Below are positions 1 through 64,000 of a DNA stretch of 64,000 nt, piece by piece. Source of the stretch: Squalus acanthias. Taxonomy: Eukaryota. Where the stretch lies: the NCBI GenBank assembly GCA_030390025.1, contig CM059426.1:194618001-194682000 (forward strand), read 5' to 3'. The position numbers and the translations under genes are program-made. The notes beneath the pieces are model-generated. The model was given only the letters and a program-made list of their open reading frames with translations. It searched no databases and was not told where the DNA came from. The stretch's first letter is position 1. Each line of letters opens with the position of its first letter.

Positions 1-1056
1 CTGATGAACTTACCATTGCTGTCCCCAAGGGGGTCGAACTCTCCAGCGGCCATGGCACCTATGACCTGGCTGGCAACAATCCTGTGCACGGAAGCCTCCA
101 GACAGCTGAGGGTCTGCAGCTCAGCCGGTCCTCCACCCGTCCGCTGCTGCTGCCGCCTGTTGTGAGATAGCTAGGTCTGCAAGAAAAAGGACAGCGTCTG
201 AGTAAATGTGCCATCATGTGCTTGCCTGATGTGCCTCTCGTAGTTGAATAGCCCTGAATGTATGCAGCCATGTGCTTGCCTGATGTGCCTCCCATAGTTG
301 AATAGCCATTAATGTATGCAAGGTGTGGAATGTTGTGTGTTTCATGAGATGGCCATAGGTCTTGGATGAGTGTTGGCCATTTGGGGTTTTTAAACCCTCA
401 GGGCACAGAGTGAGGTTGAGATGGAGGGATGTAGAGGTATTGAAAAGCAGCCACTCACCTTGACCACCCGAGTGAGGTCGTTGAACTTCTTCCGACATTG
501 GGTGTGGGTCCTGGGCGCCAGGCTCCTGGAGGAGATGTGCTGAGCCACCTCCCTCCACACTCCTCTCTATTCGCGTGGCAATGGCCTCCTGCCACTCTGT
601 GGGTAGAGTACTGACCTTCGGCACTCCACTGCACCAACCAGAGCCACCAAGGCCCGGTCGCTGAGCGCTGAGCTTGTTCCCTGGGCCTCCCCATTCTTCT
701 TTCCAGCAGAATTCAAGTTCAGGTCTGTCCAGGCCGAGATTCAAGGCTGCAATGTGCAGGGTGTGGTGGAGAGCAAGATCGAGCCCTCCCCTTTAAGAAC
801 TGGCTGGCGCCAGTGTGTCTGTGTTCCATTGCAGACTGACATCACCTGAGTTTCGCCAGCGCTCTGAGTTAGTGCCTCGCTCCTCGGCGTTAGCGCCTTA
901 AGAGAAGTGTGCAGCGCCTGATTTAGTGCTCAAATCACCTCCAGGGGTGATAGAAGTCAAGTTTGCAGTCGGAGGCGATAATTAGCGCCAGGTGCTAAAC
1001 TTTGCGCCCGGTCGATAATTGCGCCCCAAACGGGGAGATACCGAATTTATCCCCCC
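1..1056 (-). mobile_element. PIF/Harbinger DNA transposon fragment carrying the Myb/SANT-like DNA-binding gene remnant and one terminus
   Basis: Minus strand ~459-530 reads SRSLAPRTHTQCRKKFNDLTRV (Myb/SANT trihelix end) followed by a donor AAG|GTGAGT; right end GAATTTATCCCCC resembles the other Harbinger-type termini in the window. Confidence 0.65.
215..321. repeat. Two-copy tandem repeat, ~54-bp unit
   Basis: CATGTGCTTGCCTGATGTGCCTC..TAGTTGAATAGCC..AATGTATGCA occurs twice in tandem. Confidence 0.85.
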
Positions 1057-1677
1057 AAAAGTCTTGCCATTCAAAGTTGCAATAGTCCCACTCATCAGGT
1101 GTTCCTTTTAATCCCCAAAATTCCTTTGTGGATTTTTTTTGTGACGTTGACTTCCATCAGCGAAGGAAGAGAAATAATATCACGCTTTCTGCAGTAAAAC
1201 CAATAGCGTAATAAATAATCAAGGGAATACAGCCCAGGCCCCTGTTCTCTTCGGCTACAACCTCCTGACATTGTGCTTGAACCTTTAGGGAATGTTCAAT
1301 GATCACTTCAGGTCTTTGTCCCCTTTAATCGACACTCACGCATGCTGTACTGTGTGTGTATAAGAATAAAAATCATTTTTGGCAGTTAACAAAACGTGCA
1401 AGTTCCAAAAGACATTCAGCACTCCAAGGACGCCACTGCTGCCAATGAAGTTGAAGTAGTTGCAGCATGCGCAGAAAGCTGGGAAGGGAGCGGGCTCGTT
1501 TAAAAAGAAGCCAGGAACAGAACGGGCTCGTTTATATAAAAAAAGATGCCAGGAACGTCCTGCTTCTGGTCGTTGGAGCTTCCAGATTAATGCGCAATAC
1601 GCTTCTGCGCAGCTTCCGGTCGTTGGCAGCAGTCACTCTGGTTTTTTTTATATTGCAGTTCACTGCTGTTGCAAGTA

Positions 1678-1967
1678 TAGGTTGAGCGTCCCGAATCTGG
1701 CAACCTCGGGACCGAGGCCGAGCCGGTTTTCATGTTTTTCCGGACTTCGGAACGTGTTTCTGATGTCCGAAGTCCGGAAATATCGCAACCTGGGCTCGGG
1801 CGTTTCCGGACTTCGGACATCAGAAACACATTCCGAGTCCGGAAATGCCTGGGCCCAGGTTGCGGTTTGACAGGGTGTCTGGATTCCGGAACATTTTACG
1901 GATTCCGGACAACCCTGCCACCAATCGTCCCGGATTCCGGAACTCCGGATTTTGGACGCTCAACCTG
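1678..1967. mobile_element. Tc1/mariner-pogo (Tigger-like) MITE
   Basis: TIRs TAGGTTGAGCGTCC...GGACGCTCAACCTG flanked by TA on both sides; interior made of TCCGGA/TCCGAA repeats. Confidence 0.85.
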
Positions 1968-1974
1968 TAATTGA

Positions 1975-2310
1975 CTTTGAACATTCTCCCTACATGCATA
2001 ACTGCACGCTTACCTGTGTGAAAGACATTTGCCAATCTGGGGCCCATTTTCTCAATTTATCCAAATCCACTTGTAATCTATTTTCTTCTAAGATCCTAAC
2101 TCTACTACACAATCTTCTATGAATATCGATAATCTGCTCCAGATCTTTAATAAGCAGTAAGCCCTGGGACACCCCACTAGTAATCGAACCCCATTGGGAA
2201 GTGACCTCATTTAAAATCACCCTTTGCTTACAGTCCTGTAGCTAATTTGCAATTCATCTTTCATGCATGGGCTTAATCTTAGCACAGACCCTCGTCAAAG
2301 CCTTTCAGAG
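1975..2310 (-). mobile_element. Degenerate CR1 LINE RT fragment
   Basis: Minus-strand translation resembles CR1 RT (ITSGVSQG..., LQVDLDKLRKWA..WQMSF). Confidence 0.65.
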
Positions 2311-2659
2311 ATCCATCTGTTTTAAATTTAATTTATTATAGTACCTACAACAGTTCTAAAATTCTCAGATTTTGGTATTTGTTGATTTGGTTGCAAGTTG
2401 TGAAATTGGTGCTCAGTATTGGGCATCAGTTTTGGAAATTACTGTTATCTCTTGTTGCATAATAAAACTCTGGTGTAATCACTTGTGGATGAAGGATGTC
2501 TGCACAAGTTTATAATCTGTATGAGCAGTAATTCTCTAATTACAAAATCAACTCACCATAAACAATTTTAGATGAAATTACCATGATCCCTAAAGTATGC
2601 ACGTTGTCTTCCACACACAAGCACGATTTGTGCAAGTCTAGAGGGGCAGAAATTTCTGC

Positions 2660-2886
2660 AAGCAGATTTAGGTGCACTAGGAGAATGGACCAAACTTTGT
2701 CAAATTGTATTTAACCTAGTTACGTGCAGTGTTATGCATTTAGGCAGGACCAACATCAAGTATACCTAAACTTCACAGGGAACAGAAATGAAATCGGTTG
2801 TGAGCGAAAAGGATCTTGGTGTCATTGATCATGAATCTCAAGAGAATTATGAACTATGTCGAGAAGCCTTGGCCAAAGCAAATAAG
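2660..2886 (+). mobile_element. Degenerate CR1 LINE fragment
   Basis: Translation EKDLGVI...CREALAKANK matches the CR1 ORF2 post-RT region. Confidence 0.55.
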
Positions 2887-3540
2887 TGTGTGTATGTGTG
2901 TGTGTGCTCTTTATGCAGGGAGGGCACTCTATTGGGCATGCATTGCTTAAATTGTGGGTTGGTAACTCTGGCCACACATGCTGTCGCTTTGTTGATACAT
3001 CTCTAAGTATCTGGGATGTTCAAGGATCTCGCTCCAACAGATTTAGATCTCCACTGCTTGAGTTTTCTGTATGAAATAGCCATTTTTCTTATTTTAAAAT
3101 GCATGAAAAATTGTAACCGATTCCTGTAATACTGAGAAAACATCAACTGTAAGACGAGAAAATAAAATCTGAGTACATACACAACCTCTAAAACTATATA
3201 TGCACACCCTGCATGAATTTCAAGCACTGACAGTAAAGCCTAGGGGCAGAACTGAGACTTGAAACTGACTTTATACACCACATATTTCAAAATGGAAAAA
3301 TCTTAGCTTCTGGTTTGGAAATCTCCCTTGTACAATTTTCAAAAAATCCATGAAGCATTCTTCAGTGAGTTTTGAATTGCATTCTTTTCTGCCCTACCTT
3401 TCTCTAAGGGAACTGGGGATAAAACTGCTGAACATTTTAAATTACTTTGCATTCTAATTGAACATTTAAAAATAAAAAGTGTACATCTTTATACGTTAAC
3501 CTTCAGACTACAATTGTAACAGATTTGCTTAACACTGTAC

Positions 3541-3700
3541 AATAGCAAAATACTGCGGATGCTGGAAATCTGAAATAATGACAGGAAATGCTGGAAACAC
3601 TCAGCAGGTCAGGCAGCCTCATGGAGAGAGATACAGAGTTAACGTTTCAGGTCTGGGACCCTTCGTTCTGCTGAGTGTTTCCAGCATTTTCTGTTATTTT
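3541..3700 (-). mobile_element. Short Penelope pLTR-derived fold-back insertion
   Basis: Reverse complement of the 3' end of the Penelope element at 57320-57453 plus an inverted tail; flanked by imperfect direct repeats TGCTTAACACTGTAC (3526-3540) and TGCTGAGCACTGTAC (3701-3715). Confidence 0.8.
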
Positions 3701-4526
3701 TGCTGAGCACTGTACCTGATCTCGTCCTGTCTTACATAACACCTTGTTGAAGGGAAGAAGTTCTATATGGCTTTATGCGCATAATTAAGCCATAAGCAAT
3801 TTGTTACTTAAATTTTTTTTTGACTTCTCATGGTGAAGAGCTAGTGAATTTTTAAAAATTAAAATCCAAAAGTCTACTATTTCCATTCACATAATCACTG
3901 AAGCAGAAATTCATGATGTCACATCAGGAAGATTCTTACACAAAATATACATTCCCTATTTGCCTTTAACTGGTAAATTTAAGTATAAACATAGTAATAA
4001 GGGACAACTGAGACACTTCGGTAAATTTATAGACCGTAACATTTAGAATTATGTGACAAGTTAATACAATACACTTCCACTGTAATGAATATTTAAATTT
4101 CTGCTGATTTGATTTGGTTTTACATTTATTTTAATTGGTACCAGCCTGAAACTTAACTTTGGTTTGCAGGTGAGGAACATTGACTTTAACAACTTCAGGC
4201 CTTAACCACAGCTCCCATTTTCTCTTGGACAGCAGGCACTGCTAATGTGGGATGAGCACTCTGAGCTCCTGGGAATGGGGGATGTGTGGGCTGTTGCTTG
4301 GAATGGGGATCCCATATCAGTTTACGGCCAGTGGGCTGGTCCCGCACCCCTGGTGTCTACCTGTGTTTTTCTTCTGCCACTTTCCTGGTGGATGGGAGCC
4401 GTTACCAGACTTTCCACTTCCTATAGAAGTCTTTCTTTCTTATTGCTTCCCACACCCCTCTCCTTTCCTGTTGTAACCATTCACACATGCTCTGGCCACG
4501 TCTTTTATTTCTCCAACTTCTCTCAT

Positions 4527-5430
4527 TAGGGACATGGGTATGCCATTCAGCCCCTCAAGTCTCTTTGGCCATTCAGTGAGATCATGGCTGATCTGTATCT
4601 TAACTCCATCCACCTTGGCTCCATTTCCTTTTATACCCTTGCAAAATCTATCGATCTCAGATTTAAAATTATTAATTGAGCTAGTACCGACTGCTTTTTG
4701 TGGGAGAGAGTGCCACACTTCTACCACCCTTTGCATGAAGAAGCGTTTCCTAACTTCTCTCCTGAATGGCCGGGATCTAATTTTTAAGGTTATGTCCCCG
4801 TGTCCTAGATGCCCCCCCCCACCAGCGTAAAACGTTTATCTCTATCTCCCCTGTCAATTCCTTTCAAAATCCTAAAAACCTCCATGAAATCGCCCCTTAA
4901 CCTTCTATATTCCAGGGAATAAAAGTCTAGTTTACGTAATTTCTCCTTATAACGTAACCCTTTGGAGCCCTGGTAATAATCTGGTGAATCTGCGCTGCAC
5001 TCCTTCCAAAGTCAATATATCCTTTCTAAGGTGTGGTATCCAGAACTGTGTACAGTACTCCAGATCGGTGTTCCCTTGCTCTGGAGATCCCACGCAGCCG
5101 GCTCACCAGCTTTTAAATGGGAAAAAACCGCGCTTGTGCAGAATTTTGAATGGGTCGCACAGCCGGTTAAAGGGGCCATGTGGCCCTTCAAAAAAATTAG
5201 AGGGAGCATTGCTCCAGATGTGGTCTAAGTAGGGCGTTGTATAGCTGTAACTAAACTTCCTCCCCTTTATATTCTAGCTCACTCATTATAAAGGCTAAAA
5301 TTCCATGAGCTTTTTTGATGAATTTTGTACCTGACTACTACATTTTAGTGATCTGTGCAGATGACCTACCCTTTGCAAATTCATGTTAACTCTCTAATCA
5401 GCTCAAATTTCTCTAAGTGCTCAGTCACTC
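4527..5430 (-). mobile_element. CR1 LINE 3' fragment
   Basis: Minus translation QRVVEVWHSLPQKAV..SINNFKSEIDRF plus a CR1-type 3' UTR. Confidence 0.8.
5066..5211. mobile_element. hAT-family MITE (146 bp) nested in CR1
   Basis: 8-bp TSD CTCCAGAT (5058-5065 and 5212-5219); imperfect TIRs CGGTGTTCCCT...AGGGAGCATTG. Confidence 0.8.
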
Positions 5431-5444
5431 TGCCTTATATATGT

Positions 5445-5566
5445 AATAAAAACAGAAAATGCTGGGAATACTCAGCAGGTCAGGCAGCATCTGTGGAGAG
5501 AGAAACAAGTTAACGTTTCAGGTCGATGACCTTCAAGATTTCCAGCATCTGCAGTATTTTGCTTTT
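5445..5566. mobile_element. Short Penelope pLTR-derived inverted fragment
   Basis: Minus-strand pLTR (GTTAACGTTTCAGGTCGATGACCTT) joined to the plus-strand terminal GATTTCCAGCATCTGCAGTATTTTGC. Confidence 0.7.
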
Positions 5567-7218
5567 GTATGTATGTCTATATATGTCACACTTCCTTTTG
5601 CCTTGCACCATCATGACTTCTGTTATTTAATCATCTCCTGCTCGCCATCTAATCACAGACCTCTTTTTTTCTTCATCCACCCTAAGTCCCTCCTTATAAG
5701 CTGTTCATCTGTAATATCTTCCAGTTCTGACAAAAGGTCATTAACCTAAACATTAACCCTACCTTCCTCTCTCCACAGATGTTACCTGACCAGCTGAGTG
5801 TTTGTTTCTTCCCCCCCCCCCCCACCCCCTCAGATTTCCAGCATTTTTCTAGTATAGGTTAGCGTTTCTAAATCACCCAAGAAATTCATATTTCTTTGTA
5901 TGTGTGGTGGCAGCTTAGTCAGAATGCTGATGAATGCAAACCATACCCATTGCACTGAATCACTGAAATAGAACTTGCTTAGTCATGCATGAAGATGAAG
6001 GTGGATGTATAAAGTAGGTCAGAAACCTTGGAATACAAGCAAATAATTTATGTAATGTATCTAGGAGTTGGCCAGAGCTAAACAAAACAAAAGACCTCAT
6101 CATTTTGGAGAAAAGTTTTAAGCCATTACAAATGATATATTTGAAAAATACACTATGCCCATCTTTCCATCATTCCTAAAGAAGTTATTTTGAACTACAG
6201 AAAGTGCAATAATTTGTTTCCGAAATAATTCTTTTGAGATTAGTGAGTGTAATTGCTCACTGTAAAACAAGACTAAACCTGAATAATAATGGAATAATTT
6301 GCTATGTTAATAGATGAGAAAAAGTATGTAAAGGTTATGGGACAAGGCCTGTCTAAAATCTAGCCTAATGCTCTGTATATAGGCTGGCTGAATTTATCAT
6401 CAGTTTAAATCTGCTAGTTAAGAAAATGTGACCAGTTTTTATGTACCAAATCAGTACCTAGTTAAAGACGAGTTAGCTCAGGAGTAGATTTTATGTAAGT
6501 ACCAAATTGGACAGTTGTATCATCTTTGCTCCACACAACAGCATAAATGGTATCATTTAGTTAAATGTGCACTAGAAATGTATTCAATTGTCTCCTTGAT
6601 GTATATGGGACTGCTTGCAAGCAAATGTGAACCTGATTTAGGCAAACTAGTATGACAGACTTTAGGCCAAAGCACGGTCTAAAATGGGTGGGGTGGTGGG
6701 GGAGGCGGGAAAGTTTGGTCTACTAACTTGAAGGAGGTAATGGACCAACAGAATTCCTCACTTAATTAGAGAAATCAAGAAGGGTAGCCAAAAGATTTGC
6801 CAAAGGTATTTGGGCAATTTAATTGGTTCACCTTCTCCTTGAACTGACTGATTCTTTTTTGACTGGAGCTTTTTAAAAAAAAATTATACTTGTCGATTTG
6901 TAACTGTTCTGTGAATATGATATTTCAGACAAATGAGGGTAAAACTGGCTACAAATTAGCATGAGTGATACTAAAGCACAAGATAAAATGTAACTTTTAT
7001 GTAATAAATGTGTTCTTTCAGCTCAGAGTGTCATTTCATCAAAATACATTTGATTTTTACCAGTTATATAATAAGCAAATTCATAGCATTGTTATGAAGT
7101 TTTCAGAAACAGTTTAATATTGCAAATTTACCTCTCCTGGAAAGATATATACGAATTCAAATATATTATCCAAATGTATGGACGGGCAGATGTCGATGAT
7201 GAAGTCCAACACCGCCTT

Positions 7219-8848
7219 TGTAAGGGGTGACGTGTGGCTCTGTGCTTAGCCTGGGTGCTAGTGCGGGGTTAGGCCTTGTTGCCTGTTCTGGTCTCCAGCC
7301 AGCCTGGTAACACTAGACACCTGTGAGTGGTTCGACCCACTCGCCCTTACGGTTCTGACACTGGACTTAGGTGCGAGAGCAATAATGCAGAGAAAACTCA
7401 GGTAGACCCGGTTGAATAGTGCGAAATGGAAAATCTTTATTGCATATTATTCAAGATTACGAGATACATGTCATAAGCACAGATTAATGACAGTACAATC
7501 TTACACACAGTTCTGAAACTAATTTTAGGGAAACGAGGAGCGCACGACACATCGAAAAAGGGGACACGCATTATAATTATCCTTAAAACTTAAACCCTCC
7601 CCTATCATACCTGTCCTAATCTAGATTTGTAGGATCGAGACTCATGCTCACCACTCGTGATAACTCGGAGAATTCCGAAACTCTGCTCGGATGTTTTTAC
7701 CGCAGCACCTGACTATCCACGTGTTGATCAGGGGTCTCTGTACCCCACTTGTTTACTCGCTTCTGCTCCGGCTAGCAGGCTGGACCGTCTGCTGTCATGA
7801 AGATCTGTGTTGCCCTCGGAGTTCTGATACTATTCAAAAAAAGAGTCTTCCTGTGTCCTACACCAGTTGTTGGTAGAACTCGAAGAATAGTCTTCTCGGG
7901 CCAGTTGTGGAGTAGCCGATAGAATTCGAAAATGGTCCTTATATTTTTAGGCGCGGTCGGGGCTTACTGACCGTGGCGACACGTGTAGTCTTCTTCTCAT
8001 CTCATCTCATCTCATCTCATCTCCTCTCGGGCCTTCGGTTCCAACACCGTTTACCGACTCCTCGGGATGGTGCGCCCGCCTCCAGGCCTCACAGCCCAGT
8101 TCTCCACAGATCTTCGCGGCAAGCCACGAGGTTGATCCTAGCGGATCAGAGTCCAGAGTCGTCAGGCAAGAGAATAAAAGTTCAGCAGCCTTCCAGCGAG
8201 TCAAAGCAGCAAGAGAGAGATTGACAGTTGTACTTTACAGTTATAGTGCTGTAATTCCTCTTTTCCCGCCCAATCTTAATGTCTATCTTTTGTCAGGGTT
8301 TTGGCGCTCAAACTTCTTGTATGGGGTGATCTCAGTCTTTAATGGGTTTCGGTGACACTTGTGACTGTCTGAGTACCCGTTAATATTTCTCCCATTGTGG
8401 AACCGGCTAGTAGTCTCCCTGGAGGGGTTTTGGGGCTTCCAAATGCTTGCTGTGAGTACCCGCGAACGGCTCTCTCATCGTAGAGCTGTGGGGATTTTGC
8501 ATATTAATGTCTTTGGATGGGTCCTTGATCGCTCCGTACAATAGCCCTTGTTTGCACCTGGGGGACCGATTTCAGTATTTATGTTTAAAATGCAAACCCA
8601 TCATGTCTTGTCAATTATCTCAAATGTGCTGAGTCCTGTCTGATCTTGCTGAAATGTTTATTGAAGCGCCATCTTGTCTGCCTACTGAAAGTCTAGAACT
8701 TTCTACCACGAGGCGTGGCGGCCATTTTACAGGCTGTTTGTGTCCGTTTTGAAACCTGACAGCATTCTGCTGAAATAAAGCTGTTTATACGAAACTTTAT
8801 GTCTCCTTCTTATTTTTATAAAATCGCGATAATTTTGCGAATTCTACA
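7219..8848 (-). mobile_element. Solo LTR, 1630 bp
   Basis: TGTA...TACA termini; 4-bp TSD CCTT (7215-7218 and 8849-8852); removing it restores the RTE reading frame; strand tentative (TTTATT near 7437). Confidence 0.8.
7995..8024. repeat. (CTCAT)n pentanucleotide microsatellite inside the LTR
   Basis: CTCATCTCATCTCATCTCATCTCATCTC. Confidence 0.9.
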
Positions 8849-10461
8849 CCTTCAGTGTGCCAGTGCAGCCTTCGGTCGCCTGAGGAAGAGAGTGTTTGAA
8901 GACCAGGACCTCAAACCCGGCACCAAGCTCATGGTCTACAGAGCAGTAGTGATACCCGCCCTCCTGTATGCTTCAGAGACCTGGACCATGTACAGCAGGC
9001 ACCTCAAAGCACTGGAGAGGTACCACCAACGCTGCCTTCGCAAGATCCTGCAAATCCATTGGCAAGATAGGCGCACCAACGTCAGTGTTCTCGCTCAGGC
9101 CAACATCCCCAGCATCGAAGCTTTGACCACGCTCGATCAGCTCCGATGGACGGGTCACATTGTCCGCATGCCCGATACGAGACTCTGAGCTCCGACACGG
9201 CAAGAGAGCCCCAGGTGGGCAGGGGAAACGCTTCAAGGACACCCTCAAAGCCTCCTTGAAAAAGTGCAACATCCCCACCGACACCTGGGAATCCCTGGCC
9301 CAAAACCGCACAAAGTGGAGGAGAAGCATCCGGGAAGGCGCCGAACAGCTCGAGTCTCTTCGCCGGGAGCAAGCGGAAGCCCAGCGGAAGGAGCGCACAT
9401 CAACCCAAGCACCCCACCCACCTGCCCCTTCAACCACCGTCTGCCCCACCTGTGACAGAGACTGTAGGACCCGCATTGGACTCATCAGTCACCTGAGAAC
9501 TCATTTTTAGTCTGGAAGCAAGTCATCCTCGGTTCTGAGGGACTGCCTAAGAGAGAGAGAGGACAATTTCTGTCATTAAACATTGAGGCACATAATATGC
9601 GGCATGTTAATATTACCGGAACTGTTTGGAGTAGTTTCAAAATTGGCAAAAATGATGGATTGAAAATCCATTTAAATGGAGGGAGCTATTTTTACTTTCT
9701 GAAGAGACGTATGTCAAACTAGGTCACATTTTAAAATCAAACTGAGTGGTATTTGGCAAGCGTAAAGCGTGTGGGTAATTGTGCATTTCCTAGTGGCTGG
9801 ATCAAGACTGGCAGAGGCTTGGGAGCTGGTTGTCTGTGCAACTATCAGCTGGGAACTGGTATATGGAATGGGGTGGAGAAAAACAGTGCATTGAAAAGCA
9901 GAGTGTGAATTGCTAAGTAACATAGCAGCCCATTCCTTTTTACTAAATAAATTTACATGATTTGTAGCAAGGGATTTGTTGAGATCTAAAACAGCAACTC
10001 GAGCAAATTAGTTCAGGGAAGAACAGATTGCCAGTCATTTGTATAATGGCTGTTATGGTAGAGTACCATTCTGTAAAGCCAGGAGATTTGGACTTGGGAT
10101 TTCTTTTAGATGTGAAGAGATATTAAGGGCTGAGAGCAAGCTGGAGATCTGTGTGAAGGACAACTAAATAGAAAATGGAAAAATCTGGAAACAAAACAGA
10201 AAATGCAGGTCTGCGTTTAAAGAGGAAACATGGGTTAACATTTTCAGTTGGAAGACTCTTCCTCAGAATTGAAAACTGCTAAGTAATCAAACCCGTTTAC
10301 AGGGTGGAAGAGGGGGACAGAAGGTGAAAAAGAAAGGGAGGGGAAGATAACCGATTCTGTAATTACAGAGAGGAAATTAATGAGTTGAATGACCTGCAAA
10401 CTGCTAATTAGAAAAGTAGGACCTTGTTGGGTGGCATAAAAGATTACCTTAGTGAGGCATT

Positions 10462-11206
10462 GGCCCTGAATTTGCAGTTGGTATGACGGCGTACTCTGAG
10501 TATGCCATCATACTGCCTTTTAAATGGACCGCAAGTTTGGGAAGCTCATGTGCCAAATCCCAAACTTGCGATCTATCAAGTTCCGAATAGACAGATCCAC
10601 TACTACTTTCAAGTCCTCATTGAAATGATGTGCTGGCAAAATGTTGGGCTAAATGCCCACTACTGCGCATCAATTAGGCTGGAAAATTTTACGGCTGGTG
10701 CAAACAGGCGCAGGAGTCTGTTTGCACAGCGTAAGGGGAAGGGGTGGGGGGTGATGAGAAAGTTGTATAATAATTTAAATGAACATGTAAAAGAACCTAC
10801 CAAGCAGCTGTAAAGGCTCGGTTTGAGGGATGAGATCAATTGAATTTTTTAAATCTTGCAGAGTCTTCCAGTAAATAACTACTTATTCCAAAGTATTCCC
10901 TGTGCTTTTTAAAGCCAAGTACTGCACTTGCCAAATATAATTGGTATCACACCGTTTGATTTACAAGTTCTTTGTCGAGTTGAAATTTTTCCTGATTGGC
11001 TAGTGAAAGGAGCACCGCCTCGTGATCCCAGGTACGCTTATGCACAATGGTACACTCCTGGGATCTGTGGGACACTATGCTGCACACAACTCTGCAGCGT
11101 TTCAAAGCAGCATCTCGAAGGGGGATTCGCAGCAGGCAAGTACAGATTCTGTTTGGAGGTCAGCGGCATACTCCTTAGTTACGCCGCCGACCGCAAATTC
11201 AGGGCC
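10462..11206. mobile_element. Harbinger-type MITE, 745 bp
   Basis: TIRs GGCCCTGAATTTGC...GCAAATTCAGGGCC with extended imperfect subterminal complementarity; flanks ATT/AAT. Confidence 0.85.
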
Positions 11207-11559
11207 AATGAAAAGACATTACAAGAATAAAACAATGTGTCCATAGTTAAGATGATGAATGCTTTGGAAATGTTCACCCAAGAGAAAAATTAGCAAGATG
11301 GAGGAAAAAATGCAGGGGGTCTGAAATCAGTAAATGTTGGAAATGCACCGTAAATCCACCAGTTCCAAAAAAGTTGGCGGGTGGGGTGACAACCCACAGG
11401 AGGGCCGAATGCCCCACTAAAGCTGTGCTATGAGAAAGCTGATGGCACCTAAAAAGATTGATCCATTTCCCCTCCTTCCTGATCCTGATAAATCTACCCG
11501 TCATTCTCAGCACTGCTAAAATTAAAATGGGGGGGGGGGGGGATATAACCAAGGGTTAA

Positions 11560-12410
11560 AGTTACAAAAGTCACTGTTCGCACCAGAGGTCTGAAAAATG
11601 TCCAGAACAATATTCGATACTGTTCCTGAAGCTTGTATTGAACTTAGTCAGAACAGTGTAGGAGGCCAAAGATAGAAATGGCAGGATGGAATGGGAGGAG
11701 TTCAAGTCGTGAGCCACCAGGAGGTCAGGATCACGCTTGTGGCTAGAACTGATGTATTCAACAGAGTGGCCACTTAAACCGCGTTTGGTCTTCCCAGTGT
11801 AGAGGAGACTGTACCATGAGCAGCTAATACAGTATACTAGGAGTAATACATTATAAACTGCTGTCTCTTCACAAGAAGGCTGCAGAAGTTGTGTGGGAAG
11901 AGGTGAATGGATAGATGTTGCGCATGCTGCAATTACATAGGAAGGTGCCAAGGGACAGGCACTGGAAGTTGGGGTCGTGAAATATTCAACAAAGCTATCC
12001 AAGAAATGGTCCCTCTGGAAAATGATGAGGGGGAGACATGTTTGGTAGTGGGATCATGTTGTAGGTGGCAGGAAGTGATCTGCTAAATGCAAGGCTGGTG
12101 GGTTGTAAGTGGGGATAAGGGGGACTATGTCATTGAGAGGAGTGACGGGGAAGATTTGGAAGACCCCATCGGGAACCTTGTTGACTATTGTCCAGAGGAA
12201 GCTCAGTGGAGGAGAAATGAGGTTTTGAAAGTTGTGTTGCATAAAGTGCGATCATTAAAGCAAATGTGATCAGGAGAAACTGGGAGAAAATGGAAGTGTT
12301 TTGGGGAAGTGGAATGGGAAGAAGCATAATCCAAGTTAGTGTGGGATTGTAGTAGATGCCTGTGGAAAGTTCATTGCCTGAGCAGAATATTGTAAAATTT
12401 TCCCTTAAAG
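11560..12410 (-). mobile_element. Degenerate Penelope RT/GIY-YIG fragment
   Basis: Minus translation LVYCISCSWYSLLYTGKTKRGLSGHSVEYISS..KRDPDLLVAHDLNS resembles the GIY-YIG at 56850-57000. Confidence 0.7.
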
Positions 12411-12789
12411 TGGAGATAAATGGCCATGGACTCGAGGTTATCATTAGAAGATAGGGGGAGCAGCAAGTAATTTTTTTTAAGGGATTTTTAAATATGAAAT
12501 GCTTTACTGCAAGTAGGCATTGTGACATAGACTATAACATCAGTTAAAAGGAAATTGAATCAGGAGTTGAAAGGAAAAATCTGAAAAGGATATGGGGAAA
12601 GGGGAGGGAATAAGATTAATTAGCTAGCACCAGCATAGACATGACGTGACGAATGGCTTTGTGCTGTCATTTCCAGATGAAAGGCCTCAAAATATATTAG
12701 CAGAAAGTGCTAGAAACTGAAGCAAAATATTCCAGCAGTTCAGGTGTCTGGTACTAATGCATTCTAGAAAGTACCGTCCAACGTGCTCA

Positions 12790-13545
12790 ACCCAGACTTT
12801 CAAAAGACATTTGACAAAGTTCCAGATGAAAGATTACAAGTTAACCTTAATGCTGCGGGGATCCAAGTTAAATCTTAAGAATGGATAAGAAATTGACTGA
12901 AAGGTAGCATTTTCATGAGTGTTCTTCAACCTCTCTTCGTAACTTCAACAAAAGGTCAACAGAAACACCAGAGAAATGGTATAAATGGCAGTGTCTTTGG
13001 GGTTTCCACCAAAGTTATGGCAGTAGATTAGGAGAACCCCTCTGGAAATTGGTGTAAGTTGGAGGAGTTGTGTCAGGGTGGACGGGGTGGGGAGTACTGG
13101 GCAACCTAGAGCTCAGTTTTGAGATTACTACTGTTTCTAATTTAAACCAATGTCTTGCAAAGCTGAAACATTCTAAAGTTATCAAACTGTATAGTGTTCT
13201 AGTCAGACTGCATCTTGAGTACTGTGCCCAGTTCTGGTCACCAAAGAACAAGGGAGACTTTTTAAATGCTAGAAGCACAACAGAGAACAGCCCCAAGGCT
13301 GATCTCTAGTGTAAAAGGTCTGAGTTATAAAGAAAGTATGCAGAAACTGAGGTTTTTTTATCCTGTGAAGGAAGTGCTTGAGTGGTTATTGTAAAGGTGT
13401 ATTAGATGATTAAAGATATGGATTGACAAGATAACACTGCAATATTGCTTTACATTGCAAGAGTAGGGCAAGAGGATATGGGTTAAATTAGTAAAAGGTA
13501 AATTTAGGACTGATATCAGAAAGTTCTTCTACACAGCGTGATGGC
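12790..13545 (+). mobile_element. Degenerate CR1 LINE fragments
   Basis: GACTTTCAAAAGACATTTGACAAAGTTCC (DFQK.FDKVP) and LYSVLVRLHLEYCAQFWSP. Confidence 0.65.
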
Positions 13546-14059
13546 TAGATATAGTGACATCACGATTCCCTGCTAGAATGGAGATGATTGGGTAATTCCT
13601 CTGTTAATCATGCTTGGAAATCGCACTACTGTAAGTGACTGGGATTGATTTATGCACATAATTTGTATAATATAACTATCCTCCACTCACTGCATTTTTC
13701 TGGAGAAATAACCCTGCTTTTTTATCGCGAGACTTTGCTGTAGTTTCAGTCACTAGTTCTGTTTGCTGTAGTTCGAGGAGACTCTTTTTAAATAGATTTT
13801 GTTCGCTGTAAAATAGACTATTTGCTGTAAGTCCTGCCCCGCCTCCAACTCTGGCTGACAGTGTAACGCATTGGCTGATATAGTGGTGTTAGTAGATACA
13901 GTGTACAGTGATCAGATAGAGTAGTACAGCTGAAAACCCTGGAATCATTTAAGAAACAAACAGGAACTGCAGTGGGGGTGGGGGAAATGGTTTTTTTTCT
14001 GGATGGATGAACTAAGATGGGTTGTATGGCCTTCCTCATCCGTAATGATCTTGCAAAGG

Positions 14060-14373
14060 CCACATTTATTGCAGATTCAGAGTTGCCTGAGGCCCCCTTC
14101 TAAAGCAGTTGTTTTGTTTAGAATAGAAAGGCTTGCTAAGCCACTTTATAGGGCATTAAGAGTAACCACATAGTATAGGACTGCAATGATGTGTAGACCA
14201 GGCTACGTAGGGGTGACAGGTTCCCTGGATATTAGCAATCCAGCAGCGTTTATTGCGCTAGCCCACAATTACTAGATTTATTGAATTCAATTTCAATACT
14301 TGCTATGGTAGGATGTGAAGTCATGACCTCTGTGTTGTTAGTCCTGTACCGTAATTGCTACACTACCGTACCC
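14060..14373 (-). mobile_element. Old tRNA-derived SINE, same family as 34545-35086
   Basis: Diverged reverse-complement similarity to the SINE at 34545-35086. Confidence 0.5.
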
Positions 14374-16314
14374 TCTGCGACTTCCCTTTTGAATACTAGT
14401 GACGGTCTCGAACCTTGCAAATGATGAATTAAGTTAATTGTTCATCAACTGAGTCTTCAGTCATCTGCAATATGAAGCGGTACCTGGCTTTAATAGCTTT
14501 TGTAGTCAATATTAGTTATCTTTATACAACTGAAATGATAATTAGGAGTTAGCATTGGTAATTTGTGGATGAGGCAAACAATGCTGCCTTTCCAAATCCA
14601 AAGGGTTTTTTTTGGAAAAAAGTTTGTGCTCATCTGTTCTACCAATTTTTGGTGCATTAGACTTTAGTGGCAAGTTATCCACACTATATGTAATACTGTA
14701 ACAATCTGTGCATGTTGTTTAACTTGGTGGAATTGAAATAGTTTAAAAATTCCTACTTGGGTTTACCAAATGGTCCCTTTTGCTTTTTGTCATTGTCTTC
14801 AGGTGCTCTAACTTTATGAAATCTAGTAAACCACTGTGTATAGTTTGCGAAATTATTCCCTGTATTAACCATAGCAGACAACATATATACTCACACACAC
14901 CTATATATATGTTTCTTGAATGGAAGGTTGAAGTTAACTTGGGAATCATTCCACATGTGAAATATTCTTACAGGTGTCCCAACCATTTTTCACGATTGCC
15001 GTTCCCCCTTTTTATCAACTCCCTGCCCTGCAGAAGGAAAACAAACCGTATCGAAACAACAACCATTTTGATGTTAAAGGGCATACAGCCAGAATCTCTG
15101 TTCAACCTACAGTACTTTATAGACTCTTGTATTTAAAAAGAAGCATAAGGATCCCTTCAAGGTTCTAGGGATGATGATCGGTGTGTTATAATGGAATAAA
15201 CAGAGCTCTGGGAGTTGTTACCCACCAGAGGTCCGTTTTAACTTTTAAATTTAAATTGTTGCACAGTTTGGGTGACTTACTGCAATCATCGTCCCATTTG
15301 ACACAACAGAACTGCACATTCTCTACAATCCGTAATATAAACACCATTCAAATTCAGAATTGATTTGAATTGGAAATGTCTTTTTTTTTTGCTGTACACA
15401 GCTGGAATTTTTTTTATTAAACTAAGGTGACTGTTGAACAAAGCTGCTGAGACAAAATTTGAATCTTGCGCATTTTACTTCTGACCACAGGTATATACTG
15501 AAGAGGTCAGTGGCTGCTGTGTGCGTGTTAACCCCGTTCCCCCTCCCTCCCTCCCACCAGCCATCCTCCATTTCACCATTTGTTATCATTAAGAACCAAG
15601 CTTTTGGGACCTTCTGTTCTCCGAGGGCACAAGAGGTTTTTCTCAAAATTGCACTAATTTGTCATAGTGTCAGAATGTGACTTTAGCCCTTCAACCAAAT
15701 TGCATCTGAAGAAACTCTGGCATTTCAGGTTTTATGTACTGTGTACTGGAGCACTGCAGATTTAATACGTTTTATATGTTGCTATGCTATACTGTACCAA
15801 TGAATGAATAATGTCATCCATTGTGATTATAATCTGTACAGACTAGGAAGTCTGGAACCTAACCTGACCTAAATAATTAAATAACCAATATTTCTTGCAT
15901 CAGACAAAATCTAGAGAAATGTTATCTTTTGGTCGGGGAAGAATTCTAATCTTTGCTTTTGGGCTCACCACGCGTTGATTTCATTCTGTGTGTATATAAA
16001 GTCAACTTATTGAAATCTCGGGATACAACTAATTGCTAATAAAATACAGTCAGATATATTAACAATGATTTGGAGCGGTGTGACATGTTGATTATGAAAA
16101 ATTATTTTAATAAAGTGCATATGATAGATGCATTACTTCTAAATCGTCTTCCCTCCCCCAAAAAGACACTAGTAATAATTGGGGGTGGCGGGTGGTGGAA
16201 ACTCGAGTTTTGTTGGTCTGATGCACTCGCCAATACAGGCGAGATATTTTTCTCTCTTCATAAAATGTTTTAACCCATCAATCTTCCACCTTGGTTTAAC
16301 ATCCCAGCAGACCA

Positions 16315-17055
16315 CAATGATAACTTGCATTTATATAGTGCCTTCACTGTAGAAAAAAAAAGTCTCCAGGTGCTTCCTAGAGGTGTGAGGAAAAACTGCT
16401 GAACCAAATAAGGAGAAATTAGGACAGGCGACTAAAAACTTATAGGTGGCTTTTAAGGAAGGCACTTAAAGGAGATGGAGGGGCATTTAGAGAGGGAATT
16501 CGACAGTTAGACTTGAGCACCAATGATCGGGCCGGGGGGGGGGAGAGGGGGGCAAAGCACAAATAGCTGGAGCCAGAGAGAATTCTTGGGAGAGGGTTGT
16601 AGGGCTGTCGGAGTTTAGAGATTGGGAGGGGTGAGGCTATGGCGGGTACAAGGACAAGAATTTTAAAATGTGAGACATTTGGAGAACTGGAAGCTACTGT
16701 AGGTCAAATCGCTTGGTGGCCTGTTTCCTCTCCCTATCATTGTAATGTCCTTCAGCCCTACAACCTTTTGAGAACACTGCGTTCCTCCAGTTCTAGCCTC
16801 TTGTGCATCCCTGACATTCTTTGCCCCACCAATGGCAGCTGTGCCTTTAGCTGTCTAGGCTCCAAGCTCTGGAATTCCCTCCCTAAACCTCTCCATTTCT
16901 CCCTCTTCTAAGACACTCCTTAAACTAACTCTTTGACCAATCTTTTCGTCACCTGCAATGTCTTTCTTTGGCTCTGTCGATTGTCGTCTGATTACGCTCC
17001 TGTGAAGTGTCTGGGGACATTTTACTATTTTAAAGGCTCTATATAATTACTCGTC
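16315..17055. mobile_element. L2 LINE 3' ends in inverted arrangement (minus ~16315-16700, plus ~16710-17055)
   Basis: Both halves resemble the L2 3' end at 24500-24945 (AFSCLGSKLWNSLPKPL; terminal stem-loop). Confidence 0.65.
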
Positions 17056-17659
17056 GTCGTCGACCTTGCATCCACAGATGAAGTTGCCAAGGGGCAGCAT
17101 GAAGGTGAGCTAAGGATGGACAGCTGGGCGATTCCTGAGGTGATTGTGCAGGGGTGGGAAGAGAAGCCATTGCTCGAAATGTTCTGGCTACAATCGGATG
17201 CATAAAAATGGAATGAAGCAAAGGCAGCCCAATGGAACTGGACAATAATGGAGAGGCATTGGAGGAGGATTGTATGGTTGGTCATGACAAGGCTACAGAG
17301 AAAAATAATTTCCCATGACTTTGGTTAGGGCTATTTTGGTTCTGTGGGACAGGCAGAAAGATGGAGCTGCAGGAACACTGGACACAGATCTGAGAAGTAG
17401 GGTGTTCGAGAATCTTCAAAAGGAAAGGGAGATTGGTGAGAGGACAGAAGGGTTAAGGTTGGGTATTTGTGTACAGAAGTGATTGTGTTTCTGACGGGGA
17501 GGATGACTTTTTGAAGAGTGGGAACCAAAAGAGGTGCAGAGGGTAGCAGTGGGCTTATTCAAGGGAGATTTCAGCCTGGGACAGTGGCAGAAGAGAAGGA
17601 AAACTGAGCAGGAGTGATTTGTTGAGGAAGGATGGGGGTGGGGAAAATAAAAAGTGGCA

Positions 17660-17992
17660 TAGGTGTACAAGATTATGACTAGTTTGGATATGCTAGACGG
17701 GGAAAGGCTGTTCCCACTAGTTGATGGTACAAGGACTAGGGGACACAGATTTAAGGTTTTGGGCAAGAGATACGGGGGGATGTGAGCAAAAACTTTTTTA
17801 CGCAGCGACGGAAGTGGTGGAAGCGGAGATACTCCATGTTTTCAAGGGGAGACTGGATAGGCACTTGAGGGAAATAAACTTGCAGGGATATGGGAATAGA
17901 GTGGGAGAATGGGACTGACTGGATTGCTCTACAGAGAGCCGGTACGGACTCGATGGGCCGAATGGCCGCCTTCTGTGCCGTATGACTCTTAT
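17660..17992 (+). mobile_element. CR1 LINE 3' end
   Basis: VVEAEILHVFKGRLDRHL plus 3' UTR GATGGGCCGAATGGCC..CTTCTGTGCCGTATGACTCT. Confidence 0.75.
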
Positions 17993-18989
17993 GTCTGGGT
18001 GAGAGGAGAGGGGTTTTAGAAAGGCTGGAAAAGGGAGATTGAACTCGGGCTCACCTAGCACATGACTGGGCACAAAGGGAATTCTGGATAACCAGGGCCT
18101 GCCACATTAGGCGAGACATGTCGTGGTCATAAACTGAGTGCAGGAAAAAGAGAACAGTAGAATTCTGAAGGTCGGCAGGATGTCCTGGTTCAGAGCCAGT
18201 AGTAGAAAGTGGATTGATCCAGGAGCCATTGAAGGAGCAGGGCGTCAGCCGATTAAAAGGTTATTATCTATACTCGTAAAAATCATTGGACACAATGGGG
18301 GGAATTTTAACCTGAAAAAAGTGAGCGTGTTTGAGAGCGGGCGGGTGGTTAAAAGGGATGAACCTGACAGCGGATCGGGAAGCTGACTCGAATCCACCGA
18401 CTCGAACCCGCCGACTTCCGCTTTTACCTACAGCGCTTTAGGCTGCGTGCGAGAATCCCCCATGGGAGAGGCGGGTTGGCAATTGAAAGATGTTAAGAGG
18501 CAATTGGGAGCTTTTAAGAAGCAATTCTGAGCTGTTTTAACTCCAGATTTCAGCTTTAACTCCAACTCCACACCTTTTCCTTGCTTCCTGGATCTCGCCA
18601 GTGAAAGCAAGGCGAGATGACATTGTAAATTGAGGGGGCTGACCAAATGGCAGGCAGTACTCCGACCTCACGCCTGCTTCCTTGCCTAAGTGAAAGGTTT
18701 CTGGAGAGGGTGTTTTCACTACTTTGCAGCTGATTTCCACTACTTTGGAGGTCATTTCTGCTACCTTGGGTTTTTGTGAGCCTGATCTACACTTTCCATC
18801 AGTCAAGCATCAGTTCAACTTATGCAGCTTTATCTTGGACCTCAGATGAGGACCAAGATGAGCATCAGCAGCGACAGCACCGGCAGCAGGAGAAGCACCA
18901 GCAGGAGCAGCAGCAGCCTTCTCCTCACCGACCTGCTGCTCCACAGGCGAGAGGGGATGAGCACAGGGGTGCAGCCGCAGGAGGCGATA

Positions 18990-19725
18990 CCCCAACTCAG
19001 GGTATATCGGCAGAGGGTCAGCTTCCTGGACATGTCTGAACTCCAGTGCCTCAGGAGACTCGGTATCGCGTCAGGTGGTCGCAGACATTTGCAGCCTCCT
19101 GGAAGAAGACCTCCTGCCCAGTGTAACGCGTGGGCATGCTTTGCCAGTGGCTGTCAAAGTCACCACCGCCCTCAATTTCTTCGCCTCTGGCTACTTCCAG
19201 GGATCTGCAGGCGATATCTGCAGAATCTCACATTCTGCTGCCCACTCAGGTGACCGATGCCATGTTTGCCAGGGTCGGCAATTATGTGCACTTTGCAACA
19301 GATGAGGCCAGTCCGAATGAGCGGGTGCTCGGCTTTGCCACTCTGGCTGACTTCCCACCGGTCCAGGGAGTCATCAGTTGCACACGTGGAGCCTTCATCA
19401 ACCACAAGGGATTAAACTCCATCAATGTTCAGCTTGTACACAACCACAAAAAGATCATCATGCAGGTGTGTCCAAGGTTCCCAGGCAGCTGCCGTGATGC
19501 TTTCGTCCTGCTCCAGTCCACCCTCCCAGAGCTCTTCGGATCTCAAAGCAGAGTTAGCGGCTGGCTCCTTGGAGACGAGGGCTACACCCTGAAGACGTGG
19601 CTGATGACACCGGTTCGGAGCCCAAACAATGAGGCCCAGGAGAGATGCAGCCAAAGCCACGGGAACTGCCATCGAGCAAGCACTCGGAATGCTGAAGATG
19701 CGCTTTAGGTGCCTGGACAGATAGG
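18990..19725 (+). pseudogene. Harbinger (HARBI1-like) transposase pseudogene
   Basis: Homology is spread across the ORFs at 18822, 19075 and 19130 with frameshifts; the first catalytic Asp motif has decayed (GVISCT). Confidence 0.8.
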
Positions 19726-19775
19726 AATGGGTGCACCTGCAAGCTAATTACGTAAGAATAGTGATGTGCTGGAGT

Positions 19776-19969
19776 CATAAGAACATAAGACATAGGAGCC
19801 AGGAGTAGGTCATTCGGCCCCTCGAGCCTGCTCCGCCATTCAATAAGATCATGGCAGATCTGATCTTGGCCTCGACGCCACTTCCCGACCCGCTCCCCAT
19901 AACCCTTGACTCGCTTATCGTTCAAAAATCTGTCTATCTCCACCTTAAATATATTCAATGACCCAGCCA
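19776..19969 (-). mobile_element. CR1 3' end inserted in the Harbinger element
   Basis: CATAAGAACATAAGACATAGGAGC tail; SLNIFKVEIDRFL. Confidence 0.85.
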
Positions 19970-20652
19970 TTTAAATAAGCGAGGTGCAGCCTTGCCACGT
20001 TGGGACTCTATTAATGCAGTTTCTTCCTCTGTTCCCCTACCTGGACAATCCTTCAACATTCATCTTTGCGGGCTCCCTTTAAATAGTTGAGCTGGAATAG
20101 ACTGATGCGGGATGTCATCACGCCCGCTCTCGTTAATTGATCGGGAAACCCAGAAGTCAGATGCAAGTGCAGTGGCTTCACTAAAAAGCCACTGACGAGT
20201 GCGATGCTGAAACGTCCGGGTTCCCTGTGCGCTATAGGTCTCCCCCGCTGCCAGCGCGTCGGGCAGCGAAAATTCTACACTTTTGTGTAGAAATTTTAAG
20301 TCCATATGATTTCTTATTTTCACTGAGTATTTTCATTGTTGCAATGACTTGATTCTCAGTAGTCTATCACAATCAAGGAAACAGTGCACTTAATTATTTT
20401 TGATTTGGGTTTCCGTTGCTGAGAAAAAATACTTCTTGGGATTGATAGATGTTGTTTGACTTATGTGCAATTTAGAGCTCTTATTTTGTGTGTAGTGTAA
20501 CAAATCACTTTTTTTTTAAAAAAGTAATGAAATTAATTTCTTTACATAAAGGTTTGCTAAGGCCTGATGTAACCCCTCGCACAGTATAAAACTACTTCAG
20601 AAAGGGAATTCTATCCTCTAGAAATTCCAGCATTTTCTGCTGATTCATGGGT

Positions 20653-20667
20653 GGTTGCTAGGCAACC
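20653..20667. promoter_or_regulatory. RFX X-box-like palindrome
   Basis: GGTTGCTAGGCAACC in sequence where I recognise no repeat. Confidence 0.45.
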
Positions 20668-21369
20668 AAGTCTAATGTAGCTAAGGGATAAGAATGGGGA
20701 ATCTGCAGGTCATGTATAAACCTTCATAGAATTCCTTGGTGCTGCACGAACTTGAAAGGACTTATTTTACCATAGTAACAATCTGTCTGGATAAGGTCTA
20801 CATTAACCCCTGATTATAAGCATGCAGTTCAGTCAGTATGTTAAAGTGAATAATTACGTAATAAATTTGGATAGCTGTAGTTTTAATATGAGATATATAT
20901 ATATATATTTTTTAAATGCACAAAATGCATTAAATGTGGTGTCTGAAGATGTTACTCATTTTAAGTTCATATTGAACGTAGCTGTGCACTTCCTTTAGAG
21001 GTGGGAAGGACATGGAAGTCATTTTGAAGGTAATCCCTGTCATAGTTAGCCTCTAGAATTATTGCATATACTTGTGCTGTGGCAAAGGATCAATATTATT
21101 TTGCATTGAGCCAAAGCGTTTACTCTTTCGTACAATGCTGTAGTGTGACAGAAACAAGGACCTAACATGTTTCAAATCATAAATTGTGTATTGTATCTTT
21201 TTGTATGAAATTTTAGGTGGGCCAAAATTGGCAAATTCAAACTGATTTCTGTTAGCTGCTTCCTGAAAGGGTTTCTATTCTGTGGGTGTGAACAAATAAT
21301 ATAGATGTCTGATTTGAGACCTCAGCAGCCTTTGAACTAGTTATGGACCCTTTATAGGACAATGGACAT

Positions 21370-21480
21370 ATTGGGGCCTTATGACCGTGTACGCGGCCGT
21401 AAGGGCCTCGCAAGTTCCGGGATTACGCAGGCGCTGTGCGTGCGCGAAAACCCGGAACTTGCGATCTGTCAAGATCATGC
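21370..21480 (+). mobile_element. Truncated Harbinger-type MITE end with a hairpin
   Basis: TCGCAAGTTCCGGG...CCCGGAACTTGCGA hairpin, similar to 10530-10580. Confidence 0.5.
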
Positions 21481-21914
21481 TCTATCTGCCCAGAGGTATA
21501 AGTTATTAAAATCTTATTCATCTGTTGAGAAAGGATCTGAAGCTTCTTTGAATAAATGTCCAATGCAAAAAGTAGCTAGAAAGGTTTCTTGTGTGCTGAA
21601 GTGTGAGAAATTGCCTGGACCAGTTAGATCCGAGTGGCAGTGCTATGTTCTTGAGTTCAAATCAAACATTTTTCTAGGTGACTGCAGTGAAACTGAACTC
21701 TTGAGTGTGCTTGTGTAAAAGTATCAAAGGATTCCATTTTAGAGACTTCAATGACTAAGGATCTCAAAACAATTAATGTTGTGCTCAAAACAGTTGTTTT
21801 ATGCTAAAACTTCATTACTGTATTGCTATTTTGTTTAATGTTTTAACTTCTGTGTGTATTTTTTTCTTGTAATAAATAATTTGTAGTTTTCTCTGAAATG
21901 TATGGAAGATCCTA

Positions 21915-22370
21915 TTTGGCCCCACCATCATAGTTGCCAGTGTCCAGCCAATTCTGTTGACTCCGCTTGATGTTAAGAAACGGCTAAGTGCAGTGGACAC
22001 TGCAAAGGCTTTCCTGGCTATAGTGCTGAAGACATGTGTACTAGAGCCAGCAACTCTCTTGGCCAAGCTGTTCCAGTACAACTGTGATACTGACATCTGC
22101 CTGATGATGTGTGAGATTGCCCAGGTATATTCTATGCACAAAAAAAAAGACTAAATCTAACCTGACCAATTATTGCCTCAGCAGTAAATTGGTGGAAGGG
22201 GGGGACATCAATAGTACCGATTAACCTGCCCATTGTTCAGTTCAGGTTCTCCCCAGGACCACTCGGCTCCAGGCCTCATCATAGCCTTGATCTAGCCATG
22301 GATGCAAGTTCTGAATGCCAGAGGAGAGGAGAGAGGAGCTGCCCTGCACATCAGTGCGGCATTTGACCTT
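21915..22370 (+). mobile_element. Degenerate non-LTR LINE RT fragment
   Basis: TPLDVKKRLSAVDTAKA..IVLKTCVLEPATLLAKLFQYNCDTDI...IAQVYSMHKKKD is RT N-terminus-like. Confidence 0.65.
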
Positions 22371-24199
22371 AATATTGATTTTAATAACTTCAGACCTTAA
22401 TTAAAGCTCCCATTTGCTCTTTGGCTGGTGGTGTGGGAGATGTGTCCACTATTTGGGTGGGGAGGGGGAGGAAGAGGGTCAGGTTCATGTTTGGGGTGGG
22501 GGCCCTCAGTCAGAACATTGTGCTGGTGGGACAGTATCCACTCCTTAAGTCAATCTGTTTTTTCTTCTCTCAGGCTGCTGGAGCTGACTTGGTTTTGCCA
22601 GTTCTTCCTCCTTTTCCTGTTTGCATTTCTGCCTGTCTCACCCCACCCCCCCCACCATACTTTCAGAGATCACTTTTGACTTTGCTTTCATTGATGATAC
22701 CAGATAGTGACTGTGTTCCTTCTGATCAAAGTGGAACATACAGCAAAATAAAAAATGGTTTGTGGATACCACACATTTCTAGCTGTCTACTTTATAACAG
22801 CCACCAGTTTTTCCAGACAGGTTGCTATCAGCAAGGTGATCTATGTAAGTAGCACACAAGGCCATCTTCTCGGTCGCAAGGCCATCGCTGGCTGTTCCAA
22901 ATACCTCAGGATTGGGATCAAAAACTAAGGAGGAAATCACTCCACACTAAGTCTGTAGACGTTGGATCTACTGTTTGATGGTCCTGCCACTAATATGAAT
23001 TGTTTTTTTTAGGCTTTTAGAGCTAGAAGGTGTACAGGAGTTTGCTAAGGTTTCTAAAAATTAGACAAAATCTTTAGTGTTTCATATTGAGAGCATTTGC
23101 ACATTAAATTGCCTGTAAATGCTGATGGTCTTCAGGAGTTTTGCAGCCACTTGTATGAGTAAACCTCATGCCTGTGACAGCTACTTACATAGCATGCAAG
23201 TATGTTCTGACTGCTACTGTTCATATCTGTAAATGTGCAAATGAATGATAAACAGTTAAACATATAGCTGCAGTGCACAAGGTTTAACTTGCAGGGAAAT
23301 GAAACCCTGTGCTCCAACATGGTTCTAGGTGCAAAAGCAAACTTACTGCGTTGGTTTAGTATTTAAAATGTTGCATTAATGATCAACTGCATAAAGGGAC
23401 TGTTGTAATTTGGGCTCTGAACCAGTTCCTTGCATCCAAGAAACTAGTAAGCTCCCATTGGTAAGCACTCACTCTTTACGACCTGAAGTGTGACCTAATG
23501 GACAATATAATCTCGGATAGCTTACACGAGGCGAACAATAGACCCATTTGTTGGTTTTGGACTTGTATGTCAGAGTGTGCAAATCACATGAGAAGATGAT
23601 TGATGACACTTCAGCCAGAAAGTTCCATAAGCAGATCAAACTACCAAGCAGGTTTATTCATGGATAATCCATTTTTTTTCTCCGATGCTTCTATGTGTTG
23701 GTAATCAACATTATTTGCTGTAGTGGCTTCTTTTTGATGTACTTCAAGAATCATTGAAAGAAAATAAACCAATTTTGCAGCATGCAGTTGCAAAGCAATT
23801 TTGCGGGTGCTATCCTTAAAAGAATTTCCTTTTGCTTTTAGTTAACTAATACAGCACAAAGAGAGAATCTATACACGATGGACAAAAATGCCCCATCTTT
23901 GTCTAGGCCCTACCTGTCCATGTTGATGTCCTAACTTCTGTCCGATTAAGAAACCTCTCCGAAAACAAAACCTGTACATTAGGCTGATCTGTTATATTGT
24001 GACTAAGGCCATTGCTCCATTAATTTTAACTGTGTTTATATAGGATCGGGTCATTTATAGTGGTGGAATTGCATCGAGTAGGTGGCGAGACATTGAATGT
24101 ATTTGTCTCATTAAAAGCTCCAGATAATAAATGGCAATTACCTATTGTGGTACCCTCTGATGAAAGATGTTTGGTATCTGAAATGTATCTCTTTGTGTG

Positions 24200-24946
24200 T
24201 CGAAACCTTGGTGTCATATTTGACCCTGAAATGAGCTTCCGACCACACATCCACACCATAACAAAGACCGCCTACTTCCCCCTCCGTAACATTGCCCGTC
24301 TCCGCCCTTGCCTCAGCTCGTCCGCTGCCTAAACCCTCATCCATGCCTTTGTTACCTCTAGACTCGATTATTCCAACGCACTCCTGGCTGGCCTCCCACA
24401 TTCCACCCTACGTAAACTTGAGGTCATCCAAAGCTCGGCTGCCCGTGTCCTAACTCGCACCAAGTCCCGTTCGCCCATCACCCCTGTGCTCGCTGACCTA
24501 CATTGGCTCCTGGTTAAGCAGTGCCTCGTTTTCAAAATTCTCATCCTTGTTTTCAAATCCCTCCATGGCCTCGCCCCTTCCTATCTCTGTAATCTCCTTC
24601 AGCACCCCCCCCCCCACCCCCCCGAGATATCTGCGCTCCTCTAATTCTGCCCTCTTGAGCATTCCTGATTATAATCGCTCAACCATCGGTGGCCATGCCT
24701 TCTGTTGCCTAGGCCCGAAGCTCTGGAATTCCTTGCCTGAACCTCTCCGCCTTTCTACCTCTCTTTCCTCCTTTTTAAGGCGCTCCTTAAAACCTACCTC
24801 TTTGACCAAGCTTTTGGTCACCTGCCCTAATTTATCCTTACGTGGCTCGGTGTCAAATTTTTTGTCTTAAAATACTCCTGTGCAGCGCCTTGGGACATTT
24901 TACTACGTTAAAGGTGCTATGTAAATACAAGTTGTTGTTGTTGTTG
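24200..24946 (+). mobile_element. L2 LINE 3' portion
   Basis: RNLGVIFDPEMSFRPHIHTITKTAYFPLRNIARLRPCLS..TLIHAFVTSRLDYSNALL; (GTT)n tail. Confidence 0.92.
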
Positions 24947-25128
24947 AAAGTACCAAATACGACAGCACAAATGGCTGAGGCAGAAGAATCTGCTGGAGTC
25001 ATCAGTGAGTAGAAATTGGATTATCAGTAGCAAAGTTGCTAAAAGGAATAAACCCCAGGATTTCAAATAATAAAACTAAGCTTGAATATGAAAAGCATGC
25101 TTCAGGATTTTTGAAATGATAGTAACAT

Positions 25129-26336
25129 GGGGACGAAGTTTCCGCTTGGTTGTGCTTTTTTTTCCCTGGCGTAATTCCACCGAAATCCGCGTAACCGGCG
25201 CAAAAGATCACGGAATTTTAAGTGCAAATTATGTTCAGCACAAACAGAGTTTCCGCGATCTCTTGTGATCGTTTAAAAAACATTGCGCTAGAAGCCGGCC
25301 CTGCTGACAAAACTGGCCATGTCCTCAGGCTGAATTAATCACCATTGATTGTGTCAGCTGTGGCTCAGTGGGTAGCACACTCACCTCTGAGTCAGAAGGT
25401 TGTGGGTTCAAGTCCCACTCCAGGGACTTGAGCACATTAAATCTAGGCTGACACTCCAGTGCAGTGCTGAGGGAGTGCTGCACTGTCAGAGGGTGCCGTC
25501 TTTCAGATGAGACATTAAACCAAGGCTCCGTCTGTCCCCTCAGGTGGATGTAAAGGATACCATGGCACTATTTTGAAGCAGAGCAGGGGAGTTATCCCCG
25601 GTGTCCTGGCCAATATTTATCCCTCAATCAACACAAGAAAAACAGATTATCTGGTCATTATCGCATTGCTGTTTGTGGGACCTTGCTGTGCGCAAATTGG
25701 CTGCCGCGTTTCCCATATTACAACAGTGACTACACTTCAAAAAGTACTTAATTGGCTGTAAAGCGCTTTGAAACGTCCGGTGGTCGTGAAAGGCGCTATA
25801 TAAATGCAATTCTTTCTTTCTTTCTCACTCACTCACTCTGTGTTCCCGCCATTAGCGGGCCTTTGAGGCGGCTCTAAAAAAAATTAAGCTGGATCTTTTG
25901 GCCGCAAGGATAATAACTTTTAAAGCTTTTGAATGTATTTTTTTAAATTTACTAAAAGTGACTACTGTACCCCATATAACTAGAAAATGGTGCCGTATAT
26001 TTTTTTTAAAGTCATTTTCAGTCATTTAAAATCGGTTATTCACAGGTGGTGGATTGACTCTGATTTTAAAAATGCATATTTTTTGTGATAAACCCATTTT
26101 CAGATGTATTAATCAAACTGCACCTACTTACCATTCTTAAATATATCAAGGAATATTTTTTAAAACATTTTAAATCAGGCAGATTGCGCTGGTTCGTGGC
26201 CGGTTTAGCGTTCGGTGATATGCAAATGCATTTGAGCAGAAATTCAAGGAAAAAAAAACACTTTTCCAAACGGGCCCGATTTTGGGCGCAATTTGCACCG
26301 GTTTCGCCGATTGCGTCCAGAGCGGAAATTCTACCC
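25129..26336. mobile_element. Harbinger-type MITE, inverted relative of 45391-46077, carrying a nested SINE
   Basis: Termini GGGGACGAAGTTTCCGC...GCGGAAATTCTACCC; body is reverse-complement similar to 45391-46077. Confidence 0.75.
25352..25825 (+). mobile_element. tRNA-headed DeuSINE (SacSINE1-like) with an L2-type tail
   Basis: A box TGGCTCAGTGG, B box GGTTCAAGTCC; Deu-like core CCATGGCACTATTTTGAAG..CCCCGGTGTCCTGGCCAA; tail AAAGGCGCTATATAAATGCAA then (TTTC)n. Confidence 0.85.
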
Positions 26337-27394
26337 ATTACATGTGAGGGCAGTATGAGGCATTAAAACAAAATAAAACCTTCCAACACTGGATAGCAGC
26401 TTTTCAGGGCCATTTTTTTTTTGTACTGGTCCTTCCATGTCACAATCTCAGGTGAGACAGGGAAACTATTCACTTTGTTACTCTGTAAACGGTTGACGTC
26501 CTTCTGATTGAGCCATTCACTGACGCGTGACTGAATTGATGCTAAATGCATACATTTGTGCTCCAGCTGGTAAGAAACTAAAATGCAGTGTTTTTAAGAG
26601 TAGGGTTTTTAGTTTGGGTTAGACAATCCAGTCACATAATAAAAGGCCGATTAATTGCATGCGAGACATGACACTGGTGAACACACTGATGCTCTGTGTT
26701 TGACAGCAATTCTCTTCAGCCTGTTCATCAAGACATTGATCTATTGAGGCCACCAAGAAATGGCCAAAGTTGGCTGCCTTGTGGACTTGTTTCACATTTT
26801 ATTTTAAAAACACAGAATTTTCAAACATAAACATCTGATTTAGTTTATAGCCGATGTTCCATCAGGTTTAAAATCTGCCTTTTCACTAACATTGATTTTA
26901 TTTTGGTTTTATTTTAACATTGATTCTGATGGATGATGGGTTGAAAGGGTATCAACAGTTAACTTAGTGGTTGGTTCTTTGCTTCACCAAAGGTGATGCT
27001 GCAGAAGTAAAGATCTGTACAGAAATTCAAACAAATGGCCCTGAAGTGACACTATGGTACACAAGGGGAGGTTATTCTGGGTCTGTGCTCAGGTACGATA
27101 GATTGCCTCGGCACAGTGAATATCAGAAAATCGGGCGGGACTAAGTGCACGTTATAACAGAATCCACCCCAGTTTTCTGATGAATTTTGTGATCGTTAAG
27201 GTGAGTACTTTCAATAAAGGAACAAACTTGCATTCATATAGTGCCTCATTACATCTCTCACACATCTCAGCCCACTTCACATTGACTGAATTTCTTCGAA
27301 ATACACTATTTCTGAAGTGAATGTGGTAGCTATTTTGTAGACTCCTACAGCCAGCAGAAAGAGATCATCATCTCCAATCTGAATTTGAACCCTT

Positions 27395-28225
27395 GGGGGT
27401 GATTTTGCGAGCCCTGGGGAGGCGGGTTTGGAGGCGGGACTGCCGGGAAAATGGCAGAATGTGGGGGCGGGTACCCATCCCACCCCAACCTGCCTCCGTG
27501 CCATCTTCCCAGGAGGCGGGTACCTGACCCGCGCTGGGAGCCGTCTCCCTGAGGCGGCTTGGGGATTAGTGCCAATTAACTGCCTGTTAACAGGTAGTTA
27601 ACAGGCAGTTTTTTGGAGAATCCCTATTTTCAGCCCTGAAGTGTGGGCTTCCCGACGGCTCCAAACCACGCCAGGGTCAGCGAGGCGGGCCGTGGGTCTG
27701 CGGGGTTCGGAGGAGCCGAGATGTCCAGTGTGCAGGTGAGTGATGGGTGCGAGTGTGTGAGGGGAATGTAAAGTGTTTTAATAAGTTTTACTTACCTTTA
27801 CTTCTTCCTGCAGGTTTCATCCCTTCAGGTCTCGGGAGTCCCTCATCTCACCGGCACAGAAAGCAGAATGGCCGCTGAACTGTCAAAAGCTGCAGCCTTC
27901 TGCTTTCTGCTCAGGAGAGATCTCTAACTGAGCCTGAGTGACAGGACTGAACTTAGAGGACAGATTGTCAGTGTTTGACAGCTTCACAGAGCCGTCAAAC
28001 GCTGACATTTCATCTGTCAAAAGCTCTTGGCAGATGAAACGTCACTCGCTGACGTCACCAGTAACCGGCTTCCCCTTAATTGGCCTGCTAAGCCCGCTGG
28101 CCGGGCTTAACAAGTTCAATCAAGTGAAAATAGTGTGGGTTGGCCACAATTTGATGGAGGCGAGACTAAAACTCGACAAGTGGGAGTCCCGTCTCCAACG
28201 CGCCCCCATTGGCAAATTCGCCCCC
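27395..28225 (+). mobile_element. Harbinger-type MITE, ~830 bp, copy 1
   Basis: TIRs GGGGGTGATTTTGC...GCAAATTCGCCCCC; collinear with 41872-42693. Confidence 0.85.
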
Positions 28226-28594
28226 CCTTGTCTTGGAGAGAAAATGTTAACTGATTAATGCAATCCACATATTATCTGTGGGTAAAATCAGAAATCATCT
28301 AACATTGAAAAGTTGAAGTTGTATTAGTTATACTATTCGAGATTATACCATAGTTGATAGAGGGGAAGAAAAGTTATATAATTATTTTATTAACAAGTAA
28401 AACTGATATTAAATGCAGAAGGAATTTGAAACAAAACCTTTCACATTAGGCCATCCTCCACATATGGGTCATATAATTTGGTCTATGTTTGGGTAAGTAC
28501 GATACTGTTGTGTCAAATAAGAGAAATGAAAATGAATAAATGTGCCTTTTTTGCAGGTGCAGGGCTCAACAGTAACTTTCTGGAGCACAGAATC

Positions 28595-31500
28595 TTTACA
28601 TATGAACATCCAAAAATGATGGTCTGGAAAAGACCAGCTGGCCCATCAAGCCTGCCCCACACTCATGATCCCTGGAGCATCGTGACTAAACCCTTCCTAA
28701 CAGCCGCCCCCCCCCCCCTCCCCCCACATCGCAAGTATGTAATCTCCTGGGAGAGGTGAAAAACCCAGGGCCATTATAGGAAAAATAAATCTGGAAAATT
28801 CCGCTCCGATCCCCTCAGGCAATCAAAACCAGTCCAGGAGAGCACATTGACCATGCATGCATTACTTAGCTTCACTTAAATCCACTTAGCTTTTCTATAA
28901 TGCGATCTCTGCCCCAGCCAAGAACTGGCACAACTTCCATTGAAGGCTTACAGAGAGTCAGCACACAAGCTGACAAAGCATTCCAAAGGTTCACTACTCA
29001 CTGGGGAAAAGAAAAACTGCCAAACACCTAGTTTGTTCCTACTTCTGCGAAGTTTAAACGCATATCCCCTGGTCCTACTCAATCTGGCATATCCCCTGCT
29101 CCTACTCTGCAGCCAAGAGCATGCCAGGGTAAAGGACATCATCTCTGGGCTGGAGAAGAACTTGGAGGGGGGAGGATCCAGTTGTCGTGGTCCACGTAGG
29201 TACCAACGACATAGGTAGGACAAAGAAAGAGGTTCTGCTGAGAGAGTTTGAGCAGCTATGGGACTAAATTAAAAAGCAGAACCACAAAGGTAATAATCTC
29301 CTGGATTATTACCTGAGCCATGAGCAAATTGGCATAGGGTCAATAGGATCAGGGAGATGAATGCGTGGCTCAAAGATTGGTGTGGGAGAAGTGGGTTTCA
29401 ATTCGTGGGGCACTGGCACCAGTACTGGGGAAAGAGAGAGCGGTTCCGTTGGGGCGGACTACACCTGAACCATGCTGGGACCAGAGTTCTAGCGAATCGA
29501 ATAACTAGGGAGGTAGATAGGGCTTTAAACTAAATAAGGCGGGGGGGGGGGGGGAAGGTCCTGGGGGGAGAGAAATCTAGAATGCTAAAGAGAAAAGACA
29601 AGGAAGCAGTGTAGGAAAGTGATTGGGGTAAGGATAACCAGATTGTGTTAGGAAGGGACAGAGCGTACAAACAAAAGAGTGCACTAACAAATAGGGTTCG
29701 GGTAAGAAAAAATGGTAATAAGACAAATAGGGCTATAGTACAAAAAAATGTTAAGATGTCTAAAAATGTTAAAAAGACAAATCTAAAGGCACTGTATCTG
29801 AATGCACGAAGCATTCGTAATAAGGTAGACGAATTAACAGCGCAAATAGATGTAAACGGATACAATATAATTGCAATTACGGAGACATGGCTGCAGGGTG
29901 ACCAAGGCTGGGAGCTGAATATCCAAGGATATTCGATATTTAGGAAGGATAGGCAAAAAGGAAAAGGAGGTGGGGTGGCGTTGTTAGTAAAAGATGAAAT
30001 CAGAGCAATAGTGAGAAAGGATATTGGCTCAGAAAATCAAGATGTAGAATCAGTCTGGGTGGAGCTAAGAAGCACCAAGGGGCAGAAAACATTGGTGGGA
30101 GTTGTCTATAGGCCTCCAAACAGTACTGGTAATGTAGGGGACGGCATCAAACTGGAAATTAGAGATGCATGTAACAAGGGTACTACAGTAATCATGGGAG
30201 ACTTTAATCTACATATAGACTGGCCAAACCAAATTAGCAATAATACTGTGGAGGATGAATTCCAGGAGTGTGTACGAGATGATTTTTTAGACCAGTATGT
30301 TGAGGAGCCAACTAGGAAACAGGCTATCCTAGATTGGGTATTGTGCAATGAGAAGGGGTTAATTAATCTTCTGCGGGGTCCTTTAGGGAAGAGTGACCAT
30401 AACATGATAGAATTCTTCATTAAGATGGAAAGTGAAGAAGTCCAATCGGAAACTAGGGTCCTAAATCTAAACAAAGGAAACTACGATGGTATGAGGAGTG
30501 AGTTGGCTATGATAGATTGGGGAGCTTCATTAAAAGGCATGACGGTGGATAGGCAATGGCTAACATTTAAGGAATGAATGCATGAATTCCTTTCTGGTGC
30601 AAAAACACAAAAGGAAAAGTGGCCCAACCATGGCTAACAAAAGAACTTAAGGATAGTATTAGACCCAAAGAGGAGTCATATAAAGTTGCCAGAAAAAGTA
30701 GCAAGCCTGAGGATTGGGAGCAGTTTAAGAGTTCAGCAAAAAAGGACCAAGAGGGGAAAAATAGAGTATGAGAGTAAACTTGCAAGGAACATAAAAGTGG
30801 ACTGTAAAAGTATCTACAAGTATGTAAAAAGAAAAAGATTAGTGAAGACAAATGTAGGTCCCTTATAGTCAGAAACGGGACAATTTATAATGAGGAACAA
30901 GGAAATGGCAGAGCAATTAAACAAATACTTTGGTTCTGCCTTCACAGGAGAGGATACAAATAACTTCACAGAAATGCGAGGGAACCAAGGGTCTAGTGAG
31001 AAGGAGGAATTAAAGGAAATTAGTATTAGTAAAAAAATAGTGCTGGAGAAATTAATGGGACTGAAAGCTGATAAATCCCCAGGGCCTGATAATCTGCATC
31101 CCAGAGTACTAAAAGAGGTAGCCATGGAATAGTGGATGCATTGGTTGTCATCTTCCAAAATTCTATAGATTATGGAACAGTTCCTGCAGATTGGAGGGTG
31201 GCAAATGTAACTCCACTATTTAAGGAGGGAGAGAGAAAACCGGGAACTACAGACCGGTTAGCCTAACATCAGTAGTAGGGAAAATGCTAGAGTCTATTAT
31301 TAAGGATGTGATAACAGGACACTTGGAAATTATCAATGGATTAGACAAGGTCAGCATGGATTTATGAAAGGAAAATCGTGTTTGACAAACCTACTGGAGT
31401 TTTTTGAGGATGTAACTGCAAGATTGGATAAGGGAGAACCAGTGGATGTGGTGTATTTGGATTTTCAGAAGGCCTTTGATAAAGTCCCACATAAGAGTTT

Positions 31501-34100
31501 AGTGTGCAAAATTAAAGCACATGGGATTGGGGTAATATACTGGCATGGATTGAAAATTGGTTAACAGACAGGAAACGGAGAGTAGGAATAAATGGGTCTT
31601 TTTCGGGGTGACAGGCGGTGACTAGTGGGGTACCACAGGGATCAGTGCTTGGGCCCCAGCTATTCACAATATATATCAATGATTTGGATGAGGGAACCAA
31701 ATGTCAGCAAACTTGGAATATTACGACACAAAACTAGGTGGGATTGTGAGGAGGATGCAAAGAGGCTTCAAGGCGATTTAGACAAGTTGAGTGAGTGGGC
31801 AAATACATGGCAGATGCAGTATAACGTGGATAAATGTGAAGTTATCCACTTCGGTAGGAAAAACAGAAAGGCAGAGTATTATTTAAATGGTGATAGATTG
31901 GGAAATGTTGATGTACAGAGGGAACTGGGTGTCCTTGTACACCAGTCACTGAAAGCAAACATGCAGGTGCAGCAAGCAGTTAGGAAGGCAAATGGTATGT
32001 TGGCCTTCATTGCAAGAGGATTTAAGTACAGGAGCAAGGATATCTTACTACAGTTGTACAGGGCCTTGGTGAGATCACACCTGGAGTACTGTGTGCTGTT
32101 TTGGTCTCCTTACCTAAGAAAGGATATACTTGCCATAGAGGGAGTGCAGCGAAGGTTCACCAGACTGATTCCTGGGATGGCAGGACTGTCGTATGAGGAG
32201 CAATTGGGTCAACTAGACCTGTATTCACTAGAGTTTAGAAGAATGAGAGGGGATCTCATTGAAACGTATAAAATTCAGACAGCTACAGACTGGATGCAGA
32301 GAGGATGTTTCCCCTGGCTGGGGGGTCGAGAACGAGGGGTCACAGTCTTAGCATACGGGGTAGGACATTTAGGACTTGGATGAGGAGAACCTGTGGAATT
32401 CTCTACCACAGAAGGCTGTGGAGGCCAAGTCACTGAATATATTTAAGAAGTAGATAGATCGATTTCTAGACACAAAAGGCATCAAGGGGTATGGGGAGAG
32501 AGCGGGAATATGGTATTGAGATAGAGGATCAGCCATGATATTGAATGGTGGAGCAGGCTCGAAGTGCCGAATGGCCTACTCCTGCTTCTATTTTTCTATG
32601 TTTCTAAACTGAAATTCCAAGGCCACTATATCACCCACCATGGGAGGGCACCAAAACTGGTGCAATACTCCAGATGTTGTCTAACCAAGGGCCTGTATAA
32701 TGACAGAATGGTGTCCATTGATTTGTACTGAATGGTTCTATTAATACAACCCAATACTGTACCTTGTTTGCTTTGCTTACAGCTTCTCTGCATTGGTTGT
32801 GAACTTTGAGCAATCTGTGCACAATAACATCTAGATCCTTTTGTCTTTCAGTATTGTTCCCTGCAAATTATAGGTATATTCTGTGTTGGTCCATCCCACA
32901 TGCATCACTGCATTTATCTGGGTTAAATGCCATTTGCCATTGTTTGTCCTATTCATCTAGTGCATCTAAATCTATTTGCAGAAGATTGATTTCCTCTACA
33001 GACTTGACCCTTGCACAAATTTTAGTGTCATCAGCAAATGTATTCACCATACCCCCAACAGCGCTATCCAGACCACTAATAAAAACAGCGAACTGCAGTG
33101 GGCCTAACATCGATTCCTGGGGGGCACCACCAGAAACTACCTCCAGGCTGATCCACAGCCACCAACTACAACTTTTTGCCTGTGGAATTGGAGTTAATCC
33201 CTAATCCAGCCTATCAACTTCCCACTGATACCACAAGATTCTGTCTTGTGAAGTAATCTATTGTGAGGTACTTTATCGAAGGCTTTCTGAAACTCTAGGT
33301 AAACAGTGACAACCGGATTTACCCTCGTCCACTAATCTAGTAACTTCTTCAAAAAACTCAAATCAAGTTTGTAAGACATGACCACCTTTTCCAGAAGCTG
33401 TGTTGAGTATCTCTCAAGGCCCCTTCTCTTTCCCAGTGCTCATAAGGAACATCCCTTAGGATCCCTTCAAGCATCTTCACCATGATGGGTGTTAGGCTGA
33501 TGGGCCTGCAGTTCCTTAGCTCTGATTTGTCCCTGTTTTTTTTTGTGAAAATTGTAACGACATGAGCTGCCTTCCAATCTAAGGGAACTATCCCTGACTC
33601 TGTTGAGCTATTGAAGATGTGGGCAAGGGGCTCACAGAGCACCTGTCCCATCTCTTTAAACACCCTTGGGTGGATGCCATCTGGACCTGGAGCCCTATCT
33701 AATTTGACATTTCCTATTCTATCCAAGATGGCATCTTTATCTCTTTTTTAACATTTGTAATGCTGTTTAATACAGGGCATCCCACAGCTGGAACATGAGC
33801 ATCATCCACAGGTGTAAAGACTGATGTGAAATAATCATTTAGCAGCTCTGCTAAAACCTGAGAATCAGTTTGAATCTGTCTTTCAGTTGCCCAATAGGAT
33901 CTTTAACGGTCTTCTGACTCCTGACGTTGCTGAAAAATCTTTTGCTATTAATAACAACAGTTGTGCACCATCTTCTTTTCCAGAGATCTCTTAGCTACTA
34001 TAACGGCTGCTTTTGTCCCCCTCAATTGCTTGTGATATTCCTCCCTATTCTCCTGTGCGTTACATTCCTTAAGCTTTCTGCTTCAATCTAATGTGTCTGT
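28595..34100 (-). mobile_element. Older CR1 LINE (28595-29105 and 32606-34100) split by a younger CR1
   Basis: 3' UTR at ~28600; RT fragments RAPGPDGIHPRVFKEM...CRPISLT...SCLTNLI on the minus strand at 33358-33726. Confidence 0.8.
29115..32605 (+). mobile_element. CR1 LINE: partial ORF1 (SGNH esterase-like) plus disrupted ORF2 (APE endonuclease-RT)
   Basis: LKALYLNARSIRNK..IAITETWL..GVVYRPP..IMGDFN..SDHN; DKSPGPD; YLDFQKAFDKVPH; stops and frameshifts; tail TTCTATGTTTCT. Confidence 0.95.
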
Positions 34101-34589
34101 GATCATTTCTAGTGAACCTTTTATGGTTTTGTTTTTGCCATGAACCCTTCTTTCAACCATAAGGGCATACATGGCTTGGGCAGAAAATTTTGCAGAGCCT
34201 TATTTGCCTATTTTAAATGTTCTCAGTTATTAGAGAGAACAAGGTGAAGGCCCAAAACCAATAAATCCAAATACCACCAAAGTTAAAAGAATTTTAAAAA
34301 AAACATGTAAATAAGAATATAATGGTTAGGGTGATGCCTAGCTTGGGTTTTAACAAGTGTGTTGGAGGAAGGAAAGGCTGAGGGAAATGTTAGATTCCAC
34401 AAAGCAAGCTTTATTCAGGGGTTATAGGGTATGTATTTTTAAGTGGCACTGTTATAGGAAGCACGTCTGGTAACTTAAAATGTTATTGGGAACAGAGTCA
34501 ACTTCTTGTACCCTCCAGCTGCCTCTTGATCATGTTGCCTTGGGGTATGGTGGCACAGTGGTTATGTTACTGGACTAGTAATCCAGAGG

Positions 34590-34726
34590 TGATTTCTGAT
34601 GAAAGGTCATCGACCTGAAACGTCAACTCTCTTTCTCTCTCTACGGATGCTGCCTGGCCTGCTGAGTTTTTCCAGCGTTTTCTGTTGTTATTTCGGATTT
34701 CCAGCATCTGCAGTATTTTGCTATCG
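34590..34726 (+). mobile_element. 137-bp Penelope pLTR insertion beginning at a hammerhead motif
   Basis: 14-bp TSD TAGTAATCCAGAGG (34576-34589 and 34727-34740); homologous to 57320-57453. Confidence 0.88.
34594..34626 (+). ncRNA. Minimal type I hammerhead ribozyme motif (GUC site, truncated stem I)
   Basis: CUGAUGA-A-AGGUC-AUC-GACCU-GAAA-C/GUC. Confidence 0.6.
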
Positions 34727-35459
34727 TAGTAATCCAGAGGCCTGGACGAATGTAACTCCAGTGACTTGAGTTCAAATCCCACCACGGCAGTTGGGGAATT
34801 TAATTTCATTTAAATAAATCTGGAATTAAAAAAGAAAAACTAGGGTCAGTAATGATGACCATGAAAATACTGCATTGCCATAAAAACCCATCTGGTTCAC
34901 GAATGTTCTTTTAGGGCAGGTAGTCTGCTGTCCTTACCTGGTCTGGCCTATATGTGACTCCAGACCCACAGCAATGTGGTTGACTCTTCACTGCCCTTCT
35001 CAAGGACAATTGGGGATGGGTAATAAATTTTTATTCATTCACGGGATGTGGGCCTTACCAGCGACGCCCATGAATGACTAAAAAAAGATGCCCCGTATTC
35101 TTTACTTACCTGCAAGTTCCCTATTAACTGCTTGCTGTGCATTCAAAATATAGTGCTATGATGGCGAGTAGATCAGTTTCAGAGCACAAAGTAGAATGGG
35201 ATGGCTTTACCACCCAATAGCATTTCATGTAAAGAGTGAATGGAGCATGTAAGTGCTATATTATAGATGCTAATTAAACAATTTTGGGGGTAGGAGTGCT
35301 CAAAGGCTTTATTCATTTCGGGTACTTGCCAATTTCATCTGTATGCTTCCTGATATGGGCATCTGCTAATATTAAGCCCTGTTTTTTAAAAAAAATTTTG
35401 GTAAAAACTATAAGCCATGTGAAATTTATGGTATGTTAAAGTATAAACTCATTTTAAGA

Positions 35460-38400
35460 AAGAGATATACAGCACAGAAAGAGGCCCTTCGGCCCATCGT
35501 GTCCGCGCTGGCCATCAAGCCCTATGTATTCGAATCCCATTTTCCAGCACTTGGTCCGTAGCCTTGTATGCTATGGCGTTTCAAGTGCTCATTTAAATGC
35601 TTCTTGAATGTTGTGAGGGTTCCTGCCTCTACCACTCTTGTGTGTTCCAGATTCCAACCACCCTCTGGGTGAAAAAGTTTTTCATCAAATCCCCTCTAAA
35701 CCTCCTGCCCCTTACCTTGAAACTATGCCCCCTGGTTATTAACCCCTCTACTAAGGGGAAAAGTTCCTTTCTATCTACCCTATCTATGCCCCTCATAATT
35801 TTGTACACCTCAATCAGGTCCCCCCTCAGCCTTCTCTGCTCTAAGGAAAACAACCCCAGCCTGTCCAGTCTCTCATCATAGCTGAAGCGCTGCAGCCCAG
35901 GCAACATCCTGGTGAATCTCCTCTGCACCCTCTCTAATGCAATCACATCCTTCCTATAGTGTGGCGACCAGAACTGCACACAGTATTCCAGCTGAGGCCT
36001 AAAGAGCGTTTTGTACAGCTCCATCATAACCTCCCTGCTCTTATATTCTATGCCTCGGCTAATGAAGGCAAGTATCCCATATGCCTTTTTAACCACCTTA
36101 TCTACCTGTCCTGCTGCCTTCAGGGATCTATGTACATGCACACCAAGGTCTCTCTGATCCTCTGTCCTTCCTAGGGTCCTACCATTCATTGTGTATTCCC
36201 TTGCCTTGTTCGTCCTCCCAAAATGCATCACCTCACACTTTTCAGGGTTAAATTCCATTTGCCACTGTTCTGCCCATCTGACCAACCCGTCTATATCGTC
36301 CTGTAGCCTGAGGCTTCCCTCCTCGCTATTTACCACTCCACCAATTTTCGTGTCATCTGCGAACTTACTGATCATACCTCCTACATTCATATCTAAATCA
36401 TTAATGTACACTACAAACAGCAAAGGACCCAGCACCGATCCCTGCGGTACACCACTGGACACAGGCTTCCAGTCACACAAACAACCTTCGACCATCACCC
36501 TCTGCCTCCTGCCGCTAAGCCAATTTTGGATCCAATGTGCCAAATTGCCCTGGATCCCATGGGCTCTTACCTTCTTGACCAGTCTCCCATGTGGGACTTT
36601 GTCAAAAGCCTTACTGAAGTCCATGTAGACTACATCAACTGCACTACCCTCATCCACACACCTGGTCACCCCCTCGAAAAATTCAATCAAATTGGTTAGA
36701 CATGATCTCCCCCTGACAAAGCTATGCTGACTATCCTTGATTAATCCTTGCCTCTCCAAGTGGAGACTAATTCTGTCCCTCAGAATTTTTTCCAATAATT
36801 TCCCTACCACTGATGTTAGGCTCACTGGCCTGTAATTCCCTGGTTTATCCCTACTACCCTTCTTGAATAATGGTACTTCGTTAGCTGTCCTCCAGTCCTC
36901 TGGCACCTTCCCTGTGGCCAAAGAGGTTCTGAAAATTTGTGTCAGAGCCCCTGCAATCTCCTCCCTTGCCTCACACAGCAGCCTGGGATACATCTCGTCT
37001 GGGCCTGCGGATTTATCCACTTTTAAGCCCGCTAAAACCGCTAGTACTGTGAAGGAATACGCCATATTCAGAAAAATACACCATCCTATGAAAGAATTTT
37101 GACTTTATTAAAACTTGACAAACTGGGTTTGAAAATCTGGAAGCCTCAACAATCTAAAGCTGTGAACAGCATACAGGCTTTTGAGATAAGATAAGTTGTT
37201 GACACTGAAACAATAGCCTTAATGAAACAAAAGGTTAAAGGTTCCTGGAAGTCTGAAGCTTGGAAAGAACACAATGGTATACCCAGTTGAAGTGTCTTAA
37301 ACCAACACTTCGTAAAGAAACACAGAAAATTAAAGAAACATATGCCTTCGTAAATATGACATCAAATGAAACACGGAGACACGATTATGTGTTGCAACCA
37401 GTTGAGGTAACTAAGAAGACAATGGTGCAACCAGCTGAGGTGTTCTAAATGCAAAAGATACAAACAGAAAACCTTGGTAAGAAAGACATCAAATAGATGC
37501 ACCAGCTCCACACCGCTTTTTATGATAAGCTTCGAACACCTAAAGGTAGAGACACAAGTCTGCTTGCTACAAGCTGATCTAACTAAGAATAGAAGGGGTC
37601 AGCAGAAAAATGACTAGAGATAATTAACTTACATCAGCAGAAAACTTCAAAGGAAATACCACTGAGAAAGGGTATAAAAATTGGACTTTCAAATGGGAAG
37701 ACAGATTCGCTGTAAAGGAGCAAAGCGATTCTCAGGCTTCAGAGACAAGCTCTAAGTCTTTAACTCTTTGTATCTCGGGGATCAAAAAGGTACTTGTATT
37801 TGATTTTGGTGGATATCCTGGAATAGACTAAGAAATGTAAAAAGTTGATTTGCGAATAAGGATCTCTGATAAGATTGTAAAAGCTTTTGTATTTGGAACT
37901 GTTAATGTTGCGATTGAAATACTTACTGTAACGACATGTCGGTTCTTTAATAAATCTATATATTTTTAGAATTGTCTCACATAGTACTTCTGTATCAAAC
38001 TCGCAAACTCAATCTCTGTACACTCTTTGGTGAGGAGTTGCAGAATTCTGAGGGAATTTTCGGACCCTCATAAAATCCTGGAACGTTACAGTCTAGCTAA
38101 ACTTATTATAAGTGCTATCTGGAGGATGGTAACATCTTCAGGCTGTTCCTTTAGGGAGAGATAGTCTGGACCTTTAGACCCAATTAAGCATCTTTAGGAT
38201 TCAGCTACCTCTAACTTTAGTTGAAGGTGAACGTCTGGGGAATACGCCTGATCTGGGTGAGCCCAAAAGGGGCTAGGACTAGTAATAATCCCTTCAGTAC
38301 CTCCTCCCTCTCAATACTAATTTGTTCAAGTATATCACAATCCCACTGCATGATTTCTATGCCTACATCGTCCTTCTCCATAGTGAACACAGATGCAAAA

Positions 38401-38688
38401 TATTCATTTAAAACCTCACCCACATCTTCCGGCTCTACACACAGATTGCCACTTTGGTCCCTAATGGGCCCTAGTCTTTCCCTGGTTATCCTCTTGCCCT
38501 TAATATACTTATAAAACACCTTGGGATTTTCCTTTATTTTGACCGCCAGTGTTTTTTCATGCCCCCTCTTCACTCTCCTAATTTCTTTTTTAAGTACCCC
38601 CCTGCACTTTCTATACTCCTCTAGGGCTTCCACTGTTTTTAGTCCTTTGTATCTGCCAAAAGCCTCCCCTTTTTTTTTCCTAATCCAT
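35460..38688 (-). mobile_element. Young 5'-truncated CR1 LINE with an uninterrupted RT domain, split by an LTR
   Basis: 478-aa ORF at 35629-37065 with [23 protein letters not shown] and KFADD; ORF2 continues upstream at 38297-38688. Confidence 0.95.
37048..38296 (+). mobile_element. Solo LTR, 1249 bp
   Basis: TG...CA termini; 4-bp TSD GTAC (37044-37047 and 38297-38300); TATAAAA at 37673, AATAAA at 37949. Confidence 0.85.
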
Positions 38689-39609
38689 ATTTCCTAAAAT
38701 ATTTGACAATTTTATTTTCATTTTTATTTTGACATGCAAAAGATCAAAAGTACTGCTAAATTAAAGCTTTATTTTCATAAACTGAAGGGGGACAGGGTAA
38801 AGCTTAAACTCTAATTGATAACCTGTCCGTTAAGTCGTGTCAGCACATCCTAACAAACCTTTGTCGCCAATGTGTATGTAGCGTTATATTTGCTAATTAA
38901 TATGTTGGGACAGAAGTGGTGCCTGAGGGTTTTTCCTCAACAAAGCCTGATGGAAGTTGAAGTTTATCATTGAGACAGTTGGTAGCAAATATTCATAGCT
39001 AGTTTCATTTCAGCACCTGGGTACACTTCAGTTTTCTGCTGTCTAAGCTAATGCACTCCATCCACATGGGATTTGCTTCGGTGCTGTAAATACGGATGCC
39101 TCTGGAAACCTTGTGTTCCTTTCAATGCAGGTCCTTTTTTGCCGAAGAGAAGCTATAGTCTAACGCTGACTAGAAACGGAAAAGGAATTACTGTATTGGC
39201 AATGCATAGTCGGCCAGTCATCCGAATGGAAAAGCTGATTTTAAACTAACATCAGAGTGGATGACACCTCTGCCACATTTTCGCACAGAACAATCTTAAA
39301 TGTTGCAGTTGTAGGTTAAATACTGGAGATGTTTCTCCAGCATGTACGAGTTGTTTACTGTACTAATAGTAATTTTATATCTCCAGCCGACCTGACACAG
39401 TTACAGCATAATTATGAATGAAGTCAGTGCTGATATTGACTTGAGTTCCCAAGACGGCAAAATCCTTTAATTTGCTTGTCCTACAGAAGAAAAAACACTG
39501 TTGCTGTAACACATTGCAGCTTGAGAGCTAGGCTCTTATCTCCTGCATTTCATATCCTCTCCCCTCTCGCATGCAGCAGAAACATTTAGCTCAGTGTTTA
39601 AAAGAAGTG

Positions 39610-39795
39610 GTGGAAATCTGAAATAAAAACTCATCTTGCTGGAAATGCTCAGCAGAACCCCCTTCACCTGGAAGAGAAACAACCGGTTAATGTGTTTGTG
39701 TGCAGGCGTGGGGTGGGTGCGGGGCATTACTTTGCCTCTTTTTTTTGGATGCTGGCCGACTTGCTGTGTCTTTCCAGCAGTTTTTATTCTTTCTT
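39610..39795. mobile_element. Decayed Penelope pLTR fold-back
   Basis: GGAAATCTGAAATAAAAAC..GCTGGAAATGCTCAGCAG on the left; GATGCTGGCCGACTTGCTG..TTTCCAGCAGTTTTTATT on the right. Confidence 0.55.
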
Positions 39796-40537
39796 CAGCG
39801 CTACTTAGCTTGGCCACTCAACCTTATTTTGTGAAAGTCAAGCAGGTGCGTTTTAAATATAGGAACTTCCTATTTGATTTCATAAATCTTTGTAATAAGG
39901 AGGAAGATTTTATTAACTTTCAACTATTTTACAACTGCCGTCAGCGCAACTGATGTGGTGGGGTGGGGAAATCCTAATGGGACAAAAGGTGAATTTGTAT
40001 GTGAACAGTATTCTATTTGTGACGCAATGAAGTATTTATTTAGCAATTTACCGTACTGTAGTATCTCTTTAACCCTTTCCCCCATGGTAGGGCATTTCAA
40101 GCCCCGTCTGTTTCCTTGTCCAGCACGCTGATTCTATATTGTGCCCCTGGCATTGGTTTGGTGTCAAAAATGTTACACCCAGGCAGAGGGGAGAAAAGGG
40201 TGCAGTGTCTGCACAACATGGATTTATGATCAGTGTTCCAATAATTTCTATAGTGGTTAATTTTGCAATATTGAGGCCAGACTCTAACCAAGTAGCTATA
40301 ACCTCCAGTGCATTTGCCGTTGAACAATTAGGAAGAATGAGTGAACAAACCTGCATTTATATAGCATCTTCACATCATCAGGACATCCCAAAGCACTTCA
40401 CAGCCAGTTAAGTACTTCCTAGTTGCTGGTGGCTGAATGCAACTTTTTGTTCTTGAGAAGTTAATGATTAGGTAATTGGCTACTTCAACAAAGCTCTTCA
40501 CCTCCCTCAGGAGATTCAAAAAAACGTTGGCAAGAGC

Positions 40538-40575
40538 AGTTCTGATGAAGGGTCATACGACCTGAAACGTTAACT
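40538..40575 (+). ncRNA. Minimal hammerhead ribozyme motif in a Penelope pLTR fragment (40538-40640)
   Basis: AGUU-CUGAUGA-A-GGGUC-AUAC-GACCU-GAAA-C/GUU-AACU; stem I AGUU:AACU. Confidence 0.65.
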
Positions 40576-41352
40576 TTTATTCCTTTGTCCATAGATGTTA
40601 CCTGACCTAAATGTTTCCAGCATTTTCTGTTTTTATTTCAAAGTTCAGATTGTCCATTACCTGTTGATGGGCCAGTTGTCCTTTTCTTGGGCCAGATTTG
40701 TTGTTTCATGAGTTATCATTGCTTTATAAGTGTTTAGTGTAAACACTGAGTGGGGGGGAAAAAAGATTTTTTTTTGGTAGAACTGACCACCCATTTCCTC
40801 TTCTCCCCCTCCGCATTTTCTCCCATACCATACTTATGAGCAGCAAGCCCCAGCTGCACCATCCTTCTCTCTTGCGAACCTTCCTACCCAGCACACCCGC
40901 TAGCCTCACCAACCTTTATTCTGTGCTGCTCACCCCCACCCACCACTGCCCCTTTGGACTCTGACAGCAGATCAACGATCACTGCCCCTCTCTGCATTTC
41001 CCTTCAGAATATTCGTTCACTCACGATCAGGACCCTTGCCACCTACTGCCTTCTTGTGGGTCATTGCATTGACATCCTGGTTTTGACTGAACCTTCATCG
41101 TGGGGATTGACACCTTGCCCTTTAACAAAGCCTGCCAACCAGGCTATACTTTCCCCCCACCTGCCCTACTCAAAACCATTACAATGGTGGTGTGGCCTTT
41201 ATCACCAAGTTGCACTTCTGTCTCTTTCCTTAGTCCTCTGGCACTTTATCCTCCTTCAAGCACATCACCTTATTCCACCCATCTCATCTCCTTCCAAATC
41301 CTTATTGTTTACTGCCCCCACCTCCCACCCACCAAGCCCTACCCTGAGATAT

Positions 41353-41740
41353 TGGCCCAGATTTTGTGGTCAGCGGCGAAGGAACAGCGCTCACCGTCCG
41401 CTACGCTGACAGCTGCCCACAGAGTTTTCATGAGCTTTTGAGTGGAGACTTACTGTCGTTGGGCGTCTGATCCAGTGCGGCACCCTCTACAGGGGATCTG
41501 GCATGTGTGAGCAGGACACGCAACAGCGTGGCTCTTCAACCAATCAGATTGGAGAATCCTCACTGAGCCATGCAGAGACTAAACCAGGAAGTATAAATTA
41601 GATTTAAATCATATACAAAAAGCAAAATAAAGAGAGGGAATGAAAGATGGGATTAAGAGAGAGAGATGAAAGAGACAGACAGAAAAAGTTTTAAAAAAAA
41701 AACATTTTCTGAAATCTCTAACACACTAATTAAATTCTGA
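41353..41740. mobile_element. Partial Harbinger-type MITE
   Basis: Starts GGCCCAGATTTTGTGGTCAGCGGCG, similar to the reverse complement of the right TIR of 10462-11206. Confidence 0.55.
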
Positions 41741-41871
41741 CATCCAGTTTTACCTTTCCGCCACCCCTCTCGAGCTCTCCTCTCTCCCTGTTGTCAGATT
41801 GCTTGCCTGACATCCAGTCTTGTATGAGCCACAATTCCCTCCTGCTGAACATTGGGAAGATTTAAGCCATT

Positions 41872-42693
41872 GGGCTGGATTTTCAATGACCCGTGGAGTC
41901 GGGTTTGGAGGTGTGTGGGGGGTTAAAGTTGCAGATTCGGGGGTCCCGCCTCCATGCCAGTTTCTCTGGCGGCGGGTACCTGACCTGTGCCTGGACCCGC
42001 CTCCCCGAGGCGGGAAGGGATTAGTGACAATTAACTGCCTGTTAACAGGTAGTTAACAGGCAGTTTTTTGGATAATCCCTATTTTCATTGCTGAAATGTG
42101 GGCTTCCCGACAGGTGGCGACCACGCCAAGTTATCGGGGTGGACCGTGGGTCTGCAGGGGTTGGAGGGGTCGATATGTCCGGTGGGCAGGTGAGTGATGG
42201 GTGCATGTGTGCAGAGGTAAGTGTGTAAGGTAAGTGCTAAGTGTTGGAAAAAGTTTTACTTACCTTAACTTCCTCCTGCAGGTGTCAGCCCTTCAGTTCT
42301 CGGGAGTCAGAAATCTCACCAGCACAGAAAGCAGAAAAGCCGTGGTCCTGTCAAAAACTGCAGCCTTCTGTTTTCTGTGGTGGAATGATTTCTAACTCAG
42401 CCTGAGAGGAAGGACTGAAGTTAGAAATCATATTGTCAATGTTTGACAGCTTCACAGAGCTGTCAAACGCTGATATTTCATCTGTCAAAAGCTCTTGACA
42501 GATGAAATGTCAATCTGTGACGTCACCTGTTGCCGGGTGGCCCTTAATTGGCCTGCTGAGCCCACTGGGCGGGCTCAACAAGGTCAATCAAGGGAAAATA
42601 CAGTGGGTTGGCCACATCTTGATGGAGGCGGGTTTACAAGCCAGAATGTGTGATTCCCGACCCCAACCCGACCCCAGTTTCAAAATCCAGCCC
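41872..42693 (+). mobile_element. Harbinger-type MITE, 822 bp, copy 2
   Basis: Perfect 12-bp TIR GGGCTGGATTTT...AAAATCCAGCCC; 3-bp TSD ATT; interrupts L2. Confidence 0.9.
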
Positions 42694-45390
42694 ATTGTCT
42701 TTGACACCCTACGCCATAAACTCCGTGCTCTTTCCACTGATTCTACCCCCACTCCCCAGCCACTGCCTCAGGCTGATCAAGACGGTTGCAATTTCATCAT
42801 CCTATTCGACTTCGATTAGAGCTTTCAATCCCATATCTTCTCACAAAAGACTGCCGACTTCCACCTCCATAACATTGCCTACCTCCACGTCTACATAACT
42901 CCAACAGCTATTGAAGTCCATATCCTGTCCTGACTGCCATTACCTCTATCCTCACTGAAATTCATTGGCCTTTGGTCCCCCAGTGCCTCAGATTTAAAAT
43001 CCTCATCCTTGTGTTTAAATTGTTTCCTGGTCTCTCCTCTCCCCATCTCTGTAACCTCTTCCTGTCTACAATCCCCCCGCCCCAATATATTTTATACCTC
43101 TGTCTATCACCCCTCCTTCATCCCCCCCATTGGCAGCCTTACCTTCAGCTGCCTCGTCCCCACACTCTAGAATTCCGTCCTTCCACCTCTCTATCTGCCT
43201 CTCCTCCTTTACGACCCTGTTTAAATCCCACCTATTTGACCATGGGTTTGGCCACCTTTCCTAGCAGCTTCTCCTTTGGTTCAGCGTCTGTTGATGGTGA
43301 TGACCCTTGCTAGGATATAGTTCCATAAGTGATGCTGTCTTCCAGCACCTTGTCTAAGCGAGCAGTCACCATGTGCAAGCCCAGACAGAGAATGTTGTCA
43401 GGCTATTTGATGATGGGACACATTGACGCCACCTTCAAATGTCCTCGCCTGACATCCAAACAGTTGCATATTCAAGCAAGGGATCACGGAAAAGTGTTCA
43501 GGAATACATTTTGCTCCCCCTTTCATATCCTGGTGCATTGAGATCCAAAGTACTGCCCTGGGCAAGAGAAATTAACTCCGAAGAGACCATGGCTTGAATC
43601 TGCAACACTCCTGGCTCAAGTACCACAACACATGGTGCAATTACATACTGAGAAATCTGGAGTGACATCTTGTATATCATTAAAAAAAATATATATATAT
43701 ATACACATAAGACAGCATGCACACATTTTGAAAGCTGTGCTTGGCCTGGAGTACACCATGAAGCAGCTGATCAATCATTTCTCATATAGCAGTTCCTATA
43801 ATGGAATGAGTTGGACAGGTTAATAAAATAATTTATGTACATTAGTGGGCATATTGTAATCAAATTTTTGTTTTTTGAAGCCACTGATAAAATTGGGGAA
43901 ACTGCAGCTACATTTACCATTTATGTAACTAAATAGGCTCTAAAAATGAAACCAGTAAGCTTAGCATTTAAATATTGCTCGAGTTTGGCATCACCTTTGT
44001 CTTACTGAATAAACAGGTACTCTATAGGTGGACTGGATGCTGTGATGGCTAGTACTGCAAGGATTATTAAGACTCTTAATTATCAGCATGTAGTTTAAAA
44101 AAAATACAATTATGTATCTCAATAGCACATCTAAGAGCAAACCTCTTAGTTATAACCCTGGATTGCGCTGGTTTTTGCTATTTCTCAGTTAGATGGTGCA
44201 ACAGTTCTGTTCATCGGGGTGGGGTTGGTTGGGGGGCGGGGTGAATGCCTAATACACAGGTAGATAATAAGGGTTTAGGAGTTGTACTTGCCCATAAGTC
44301 ATACTAGCATATGTAACATTTCATGCAGAATATATCCCAGTACTTCCATTGTAAAATAAAATGTTCTACATAACTCTCCTCACTGTGGATTTATATTTCA
44401 GACCTGAAAGTCACAGAAAATGCTTCAAATCTTAATTTAATTCTGGCAGAATGAGCACTAACCTCGCAATCTCCTTTCCAGCCTGAGCATTGTAAAATGG
44501 TATTTTATTAGAAACAATAATGACATTAGCTTGTAGCTACCCAAGACTCAAAATGAAAGTTATGACATTAATTTAGGAATGTGCAAGAAGGGAAAGGTTA
44601 CAGTGCAAGGTTGAAGTGCAACCAAGGGCAGTGTAAAGCATGGAACCCTGCAGTTTTGCATGGTTCACTACTGTGGCAGCAAATCCCCCGTGGTACAAGC
44701 AAGAAGAGGCAATCCATACAGCATGTTGGAGGTCATGGCCCTTCACCTCCATGTTTTATTTTAACAAGGTAGACATTTGATAGCAGCTTTCGCTCTCTTT
44801 TTCTCCCCTCTTTATAGGCTCATCTCCATGCCATGTGCTGAGGGTGCACTCTGGTGATTTGTTAGGTAATTTCACTATCACATGCATGCATCCTTACCTG
44901 TAGTAGTCTGCAACAGGATTGTTTCAAATTCGGGTCTGCAGTAGCTATTTTCTTGGGTTCAGCATCATCGACTATAGACAGATGTCACAACCCTTAAGAT
45001 CAGAAGTTTACCTTTCTTGATTAATATCGAGTCCTACGATAGCATGACTGTAGGTCGCAACAATGACAGTCCCTTGTTATCTCAACTACATAATCTAATC
45101 TCGCACATGCCATCAGGTGCGCTTCTCAAATCTTCTGAAAGGCAGACTAATGAAGACTTTACTCAGATAAGGCCAGATTATGAATCAACTGGCTGCGTTA
45201 TTATTGATGTATATTAAGGAACAGAGTGATTACAATGAATTACAACTTTATAACATTTTTCGTAACCTGGAAAATACCAAAACACGGCACATTGTTCCTT
45301 TTAGATGGCTTCATGTAATTTCTGATCAGCACTAAGCTCAAGGGGAGAGATCTTTCTCACTTTAGGTCCTTATTGGATCTTGCAGACTAA

Positions 45391-46077
45391 GGGTAGAGTT
45401 TCCGCTTTGGGCGCAATCGGCAATCTGGGCGCAAATTGCGTTGGTTTTCCAAAGTGAAGTTATGGTTCAAGTCTCCACTCAAATGCATTTGTATATCGCC
45501 AAATGTAAAATCTTCCATGAACCAGCGCAATTGGGTAGCGTAATAGAATGTAATTGTTTATTTTTCCTTCCTTGCATTAAAACATATTCCTTGATGTAAT
45601 TAAGAGTGGTAACCTCGTGCAGTTTGATTAACACAGCTGAAAATGGGTTTATCCCCCAAAAATAAGCATTTTTAATAAGAATGTCTAGTGAGTAACCTGA
45701 TTTTATGACTTAAAAAAAAAACTATACAGAACCATTTACTAATTTCATTGGTGTGCACTAGTCAATTTCTGAGTAAATTAAGTATTTTTTATTATTTAAA
45801 AACTTTTAGTGCCTTTGCGCCTAAAAATAGCCTAATTTTAAGAGCCTCCTCGAAGGATGCAATTAGCGGAAACTCGCCATGCTGATTAATGCGATCTGGG
45901 GGCTTGGCCAGTTTTGTGGGCGTGGCCGGCTTCTAGCACGATGTATTTTAAACCAGCGTACAAGATCTCGGAATGAAACTGGCACTTAAAATTCCCTTGA
46001 TCTTTTCCGCTGGTTTGCCCGATTTCTGGTAAATTGTGCTGGACAAAACAGCAGAAAGTAACGGAAACTCTAGCCCC
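45391..46077. mobile_element. Harbinger-type MITE, 687 bp
   Basis: GGGTAGAGTTTCCG...CGGAAACTCTAGCCCC termini. Confidence 0.8.
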
Positions 46078-47076
46078 ATGTGTTTCTTTTTTGCTCCTAG
46101 CTGGGTTGAAAATGAAAGGGCTTGATCTCTAACCCTCTCCCAGCTTTCTGTTTGGGGATTGGTTCGCCAAGCTGCCAATCAAATAGGCTACCACCTTCCC
46201 AGGTGAGGAGTTCTGGAAACTAACCCCAGCTGAACTCAAATGGATGGGACATTCCAACATCTTGTGCGAATGTTTACTGGAATCTGTTTAACAAGCCTCT
46301 GTTGTCTCGAGCAATCTAGCTAAGCGCTTCATCTCAATCTAATCTGCATTTCTTAGAAGCTGTATTTTGTAGATTTAACCTCTTTGAACTGAACATTTTA
46401 TTTTAAATTAGACCAAAATAGTTCCACAGGCAAATGGTCAGAAGGACCAATTTTTGCAAACCCTGAACATGACTTGGAACAAATTGCACAAGCAGACTTC
46501 AAAACTGAATTTCTGAAGCTGAGTGGAAAGATTTTATTTTTACTCTGCATCGAAGGTTGCTGAATCAGCATAAACAGGCCAATTCAGCACCAACAGAAGC
46601 CGACTCAATTAATGATGCAGCTCCAGTAGAAGAAGCTCAATAATTTAAAAAGGGCATTAGAGATGTCATAAACAACAGGATCAAAGTTGCAGCCGTCGGA
46701 GCCTTTGAGATTGGTCCTAACTTTCACTGCTACCTGATTTTTGAAACAAATCTCATTTGTTTAGCATTCGTCAGCTGCAAGGTTTTTTTTTATTCGTTCA
46801 TGGGATGTGGGCGTCGCTGGCAAGGCCAGCATTTATTGCCCATCCCTAGTTGCCCTTGAGAAGGTGGTGGTGAGCCGCCGCCTTGAACCGCTGCAGTCCG
46901 TGTGGTGATGGTTCTCCCACAGTGCTGTTAGGGAGGGAGTTGCAGGATTTTGACCCAGCAACAATGAAGGAATGGCGATATACTTCCATGATGTGGAGAT
47001 GCCGGCGTTGGACTGGGGTGGACAAAAATGAGAAGTCGCACAACACCAGGTTATAGTCCAACAGATTTATTTAATT

Positions 47077-47115
47077 TTACAAGCTTTCGGAGCAGTTCGC
47101 TCCTTCGTCAGGTAA
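47077..47115 (-). ncRNA. Mirror-image minimal hammerhead motif on the minus strand
   Basis: Exact reverse complement of 47153-47191. Confidence 0.7.
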
Positions 47116-47152
47116 GTTTAGCAGTGAGAGAACTCACTGCTCACTGTTAAAC

Positions 47153-47191
47153 TTACCTGACGAAGGAGCGAACTGCTCCGAAAGCTTGTAA
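47153..47191 (+). ncRNA. Minimal type I hammerhead ribozyme motif
   Basis: UUAC-CUGACGA-A-GGAGC-GAACU-GCUCC-GAAA-G/CUU-GUAA; stem I UUAC:GUAA; loopless palindromic stem III. Confidence 0.7.
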
Positions 47192-47509
47192 AATTAAATA
47201 AATCTGTTGGACTATAACCTGGTGTTGTGCGACTTCTCATTGATATACTTCCAAGTCAGGATGGTGTGTGACTTGAAGGGGAACTTGGAGGTGTTGGTGT
47301 TCCCATGCGCCTGCTGCCCTTGTCCTTCTAGGTGGTAGAGGTCGCGGGTTTGGGAGGTGCTGCTGAAGAAGCCTTGGCGTGTTGCTGCAGTGCATCTTGT
47401 AGATGGTACACACTGCAGCCACGGTGCGCCAGTGGTGGAGAGAGTGAATGTTTAAGGTGGTGTTCCCCATGGTTATTGCTATATAGGCTTTCTTTGTATC
47501 TTTGTGGAG

Positions 47510-47892
47510 GGATGCCATAGTTAACTGGATGACCTGACCAAAGCTTTCAAGATTATGAAGGGTCATCATAAAGTAGATGGTAATGGATTGTTTCACTGGT
47601 CAGGAGACGGTAATGAGGGTGCACACATTTCAGACAATACAAATTAAAGGGGAGCTTAGAAACAAGAATTCTTTACACAGTGGTAGGTTAGAATATGGAA
47701 TTCACTGCTGTTGAAGCAGCATCCATAAATTATTTTCAAAGGAAATTAAATAGTTGGTCGAAAGAGAGGAATAATAAAAGGTATGAGGAGGAAGCAGGAG
47801 AGTGGGACGAACCATCTGGAGAAAAAGGCCCATCTGGACATGATGGTCCGCATGGCCTGTTTCTGTGCTTTAACATTCTGTGATTCTATGAA
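47510..47892 (+). mobile_element. Old CR1 3' end
   Basis: AVEAASINYFQRKLNSW plus 3' UTR GATGGTCCGCATGGCCTGTTTCTGTGCT..ATTCTGTGATTCTATGA. Confidence 0.65.
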
Positions 47893-48037
47893 ATACAAAT
47901 ATGACTGACTGCTTTTAAAAAAATAAAATCACACCTTTACCACACCAGTGAGCTGTTGTCCCACCCAGCACCTGGCTGGGCTGGCATTGAGATGATTCAG
48001 CCTTTCTAAGTAACATGGGTTAAAATGTAGCAAATGT

Positions 48038-48330
48038 CCTTGGCTCAGTGAATTTATATACTGAATGTCTGAACAATACAAGTCAAGACGTCTCTGTTGA
48101 GTTAGCTGATCTCACTGAGGTGGCAATCAGGGTGCTACATTTGGCCTCGGCACCCCTTGGTTCGGGAGGAGAAAATGATCCATGGTTCCTGCTCCTGATC
48201 ACTATCCAGCGACTCCTGAAGGAAGTGCTCGAGTGAAGACATTGTACAAGAAAGGACTGGGTTCAGCTGCGACACCTCTTGCAATCAAATTTCCTGGCAA
48301 CACTCCCTGTCAAGGCTGGCACGTGAATAA
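48038..48330 (+). mobile_element. Old SINE-like repeat (a related copy lies at ~54610-54805)
   Basis: TGGCTCAGTG A-box-like start; GAGTTAGCTGATCTC...GGTTCCTGCTCCTGATCACTATCCAG is loosely similar to 54620-54745. Confidence 0.4.
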
Positions 48331-48774
48331 TTGCTGTATCGGGTTGCTTTCTACCTTTGCGTAGTGATGTCCATGAAGTCATGGTCATGTAATTGCAGAC
48401 GGGAGAGATCGCATGACTGGCACTTTTTATTTTCACACCACCGAGGAGTTACTTCACTTGTTCAAGATATTGGAAGCAATTTGCCCCAGCCAAGAGTCCA
48501 CGGCTTTGGCAGAGGTAATGGGAGGAAACTGGCAAAATGAAAAGGTAAAGGAATGTATCCAAGATTAACTTAGTCAAATTCTGTGGTACAACCCTGTCGA
48601 TCATTAAATTTGTAGCCTTTCACTGGTCAAAAACAGGTCTGGTGCCACTTTTCAGCCAAATATAAGGCAATTTTTTGAAATAAGCAAAATATTTTCTCCA
48701 TTTCCAAAATGGCTGCTGATGTACACTGGGGGCACAGAAAAAGCTCAGTGGAGAAAATGGGTTAGCATAGATAA

Positions 48775-49045
48775 ATTCATCGAATCAAACGGCACAAAAG
48801 GAGGCCATTTGGCCCATCATGTCTGTGCCGGCTCTTTAAAAGAGCTATCCAATTAGGTCTCACTCCACTGTTCTTTCTCCAAAGCTATGGAAATTTCTCC
48901 TTTTCATATATATCCATTTCCCTTTTGAAAGTTGTTATTGAATCTGCTTCCACCACCCTTTCAGGCAGTGCATTCCAGACTATGTTTTTAAAAAACAAAA
49001 TTCTCCTAATTTCCCTCTGGTTCTTTTGCCAATTACCGTAAATCT
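48775..49045 (-). mobile_element. CR1 3' end
   Basis: VWNALPERVVEADSITTFKREMDIY. Confidence 0.75.
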
Positions 49046-50179
49046 GGTCCAACAGAGAAGTACATTTTGTTTTAAGTTTCATTCAAGATTTCTTGACTAA
49101 AAGGAATATATATTGGCTTACACAAAATGACACATGGCTGCCATTATGCTATTGGAGTTGTGTAGTCAATACCACTTTATTTTATGATTGTTTTGTTGTT
49201 CCTAATGCGTTTCTTCCTATTTAACGTGCTCCGGCCCATGCATTATTGTCAATATGATCATGGACCTACTGTTTTCCTTTGTGATGGTCAGTATTCTCCA
49301 CGTTTGTGAACTGCTATATGCCCGAGTAGTATAAATACACCAGAAATGTGTAGCAAAAACTTCTTGTATAAAAGGAAATGTTAAAATTACTTCTTGGCTT
49401 CATGGTATGTGAAGTCGAGAATTGCTTTAAAGTGCTAGACATGTACCATTGGCAGTACTACAATGGCATGAGATAACTGGAAAATAGCTTTGATGGCATG
49501 CATTGCACCGATTGACTATACATTCTGCAGTGTCCATTATAAAGCCACAACTCTGCTTTAAAGCCATATTATTCATCTATTTCATCAATTAATTTCACTA
49601 AATTCAGAATAATTCTACCTGCAGTCACGCTGATTCCAGGAGTTTTTCTGCAAATAGATCAATGATTACTGCAATAAATTCTAGTTATCTTCGGAATGGG
49701 AAATAGTTTCAATAACACATGATTTTTCCCTTGCCACTTGACGTAAATATTTTTTTGCCAACTCATGGAGAATGGCAATAATATATGAACATTTGGTACT
49801 AAGTAGGTTAGATTTTTTTTTAAATTGTATTTGTCATTTTGGTCCCTGTTTGAGGGGGAAGTGAGGACAAAGTGGAACACAAGTAAACTGCTTCAGACAG
49901 ATTCTACTGACAAAACCTCAGTTCTGCTTCGCTGTTGGTTTCAGTGTCAACATTTTTCACACACTCCGGCTAATAACTGAAGCAACGTGTCGTACCGATG
50001 GTGCTGTCTCTCTTTAACATAAATTGATTTATTAACGATTTTCCAGTAGTAACTAACATGCCTGTGACTTTTTTTCCATCCGTTGGCACAGAAGCGTTTA
50101 TGCTCTTAAGAATTCCACCAAATTATAATGCGATGGCTGTTCTTTCTTTTTAATCACCTGCAGTGCCATATTTCATCTC

Positions 50180-50794
50180 CAGAAATGCGGACTAACGTGG
50201 TTGGATGCTGACAGGATGCTTGGGAGGGGCTTGTCCTGATGCAGCATGCACATATGACAGCGGCAGCGGCCGTCACATAGTTAGCCCTGTTTTACTGAGT
50301 CTCCACAGGCAGCTAATGCAGCAGTGCACTTATTCCAAGTGCTGCTCAGACCTGCCACTTTCTCAGCAACCGTGTTTTTTTTTTGAGATTCTGCAGCAGC
50401 ACTCGAGTAGATTCCGCACGGGGTTTTGTTTGAGGAGTCCCTGACTGAAAGATTGATTGGCTGTTTTTTAACTGCAGAAGTGACCTGGTACTGTGGAAAA
50501 AGTCTACAATAGACCACCTCTTGCTTGATTATTTTTTTTGGGGACACTGTCACTTTAGTGGGAGCTTTTTTTCTTCTTCTTCTTCCCGTCTCTCCCTCTC
50601 GCTCTATCTTTTTTTCTCTCCCTCCCTTTTTGTAAAGCTGTGCTGCATCACTAAACCACATTATGCTGTGCTCCACACCCCTCGCCTTCCTCCACCTCTG
50701 CTAGGCAGTGGGAGTATGGATGCTGCTGTTGTGACGACCTCTTCTGCTTCTTTTAGTCCACTGCGGATCGGCATGCCGAATAATCCTGCTGTCA
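50180..50794 (+). promoter_or_regulatory. Putative promoter and 5' UTR of the B55 gene
   Basis: Repeat-free stretch with some CpGs and a pyrimidine-rich tract (50565-50630) directly upstream of the first coding exon; the TSS cannot be determined. Confidence 0.5.
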
Positions 50795-50811
50795 ATGGGC
50801 GAGGACATTGA
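50716..50811 (+). promoter_or_regulatory. Overlapping out-of-frame uORF (31 aa, [31 protein letters not shown])
   Basis: AGTATGG strong Kozak context at 50716; second in-frame ATG at 50773; stop TGA at 50809-50811, downstream of the main ATG. Confidence 0.6.
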
Positions 50812-50864
50812 TACCCGCAAAATCAACAACAGCTTTCTCCGAGACCATAACTATGTGACAGAAG
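50795..50864 (+). CDS. PPP2R2B/PPP2R2C: First coding exon of serine/threonine-protein phosphatase 2A 55 kDa regulatory subunit B (beta or gamma isoform)
   Basis: [23 protein letters not shown] plus G, then a phase-1 donor AG|GTATTG; 20/23 identical to each of my recalled human N-termini, B55beta ([23 protein letters not shown]) and B55gamma (MGEDTDTRKINHSFLRDHSYVTE). Confidence 0.93.
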
Positions 50865-52457
50865 GTATTGGTTTTTTCTCTCAAAAAAAAAATTCCTTCC
50901 CATAACTTCAGTTCGTAATTTAAAATGCATTTAAGTGCTTGCTGAAATCGTACAGAATTGCAGCAGAATCAGTGAAGTCATGTCTCGAATACCTTAGCAG
51001 GTCAGGAATGAAATAGTGAGTCAGCGGTTTTTCTTCCAAGTGCCTTCACAAGTGTGAAGGTTTACAGATGCACCGTGCTATGTAACAAAAACTGATCTTT
51101 GAAATAAACAGTGATGAGAAGGAACATTGGCTTACTCCTGTTTCAGTTAAAGATTTTCATTAAAAAAATACATATATTTAAAAAAAACATTAAAAATGTT
51201 GCCTCATCCTGTAAAAATCTACCAGCAGGACCTATTTCTCTAAACTGCAAATTTGAAAATTGAGATTTTTTTCTTAATCATGAAATCTGCAAATGTTTAA
51301 ATGCAGGTGTTTTGGCCCACACGAAGGATCCTTCTTCACTTTCACATTTTAATTGTACCACTATTCCTTTTGGCCTGGTTCCTCACTCGGGGAGTGGACT
51401 GGCTCAAGAGCAGAAGGTGACAACTGTTTGTAGAGATTTTGAAGACTGCAGTATTTTGGTGTGTGACATTTTTGTTTCGTGGTGCTTGGGGCACGTGCCA
51501 CAAAATGACATGAAATGTTGAAACATCAAATTGTTGCCTTGCAAAAGTGCCTCAGTGGGGGGGTGGGGGGCTGGTTCCTGGTCAAAAAGGTGTTTTTCTG
51601 ATTCATTGAAAATCCATTGCAAGCATGTCATGCATCCTCATCTCGCGTTGAAATGACCCAAAAGGCAGCATGGCGTGTGGCGGTACCGTATATTGATACT
51701 CGCTTGTTTCATTGAATAGTGGACATGGTTTCACACGTGGAGAGTTTCTAATCTCGCTTGTGCCATTATGGAGAGATGAAACGTGCAGGTCAGATGCTTC
51801 TTCATGAGGAGGAGGAGAGGGGGAGGTTGAAGCCCCCGGTTGCTCATGGCCAGCCGGAGAGCAGAATGGGTAGAAACTTGGAGAGAAATCACCTGCTCGT
51901 GCTCTTTTAGACAGGAAACTGTGTGTGGCGTGCAGGAAATGTAAAGGAAGGGGAGAAAGGTCATTTAATGAGGCGAGCAGCAGGGGCCCTTTTCCTCACC
52001 ATCAAAAAGGCATTTAAAAAATCTAGAATTGGCAGCGAAGGGCACAGTCCAATCGCAAGTTTTGTAGAAATGGAACCTTCATTAATTTGGATCCACGATT
52101 TCTGGAAGCTAACAGTTAGTGTACAGACTATTTTTGTGTTCAATTAATTATTATTGATATCCCCATTACTTTGCTCTTTTTAAAGGAGGACTGAGTTTCT
52201 GTATTTGTGTGCTCAGAAATAGAATCCTTTGCTCCGTGTTCTTTGTGTGCCACTGCATTGCAGCGGGAGGGGGGGAAAAACACTTAAATGCTGCTTTATA
52301 CTATGTAGGTGGACACATCATGGCTAGGTATCCCAGCAGAAGTGGCCCCAGGTTATAACATTATCCAGAGGAATGGGCTCAAATTATACAGTTGTAATCC
52401 AAATGTCTGAACAATACATCGGATCTGGGATTGTTTTTATTGGGGAAACTAGTTTAG

Positions 52458-52815
52458 AACAACAAAACGTGCCTTTTAATAGTGCCTTTAACACAGAAAA
52501 ATTCCCCAAGGAAGCATGCTTTAAAAAAAAAAAAATAGGATGCTGAGCCAAAGCAGGAGATATTAGGAGGGTTGACCAAAAGCTTGGCCAATGAGATGGG
52601 GTTTAAGAAGGGTCATAAAGGAGGAGAGAGAGGCAAAGAAGTGGAAGGGTTTAGGGAAGGAATTCCAGAGCATGGGGTATAGGCGGCTGAAGGCAAGGCC
52701 ACCAGTTGTGGGGTGAAGTGAGGGGAGGATGTACACCAGGCCTGTGTCAGAGAAACAGAGAATTTGAGGGGGTGGGGAGGAGGGCGGGCAGGGTGCAGGG
52801 CTGGAGAAGATTTAC
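52458..52815 (-). mobile_element. L2 LINE 3' end
   Basis: Reverse-complement similarity to 24600-24945. Confidence 0.7.
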
Positions 52816-55555
52816 AATTAAATCAGCCTAGCATGGACAGTTTTGACACCTAGTTAGTGAAGTGGTGCAGTATCGACATCAATTTTCCCGCTAACACATT
52901 AACGTGGGGCAAATAATTCTGTTTGTGAATAAACTACAGATTTTTAAAAAATAAAGATTTTTAAATTTGACAAATACTTCACTTGGAAACCCTTTTGAGA
53001 TCGTCGAGAAAACCCACCAGCTTTGCTAATAAATAACAGCAACATAAGTCCTTTGGTAGTGTTGTGCCTAATGAAGTGTTCAAGAAGTACTGTGTGATAT
53101 TGTCTTTTGTGGTAATAAAGATAGAACACGGATGTAAATTTGACAAGCACGTTGGGTGTGTGGCTTTATCAGTAGTAAGTGAATGTGAATTTTCAGGTTC
53201 TGTTAAAGCCTGTCACTACAGATAATATCAGTTTTACAGCCAGTACAGTGATAAAATCACCACCCAATGCTGATTGGTATTGGATTTATTTGTATTTTTC
53301 CCATCGCCTATGTATGTGAAACATTTATGTTCTGGCTGCTTCAATTGTGATGCTCTTGTACCTATTTGCCACAGTGTATTTTTGAAAGCTATGTTCTGCT
53401 TTTTTTTTTCCTTCAGTGGCTGGTAAAGCATTTATAAAGTGGCTGAAGTAATGTTCAGTATTCAATATCTGAAGTGGAAAGCTAGTCTCTTATTGCCCTT
53501 ACTGAAAGTGAGAATCCATCATTACTGCTTGTCTGTTATTACAGTAAATGATGCCATGTGTATCCTGTATATCAAATCATGCAATCCAAATAAACAAAGC
53601 ATTGTATTGAGAACAGTTGGAAATATTTTTCTGCTTTGCTGCCTGCTTCTTTGCTTGTATTTTAAAATGAAAAGCCAGCCATGCAGTTCTTGAGACAAGG
53701 CATGTTGGCCATTTTCAGTAATAACCCTCTGCAAATCGCAATATTGGGTAATGAACAGCACTGACTGCACTAATGGTATGTTTCCAATTCAATACCAGAG
53801 TTATTGGTTTCAAGATTCAGATAGGAGTAATCTCAAATTCCAGCCTGAGATGCTGTAAATGGAGTGTATTCATCTGATAAAAATGGATGTCTTGGGATTA
53901 GTCTCCATAATGAATTCCTGCAGTGTACAAACCATTGTAGACCATGTCACATTGTTGACCAGCTTTGCTGAATTATTAATTTGACGTCGACGTTGGATTT
54001 AACTCTCTCTAAAGACTCCAGCGTCTGTTGCTCTTTCTATACAAGTGACTATCTCAAAACACAACAGTTGGATGCAAAGCTGAAGAATCTCTCCTGCAAT
54101 TTTAGATATCAGTAAATTGTTGCATGTTGGTTTGTGTAAAGTCTTCATGTTGCACTCTATTACATTGAGTTTCTTTTAAATAGATGTGTCCTGTATTATA
54201 TCACTTGTAAATCACTCTATGGCTTTCTCAACTCTTATTTGTGCAGTTGCACAGTAAATTGCCTTTTTGCCACAGGCCATAGGCTAGTATGGGAGCCCAG
54301 CGAATGGGAGTATTCCCAGTCATTGTTGGTCCTGACTGCAAATAACGCATACTGATTGCAATGAGTGACAGAGATCTCTTCAGGACTTGGCTTTAATGTT
54401 TTTCATTTAAACATAAATTTGCCATTGGAATGAAATAAAGTAAAAAGGACAACTATCACAACTTAGTGTGAAATAGTATTTTTTTTATATGATTAAAGGA
54501 TCTTATGGGGAAATAACTTGATGCTGTAATCCAGTCCATGTTAATTCAAATTCCACAATGTGAGCTCCCAGATTTCTTAGTGGGCAAATACATTGGTGTG
54601 ACACTGAGCTCAATGCCTGGTCTGTGCTGTTAACTGATCTCCATCATTGCAGCAGTTGAAATACTCCAGTTGACTTAGTGTCCTTTGGCCAGGGAAGGAA
54701 AAAGTCAACCAGTGTTCTAGCACCTTGTTACTCTGGCTGGAAAGTATGCTTGAGGATAGAATTCAGTGTTGCTTTGATGGCCTCCCATGGTTGAAAAAGC
54801 TACCTACATTCCGGGGGGTGGGGGAACGATACTTTTTTTCTGAATATGATGACTGCTGATGGGTTCCAGTTCTGTTGGCATTGGTTGCAGTCCTTTTGTA
54901 TCTTCCTGAAGTAGCTCTTCATATGCAAGCCTGGACAGTGATGGAGTCCCACAATCAAACAGCCCACCTATTCTTTCAACCCTGATCCAGTACTCAACAT
55001 GTCCACAATTCCAGCAAGGGATATTGGGTAGCCATCGGGAGTGTAATGTGGTTGCTGATTCATTTTATTTGCCTCTTGTTCTCCCCACTCACCCTGATAT
55101 GAGGCACACTGAGCATCTAAAACCATCCACTGAACCATGGGGGAGCCCAATTGGGCCCCCACTCCAGTTAACATAGAAACATTTGCCTATCTAGGTTTGA
55201 GGTCTGTTGCATTACATCTGTGAAATTTCTCTCAACTTTTAACTTAGCCATAGATTTATAGCACTCGTTCTTAATCTTACTGGTTTAATCCTTTTCATCA
55301 ATATGCAGTACAATTCACTGAGCACTTTCAGTACTATAGTCTTAAGGATTTTAATGATTTATTGAACAGTGAGCCTGGAAAGTAAACAACTTGTTCGTTC
55401 ATCAGTGGTTTTGTTTCTTGGCTGCTCTTCACTTTTCATGATGGTTTATTATCCAAGCTCTATGGCGGTCACTACACATCACTACTTATATGTCGAAGTG
55501 GCAGCAGAATTGACCATCGTAGGTCTTTGCTAACGATCCAGGTATGAAAAAGATG

Positions 55556-57453
55556 GAATATAAACCGAAAATTCTGGAAATAACTCCGCAGGCCAGGCAG
55601 CATCTATGGAGACAGAAACAGAGTTGACGTTCCAGGCTGGTGATCTTTCCTTTGAACTGAAAAATGTTACAGATGTAACGGGTTTTAAGCAAGCACAGAA
55701 GCTGGGGAGAGGGGAGGAAAGAACAAAAGGGGAAGGTTTTTGATGGGGTGGAAGGTGGGAGTGATTAAATGAACAGCAGAATCGTTACCAGCACCTGCTG
55801 TCTCAAAAAATGGGAGCACTTTACAACATGTTGAACTCTGTTGTGTCCAGAACGTTGTAAAGTGCCTAATCGAAAGATGAGATGCTGTTCTTTGAGCTTC
55901 ATTGGAAAGAAATGGAGATAGAGAAGTCGAGGAAGGGAAGGGAAGAGTCGGAGATGGACCATGTGAAGGCAAGGGAGGGGTAGAAATTTGAAGCAAAGTT
56001 GATGAAATATTCCAGTTCGGGGTGAGACCAGGAAGCGGCACCAATACAGTCATCAGTGTATCAGAAAAAGAGGTGAAGGAGGGGACCTGAGTAAGACTGG
56101 AACAACTAATGCTCCATGTATCCTATGAAAAGGCAGGCATAGCCAGGACCCATAAAGGTTCCCATAGCAACACCTTTTATTTGGAGGAAGTGAGAGGAGT
56201 CAAAGGAGAAGTTGTTCAATGTAAATACAATTTCAGCCAGGCGGAGGAGGGTGGTGGTGGATGGGGTCTGGTTGGGCCTCTGTTCAAGGAAGAAGTGGAG
56301 GGCCCTCACGCCATCCTGGTGGGAGTGGAGGTATAGAGAGACTGGATGTCTATAGTGAAAAGGAGACGGTTAGGGCCAGGAAACTAGAAACAGTTGAAGT
56401 CAGTCCTACTTGGGTCTCCTCCTTCACCTTTTTCTCCGGTACATTGATGACTATCAGTGCCGCTTTGTGCTTTCGCCCTGAACTGGAAATTTTCACCAGG
56501 TTTGCTTCAAATTTCCACCCCTCCCTCGCCTTCATATTGTCGATCTCTGACTTGACCCTTCCCTTCCTCAACTTATCTATCTCCATTTCTGGGGGATAGG
56601 CTGTCAACCAATATCTACTATAAGCCCACTGACTCCCACAGTTCCCTTGATTACCACCAAACACATTTTTTCCCCTCCCCTTTCAGCATTCCGAAGAGCT
56701 GTTCCCTCCGCAACACCTGCTCCCCTTCCCACCACACCTTCCCATGCAAATGCAGGAGATGAAATACCTGCCCTTTCACGTCCTCCATCCCATCGTCCAG
56801 GGCCCCAGACACTCCTTTCAGGTGAAACAGCGATTTACTTGTTGTACTTTCAGTTTAGTATATTGTATTCGCTGCTCACGATGCGGTCTATACTGGGGAG
56901 ACCAAACGCTGATTGCATTGCTGAACACCTCCGTTCAGTCTGCAAGTGTGACCCTGAGATTCTGGTCGCTTGCCATTTTAATTCTCCGTCCCACTCCCAC
57001 TCTGACCTCTCTATCCTCTGCCTCCTACACAGTACCAATGAAGCTCCACGGAAGCTCGAGAAACAGCACCTCATCTTTCTATTAGGCACTTTCCATCCTT
57101 ACGGACTCAACATTGAGTTCAACAATTTCAGATCATAACCTCTGCCCCCATTTTTTTGGACAGCAGGTGTTGGTATTGATTCTACTGCTCATTTAATCTC
57201 TCCTGCCTTCCACCCTATCGCAGACCTTCCCTTTTTGTTCTTTCCTCCCTTTTCCCCCCCCCCACCACTTTCCCTGCCCCTGCACTTTCTTAAAATCTGT
57301 TACATCTCTAACTTTTTCCAGTTCTGATGAAAGGTCATTGACCTGAAACGTTAACTCTGTTTCTCTCTCCACAGATGCTGCCTGGCCTGCTGAGTATTTC
57401 CAGCATTTTCTGTGTTTAGTTCAGATTTCCAGCATCCGCAGTATTTTGCTATT
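55556..57453. mobile_element. Penelope-like retroelement with inverted arrangement (minus ~55556-56400, plus ~56400-57453)
   Basis: RT motif NNFSFDSSHFLQIKGVAMGTFMGPGYACLF (minus); GIY-YIG-like FQVKQRFTCCTFSLVYCIRCSRCGLY (plus); pLTRs at both ends; 14-bp TSD GTATGAAAAAGATG (55542-55555 and 57454-57467). Confidence 0.9.
57320..57356 (+). ncRNA. Minimal hammerhead ribozyme motif in the Penelope pLTR
   Basis: AGUU-CUGAUGA-A-AGGUC-AUU-GACCU-GAAA-C/GUU-AACU. Confidence 0.7.
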
Positions 57454-59375
57454 GTATGAAAAAGATGCTTTAAGCCAAGGTGTCAAATACCCATATGTAT
57501 CACCTCACTATATCATCATATTTATTAATCCTTCAGTAAAGTTAAGTGTGTCTGGATTGAGGTGATGAGGTATTGCCATTTGAAATGTCTGTATTTCAAG
57601 ATCAAATGGCAATATCTCTTCACCTCACACCTACATTCCTGCTTCAGTGAAACCCTACAGCTGAAAGAGCAGTGTTCCTTGCTTTTAAGGTTTAAAATTT
57701 TAGCCTTCGTACACCTATAGCTAATATTTCCAACTTTTCAGATCCAGCATTCTTTTAACAGTGGGCCCCCTGCATTGCTGATTTAAATGGGTTCACTCAC
57801 TGCAGTGATTGCTTGGCCTGTTACAAGCAGATGCCATAATTAATGTCCCTTTTAATGTAAGAATGTGCGCTTAAATTATATACCTTTTTAGGTATTGATG
57901 AGGGTCGTGAAATGTTTTGTTAAAGTTGATGTGCATGGTTTGTGCAGTTTGCGTGAAGACCACTATTTCTAGCAGACAAAGATTAAGCTGAAGTGTCACA
58001 GTCAATTTAAGACATTACACGGTACCTCAATGACAAGTCTTATCAGCAAGATGTAACGCACCAACATTAACTTCGACAGGAACCCTTCCTGTAGCTTGCT
58101 ACCAAACATGATGTTGTGCATGGATAAACCTGATGGCAATGTTGCTGCATACTGTTGACAGAACTACGTGAGTATTATGACACAGGCATAAGGTTTTTGT
58201 AACATTGCTGGCATGCTCCCAGTTTATAAAGGGGATGTTTTAGACAGTTGCCATATTTTGCCTGTGTGATATGCGTCCTAACAGTCCATATAGCCATTCG
58301 CCAAATGATAAATGGAAGTTAAACAAATGCCTATAGTACGACTGACTTAATCACTTCAATTATTTTATATTTGATAAGATCCCTCTTCCTAACTCACTCA
58401 TACCTGTAGTGTTTGTGAGTGGTGGACTGAGACGCGACTGGAAACAATGTGGGCATGCACCATCACCTTTGGATTACTCCATATCCACTTTATTCTCTAT
58501 GTAGTTAATTAAGCTGACTGCTGTTCACTTGGCTTCCTTACTGACTGATGTGTTTCAAGCACGGGAATACTTGCTCTGCTGTATATGTGTTTCCTCTAGA
58601 GGCAGCTTTTACTCTGCGTTTCTTAACCATTGCTATGTTTGAAAGTAATTTGTTACGGGCTGCAGGTGAATGAGTCACTTTTTAATTTCTTTGAAGTTGC
58701 TTTAAAAAGAAACTTAACAAGCAGAGACATATAATAAATGTGTTTGATATGGCACTGACTGTTGGCAGGTAGTGGTGGGATTACCACCGATGACGTATTG
58801 TTGCTGCTGCACAATTTAATTGTCCCCTTGTGGCGTTACCAAGTAAAATGAAATAATGTAAATGTTTGTCCGCCTAACTGTATGTGTTGTATATTTATTG
58901 TTGGCTGATGCCTGTGTAGACCATCCCAAGCAGTAAAAGGTTCCCGTCCCACTCCGCTTTTATTTCCATTGAAACACTTGTTGAGGATCAGGCTCTGATA
59001 TTTGAAGAGATGACACCCAGTGCAGTACAGAAAGCCAATATATTCATGTCGGAGTGTCCAAATTCTCTCTGTTCATGGGCACTCAGTTGCTTTATCGTGG
59101 AGCTCATGGGCCACCTACAAAACATACATCAGGATTTCTTACTTTTTTTTGTCATATCCCTTTAATGCTTTGCACTTTTTCACCCCCTCTATCCTTGCCC
59201 CCCTCTCCCCCCAGTTAAAGTAGCATTCTTATCTCCCCCTACCCCACCCCACCATCCTTCAATTTAATTCTGGTAATCTCTTGCCATTGGCACAGCTCCT
59301 CTCTCCTTTCCCTCAGTGCTGCTGCCTGTTACTACGTCCTGCTACTGCATGCTGTGGATTGGAATTTCTGATGTA

Positions 59376-59800
59376 CAGGAAACTTTCGTTTATCCGGCAT
59401 CGACGGGACCGGCGTGGTGCCGGTTTATCAAAAGTACCGGATAACAGAGAGTTATATCTACCGAGGCTATTTTTAACAAAGAGACTCCAAGCAGCACGGG
59501 AGAATCTACTCATGCTACTGCAATGTTTCGGACTTGCGACAGCGCCAGGAGGCCGAGTAGTGGCACTTTTGAAAAGTACCCCTACTGACTAAATCGGCGT
59601 TCGCGGACTCAGACTCGGACTCGGGATCGGCAACATTGCCGGTTATTTGAGAGGATTTTTCGGAGCACTCGGCGTTCGCGGAGACTCGACTGCGACTCGG
59701 CAACATTGCCGGTTATTTGAGAGGAGTTTTCGGAAGATGATTTTTGCCGGTTAAGCGAGAATTCCGGATATTTGGGTGCCGGATAAACGAAAGTTTCCTG
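59376..59800. mobile_element. Tc1/mariner-pogo MITE, 425 bp, young
   Basis: Perfect 24-bp TIR CAGGAAACTTTCGTTTATCCGGCA; TA TSD; CpG-rich; internal ~75-bp tandem duplication at 59594-59735. Confidence 0.92.
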
Positions 59801-60779
59801 TATCGAGAATCTCCATCCAGCGTGCAGAGATGTCCAATCACCTGCAACAGCAGCTCCAGGAGCTCAGACTGGCAACAGTGCTGAGGGGTGAGAAGTTTCA
59901 CTGTGGGAGGAAGAAGGAACCAGCATGAGTGTCGTAATATGGACAGTTTTGTGCAGAGTGTTCTTGCCTGTTAAAGGTTGGGTTAAAACTGTTTAAATTC
60001 ATTACCTGTAGGATCTTTATAGCTAGCATAGAGTGGAGACTTACATGCCATCAATCTGAGCTGTTTTTGAACGCAATTGAAAGAACAGCGCAATTGAAAG
60101 AACAGCGTGCTAACTCGCGACACTATGCCATGTCCCCCAGATTGTGGTACTTATTGAAAGCTGCACTGCAAAATGGCCAAATTCTTACGGTACCGACCCT
60201 TTTCAATGCTGTAAAGGTGAACATCTTAATCCAGGTGGTAGAGAGCTTACAGCTGGTAGTTCTGACAGTACACCTGTCACTGCCTTTCACCTCTGGAACC
60301 TGGAGCTGCTCACACGACTGAGATGGATTTGGCCACTGACCAAAATTAGTATTGATGCAGTTCCTATTGTTCTCTCAAATTTGGCAGAAGATGGCCACAA
60401 AGATAGCAATCGCACTTATCTTGCATAACCACACTTATGGCTATTTAAGGGCTCATAGGGTTGGGGGTAATATATTAGCATGGATAGAAAATAGAGTAGG
60501 GTTAAAAAAAAGGAACTATTATGCTAATGAGGTTGGGGCCCATTGCTAAGTGTAACTGGAGCTCTGCTCAGTTTCTAATTTCCACTGTACTCAACTTGGA
60601 AACTGGATGCAAGAAATGAAAAATTCCCTTGTAATAACATTACTCACCTGAACTTTTTCACAGCTACTTTTCACAGATGCTCTGCAGGCAGTCTATTTAG
60701 AATGGACCGCATTGGATGATGCCAATTCTTAACCCTCCTCCCCACCCAACTGTCAAGATTTGAAAAAAGCACTCGTCCA

Positions 60780-61300
60780 ACTACAACAACAGCAACTTGC
60801 ATTTATATATATCTTTTTAATTAGTTCACGGGATGGGGGCGTCGCTGGCAAGGCCAGGCATTTATTGCCCATCCCTATTTGCCCTTGAGAAGGTGGTGGT
60901 GAGCCGCCTTCCTTGAATACAACTGCGTGACTTGCTCGACCATTTCAGAGGACAGTTAAGAGTCAACCTACATTGCTGTGGGTCTGGAGTCACATATAGG
61001 CCAGACCGGGGGAAGGACGGCAGATTTCCTTCAGGCATTAGTTTACGACAATCATGGTTTTTTTCATGGTTTTTATTGCAGATTTTTAAATTTAATTATA
61101 ACACCTTTAACATAGCAAAACGTCCCAAGGCACTTCACAGGAGCGATTATCAAACAAAATTTGACACGGAACCATATAAGGAGATATTAGGATGGATGAC
61201 CAAAAAGCTTGGACAAAGAGGTAGGTTTTAAGGAGAGTCTTAAAGGAGGAGGGAGAGGTTTAGAGGTTTAGAGGGGGAATTCCAGAGCTTAGGACCTATA
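60780..61300 (-). mobile_element. L2 3' end with a nested SINE fragment (~60815-61095)
   Basis: CAACAACAGCAACTTGCATTTATAT L2 tail; SINE tail CACGGGATGGGGGCGTCGCTGGCAAGGCC; L2 resumes at ~61100. Confidence 0.65.
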
Positions 61301-61784
61301 CATCTGAACTACGGTAGGTGTAAAGTACCAGGATGAATAGCTCTGGGATTTGGATCCTTGAAGGATGTTCAATACTTGAGTTAATCCTTTTTCTTAAATT
61401 ATCTACCTCTTGAGACCACCTCACAGCTTGCATTATTTCACAGCTCAGATGACCAATCAACCGCCTACTTGTACTGCTCTGCTCTTAGTCCAGGATGGGT
61501 TTCCAACTTGCCTCATTTTATCGCTCCGTTTTATTCTATCGAGAAGTATCTAGCCTCTGTTCAGTGCCTTGCTTGACCAGAACTGTTATTATGAATCATT
61601 ATTAAAATAGTATAGGCACGTGCTGTCAAATTCATACTATAGCTTAGTCTGAAGTGCATTAATTTTGATTCCATCTTCCCAAATGCATTAAACTTCATGA
61701 AAACAATATTTGAGGCTGTTTGCAGCAGAAAAGATTCTGGATTTCAAATTCTTTGATTTTGCACTTTGTTTATGGAGAATTAGC

Positions 61785-62090
61785 TTACATCGAATCTACA
61801 GCACAACTGGTCCCTGCCGGCGTTTATGCTCCACTCAAACCTCCTCCCATCCCTCTTCATCTAACCCTATCAGTATACCCTCTTACTCCGTTCTCCCTTG
61901 TGTGCTTATCTAGCTTCCCCTTTAACTCATCTATGCCATTTGCATCAACTTACTCCTTTGTGGTAGCGAGTTCCACATTCTTAGCATTATTTGGGTAAAG
62001 CAGTTTCTCCTGAATTCCCTATTCGATTTATCAGTGACTATCTTTATATTTATGGCCTCTAGTTTTGGTCTTGCCCACAAGTGGAAACAT
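61785..62090 (-). mobile_element. CR1 3' end
   Basis: CATCGAATCTACAGCAC tail; TTATCTAGCTTCCCCTTTAA..GAGTTCCACATTC reads as WNSL..FKGKLD on the minus strand. Confidence 0.65.
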
Positions 62091-64000
62091 TTTGTGTGTT
62101 TTTTTTACTAAGAGTAATATGTGGCATTCTTCGTATTGGTATTGTGAGTGGATTGATAAAAATGTAATGCCAAGTTCATGGCAACATTTTGTGTGCTGCC
62201 AATTTTGTCATAGTCGGTGATTCTTTGAATAATGGATTATTATTTGAGGGCTGGCATAGCTGCATAAACTTCAAAGTTGCAAATCAGCAATATGCTTTGT
62301 GCTTTTTGTGGTTGTGATGCACAACATGCAGGCTGGATATGCAGCATGGTTGATTTGATTGGACTCTCAAATGCATAGGCTGTTTTTATATTGAATTTAG
62401 CATCTGCACGCATTGCTTTAAAAATAAACACAAATAGTGGTGGAGAAATAGTATTCCTTTTATCAGAACAACTATAATATCTGGTGCAGAGGTTAAACTA
62501 GTATAAAAGTCGCAACCTTTTGTGACAAGCGGCAAACACATTGGTGCTCAAGATTCATGGCCCGTCTTTCAGGTTATAGCAACTGCTGGACCTTAGGATG
62601 CAATTTTTCCCAATGGATCAATTTATTTTTCTCCTCTTGTATGAACGTTCAATTGAAGCTGTATAAATTAGTAACACAGTCTATATAATACAATCCCTAT
62701 AAAACACTGTGCGTCCCTTGTAATTGTGCAACCAACACTCTGGTTTTTATACATTTGTTCCTGGTGTAGACGTGAGCTTTTCTGACATAAAACAGGTGAA
62801 AGGTGAACTTGCCTGAAACGTTTGGCTACAACACCATGAGTAAGAGCATAACGTCTATACTGAACTGCTCCGTAACACTGAAGGACCGAACATTATTGAC
62901 GATTGAGGACCTTTATTTCTCCAGTTTCATTACCCAATTTTAATGCAGGTTTGTGGAGACCGCTGCCTTGTTCTTTGGTCAGGTTTGTGCCAGCGTAAAG
63001 GTTCAAAAGTGGCTGCCAATATTTCTGCAGGTATTCTCTGGTTACATCTTACCTCACCGATTTAGGTACATTACTTCCGTAACAGTAAATGTAGATGTGG
63101 CCTTTTTTCTGTTTATTGATCCACATACACGCTCACACAACCTTGAAAACTAGCTACAGCAATTGTTCCAATACACGAAAGAAATCTATGGATCTAGGAG
63201 CAATTTGAAGGGACACAGCAGTAAATTGACATTAAAAAAATAAATAAAAACACTAAATACTATCAATTCTATAAATCCATTTTATTTTCCTCCACTGCCA
63301 CCACATAGGTGCTGTAATCTTCCTTAGAGCTGTACCTTGGAACTTCACAATTTTACTGCATAGAGAATAAGTTAATCACCAAACAGTCCTCTGAAGTTTA
63401 TGTACAGCTGATGCTGTTGCATTGTAAGGGACGTGCAGGACTGGAAGTAGCTACAGTGCCGTCGAAGGATAGCGCACAGTAAGAGACCCTTCAGCCCATC
63501 GTGTCTGTGCTGGCTGTTTTGCTAGAGCAATCCAAAACTAATCCCACTACCCTGCTCTGTCCAATAGCCCTGTATCTTCCTCTGGTGCAAATGTTTATAT
63601 ATTTTGTAAAGAATAACCAGTCCGCGGTTGTATTTTGTATAATCGTAAGATGTCTAATTGGAAATTTGCTAAATCAAAAGCTTTCAAATTGCAGTGACAA
63701 GAAGTATCCAGTTATGTAATTATTTGGCATGTGTCTGTATTTCCAGTGCTGTAGCCTGGAGTGATAAACAATTGCTAGTTCTAATCGAGTACCCATTTTA
63801 ATAACCATTTGTTTATCTAGCCCAAATTATAAATAAGCAGAAGTGACAGCAGTTTTAGAATATTTACTGTGCAGGAATAAGATTGAATTGATGAAGAGGT
63901 AGAAATACAACAATTGAAGATGCTCATTTTAAAAAAAATATAGCGATGCTCAGTCATCTAAATATTAGTGTTTCTGAATTTCTGAAGATAGTTTGGACTC

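Follow-up and report, generated by a model that had tools for sequence, protein, structure and literature searches.

A 253-nt insert with inverted arms and opposite-strand minimal hammerhead motifs in Squalus acanthias, read as a 5′-truncated Penelope-like element insertion

The locus

The window (the whole 64,000-nt stretch of Squalus acanthias DNA that was analysed) contains a short insert made up mostly of two inverted arms, lodged in a high-copy host repeat and flanked by a target-site duplication (TSD). Its features are listed here from left to right, with the host repeat first.

46786..47460, minus strand: host repeat, high-copy; summed contig depth in the millions, against about 15 in the flanks
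46977..46988, no strand: left TSD copy, an exact repeat that is not extendable; all four runs have contigs with the empty-site joint (265 nt skipped)
46989-47241: the insert, 253 nt, between two exact 12-mers
46989..47026, minus strand: tail, 38 nt at the 3′ end that remain unpaired, taken to be the ‘tail’ of a Penelope insertion
47027..47128, minus strand: left arm, a 5′-truncated pLTR end in the element sense, continuous with the tail; summed contig depth very high
47077..47115, minus strand: minimal type I hammerhead motif from the motif scan; predicted cut between 47081 and 47080
47120..47146, no strand: junction, with a 9-bp hairpin, a 4-nt loop and a 7-nt duplication
47140..47241, plus strand: right arm, an inverted copy of the same pLTR end, ending exactly at the tail boundary
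47153..47191, plus strand: minimal type I hammerhead motif from the motif scan; predicted cut after 47187
47242..47253, no strand: right TSD copy, the exact 12-bp repeat; same empty-site joint

The arms are 102 nt each and pair at 101 of 102 positions, the sole mismatch being 47121/47147. No other near-perfect inverted repeat in the window is as long, the runner-up having arms of 33 nt. Folded as RNA, the insert is predicted at −197.9 kcal/mol with ~106 base pairs (z = −27.9), and none of 200 shuffles was as stable. An initial annotation of this DNA had already described a 253-bp insert with a 12-bp TSD and 102-bp arms differing at one position, and we confirm those coordinates and counts. The arms are as it described them, but it overlooked that the symmetry of the insert is broken by the 38 nt (46989-47026) lying outside the palindrome. 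Its view that the insert is non-coding holds as well, since six-frame translation gave no reading frame across the whole insert and no ATG-started frame longer than ~40 codons. A DNA transposon or MITE was considered and rejected, the arms being internal and offset by the one-sided tail.

Two other palindromic features of the window may be recorded here: a GC-rich, imperfectly palindromic repeat of ~300 nt (1672-1973) that has inverted repeats nested inside it (arms of 33 nt near 1780) and may be MITE-like, and a 42-nt palindrome at 42471-42512.

The TSD 12-mer, GATATACTTCCA, occurs twice in the whole window, as the flanking pair and nowhere else; when random 12-mers were drawn as a control for chance, none in 20,000 draws recurred in the same geometry. 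Public DNA contigs from all four runs (2, 4, 5 and 7 contigs) join 46976 directly to 47242, and the length that they skip is 265 nt, that is, the 253 nt of the insert plus 12. These contigs most likely represent other copies (paralogues) of the high-copy host repeat. They carry the host repeat uninterrupted and with a single 12-mer, and the duplication is therefore a genuine insertion scar.

The host repeat ends sharply at 46783-85, beside a T run, and a 92% copy is found at 60814-60917; we take the host repeat to be, probably, the 3′ fragment of a LINE, although it has no domain match. The window also contains LINE remnants in opposite orientation at 29615-32383 and 35629-37104, with endonuclease and RT fragments on the plus strand and a 491-aa RT frame on the minus strand. 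A further frame at 19127-19705 holds a DDE_Tnp_4 transposase fragment (E 1.4e-13) and is presumably Harbinger-type. Pfam domains were matched by 4 of the 144 window frames of at least 80 aa, all four by other transposon domains and none by a host-gene domain (short exons would escape such a search); GIY-YIG was matched by 0 of the 144.

Hammerhead motifs

The motif scan bears out the annotated hammerhead motif on each strand. On the plus strand, stem I pairs 47153-56 with 47188-91 (4 bp), and between its two sides lie CUGACGA (47157-63), an extra A (47164), stem II (47165-69 with 47175-79), GAA and the loopless palindrome AGCU (47183-86). Stem II has 5 bp and could be extended by a G-U pair. 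The minus-strand motif is the mirror of this one, from 47115 to 47077. The layout first given for the motif had the core elements right but left out the extra A at 47164. Minimal hammerheads of Penelope-like elements (PLEs) are characterized in PMC4209133 by an extra nucleotide between 9 and 10.1, G10.1-C11.1, a palindromic 15.2-16.2 and a short helix I, and the motifs here have the extra nucleotide at 9/10.1, G10.1-C11.1 and a palindromic, loopless helix III.

Other hammerhead-bearing copies in the window belong to another family, as had been supposed, for no BLAST alignment between the insert and that family was better than E 0.19. Beyond the window, a hammerhead pattern scan returned two loci in metagenome contigs, and none in viral contigs or prokaryotic genomes.

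L001:594-637: related minimal hammerhead in a metagenome contig of 1,050 nt
L002:594-738: related minimal hammerhead in a metagenome contig of 1,470 nt

In these two loci stem I of the motif is compensated and loop II is shorter, and the likeness to the insert is confined to the 38-nt motif; the frames upstream of the motif in L002 (4 of 6 scanned) gave no Pfam match. A pattern scan for the tail matched 12 prokaryotic loci, which were rejected as chance, being matches of 19-26 nt with nothing beyond, and 0 viral contigs.

The initial annotation had proposed stem I and II covariation as a check on the ribozyme. We aligned the two arms, one metagenome motif (that of L002, identical to that of L001, was left out) and three motifs from the other hammerhead family in the window, giving six rows of which five are distinct. 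Two-sided changes occur in 8 of 11 pairs across these five distinct motifs, and 98.2% of the cells pair, as against at most 43.6% when the pairing is slid; the set is small and spans families, with three of the five distinct rows coming from one family. As a comparison of sequences, this covariation supports the fold class rather than the activity of this particular copy. Another check proposed, a covariance-model scan, did not recover the motifs: there was no Rfam hammerhead match on the window, nor on a single arm at E up to 10. Rfam hammerhead models expect a full helix III, and the missing match is only weak evidence against a minimal hammerhead. When two monomers are cofolded, they are predicted to pair across the palindrome, at −25.7 kcal/mol against 2 × −11.0 kcal/mol. 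For PLE minimal hammerheads, PMC4209133 reports that a single motif does not cleave and that dimers cleave at a low level.

Tail and central junction

The 38-nt extension belongs to the element and continues the arm in many copies of the family. In run X1, the best-matching run, 106-120 contigs have variants at 47027/47028 that lie 32-33 letters from contig ends, and these contigs therefore cross the border between tail and arm. Runs X6 and X8 come from two related organisms; there the tail is matched by 43 and 55 records, respectively, which diverge once past 47026. We read the tail as marking the 3′ end of the element, with the main copy on the minus strand; on that strand the order is inverted arm, centre, hammerhead-bearing arm and 38-nt extension.

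This order is a familiar one. PLE insertions are described as highly 5′-truncated, often with an inverted 5′-truncated copy adjoining the 5′ end and with a tail of 30-40 bp at one end (PMC8557442); the tail of 30-40 nt on one side recurs in PMC3846280 and PMC11167929, the former also reporting head-to-head units with 8-10 bp TSDs and palindromes at the junction, and PMC8969392 treats such forms as routine peculiarities of PLEs. The tail of the present insert, at 38 nt, falls within the range for endonuclease-positive PLE insertions. The adjacent copy is inverted, 5′-truncated and head-to-head, the 5′ side of the motif facing the centre on both strands; the TSD is exact over 12 bp; and a hammerhead lies in the terminal repeat, as judged by motif scan and covariation. 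The earlier claim of a TSD-flanked insertion with Penelope-type minimal hammerheads is thus supported by both the geometry and the motif features.

What had been called an 11-nt loop is the 11-nt centre 47129-47139, which does lie between the arms but is no plain loop. Positions 47120-28 pair perfectly with 47133-41 to give a 9-bp hairpin whose loop has 4 nt (47129-32), and 47133-39 recurs directly at 47140-46 as a 7-nt duplication, with the sole arm mismatch adjoining it at 47147. The plus-strand DNA at 47100-47141 is predicted to fold into a hairpin of −10.5 kcal/mol. The centre looks like the scar of a snap-back followed by slippage.

Sibling copies in the window

The copies of the window's other hammerhead family, aligned to a reference copy at 57200-57460, show how a related kind of insertion is built.

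3538-3707, minus strand: 128-nt main arm with a head-to-head inverted arm of ~40 nt
5439-5571: inverted body of 95 nt joined to nothing but the tail (36-39 nt)
34594-34728: plain stump with no inversion, with an exact 14-bp TSD (34576-89 / 34727-40)
40537-40656, 55564-55761, 57200-57460 and 5693-5803: more decayed or longer copies, with intact cores at 40542 and 57324

In the first of these the inverted arm ends ~32 nt before the 3′ end, near the tail boundary, and there is a candidate 8-bp TSD (3533-40 / 3708-15). The second, with a low-complexity candidate TSD of 9 bp (5436-44 / 5578-86), is a twin-priming-like inversion whose break lies at the tail boundary. The plain stump begins a few bases upstream of the core, and in 5 of 7 other aligned copies, too, the start of the copy and that of the core are no more than 10 nt apart (reference positions 120-132, with the core at 125). 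The outer geometry stays constant from copy to copy and the centre does not, the pattern to be expected if each insertion forms its own junction.

Abundance of the arms and rarity of the junction

The arms belong to a repeat of very high abundance, whereas this particular junction is rare. In run X1, summed contig depth rises from 14.7 in unique flank to 373,340 within the arm (position 47117) and is 59.8 in the centre (position 47136); these values are not copy numbers and leave some joints uncounted. The fall from arm to centre is ~6,000-fold. The centre depth is about four times the single-copy depth, and 23 of the 59.8 belong to a variant with a 2-nt deletion. A few sister copies with the same centre may therefore exist.

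These figures bear on whether the palindrome could itself be mobile, a low-copy non-autonomous element (a hairpin mini-PLE, or something retrozyme-like) that is transcribed, silences both of its ribozymes with its own antisense and is re-inserted whole by Penelope enzymes. Such a mobile hairpin would be the head-to-head counterpart of retrozymes. It would account for the clean TSD around the whole unit and for the intactness of both motifs, a centre depth near four times single-copy would suit it, and non-autonomous PLE derivatives are on record (PMC8557442; bioRxiv 10.64898/2026.07.22.740005). Against it, an independent element should be present as many copies with the same centre and ends, and summed depth, taken as a proxy, gives instead the ~6,000-fold drop, with the centre variant included in what remains. 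The siblings in the window have different centres, the known non-LTR retrozymes of the bioRxiv report are head-to-tail with same-strand hammerheads, and a 100-bp hairpin is predicted to bury the motif. We regard this explanation as very improbable. The initial annotation's treatment of the palindrome as a unit of its own is not supported, in view of the published PLE geometry, the rare junction between abundant arms and the sibling insertions with other centres.

Perfect palindromes are a known class of artefact, and no single listed contig spans the entire stretch, so an assembly or sequencing error, namely a fold-back chimeric read, has to be weighed. Folding back of a read would not give an exact 12-bp TSD, an asymmetric tail, a mismatch between the arms or siblings with the same offset, and 47136 is covered by contigs in run X1, which is possibly the assembly's own sample. 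We consider an artefact extremely improbable.

Age

The insertion had been called young. A single mismatch in 102 makes this plausible, but it would also fit an insertion as old as the split from the related organisms: the orthologous flanks differ by ~3.5% from those of two related organisms (18/511 and 18/494), and an insertion of that age would show at most 1 mismatch in 102 with P = 0.13. In these organisms, 47136 is crossed by records of 88% or higher similarity, with depths of 2.42 and 17.9, against ~5 and 15 for the flank. Such roughly single-copy cover could reflect an older, shared insertion; the flank contigs of the related organisms end within the host repeat. In run X5, a second sample of the same organism of which ~55% was read, 47136 is uncovered, as is part of the unique flank.

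The family itself differs between the lineages. The form with a 5-nt loop II is dominant in run X1, where the base at 47098 is absent in only 42,958 of 619,912 depth, and rare in the two related organisms, where it is absent in 42,103 of 42,445 and 48,455 of 48,667. This contrast suggests a lineage-specific expansion.

Proposed formation

We interpret the insert as a dead-on-arrival, 5′-truncated PLE insertion whose mirror half was made in the same event, not inherited from a palindromic parent (probability about 0.87). Membership in the PLEs is argued from the terminal structure and the motif. The TSD is observed; the reverse transcriptase and GIY-YIG endonuclease would be supplied by an autonomous PLE elsewhere in the genome. 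This enzyme would place nicks on the two strands of the host repeat, staggered by 12 bp. The left nick would prime a cDNA at the tail end, running as plus strand from 46989 through the arm, and the right nick would prime a second cDNA at an inner start site 38 nt in, running as minus strand from 47241. Both cDNAs would end ~17-29 nt past the hammerhead core and would meet head to head, their joining involving a short snap-back with slippage, to leave the 9-bp hairpin and 7-nt duplication; here the geometry is observed and the order of steps is conjectural. The hammerhead would be a passenger of the pLTR.

The step with a second primer is modelled on the PLE protein of Anolis carolinensis, PAc, which according to PMC11167929 nicks and extends both target strands in vitro, is predicted to be a dimer, and has two start sites for reverse transcription, which set the limits of the tail. 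Two such start sites would yield an inverted arm lacking exactly the tail. We met no proposal of twin priming for PLEs in the literature, a statement that covers titles and the openings of abstracts in a non-exhaustive set.

The mirror half could also have been made by fold-back copying: a single tail-primed plus-strand cDNA would fold back at the 4-nt loop, slip by 7 nt and copy itself to the tail boundary, after which the endonuclease would resolve the product. Fold-back copying fits the perfect 9-bp hairpin with its 7-nt duplication, and the equal reach of arms that are identical at 101 of 102 positions, as well as two primers do. Antisense self-priming has been proposed for head-to-head PLE junctions (PMC3846280), as has, for the tail, resolution by the endonuclease (PMC8557442). 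Fold-back copying would, however, call for a further step to make it halt precisely at the tail boundary, a start site of reverse transcription in vitro (PMC11167929), and the inverted arm of the sibling at 5439-5571 has no counterpart in the tail-bearing arm of that copy. That sibling cannot arise by simple fold-back of one tail-bearing cDNA, and two primers are therefore favoured. Given a by-product of PLE insertion, we put two primed cDNAs at slightly better than even odds and fold-back copying of one cDNA at slightly worse than even; taken over all explanations, fold-back copying is a serious but tentative candidate.

Read-through RNA

The head-to-head arrangement means that, whichever side transcription comes from, the antisense arm is the first to be made. 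In predicted folds the probability of stem II is 0.000 for both full-length strands and for all four plus-strand prefixes tested, and 0.93-1.00 for RNAs that start at the centre. The suggestion that read-through transcripts of either strand sequester the ribozyme is thus upheld in silico. On these models the ribozyme of this copy is probably catalytically silent in read-through RNA and without a function of its own. In the Anolis system, PMC11167929 reports hammerhead cleavage to be dispensable for insertion in vitro.

It had also been suggested that the locus is transcribed and that its long hairpin is a substrate of Dicer or ADAR, from which small-RNA silencing of the family would follow. 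A fold of this stability and length would be suited to such a role, and small RNAs from rotifer Penelope copies have been reported (PMC3846280). The property would, on the other hand, be common to any transcribed inverted repeat rather than specific to this insert, and the window's 144 frames contain only transposon domains, with the reservation about short exons already made. We think such a role unlikely.

A microRNA-like hairpin was rejected as a class for the insert, which has no Rfam match and whose arms are a high-copy repeat. Elsewhere in the window, a short hairpin at 57549-57637 (arms of ~19 bp, 57564-57621) has sub-threshold Rfam microRNA matches.

Comparison with known systems

The architecture is not new, both inverted, tail-offset PLE insertions and pairs of minimal hammerheads on opposite strands having been published. 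The family may be undescribed by name; supplements of the cited papers may list it or similar minimal hairpin inserts. With geometry and motif pairs already in print, a single locus is of minor importance. What value it retains is that of a single observation on how Penelope insertions come by their inverted copy. A purely computational test of two-primer synthesis against fold-back copying would be possible in genomes rich in young stumps, and on this choice the examples in the window point both ways.

The closest published geometry is that of Adineta vaga Pen2a/Pen2 (PMC3846280; scheme in PMC8557442), which shares the head-to-head inverted 5′-truncated copy, the one-ended tail, the TSD around the whole unit and the palindrome at the junction. 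The TSD is 12 bp here and 8-10 bp there, and, unlike those insertions, both copies here are only 102-140 nt and free of ORFs, so that the entire insert is a near-perfect hairpin. It is in effect the shortest version of the published scheme.

Non-LTR retrozymes (bioRxiv 10.64898/2026.07.22.740005) are, like the insert, non-coding, hammerhead-bearing and PLE-derived, but are described there as head-to-tail tandem units each with a hammerhead, whereas here the arrangement is head-to-head and each strand has a single motif. Assignment to the retrozymes was rejected, as the insert is not tandem and its hammerheads do not share a strand.

The motifs agree with the PLE minimal hammerheads of PMC4209133 in the CUGANGA core, the extra 9/10.1 nucleotide, G10.1-C11.1, the loopless palindromic helix III and the 4-bp helix I. 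They differ from the Schistosoma families in helix II, which has 5-6 bp here and 7-8 bp there. Dual minimal hammerheads on opposite strands, ~100-700 bp apart, are already reported in that paper; the cores of the present insert, known as predicted motifs, are only ~45 nt apart.

A further related system is PAc, a Poseidon-type PLE (Frangieh et al. 2024, PMC11167929), with which the insert shares a pLTR hammerhead and a tail. The tail of PAc is defined by two start sites of reverse transcription, and its nicking and extension of both strands would lead readily to a structure like the present one. The PAc data were obtained in vitro with full-length protein, and they extend to the inverted-copy step at this insert by analogy. 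PAc prefers AT-rich ATT sites, whereas the target here is only moderately AT-rich.
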